NCBI GenBank assembly: GCA_036172245.1
Contig: JAYWIR010000128.1
Location: 62,001-82,457, forward strand
Direction of reading: 5' to 3'
DNA from: Raillietiella orientalis
Lineage: Eukaryota
Length of the DNA stretch: 20,457 bases
Shown: piece after piece, positions 1-20,457 of the stretch
Position numbering within the stretch: the first letter of the stretch is position 1
How the letters are laid out: each line of letters begins with the position of its first letter
Translations under genes and position numbers: made by a program
The notes under the pieces: model-generated
What the model was told of the DNA's origin: nothing
Databases searched by the model: none
Seen by the model: the letters and a program-made list of their open reading frames with translations, nothing else

Positions 1-3000
1 GATCCTCTTCAGGATGAATCGGTACGTCCAGGCGTGGATCTTCCCGCAGTTCCTGATGCCGATTTCCCTCTTCAAGAGCTCTTGTAGGATCTCCATCAGT
101 GGTGCGGCTCTCCTGGCTTTCCTCATTTTCAACCACCGCACAAGTATGGCGGTGATGAGGAGGGCTATGGTCGTCCTCACCATGGGATTGTAACAGCGAA
201 CATTACCATCCCCATGGAACATCCCGGCGAGGATCTCCATAACGGATTTGTTGGTAAGTCCTTTGATCCTTTTCAGGATCAGCCAGTCATACAGCAGTGT
301 GGGACACGTCAAGACGTGAAGTCTCGTGTCGTCGTCTCCACATGCTGCGCAGTCTCGGTCTTCCCGTCTTCCTGTGAAGTGCTGCAATCGGGACCCACTC
401 TGGATTCCTCCGTGATAAAACATCAGGAGGTCGTCCTGGGTGCCCGGCGGAAGGTCACTCCTTTAGAGCGTCGTGCCGATCGCTAACAGGTTGAACCGTT
501 TACTCCCGTAGCGTTCGGTGGCTTCCTGGAGGGCACTGATGTCACGGTCGTTTTCTTGGATAAGCCTTCGGAGGTTTGTTCTGGTTACCCTCGACCATGC
601 GAAGTCGTTGTGGTTGAACCACACTTCGCGGGTCCTGTGGGTAAACCTTCCTAACATCATCTCTGTATACCGAAGTATACGAGTTTGATGTAGGTAGCTT
701 CCTCGCCTCCACTCCTGGATTTGCAGTAGGGTAACTCTGGACCGCTGGTAGATCCAGCTTCTCGTGTCCGGCGGCCCACGAAGCATCCAAGGGATCACTA
801 GAATAAACTCGTCCTGCCGTAGTTCCCTGCTTCGCGGCACGATCTTGATTTGGTGCTTCCGCACCAGCCGTTGCTTCCTCTTCCAGGTCGGGTCGATTGT
901 TATCCATTCCCCTATTTTGCCTAGCAGCGCAGTCATCAGGCCTTTCGAGTTGTTAAGCAACAACGCGTCGGCGCTGTGCGCCGCATACGGCCAGTCATCC
1001 CAGTAAGTGGCAATGTCCAGGATGTGTCGCGTATCCATGATTTCCATGGAATGTGCAAGCGAATTCATCCCGGAACCGCCTTCTTCCCTGGGACGACACA
1101 GGGGTTTCAGTCTTACTCTTGGGCGATAGTGGCCCCAGAGTGTTTTTCTTTGCAGCTTGTCGAACTCCCTAGTAGTGTCCTTGTTCATCCTCGCGAAGGC
1201 CGCCCCGAAGAGCACTTTCGGAAGGAGTACTCCGTTCCATATGTTGGCTTGATGCTTCATCCCAAGGTCCGTTCGGGTGTACTTGGCTGCTTCCTTGGCC
1301 GTTTTCCCCAGTATTTCCTTCCACAGCAGCTTCGACGCAGAGTCGTCTCCGATGTAGACTCTCAGGTACTTGGCCGTGTCCACCGTACGGAATCCACTAC
1401 CCGTTAAAGTGGAGAGATTCAGGATTCCGACGGGCAAAAGCTGGCTCTTCTGGGAATTGATTTTTAAGCCCAAGCCCTGTTCCATCAGGTCCACCACATC
1501 CAGAAACGCACGCTGATTTTTCTCTTTCTTGATGAAGAAAAGTAGATCATCGGCGTATGCCAGATGGATAAGACGCTGGCCATCGATGGTAATCCCGCTC
1601 AGTCGTCCGCTCTTCTCGATATAGGACGACAACTCCTCCATATAGATGACGAACAGCATCGGACATAGCGAGTCGCCCTTTCAGACTACTTGTTCCATCC
1701 TGATTGCTGCCGCCTCCTGGCCGTTGATCTTGATTTGGCAGTACTGGTTCTGGAGTACCATCCTCACGAAGTTGCTGAAGTGTTCCGGAAGCCCTAGCTT
1801 CTCCAGAACCTTCAGCAGCATCCCGTGGTCGATGGAGTCAAAAGCCTTCTCCATGTCAGTGAACACCAGCACCAGTTTCTCGCCGACGTATCGACTGAGT
1901 CCAACAGTGGCCTGGGCACACTTTACATTGTCCGACATGTGTCCTCCTGAGACTGCACATGTCTGCACCGGAGAGATCAGCATCGACATGACCTTGCCTA
2001 AGCGGTTGAACCAGATCTTCGCCATCCACTTGGCATCGGAGTTCAGGATCGAGATTGGCTTCCATTGAGCGACCTGCGTGAGGTCGCCTTCTTTTGGCAA
2101 CAATCTCATCCGAATCTCGTAGGACTGAGGTAGTCTACCTTCTTCTTGGATGCAGAGGGTTAACTGGTGGAACAAGCGCAGGTAGGCGTGCAGGTGCCGC
2201 TGATAGTGCGTGATGGGTACACTGTCAGGGCGCGCTGCCACGTCCTTGCAAAGTTGCCCAAACGCAGTCTTCACCTCTTCTTCGGAGAACTCCTTCTCCA
2301 GTCTGTTCCGTTGGAGTTCGTCGGTCCTCTTCTCGAGACAGCTCAAGAAGGCCTGTTGACTAGAGCGACACAGATGTTGTCGCCTGAAGTGTTTCGTATA
2401 TTGCCTGTGAAAGGCATCCACGATGTCCTCAGACGACTGCGGCTTTTGGCCGTCGTACTGGATGCAGAAGCTATCTGTTGCCAGATTTCTCTTCTCCAGC
2501 ACGCCGACTTCCCCTTTTATGTTATTGAGGACATACCGACTCTCGTACTGATCGAAGTACTTTGAGACGGAGCGATCTTGGATGTTCAGCTCCCGGTAAG
2601 CCTCGTGCCTCAAGCGCCTATCGCCGAACTGCATGTTCGCAAACAGGTGTATCCTGTGTTGCAGGCTGTCCCAGTCGGCGACTTCGGATTGTTGTTGCCT
2701 TCAGAATCGTTCCAGGACAGCCTGATGTCCGCGATGGGTTTCGCACCAGGCGGGCATGCTGAAGAGCGCCGCCCTGGTGCCTTGCCTCCGCCAAGGATTC
2801 TCTGTTCTTAGGGAAAACCGCACCAGGGGGTGATCGGACATCGTAGTCATAGTGTCGCAAAACCACTGGATGCGGTTCCCAAGTTCGGAACTGTACAGGA
2901 CGTAATCGATCGGCTTGTGACTTGCTGTTCGCCAGACCAGTCCGAACTCGTCGGATAGCCGTCGATACGCTGTCCTTCCTCTGACGTCTTCTGAATGAAT

Positions 3001-3488
3001 GATCTCATCCAAGATGTTGAGTTTGCCAGCAACAATCACGACGCCTTTAGGGGGGACCTTTTGCCGGAGTGCTGCATGCGGCGCCTCCGCACAACGATGT
3101 TTTAGCCTGTGCGGCCCGTAGAAGTTCACCAGGATAAGGTGAACAGTTGCGGACCAGGCTAGTCGCACGTTGATGGTTCGTCCTGGTTGAGGAGAGAAAA
3201 CTTCTAGAATATTGGGGGGGCTAAGTGGTTCTTTATTATCACCGCCACACCCTTCGTGTTCCGTTCTCCTTCGCTGACGAACATCTGCTTGTTGAATCGC
3301 CGTTTCCTTCGCTGGCTGATCTCGAGACCCATCCTGTGGGTCTCCTGCAGGCACACGATGTCTTGTTGTGCGATGGTCCGCACAATCCTTCTTCTTTTTC
3401 CCTGGTCGACCACAGCGCTTTCGTTCCAGGAGGGGATGTTCAGCCTCCTGGCGGTCGATAGGGAAGAGGTCGTAAAAGGGGAAGACCT
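1..3488 (-). pseudogene. Element A ORF2 (APE endonuclease - reverse transcriptase - zinc finger), disrupted
   Basis: LNIPSWNE..DIVCLQETH, NFYGP, AGKLN (GDFN site), IDY, SDH; LLPKEGD..WKPISILNSDAK, DMEKAFDSIDH, V*KGDSLCPMLF (in-frame TGA at 1681-1683), YADDLLFF, KYLRV; after TAA at 463 the frame continues to CAACGDDDTRLHVLTC. Several frameshifts. Confidence 0.93.
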
Positions 3489-4810
3489 ATTTCTTGGCCT
3501 TCCTTAGCTTCTTCTGTCTGGGAGAGCGTGCTCTTCCAGATGTCGAAGAAGCAGCGGGCTTCTTGCTGCCGGCGTCACTCTCCGTACCTGAAAGGTCGGT
3601 AATTTCCACCTCCTCCGTAAAGTGTTTTGCCCGCGCGATCAATTTTCGAGATAGCGCCTCTATCTCGACCTTGGCGCAGAAGTTCGCCTTCACGTCGCGA
3701 TGCTGTTCCTTTTACTTCTCGCGTTCAGCTACCTCCACAACCTGGTTGATGTTCTCTTGTGCAGTGCAGATCTTCTGCAAGATTTTCTCTTGCTGAGGAG
3801 CGCTCTGCATCTCCATGATCTCCTCCGCCAGTGTTGTCAACTCCTCCGTGGTCTGCAGAGCCTCCTGCGACACTTTAGTGGCTTCCTGTCTCTCTTCCTT
3901 CCGGCCTTCCTGCGCTACGTCCATCTTCTCGCCTTCCTGCTCTGCTGCTTCCAGGATATGAGGAGTTCCTTGCTCCTTGACGAGCATCCTCCTCTTTCCC
4001 TTCTTTCCCACTTCTATGAAGCCGTCCGCCGACACCGGGACGGCTTCTTTCAGCTTCTTCGGCTTTCCTGCTTTCTGAGGCTGTTCGGCCTCCTTGATGT
4101 TACTCTTTCTCCCGGGAGAGAGACCTCGAATCCTTCTGCAGTTTTCAAACTCCGGACAGCTCCATTTCGCATGTCCGTGTTTCTTGCAGAAGGAGCACAC
4201 CTCCGGCTGCGGGCAGTTACGGACTTGATGTCCTACTTTGCCGCAGCGAAAGCAGCGGCAAGTTCGGCAAGCGCCGGCCCTGTTGCCGAACTGCTTGCAC
4301 CCGTTGCAGAATACCGGTTGTTGCCGGTAACGCACATTCACTCCCTGGGATTGTTCGTCAATAACGGCCAATCCAGGGATCACCGCTCCCTCCCTCAACT
4401 TCATCTTGGCGATCAGGTCGCCAGAAAATATGTTTCCAGAGAAGTTCTGGAAATCAAGGTCCAGAGCTTCCTCAAACTGCTCCAAGTGATTCCACACCTC
4501 TAGTTGCGGTGTGAGGATGGAGATGCCATTTAAAAAGACGTTTGTGTATGGCATCTCGCCAATACCACAAACCATCCGTCCTTGTATATTGATCCCCTTC
4601 TGGATCAATCGCTCTCTAATGTTTTCACAGTCTGTAAAGTCTGTGAACCGGTTGTTCGATGGAATGATCGCCTGAATGCGATCAAAGTCTATGTCCGTCT
4701 TGTCGAGGGACAAGTAGACCTCCCTGATGTTCTTAAATTTTATTAGCCCGGTCTTGAAGATAATGGGCTTCACGTTGGTGCCTATTTGGATTATTGGTCG
4801 GTCCACTTTT

Positions 4811-5287
4811 AGAACTTTTCTGCTAAGCGGCTTACCAAATTTCCTAGGTGGATTGACACTCGCCTGTCGAGCCGCCACCGACGCATAAGAATAGGGCTGC
4901 GACGCCGCAGCCGAACAAGATGGCGTCGCTCCCTGCACCGCGTGGACGCCCGCGGGTCTCGCCTGGGAAGCCGCCGCAGCGGGCGCAAACCTCGACGTTG
5001 CCGCCGTTACCTCCGCGGGCGGCACCTTCGGCATCGCCGCCGCAGGCGCGACCTTCCCCGCCGCGGGCACGATCCTCGGCGTCGCCGCTGCGGGCACTAC
5101 CCATGGCATCGCCGCCGCCGGCGCAGCAAAGTCCGCCGCGGGCGCGATCCTCGGCATGCCTGCCGCCACCTCGCCGTTGCCGCACGTTACCTCCATGGCT
5201 TCCATGGGGGACGATGGCCTCACCACTCCTCCAACCCCAGATGCCTGCATCCTGGCAGCTGTTGCGGCTGCTCGGGACGACTGCAGG
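4811..5287 (-). repeat. ~0.5 kb block present in inverted orientation at 14011-14511
   Basis: Both encode RPSSPMEAMEVTCGNGE..MPRIAPAA..SYASVAARQASVNPPRKFGKPLSRKVL with long identical DNA runs. Confidence 0.95.
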
Positions 5288-5310
5288 ACTTCCACCGTGG
5301 ACTTCTCGGC

Positions 5311-5329
5311 GCTGCTGCTGCTGCTGCTG
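5311..5329. repeat. (GCT)6 microsatellite
   Basis: gctgctgctgctgctgctg; reads as poly-Ser in the A ORF1 frame, upstream of its first ATG. Confidence 0.9.
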
Positions 5330-5454
5330 ATGGTTCCGGTTGCACTCTTTCCACACTGGCGTTCACTCAAACACTTGCCTCCTCAAGGCACTCAAAAATT
5401 GCCTTGGCAGTGGTTTTAAACACTGCCTTGGCGGGGTATTGGGTATAGTTTTAA

Positions 5455-6204
5455 ACTAGCAATAATCACGCCTCCCTTTCGTTCAGCGGCAGCGATATTG
5501 CCCGTGCGCAAGGCTCTCGCGATCGCTTAGGAAGTTGCTTACGCCTGCGCGGGGCAGCACTCCAAGATGAAGCCAAGGCAACGGCTCTTACATCCGTGGA
5601 AGCAACGCCATTTCAGGATGGCAAAGATAACTGCGACGAGAAGGAAGACGGCTGGATGCAGGTGAGAAAGATCATTAGAAAGAAACCATCAAGGTCTTCG
5701 CAGCTCTGTGTGAAGGTGAGCGGGCGAAAGAAATCCGCGATACCTTCCCAGAAAAAGATTGCGATTCTTTCCTCCTGCGCAGTCGTCCTCTCGCGGCTGG
5801 AGCGGGAAGCTGCTGCTGCGGCTAAAAGGACGAAAGTCCCAGCCGCAGTTTCAAAAAGCGCTACAAAACAGGCAGCAAACGATTTCCCTAATTCCCGGAA
5901 ACAGCTGCAGCGCCTGGCAAGCCCTCGACTGTCGGATTCTGATCCAGAGTCCGACAGGAAGAGCACACAGCGCGACAACCGCCCGAAACCGCGCAAGCGC
6001 CTCCCGGAAACCCGCAAGCGTGTGGTTGCCGAGGAGGAACTGTTGTTGGGGAGCAAAGAGGAGGAAAAGGACCTCACCTCTGAGCTACCGGCAACAAGCA
6101 GTGCGGCTTAGAATGGAGATGTTCAGTCTCCGAGATCGACCGCTCTGTCTCGTGACCACTCGCCGGACAAGGCGAGAAATCTGTGCTCACCTTCCCAGCC
6201 TTAA
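5455..6204 (+). pseudogene. Element B ORF1 remnant resembling an ORF1 C-terminal region (no RRM or knuckles)
   Basis: DGWMQVRKIIRKK and ILSSCAVVLSRL match post-knuckle motifs in C (EWQEFTTKKKK, LKECSIVVESV) and A (DGFIEVGKKGK). Premature TAG at 6109-6111; the same frame ends SPSQP-TAA at 6202-6204. Confidence 0.7.
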
Positions 6205-9200
6205 TGCAGGAAGTAGCCTTTTTTCGTCGATTCAGCGTGGCCTGTTGGAACGTCAATGGGCTGCGCAGGGACGGAAAGAGGAGCGACGTGTCAGATACCC
6301 TGCGACATTTCGATTTGGCCATCATTCAGGAGATGCATTACATCTCCGATGCGGAGGTTGCCGAAATCGAACAGCGCGCGGGTGGCACCCTGTACTGGCG
6401 AAAAGGTTCTGCACAATCGTGCGGATTTGGTTTTCTCGTCAATAGTAGGATATCGGCAGCGGCAAGCAGCGTTCGATTCGACCAAGAAGAGCGAATGGGC
6501 AACTTTGTACTCAAGTGGTCAGATTCAATCGATCTCGTCGTAACGAACGTGTACGCGTCGAGCGGCTTTCATCGGCATGTCGAAGGAATCTAGTTCTCCG
6601 ACGTGCTGGAGAGCCAATGGCTCAGAAACTCCGGAGCCAGAGTGGCGCATCTCGTCGCAGGGGACTTTAACGTCCACCTGCTTTCCAACGAGACGAGGTC
6701 CCTGGCGGAAAATCGCGGGTGGAAGAGGCATGCGCGTCGCTGCACGCACGTAACTTGGAAGCCGGGGATCCTGGAATAGAGAGGTGCGTGGATCACCACT
6801 TCCTCGATGAACACCTACTCTCGCGAGTGCGAAGGAGAGGCAGGGTGCCGTCCACGTTATCGGACCATGATAGGCTGGAGTTCGAGCTACTTCCGCCGAA
6901 CAAGGGACCTCCAAACAATGTTTGGAGGATGTCGGCGGATTGGCTGAGTCACCCGGAAGCGGCGGAGCATCTTCGCCAGTTCCTTCGCGGCTTTGCCATC
7001 CGGGAACTCGCCGACTGGAACCATCTTAAAATATCGGTTCGCGAGTTTTGCGACCGGTTCCCCCTGCACCTCCTACCACGCGGCTTCGGGGAAGGCGTGG
7101 CCAATAGCACAGCATGTCTGCAGGCGCGCATTTTCTCGAGACGTGCGGAAGTCCGGCAACTCTCAGAGTACAAGGCGAGGGCCGAGCGCCAGGTCTGGCA
7201 GTCTCGAGCGGCTATTCTGCTCGACGACCAAGGCCGGGAATGCACGGCTGCTGCCGAAGTGCGGCGAGCACTAAAGCGTCACTTCTTGCTCTACGCTAAT
7301 TCTTCGACGGAAGGAGTCCTCACCGAACTACTTTTGCCGCGGGCTGCACACGGCATCGTCGAGAAGGAACGCGATCGTGTCGACGAGCGCTTCACGTTAG
7401 AGGAAGTTTCTTCCGCCATCGCAGGACTCAAGAGACGGAAGACGCCAGATGAGGACGGACTGCCCGCGGAGTTCTATCAGAGCTTCGCAGCGGAACTCGC
7501 TCCACTGGTTCATAGATTCTCGACGCTGATGAGGGTGACGGGCGATGTCCCATCTTCCTTCCGTCCAGCAAGAATGCCTCTCCTTCCGAAAGGAGGGGAT
7601 CTGCGTCAACTCAACAACTGGCGTCCGATCACATTGGTGATTACGGACTTCAAGTGGTTTTCGAAGCTGTAGGTCACGCGCTTTGGGAAAGTCGCGGAGT
7701 CCGTGGTAAGCCCGGACCAGTCTTACGCTGTATCGGGCAGATCCATGCATGCGAACCTTCTTTTCGCGCGCACAAGGTAACAGCTTCAAGAGCGCGTTGC
7801 GGCGGATAGCCGAACAGCGGCAAGACCTTCTGCCGACTGCGTGCGCTAGTGTGGACGAAAGGAAGAAAGGCCGGGAGCCTTGGCACAAGCAGTATATTTG
7901 CACAAAGGATTAACCTGCGTAAACGAGGAACAACTCTTGAAGCTCCTGGAGAGTCTTGGGCTTCCGAATCATCTTCTACTGTACTTGCGCTCATGATGGC
8001 GCCACGCGATTATCAACTTGAATTTCAGTGGCTCCCGCATGTACGGTGTGGCCGTGCGCAGAGGCATTAGAGAGGTCGACAGCTGAAACCCGTTGCTCTT
8101 CAGCATCTTCATTGAGTTGGTGCTGAAAGCGTAGTGGCTGATGCTTGCCGTCCTGCCCAGCGCCTCTCCGTGCACTCCGTCCGCGGCAGCATACGCCGAC
8201 GACCTTCAGCTTCTGTTGCCCATGTCTACTCCGCCGCATTCGGTCCAAGAGTTCTTCGAGCTGATCCGTCGTGGAGCGGCCATGAGCGTTAACAGGGCGA
8301 AGTGCTTCGTCGTGCCGGTGGTGCGTCGTGGGAGGGACAGGCCGACTGGAACCGTTTGTGTATCCTCACGGTCGGGTACTACAAGTACCTTGGCGTACCG
8401 TTGGGCGACTTCTGCTCGTCTGAATAGTGGTCGGCCTGTCTTCAAAAGGCAGAGATGGCTCTAGGCCCGTTCCTAGAAGGCAAGTTCGTCTTGCCGGATA
8501 GGGCGTGCATATGGAACACTTTCCTTGCCTCCGTCCTCCGCCCCTTATTTTTTGTTTGCTTGCCTCCCTATGTAGTTAAACTCCAAGCGCAGCGTCTCCC
8601 ACGTAAGGGCTTTTGGAGCGCTGCGCGATCCAGGTTTCGCCTGAAAGATTTTGTGGCGTCATGCCAGAACGCATACCTGGGCATCCTGACCATCCAGAAG
8701 ATTGGACTGCAAGTGCAGTTTCGGCATCTATCCCTATGTGGTAAATTGTGGTCTATTCTCTGGGGTGCTCCAGCTCGCCATATTCTCCAGCGATGTGTCA
8801 ACAGTGCAGGATTGCTTTCCTTGCTGCCGCGCAACCTTCGCCGGAGAACTGGATTTGGCTACTTACTGAGGCATTTGTCCTCGTTGCTGTTAGCCCTTTC
8901 CTGGATTTCCTGCCGCTTCATCAATTAGAATGCTTGGCAGCAATTAGCTCTCGAGCACTGGAAATCCACTTCGGATGTGCGCCCAGAGCAACTGCGACCC
9001 TTACAGGGCCTCTTACGCAAACCGCTAATAGCGATCCTACAGGACAGGTCGCTTTGGTGCCGGATAGCCGTCTCACCCAACGCCGCAGCGCTGTCTGCTC
9101 TCAGGGCAAACAACGACAGTAGCCAACCGGAAAGGTTAAAGTTCTTCTGCAGCATTGCAGGAGTTGAGAGACTGCTGAGCGGCTGCAGAACGAGAGTCTT

Positions 9201-9770
9201 GGTAGACGCTGCCACTCCACGTTACCTGGCGAAGGGACTTCTTCGTTGGAGTGAGGTTCTTGGTTTACTTCCCTAAGATCTCGTGGTCCCTTCCTTGTTT
9301 GTGGACAGCTCCGTGTTCCCGCTTCGATGAAAACAAAATGTTCTTCTTTTTCTGCACTGAGGATTTTAGTGGAATAAGCGCAGAAACTTGGTTTCAGGGT
9401 GAGTCGTCTCCCCGAACTGCCTCAGCTGCGGGGCGATAGAATCGCCTACGCACTTCCTCCTTGAGTGTAGCGACTTGCGGGAGTTATGGCGGAGACTTGC
9501 TTCGGCACTTTGTCGACCTCAGGACACTGCCACAGACCTGCTTCGACGCTTCGTCAGCAAAGACGGACTGGATAAGGCGCTGCCATCGCAACATTCTCTT
9601 GCATCCTCGCCATCGTGATCGCCCGCCGTATGCTAGAAGGAAGCTCGCAGCGAACGGACCCCGCCAGAATCGCTGCGAACCTTATAAAAGCAGCTGTCAG
9701 GTGGACTCATCTGCCCAGAAAAGTCAACAGCCAATTCGATATTGTCAAACAGCGCTTCTAGAAAGATTAG
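6204..9770 (+). pseudogene. Element B ORF2 (APE-RT-zinc finger), multiply disrupted
   Basis: WNVNGL, IIQEMH, NVYA, AGDFN, VDH, SDH; KTPDEDGLPAEFY, LLPKGGDLRQLNNWRPITL, AYADDL, YKYLG, CLSCGAIESPTHFLLEC. The end is approximate. Confidence 0.93.
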
Positions 9771-10006
9771 GAACGTTTAATACCAAAGATTAAAGATTCC
9801 ACACTCCCGTGTTTTTTTTTGTTTTTTTGTTTGTTTGTTCGTTTGTTTTGTTGTGTTTTGTTAATTTTGTATCCTTTTCCCTCTGTTCCTTTCTTTTGGA
9901 AGGCGGCCTGCGTGCCGGTGCTCCTTCCAGGCTGAGCTCTCTGTATAGGCGTTTCTTGTGTCCTGCAGGGTTGAATTTCCCTTCAAGATTGTTTTTCGTT
10001 TTTACA

Positions 10007-10036
10007 AATAAACGTCCCGGCGCAACCGGGTCCAAA
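10007..10036 (+). terminator. 3' terminus of B: poly(A) signal + GC hairpin + AAA
   Basis: AATAAA cgt CCCGG cgcaa CCGGG tcc AAA. Confidence 0.8.
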
Positions 10037-10265
10037 CCGCATCAGCGCGGAAAGGCTCAGCACCCGGGGGAATAGCTCCGTTGCGAAGCACTGAAAGAAC
10101 TCCGCGGGCAGGCTATCCTCGCCAGGCGCCTTACGCCACTTTAAGCCCGCTATGGCGGAAGATACTTCTTCCGCGCTTAAGGTGCCAATTCCATCTGGCG
10201 CGTTCCTCCTCGTCGAAAGCAGTGCTACCCGTCGGAAGAAGCAGCTTGGAGAGACTTCGTTCCGT
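10037..10265 (-). pseudogene. Inverted N-terminal RT fragment
   Basis: Minus strand reads TERSLSKLLLPTGSTAFDEEERAR / EEVSSAIAGLKWRKAPGEDSLPAEFFQCFATELFPRVLSLSALMR, homologous to the B and E RT N-termini. Confidence 0.9.
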
Positions 10266-12156
10266 AAGCTGCCGTGTCGGCCTACTCCAACGACCTTGTG
10301 CTCCTGCTCCCCGGGTCGACCTTGGCGTCGGCGCTCGAAGATTTCTTTGAGTTGCTGCGCCGCGGGACAAGCCTCGAGGTGAACAAAGAGAAATCTTCCA
10401 TCGTTCCTACATCTTCACTGCTTTCAACAATACGGCGTGGGCCGGACGGCCGGACTGGATCCGCTTGGGGATCCCCACGGGCAGGTGCTTCAAGTACCTT
10501 GGCGTTCCGTTGGGGGACTTCTGCGTTGCAGAAGCCTGGTCCGACCATCTCCAAAAGGTGGAGTTGGCGATCGGCCCGTTCCGGAACGGCAAGTTTTACT
10601 TGCAGGAGCGGGCCGTGGTGTAAACGCGTTCGCGGCCCCCCTCCTACGCCCATTACTTTTTGTTTGCACCGCCCCTCATATCATACAGAGACGGACCAAA
10701 GCCATCTTGAGGACTGCCCTTTGGGGCAGAGCGAGGTCGCGAGTCCGATTGAAAGACTTGTGCGCTCCACGCAGGGATGGTGGCTTGGGCCTCCTTACGT
10801 TGGAGCGCATCCAAATACAGACAACACTTCGGAAGTTAGCCCTTGCGGCTAGCTTATGGATGACGCCATGGTGCGATCCTGCACGGCTCCTCGCCAGAAG
10901 AGCGACCGGCTGCGAAGGATTGTCCTCGATCCTCGTGGCCTACCAGCGCAGCCTCTCCAACTGTGGCCTTAATTTGCGCCAGATGGTCACCCTGATGAGG
11001 GAGAATACCTGGATCTCCTGCCTCTCCGCGAACTGGACTGCCTGGCTTCAGGAGTCAGCTTCCGCGTGGGCTAAGATCGACGGCACGAGCGACGCGGAAT
11101 ACAACTTCCTACGACGAGGACCGTACGCTCGACAGCCGCTGCAGGAGATTATTAACACGCCCCGGAAGTTTCTGTGGGCTTCTTTCAGTCCCCTTGCCCC
11201 CGTTCTGTCCTCCCTGAAAAACAGTAGGAGCAGCAACGAGCTGGCATCGTGGGAAGTCTCCTGCCTCATCCGAGGCAGGAAAAAACCTTTAAAGGCGTGG
11301 ACGACTCGGGAGCTCACGGACGCTGCCACCCCGAGCGTCCTGCCTCACGGACTTGCGCGCTGGGGAGAGCTGCTCGCAATACCTCCGAAGGAGGTGAAGT
11401 GGCCCCCAGCGTGTTGGGATTGCGGCATACTTCCGTTGAAGTGGCAGGAGACGGCGTTGCTATTTCTGCACTGGGGACTGTTAAGCAGAGCACGCCTGTC
11501 TCACTGGACACTGGGGAAAGTGGAAGCCCGCTGTGTCGACTGCGGAAAAAGAGAAACCTTCCCGCATCTCACCCTCGAGTGTGTCGCCCTGGATGGACTC
11601 TGGAGTAGAATCGCCCCAATCCTTCATCTTCCAGTAGGCGACACTAAGGAAATTTACCGTCGCCTCTTTCTGCTGACGGCCTGCGCCCCGCTGCGTCTCT
11701 AGCAGTCCTCTGCTGCGTGCGCGGCATTGTGCAAAGGTGGCACGCCAGAAGAAGAGGACCAAGATGCAGGGACGTTATCCACTGGACGACGTTCTCTTTA
11801 GAGACGGCGACAAGGTGGCGTCCAGCTCTCTCAGTTAAAGCAGAACTTGACTGCATCCTTAACAGGATGCGGAGGACCGACCCAGGCGCCCAGTAATCCC
11901 TTCCCTGCCCCCTCCCTCTCCGCATACAACTGTTTCTTTCCCCGTTATCTCTCTTGTTGTTTGTTTTTGTTCTAGTTTTTTCTTCCCATGCGCCTCAAGA
12001 ATGGACCTAACCGGTCTATGCACCGGCAACCGACACGTCCAGCAAGGTGGTTTACCCAGTGTTTCCCCACAGAAAACATCTTTTTTTAAAGACTTTATTA
12101 TCTAATTTTTGTAGAAAATTAGTATAATAAATGCCCCGGCATATCCGGGTGAGAAA
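10266..12156 (+). mobile_element. Element D: 5'-truncated LINE (RT from the YxDD region, zinc finger, 3' UTR)
   Basis: SAYSNDLVLLL (degenerate YADD), FKYLGVPLG, RVRLKDLCAPRRDGGLGL, CVDCGKRETFPHLTLEC (11532-11582), probable stop TAA at 11894-11896, T-rich UTR and terminal motif. Confidence 0.9.
12126..12156 (+). terminator. 3' terminus of D: poly(A) signal + GC hairpin + AAA
   Basis: AATAAA tgc CCCGG catat CCGGG tgag AAA. Confidence 0.8.
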
Positions 12157-13860
12157 CGTCGGCTAGATTGAGCATTCTCGGTCCTGGTCGTCGAGCAGAA
12201 CTGTCGCCCCTGACTGCCAGACCTGGCGCTCGGCCTTTGGCTTGTACTCGGATAATCGACCAACGTCAGCGCGCCTGGAAAGAGAGCATGCCTGCAGAAA
12301 ATTTCTGCTGTTGGCTACGTTCTCTTCGGAGCCGCGCGGAAGCTGGTTCAAGGGAAACCGGCAGCATAACTCGCGGACCGATCATTTCAGTTCGTCCCAG
12401 TGCTCGAGCTAACTTATGGCTAAGCCGAGGAGGTACTGGCGAAGATGCTCAGCCGCCTCCGGGTGGCTTAGGCAGTCTGCTGGCATCCTCCAAAAACAGT
12501 TTGGAGGCCTCTTGCCTGGCGGGAGCAACTCGAACTCGAGCCTGTTGTAATCTGAAAGCACAAACGGCACGGGACCTCTCCGACCCACTCGACAGAGCAA
12601 GTGTTCATCAAGGTATACGTGTTTCGGCGTTGCTGCCATAACAGGGTCGCTAGCGAACAAGTTGCACGCGTGCACGGACGCGCACATCTCTTCCGCTAGC
12701 AACTTTTCCCTTTTGTGGGATCTATTCTCGGAAAGCAGGTGGACGTTAAAGTCCCTCGCAATGAGATGGGCCGAGTAGGGTGAGATCGAGGGAGCCACTG
12801 GCTTTGAAGTGTACCGAAAAACTCAATCCTTCCAGCCCATTGTCCAGCACAGCTCGGCGCGTACACGTTGTTAACGACAAGGTCGATCGAGACGGACCAC
12901 TTGAGTACAAGCTGTCCCACTCGGCCTTCCGTGTCGAAACGAACGCTGCGCACCGCTCCCGCCAAAGTTCCTCGCACGAGGAAAGCGACGCCGCACGTAC
13001 GTGCAACGCCGCACCTATAAAGTAGCGTTCCGCCCGCGCAACTTTCGATTTCGGCAGCCTGCTCTCCGGAGATGCTGTGAATCTCCTGCAGGAGCGTCAA
13101 GTCGGAGGCGCGCAGAGCGTCAGCCACTAGTCGCCTTTTCTCCTCGTGTTGGAGCCCGTTGTCGTTCCAAGACGTTACAACAACACGACGAGAAGACGCG
13201 ATTGCCCTCATCACGGCTGGGAAAGCGAGGCCGTGGTGCTCGCCTCACCCGGCGAGCGGGCGGTAAGAAGCACGACGGGCTGGAGGGCGCAGTCGCCACT
13301 GGCCTCAACTGTGCTGCACGTAATCATGTGCTCCACCCCGGGTGCAGAACCTGTGGGTTCCGCGGTGAGCACTCGCCGTTCCACGGCGAGTGTGTCACGC
13401 CTCAGGGCTTCAGCACTGCGGGCGCTCGCTCCCGCGCGAGTTACGCGTCGCGGCGCTATAGGACTCCTTTGCGGTGTCTGATGATCGCACGATCGACGTG
13501 CGCTTGCAGGCGTCCGAGTGCACCGGAATGGTCTTCTCGGCTGTCACAGAAGCGGACTGGCACGCGTTGAAGCCGCTGGCTTTTTGCTTGGAAGTGGCAC
13601 AAGCTGCGCGTGTTTTCGCATTCCCGCGACTGCTTTTTCCTTTGGAAGAGCTCAGGGATGGATGTTGCGGAGCTTTTTTTGTAGATTTTTCTTTCCTCCA
13701 CTCCACATCCTTCCATTTGCCTTCGCGATTTTCGAAGGCTTCCGCGACAGTAGTTGCGGAAACCTCCGGAATTTTCGCTGCGTTCTCTGCAAGCGTTGCT
13801 TCCGCTACGCCTTTAAGAGGCGTCAATGGAGTCACCTTCTTGACAGTCGGGATACTGCTC
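12157..13860 (-). mobile_element. Element F: 5' half of a B-related LINE (short ORF1 remnant, APE, EN-RT linker), cut at its 3' side
   Basis: GKWKDVEWRKEK ORF1 motif, TGATG at 13213-13209, SWNDNGL, LLQEIH, NVYAP, ARDFN, SDY; linker LSEYKPKAERQVWQSGATVLLDDQDRECS matches B. Confidence 0.9.
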
Positions 13861-14010
13861 TTCTACTGCCGAGTCGGTGAACTTGCTTCGCGGCTCAAAG
13901 TATTGTGCGCTCGACAACGTAATCAGCTAATTGTGCTCGTGTGTGCCCGGAGATGGGAAGTTTTTCAGACGAAACTACAAAAGAAGCGGCGAGGAGATCG
14001 CGCCAAAAGA

Positions 14011-14511
14011 CCTGCAGTGGTCCCGTGCAGCAAGACCACCTGCCAGGGTGCAGGCACCTAGAAGAGGAGTGGAGAGACCGTCGTCCCCCATGGAAGCCAT
14101 GGAGGTAACGTGCGGCAACGGCGAGTCGGTGGCAGGCATGCCGAGGATCGCTCCCGCGGCGGGCTTTGCTGCGCCGGCGGCGGCGAGGCAAAGGGTCGTG
14201 CCCGCGGCGACGACTGCGGAGATCGTGCCCACGGAGGCGACGCCGAGGATCGTGCCCACGGAGGGGAACGTCGCGCCTGCGGAGGCGATGCCGAGGGTGC
14301 CGCCCGCGGCGAAAACGGTGGCGACGTCGAAAGTTGCGCTCGGAGCGGCGGCGTCCCAGGCAGGACCCGCGGGCGTCCACGCGGTTCAGGGCGAGACGCC
14401 ATCTTGTTCGGCTGCCGCGGCGCAGCCCTTTTCCTATGCGTCGGTGGCGGCTCGACAGGCGAGTGTCAATCCACCTAGGAAATTTGGTAAGCCGCTTAGC
14501 AGAAAAGTTCT
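14011..14511 (+). repeat. Second copy of the A ORF1 N-terminal block (inverted relative to 4811-5287)
   Basis: Direct alignment; carries one extra 27-bp (9-aa) internal repeat unit. Confidence 0.95.
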
Positions 14512-14554
14512 GGTGGTCGATCAGGCAGCACTGCCTGACACGACCACCAGTGCG

Positions 14555-14752
14555 TGTCAGGGGGCGGTGGCAACGTCGCCTCCTGAAGAAATGGAGTGCC
14601 AGGTGGCGGCGGTAACGTCGCCTCAAGAGAAGACGGAGTGCCAGGAGACGGCGGCAACGTCGCCTCCTGAAGAAATGGAGTGCCAGGTGGCGGCGGCAAC
14701 GTCGCCTCTAGAGAAGGTGGAGTGCCAGGGGGCGGCGGCAACGTCGCCTTCA
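14555..14752 (+). repeat. 42-bp coding tandem repeat, ~4.7 copies
   Basis: CQGAVATSPPEEME / CQVAAVTSPQEKTE / CQETAATSPPEEME / CQVAAATSPLEKVE / CQGAAATSPS. Confidence 0.95.
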
Positions 14753-16071
14753 GTGGCGAAAAAGGTGGCGGCGTCCGCCCCCACAAAACCGGTCCCCGCT
14801 GAAGCGCGGGCGTATAGCGCCGTCGTGTCGGCGCCATCGCCTGCAGCCGCGGCGGAATTATCTGCCTATGTGCAAGAGGGGTATAAACCGTCATTATTCT
14901 ACAAGGTAGGAAATTTGTATTCTTCTGAGAGTACGCGCGCCTTTTCGAAGGGGATGCGCGCTCTCGATGTTAAAGTGGAGGAGCTGTGCGCTGTGACCAT
15001 TCGTAGCAGGGGGCAGTACGTAGAGGTGATCTGCAAACATGCAGATCTGGCACAACGTCTGCTTAAAACCCCCGTGGTAATGGGGACACTAAGGTTCCTT
15101 CCCGTTACGGCGGACCACAGTATGGTGGTCCACCTTTTATAAGTTACCGCTCCGATGCGGAAAGAACAGTTACGCGCCTCGTTGGGAAAAGAAGGCACGG
15201 TGCATGCAGTATGGACCAAGCCTAGTCCTTTCGAGGACTATACCACCGCGCGAATGCTACAGAAAAAACTGGCGGCGAAGGCTGCCGCTCCAGCTGTGCC
15301 ACCCACTCCCGTGGTCCAGGCCTCAGCCGACACCCCGGCAACGAATGCCGAAAAGATCGACAAAAGCGGTCAGGTGTCGGAATGGCAAGAATTCACAACG
15401 AAAAAGAAAAAAAAGTCGAAGAAAGAACGACGAATTGAAAAAAAGCTCGCCTACCAAAATAAAGAACAGCATATTAGCGAGAATTTAAAAGAATGCAGCA
15501 TCGTCGTAGAAAGCGTCCCCGCCGCACGCCGCAAGGTAGAAATCGCTGCTACCGACGAGCAACCCACTGTTGAAAATGTCAACAGCGTGGGGAGCGAACC
15601 GGCGGAAGCGTCCGTCATCGAGACCGTGATCGATGACGCCGCCTTCGAGTGTGCGGCCTAGGAGCTGGCTGCATCGTTGCAGCCAGACCCCTCCAAGGCT
15701 GGCAAAAAGGCACCGAGGCGTCCGGCCTCCACCGAGGAGTCGGTAACTTCCATCCCCGAAAGGCAGGCCGAAAACCAAGTTTCCATCTCCGCGGCACCCC
15801 GCCGGAAGGCTGGAAGGAAGTCCAGAAAACCCCGGAAAGCCCCTCTCCAGGTCGAATACGTGGAGATGACTTCCGACTGCGAGGGTGCCATGAGCGTGGG
15901 AGAATCCCGGGAATCGTCACCCGAGAGACCACCATGCACAGACACTGAGGAGATGGAGGGGGTTTAAGCCGGAAAGGTACCCAAGGTGCCTGAGGAGGCT
16001 GAAACCCTAATGGTCATCTCACCCGCCTCGGAAGAGGAGGGTACCCCCACACCGTCATCTTCCCGGCAGTA

Positions 16072-16234
16072 ATTGCGGGAATCTCCTCCCGCCGTCGTCT
16101 GCGCATCGCCGTTTGGAACGTGAACGGCATGACAGACGCCGGCAGGAGACGAGACATGGCCGCCATTCTAGGATCGTTGGACCTAGTGCTGCTCCAGAAG
16201 ATCCATGTGATCTCTGCAGAACAAGCAACGGAGA
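16072..16234 (+). pseudogene. Element C ORF2 start (APE N-terminus), truncated by the tail of E
   Basis: Hand translation: IAGISSRRRLRIAVWNVNGMTDAGRRRDMAAILGSLDLVLLQKIHVISAEQATE. Confidence 0.88.
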
Positions 16235-16265
16235 TTTCTCACCTGGTCACGCCGGGGCGTTTATT
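16235..16265 (-). terminator. 3' terminus of E: poly(A) signal + GC hairpin + AAA
   Basis: Minus strand: AATAAA cgc CCCGG cgtga CCAGG tgag AAA. Confidence 0.78.
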
Positions 16266-19135
16266 CCATATAGCATAACCAAAAATAGCAATTATACAAA
16301 ATAAACCAGTTGGGAACCAAACTCCCAACCGACGACTGAGCAAGAATGAAGAGAATATTGCTGTCACGCAGGCCTGAGTAACTGTGTTCTGAACGGTGTG
16401 GGGGGGGCGGGGAACACAAAGAAACCAAAATAAAATGAAAACAATGAATAAGGAGGAGGGGATAAGGGTCTTTGGGATCGCTCTGGAAGACACGGGGATA
16501 AAAGCATGGGCACCGAAAATTTCACCGAGCGAACGGGGACGGGGTATGGGTGGGCGAGAGGTCGCATCGGTCACCAGATTACGCCGTTCTCAAAGGTGTG
16601 TAAACCGGGGATGTATGCCGGTGATGTCTTCATTCACCTTGTCACGAAGATGAGACCACCTTGAAGCCTTCTCCATGAATTGAGCTACAAGCAGGTGAGC
16701 CTCCCTTCGCTACGCTGACAACTCCAGGGCGTATCGGGCCTTCACGATGGCGCGAACGCAACACATGGTTGCGACAATCCCGCCAACCGAAAGTCCATTT
16801 CTGATGAAGAAGCGCTGCAGCACGTCAATGGTAATGCCTCCTTGTGGCATGATGGCCGAAGTGATCCTTCGCCACAGTTCCCGGAGGTCACCGCAGTCCA
16901 GCAAAAGTTGCGGAAAAGCCTCGTTCTCTCCGCACCTTAAACAGTTTGGCAAAGCAGCTCCCCCGAAAATGATGCTTCGCTGTCTATTACAGTGTAATGC
17001 ACAATGTAAAAAGAGCAGCACATCTTGTTTCTACTTAAGGGGGAACATCGAGCGGTCCAAACAAACGAACGGAACCACTATCTCTCCGGAGGGCACACTT
17101 AAATGTTCGCTCCACCGAAACAGGCCCTTCGCCCGATTCCGAGGTGTGACGGCTTGCACCAGCTCCTTTGTCGTCTAGCTGACGAGGAGCTTACTGACTC
17201 CCGCTATTTTGCAGGAGAACTCCCATTCCGCCGGTAGGCAACCGTCGTTGCTTGCCCTGAGGGCAGACAGCGCTGCGGCGAGTGGTGTGGCGGCCAGACG
17301 ATCCGACAACTTGTTGTCCTGCATGACTTCGTCCATTTGATGACTGCGGAGAAGTCGCAGGCGTCGAAGATCTTCCGAACGCGTTCCTTCGGAAGCTGAC
17401 CACGATGGAAAAGATTCCTGATGCCATGCATTAATGTTCATGGTGCGGTAGGAGATCCAGATTTGGGCTTCCAGCAGTGAGGACAGCTGCCTCAGCGGGA
17501 AGCCAAACCCTATTCTGGTGTTCCGACAGTGGGGTAGCAACAAAAGCCGTCCCTCGCTTCCCGTGGAGCGCCTCAGTATAAGGCGTGCGGGTAAGCACCA
17601 CGGCGTACACCACAGCTTGGCACAGAGCCGCAGCATGCGAAACTGCACCTGCAGTTCGATGCTGTTTAAGTCGAGGATGCCCAATCCTGCATCCTGACGC
17701 GGCGCCACAAAGTCTTGAAGTCTAACACGGGATCTTGCAGCGTTCCACAACGCTTTCCGTAGAAGGCGCTGCGCCCAGACTTTAACTTCCTGGGGGGTGG
17801 ACAAACAAAAACAGGAGGCGGCGAAGGGGGGCAACAAATATGTTCCAGATGCTGGCCCGTTCCGGCAAGACGAACTCGCCTCCTGAAAACGGGCCAAGTG
17901 CAGGCTCTGCCTTCCGAAGGCAGTCCGACTACGCTTCTGAGATGCAGAAGTCGCCCAACGGCACGCCAAGGTACCTGAGGTACCTGCTCGTGGGGATCCC
18001 CAGGTCGATCCAGTCGGACTGCGCCTCCCACGTCGCTCCCACAAAAAAAACATGCACTTGCTCCTGTTGACGCTCACGCCCGCACCGCGACGGATGAACT
18101 CAAAGAAATCTTCAAGCGATGTCGCCGGGGTGGACATGGGCAACAGGAGAAGCAGGTCGTCGGCATAGGCTGGCACGGCCAACGTTCCTGGACAGGAGCT
18201 CGGCAGGTTGGCTAGCGTCAGCCTGTAAGCCTCCAGCACCAATTCAAAATAAATGCTGAAGAGCAGTGGGCTTAAGCTGTCACCCTGCGTAATTCCTGAT
18301 CGTACCGGCACGCCGTACACGCGACAGGCACTGAAAACAATGGATGTAATCGCGTGGCGCCTGCAGGAGCGCAAGTACGCCAACAGGGATGCCAGAAGAC
18401 GCAGACGTTCCAAAAGCTGAAGAAGAAGCTTTTGGTTCACGCAATCGAAAGCTTTGTGCTGATCGACTGCAACCACCAAGGCTCCCGGTGTCTCTCTTTG
18501 CGTCTCGCGCCTCCGTCGGTAAGAGATCGCAGGTGGCGCTTCCGCACGACGATCCACCGCCACACGATGCTGCAATAGCAGCCATGTGCGGATGAACAAG
18601 AGATTCGCGTCCATGGACCGCCCAGGAACAGCTTATGTCTGCTCCGGACTTACCAAGGATTCCGCAATCCTACCCATCCGCGTTACCCAAAATTTCGAGA
18701 ACAACTTGACGTTCGAATGCACTAATGTGATCGGACGCCAGTTGTTCAGTTGGCGCAAGTCTCCGCCTTCCGGCAGCAGTCGCACCTTCGCTGAGCGAAA
18801 CGAGGCGGGCACATCGCCCGAGTCTCGCATCAGCAACGAGAGTTGAAGCACCAGGGGGATGAGCTCCGCCGAAAAACACTCTGAGAATACAGCGAAGAGC
18901 CCATCTTTGCCTGGCGCTTTTCGTCTCTTGAGCCCCGAGATGGCAAAGGAAATTTCCTCTGCCGTGAAGGGCTCATCAAGACGCGCGCGTTCGTCCTCGT
19001 CTACAACAGGTGTATCAATCGGCAGAAGCAGCTGGGAGAGGCTGCGTTCCGTCGGTGCCTCTGCATACAGAGAAGAGTAATAGCGCCTGACTATCCGTCG
19101 CACGTCGGCTGGTGCCGAGCATTTCCTCTGGATAA
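16235..19135 (-). mobile_element. Element E: 3' half of a B-related LINE (RT, zinc finger, 3' UTR), decayed
   Basis: RKAPGKDGL, LLPEGGDLRQLNNWRPITL, DQHKAFDCVNQ, GITQGDSLSPLLF, AYADD (18156-18167), RYLGVPLG, CLRCGENEAFPQLLLDC (H replaced by Q). Confidence 0.93.
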
Positions 19136-19140
19136 AGTAA

Positions 19141-19558
19141 CCTCTTGCATCCGCGCCATCGTGATCGCCCGCCGTAAACAAGAAGGAAGCTCGCAGCGAA
19201 CGAACGCCGCCAGAATCGCTGCGAACTTTATGAAAGCAGCTGTCAGGTGGCCTCATCTGCCCAGAAAAGTCTCCAGGGAAGTCGCCATTGTCAAACAGCG
19301 CTTCCAGAAAGATTAGAAACGTTTACTACCAAAGATACCTGACCCCACTCTCCACTGGTTTTTTTTGTTTGTACCCTTATATTTTGTTTATTCTGCATCC
19401 CTCTCCCTTCCTTCGTTTCTTTTGGAAGGCACCCTGCGTTGATCTTTGTGAACTGAACTTACTGTATGGGCGTTTCTTGTGTCTCGTAAGGATGAATTTG
19501 CCTTGAAGTTTGTGGTTCGTTTTTACAAATAAACGTCCCGGCGCGACCGGGTTCAAAA
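19141..19558 (+). mobile_element. B': 3'-terminal fragment of a B-family element
   Basis: Aligns with ~9595-10036; ends AATAAA cgt CCCGG cgcga CCGGG ttc AAAA (19528-19558). Confidence 0.92.
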
Positions 19559-19760
19559 CGCATCAGCGAGGAAAGGCTTAGCACCAAGGGGACGAGCTCC
19601 GCCACAAAGCACTGAAAGAACTCCGCGGGCAGGCCATCCTCCCCAGGCGCCTTACGCCTCTTCAGGCCCGCTATGGCGGAAAATACTTTTTCCGCCGTGA
19701 AGGGCCAATCCAATCTGCGCGTTTCTCCTCGTCGAAAGCACGGTTGCCCTTCGGAAGAAG
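19559..19760 (-). pseudogene. Inverted RT fragment homologous to 10037-10241
   Basis: FTAEKVFSAIAGLKRRKAPGEDGLPAEFFQCFVAELVPLVLSLSSLMR, ending at the same codon as the first copy. Confidence 0.92.
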
Positions 19761-20021
19761 CAGTGATCCCTGCCCTGCCCCCCCCCTCTCCCCATGAAAC
19801 TGTTTCCCTCCCCGATATCTCTCTTTTTGTTTGTCTTTGTTTTAGTTTTCCCTTCCCATGCGCCTCGGGAATGGACCTAACCGGTCTATGCACCGGCAAC
19901 CGACACGTCAACCAAGGTGGGAAAGTCAAGTGTTTCACACAATTAACTTTTGAAAGACTTTATTATCTAATTTTTGTAGAAAATTAGAATAATAAATGTT
20001 CCGGCATATCCGGGTGGCAAA
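19761..20021 (+). mobile_element. D': 3' UTR of a D-family element
   Basis: Aligns with 11891-12156; ends AATAAA tgt TCCGG catat CCGGG tggc AAA (19991-20021). Confidence 0.92.
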
Positions 20022-20457
20022 CGACGGATCGATACGACGTGACCTCACGACAGCTGTTCAACCCGCCGCCTGAGAGGGTGGACGTGCTTTTGTGGTGCTC
20101 CGCGTTTTTCTCGCGAGTGTTTTCGGTGTTTTCAGCTGTGAGCGGTTGTTCCTGGGCAGAGATGCCCGAGGACGCCGCAAAGACGGCGGAGGGGGGCGAG
20201 CGAGCCTCGTCCCCCCAGCCCATGGATGTGGGGGCCATCTCCCCCACGGAATCGTCCCCCGCCCCGGCGAGGGCATGGAGCGCGGTGGTGGCGGCGCCTG
20301 CGCGCCCCCCGCAGAGGAACAGCGGGCCTATATGGCCGACGGCTACAACCCGGCCCTACTTTACAAGGTAGGTGGCCTGTACTCCCCCGCGGTTTTGCGG
20401 TCGTTCGCCGCGGAGTTTAAAAAGTTTAAAGTCCCGGAGGACGAAGTCCTCGGGCTT
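20022..20457 (+). mobile_element. Element G: 5' UTR and ORF1 start (ATG 20162) of a C-related LINE, runs off the window
   Basis: MPEDAAK..ERASSPQPMDV..ARAWSAVVAAP, frameshift near the C run at 20305-20310, then AYMADGYNPALLYKVGGLYS, homologous to C AYVQEGYKPSLFYKVGNLYS. Confidence 0.85.

Follow-up and report, generated by a model that had tools for sequence, protein, structure and literature searches.

A shared 30- to 31-nucleotide block with a predicted hairpin at the 3' ends of three apparently L1-like LINE families nested in Raillietiella orientalis DNA

The 3' ends of three LINE families that lie nested in one another are formed by the same block of 30 nt (family A) or 31 nt (families B and C), which stands at the terminus of the elements. 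The block was found in a 20.5-kb stretch of Raillietiella orientalis DNA (20,457 nucleotides, analyzed whole and called the window throughout), in which five of the five LINE 3' ends that could be located carry it. Each copy consists of AATAAA, a three-base spacer, two GC-rich arms predicted to pair as a 5-bp hairpin around a pentaloop, a T, two or three further bases, and AAA; the poly(A) tail that is usual for L1 is absent. We lean, with modest confidence, toward reading the block as a stringent-type tail, that is, as a conserved hairpin terminus that would be read by the element's own reverse transcriptase (RT), with AAUAAA placed upstream.

Nested LINEs and their five 3' termini

The window is GC-rich (50 to 65% per kilobase) and made of LINE fragments inserted into one another, which were mapped by comparing the window with itself at the DNA and protein levels. 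Element A1 (5516..10006, plus strand, 5' end approximate) holds an ORF1-like region and an RT region; its ORF2 ends near 9793 and is followed by a UTR of ~213 nt. The host LINE hit by A1, termed H herein, reads on the minus strand at 10037..10270, which equals A1 positions 7534 down to about 7300, and it resumes on the minus strand after B1, to about 13259. B1 is a 5'-truncated plus-strand LINE (10271..12125, 5' end approximate) that retains the C-terminal part of ORF2 with a zf-RVT-like match, its ORF ending at 11702 before the UTR. The ORF1-bearing LINE E, recognized on the plus strand by self-comparison, runs from 13931 to about 16236, where it is interrupted by the 5'-truncated LINE C on the minus strand (16266..19130, 5' end approximate, with RVT_1 in 17175-18632 and a UTR of roughly 330 nt). 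Two more 5'-truncated plus-strand copies lie farther on: A2 (19142..19527) comprises the last 198 nt of ORF2 and the UTR, and B2 (19761..19990) consists of UTR only. The minus-strand host LINE fragment after A2 (19558..19763) begins at the same host position as 10037 (A1 7534). All five of these element copies (A1, A2, B1, B2, and C) are old and broken.

Several other features of the window were recorded. LINE D, on the minus strand, is its least decayed element, and the 3' end of this LINE lies beyond the window. The LINE D ORF2 (1-3486) reads in one frame over four adjacent stop-to-stop frames (1-462, 463-1680, 1681-2700, and 2701-3486) and is thus broken by three in-frame stops only. A complete U4 snRNA copy (5378-5515, minus strand; Rfam RF00015, 96.2 bits, model positions 1-138 of 138, Sm site present) is joined without a spacer to the 5' end of LINE D, whose ORF1 spans 3712-5382, and stands head-to-head with the 5' end of A1; the joint looks like a chimeric snRNA/LINE retrocopy or a U4-associated LINE family. 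Tandem 42-nt repeats occupy 14554-14763 (plus strand) inside the ORF1-like region of LINE E, in four overlapping 84-nt copies that are 77-100% identical, and the homologous part of LINE D holds shorter GC-rich repeats at 5002-5151. Past B2 and 12 further bases, the sequence at 20034-20457 (plus strand) is unrelated to host H; the part at 20311-20448 matches the ORF1 region of LINE E at 41% over 46 aa and is possibly the 5' end of another inserted plus-strand LINE. From one public DNA run, which contains 0.14 of the window's words, 282 contigs were aligned with the window; they show related LINE copies and carry no information on the terminal block. In one record of this run, 12170 and 19116 are linked within a LINE that has no interruption.

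The terminal block, called the module below, occurs on the plus strand in family A at 10007..10036 (A1: AATAAA, CGT, CCCGG/CGCAA/CCGGG, then T-CC-AAA) and at 19528..19557 (A2: loop CGCGA, T-TC-AAA), where a fourth A at 19558 could be of either element or host origin. Family B carries it on the plus strand at 12126..12156 (B1: AATAAA, TGC, loop CATAT, T-GAG-AAA) and 19991..20021 (B2: 5' arm TCCGG with a U.G pair, loop CATAT, T-GGC-AAA), and family C on the minus strand at 16235..16265 (loop CGTGA, 3' arm CCAGG with one broken pair, T-GAG-AAA). The last base falls 24 nt (A) or 25 nt (B and C) past the AATAAA hexamer and 6-7 nt past the stem. Each module lies downstream of a same-strand LINE ORF2 or its remnant, and LINE sequence in the opposite orientation comes next. 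In families A and C this unrelated LINE sequence resumes at most ~2 bases from the AAA; family B regains clear similarity to the host only from 12168-12170, and 12157-12168 may be host or an extension of the B tail. The 12 bases after the two B tails (from 12157 and from 20022) are identical at 9/12 positions. A terminal short tandem repeat, such as (UGUAA)n, is absent from all of these ends, the AAA being all that closes the module.

An earlier note on this DNA, made from its letters, had placed the motif at 10007, 12126, 16265 (minus strand), 19528, and 19991, with the loops CGCAA, CATAT, CGTGA, CGCGA, and CATAT and with only 3-4 A at the end. A search with the 25-base pattern AATAAA-YGY-CCCGG-N5-CCGGG-T that tolerated up to three mismatches led to the same five places (n = 5 in the 20.5-kb window; any match in 0/100 shuffles), the loops were confirmed on all five copies, and every copy ends in three A's, A2 possibly in four. 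The copies at 10007, 12126, and 19528 (all plus) fit the pattern with no mismatch, and those at 16265 (minus; 3' arm CCAGG) and 19991 (plus; 5' arm TCCGG) with one. The strict form CCCGG-N5-CCGGG was exact at 10016, 12135, and 19537, three occurrences against 0.02 expected, and three were reached in 0/100 shuffles. A covariance model, proposed in the same note as a check, was built from the five copies and run over both strands of the window with filters off. It returned only the known modules, at 51.0 (A1), 52.9 (A2), 53.4 (B1), 49.8 (B2), and 46.1 (C) bits; the other three of the eight matches listed scored at most 9.6 bits and lacked the hairpin, and the scan found neither a sixth module nor an extra SINE-borne one in the 20.5-kb window.

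Family A occurs twice, in antisense, at a single site in the ORF2 of another LINE (the junctions at 10037 and 19558 each map to A1 position 7534), which fits site-specific LINE-into-LINE insertion. An uninterrupted version of this target is readable inside A1 itself (around 7534, minus strand) and holds no trace of the motif, which is therefore part of the element and not of the target. The objection that the earlier note had raised against its own reading, namely that the motif belongs to the target site, is removed by this intact, motif-free target together with the different flanks found in the three families. The order A2, host fragment, B2 repeats the order A1, H, B1, and a segmental duplication with internal deletion is a possible origin of A2 and B2. 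Between A1 and A2, 176/198 positions (88.9%) are identical in the coding part versus 145/188 aligned positions (77.1%) in the UTR. Better preservation of the coding part fits divergence under selection, as in active elements, and so favors separate insertions. Among the five copies in three families (A twice, B twice, and C once) we count 3 to 5 independent insertion events.

Conservation and predicted folding of the module

Outside the module, the 3' UTRs of different families do not align, as the earlier note had stated. Local alignments of the 200 nt upstream of AATAAA are at chance level between families (z 0.5-3.0, with 2-60 of 200 shuffles scoring as high); within families the same region gives z values of 24 and 70. 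The 25-base core is identical at 18-22 of 25 positions between families, and ORF2 DNA at 67-74%. These elements show one feature of a stringent tail, a conserved terminal block over a diverging UTR. Compared inside a family, the module has no clear advantage in preservation over the UTR (27/31 against 87% in B; 28/30 against 77% in A).

Variation inside the module is unevenly spread. With one copy taken per family, pairwise differences amounted to 0/18 in AATAAA, 4/9 in the YGY spacer, 2/30 in the arms, 8/15 in the loop, and 0/3 in the T; the difference between arms and loops has a Fisher p of 0.0009, which on one copy per family is descriptive only. The loops go by family, with CGCAA and CGCGA in A, CATAT twice in B, and CGTGA in C, and all fit C-R-Y-R-W. 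Judged from these sequences, fixed arms around variable loops have the look of a hairpin under selection. The earlier claim that stem and spacing are fixed holds with a reservation about the stem: three of the five stems are perfect, and the remaining two show one C-G to U.G change and one C-A mismatch (24/25 pair cells standard).

The 5-bp hairpin is present in the predicted minimum-energy structure of four of the five copies, and its pair probability is 1.00 in A1, 0.79 in A2, 0.95 in B1, and 0.88 in B2, against 0.12 in the mutated C copy. When the upstream sequence was shuffled, the probabilities for A1, A2, B1, and B2 fell to 0.76, 0.45, 0.85, and 0.85, lower than for the real sequences. 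For A (z -0.9 and 0.0) and C (z -1.5), the 60-nt end folds with an energy no better than that of shuffles; the values of -3.6 and -2.8 in family B are due to a separate AU-rich hairpin and not to the module stem. Compensatory changes were absent: among five similar sequences, 0/5 stem pairs change on both sides, three being invariant, one going from C-G to U.G, and one being broken. No such change appears because the arms hardly vary, and with none in five pairs the helix is a predicted rather than a demonstrated one. The data fit a conserved sequence, CCCGG...CCGGG, as well as they fit a conserved helix.

The AU-rich hairpin (about 8+9 bp) is seen in family B only, at 12096-12131 and 19961-19996 (plus strand), where UUUAUUAU is predicted to pair with AUAAUAAA and to cover AAUAAA. 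Pairing of AAUAAA with upstream sequence has probabilities of 0.94 and 0.86 in the two B copies versus 0.34 and 0.27 in shuffles, and values this high arose in 3 and 10 of 300 shuffles. Occlusion of AAUAAA by a second helix was rejected as a general feature of the window, the values for A (0.02 and 0.54) and C (0.26) being not above shuffles. A histone-type 3' end was also rejected, with no Rfam match and, by eye, no common purine-rich element downstream. Among curated RNA families, only U4 reaches the Rfam gathering score anywhere in the window, and none does so at the module.

Element class and searches beyond the window

Scanning of the 17 long stop-to-stop frames identified RVT_1 in three and a CCHC zinc knuckle in one. 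A zf-RVT match in one frame (25 bits) fell under the cut-off of 27.5, and an APE endonuclease match (Exo_endo_phos) at 6156-6593 in A1 was weak (23.4 bits against a cut-off of 24.5). When a 485-aa RT piece was compared with the PDB, the best five of the 10 matches listed were human L1 ORF2p (E values of 4.3e-10 to 1.4e-9), and R2 proteins among the same 10 reached 4.3e-7 or weaker; a PDB search with the piece 2701-3486 gave no match. Because the RT is closest to human L1 ORF2p among solved structures, the elements are called L1-like herein, and by sequence they appear to be L1-like (APE-type) LINEs of at least three diverged families, nested in one another. The earlier proposal of a cis-acting hairpin in a putative L1/Tx1 lineage is supported in part, by a LINE terminus that is conserved, folds in prediction, lacks poly(A), and accompanies an RT nearest to L1 among solved structures; compensatory changes numbered 0.

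Beyond the window, a relaxed form of the pattern had 0 matches in viral contigs and at least 120 loci in metagenome contigs. Searching these listed metagenome loci by tblastn with six LINE ORF pieces from the window yielded 0 relatives, so that the matches are unrelated and the pattern by itself, away from a LINE 3' end, is not diagnostic. A protein-based scan of viral contigs with the 485-aa RT piece gave six matching stretches, none of which was confirmed. A protein search gave three matches, the best at 43% identity, and a protein-cluster atlas returned RT clusters only, with uninformative taxa. Whether the motif is undescribed was something that the earlier note could not confirm. The principle has been described, since stringent tails are known, including in L1-clade lineages (PMC3472496), and the window adds three families to it. 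The particular module, common to several nested L1-like families and made of a GC hairpin with AAUAAA a constant distance upstream and three A's in place of a tail, was not found described in a search of the literature outside Repbase and Dfam.

Priming model, its alternatives, and known systems

What can be observed is that the module sits where element meets target, how it is conserved, how it is predicted to fold, and that an A tail is lacking. On this basis, the RNA would end in AAUAAA followed by a spacer of three bases, a GC hairpin of 5 bp closing a pentaloop, a U, two or three further bases, and a final AAA. The ORF2 protein would bind the hairpin, with the shared stem as a common handle and the family-specific loop (CGCRA in A, CAUAU in B, CGUGA in C) as a discriminator. 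Target-primed reverse transcription may then start at a fixed point 6-7 nt past the stem, and such a start would explain the three A's and the absence of poly(A) in new copies. AAUAAA is a putative poly(A) signal that probably has the transcript cleaved and polyadenylated near the end of the element, which would bring the 3' end of the RNA and the starting point of RT together. A more far-reaching form of the model, which we consider doubtful, is a two-part RNA address common to co-resident site-specific L1-like LINEs: a GC stem read by every ORF2 protein and a pentaloop confining each RT to the RNA of its family, with AAUAAA attached at a constant distance. The poly(A) site and the RT start would then be one, and no tail would ever be copied. 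If true, this form of the model would describe an L1-type lineage that gave up poly(A) priming altogether.

The invariance of AATAAA in all five copies also suits a module that is mainly a 3'-end formation signal, in which AAUAAA and the hairpin fix the cleavage/polyadenylation site, RT begins from the RNA 3' terminus or from the poly(A) base, and the hairpin is not recognized by RT. The distance from AATAAA to a poly(A) site is usually 10-30 nt, which includes the 24-25 nt seen here before the last base, and the window holds 15 AATAAA against 4.65 expected, five of them in modules. Priming on poly(A) normally leaves A tails of variable length, however, and here 3-4 A are found in 5/5 copies; family-specific loops over a fixed stem are likewise left unexplained, and we judge this alternative unlikely.

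Less probable again is that the exact, tail-less junction results from read-through transcripts annealing to a nicked, fixed target, with the hairpin secondary. Read-through RNA that anneals to the target sets the start in R2 and R1, and the presence of family A twice at one host position (10037 and 19558, both A1 7534) would agree with such a route. Against it, an invariant AAUAAA just upstream favors cleavage over read-through, and the retention of the module across families with different targets would go unexplained.

We give still lower probability to 3'-end exchange between families, by recombination or template switching, or to a role of the palindrome in DNA, in place of selection for an RNA hairpin. 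The arms do form a DNA palindrome without covariation, and template switching seems to occur in this genome, given the U4 snRNA copy fused to a LINE 5' end; yet exchange would bring neighboring UTR along, and the similarity stops exactly at the module, while family-specific loops argue against recent exchange. Finally, a five-fold resemblance by chance, or a motif that is part of the target site, can be dismissed as highly improbable: although the relaxed pattern alone is not diagnostic, at least 120 metagenome contigs without a neighboring LINE having matched it, the window has five matches versus none in any of 100 shuffles, each of the five closes a LINE, the motif is missing from the uninterrupted target, and the downstream flanks of the three families differ.

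A stringent-type tail in these elements would matter for several reasons. "Relaxed" template choice, which depends on poly(A), has its textbook example in L1-type LINEs, and L1 relatives with a structured end tag are informative on whether the clade started out with strict recognition, as Ohshima 2012 proposed (PMC3472496). Families with one stem and different loops offer a natural set for a loop-swap study of the way in which a LINE protein selects its RNA. In practical terms the module offers little more than a precise 3'-end marker for annotating nested repeat islands.

Stringent LINEs require a 3' stem-loop, and eel UnaL2, of the L2 clade, requires terminal repeats as well; it ends in (UGUAA)n repeats needed for template slippage (PMC1636434). 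In zebrafish ZfL2, a conserved part of ORF2 recognizes the stem and a variable part recognizes the loop (PMC4176376). Like UnaL2, ZfL2-1, and ZfL2-2, the elements described here end in a conserved 3' block with a short stem-loop, here a predicted one, that closes a pentaloop, and they do not depend on poly(A); their fixed stem with family-specific loops parallels the reading pattern of ZfL2. They differ from UnaL2 in ending with three A's and no repeat, and from the L2-clade systems in being L1-like by RT, in having AAUAAA fused upstream at fixed spacing, and in being known from sequence alone.

Conserved structured tails within the L1 clade occur in monocots and Chlamydomonas, for which a stringent mode was proposed (Ohshima 2012, PMC3472496). 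As here, monocot 1a (LINE1-1_ZM with ZmSINE2/3) and L1-1_CR (= ZeppL-1_cRei) with SINEX-3_CR are L1-type and conserve the last 45-80 nt, with a hairpin in the monocots (PMC3472496). The monocot case has compensatory changes and SINE partners (PMC3472496), neither of which was found in these 20.5 kb, and L1-1_CR ends in poly(A) repeats (PMC3472496), unlike the poly(A)-free ends here. In the Zepp/ZeppL clusters of green algae, L1-type LINEs pile into existing copies (PMC8226300), much as family A lies twice at one position of another LINE's ORF2; Table 1 of PMC3472496 gives (A)n as the terminus of Zepp, in contrast to the three A's seen here. Within the L1 clade, the Tx1 group is target-specific and likewise inserts at fixed sequences. 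Mammalian L1 has the nearest RT among the solved structures listed and shares AATAAA near the 3' end; it is "relaxed" and carries a long poly(A) tail, whereas the elements of this window have no tail and bear a conserved hairpin sequence at their terminus.
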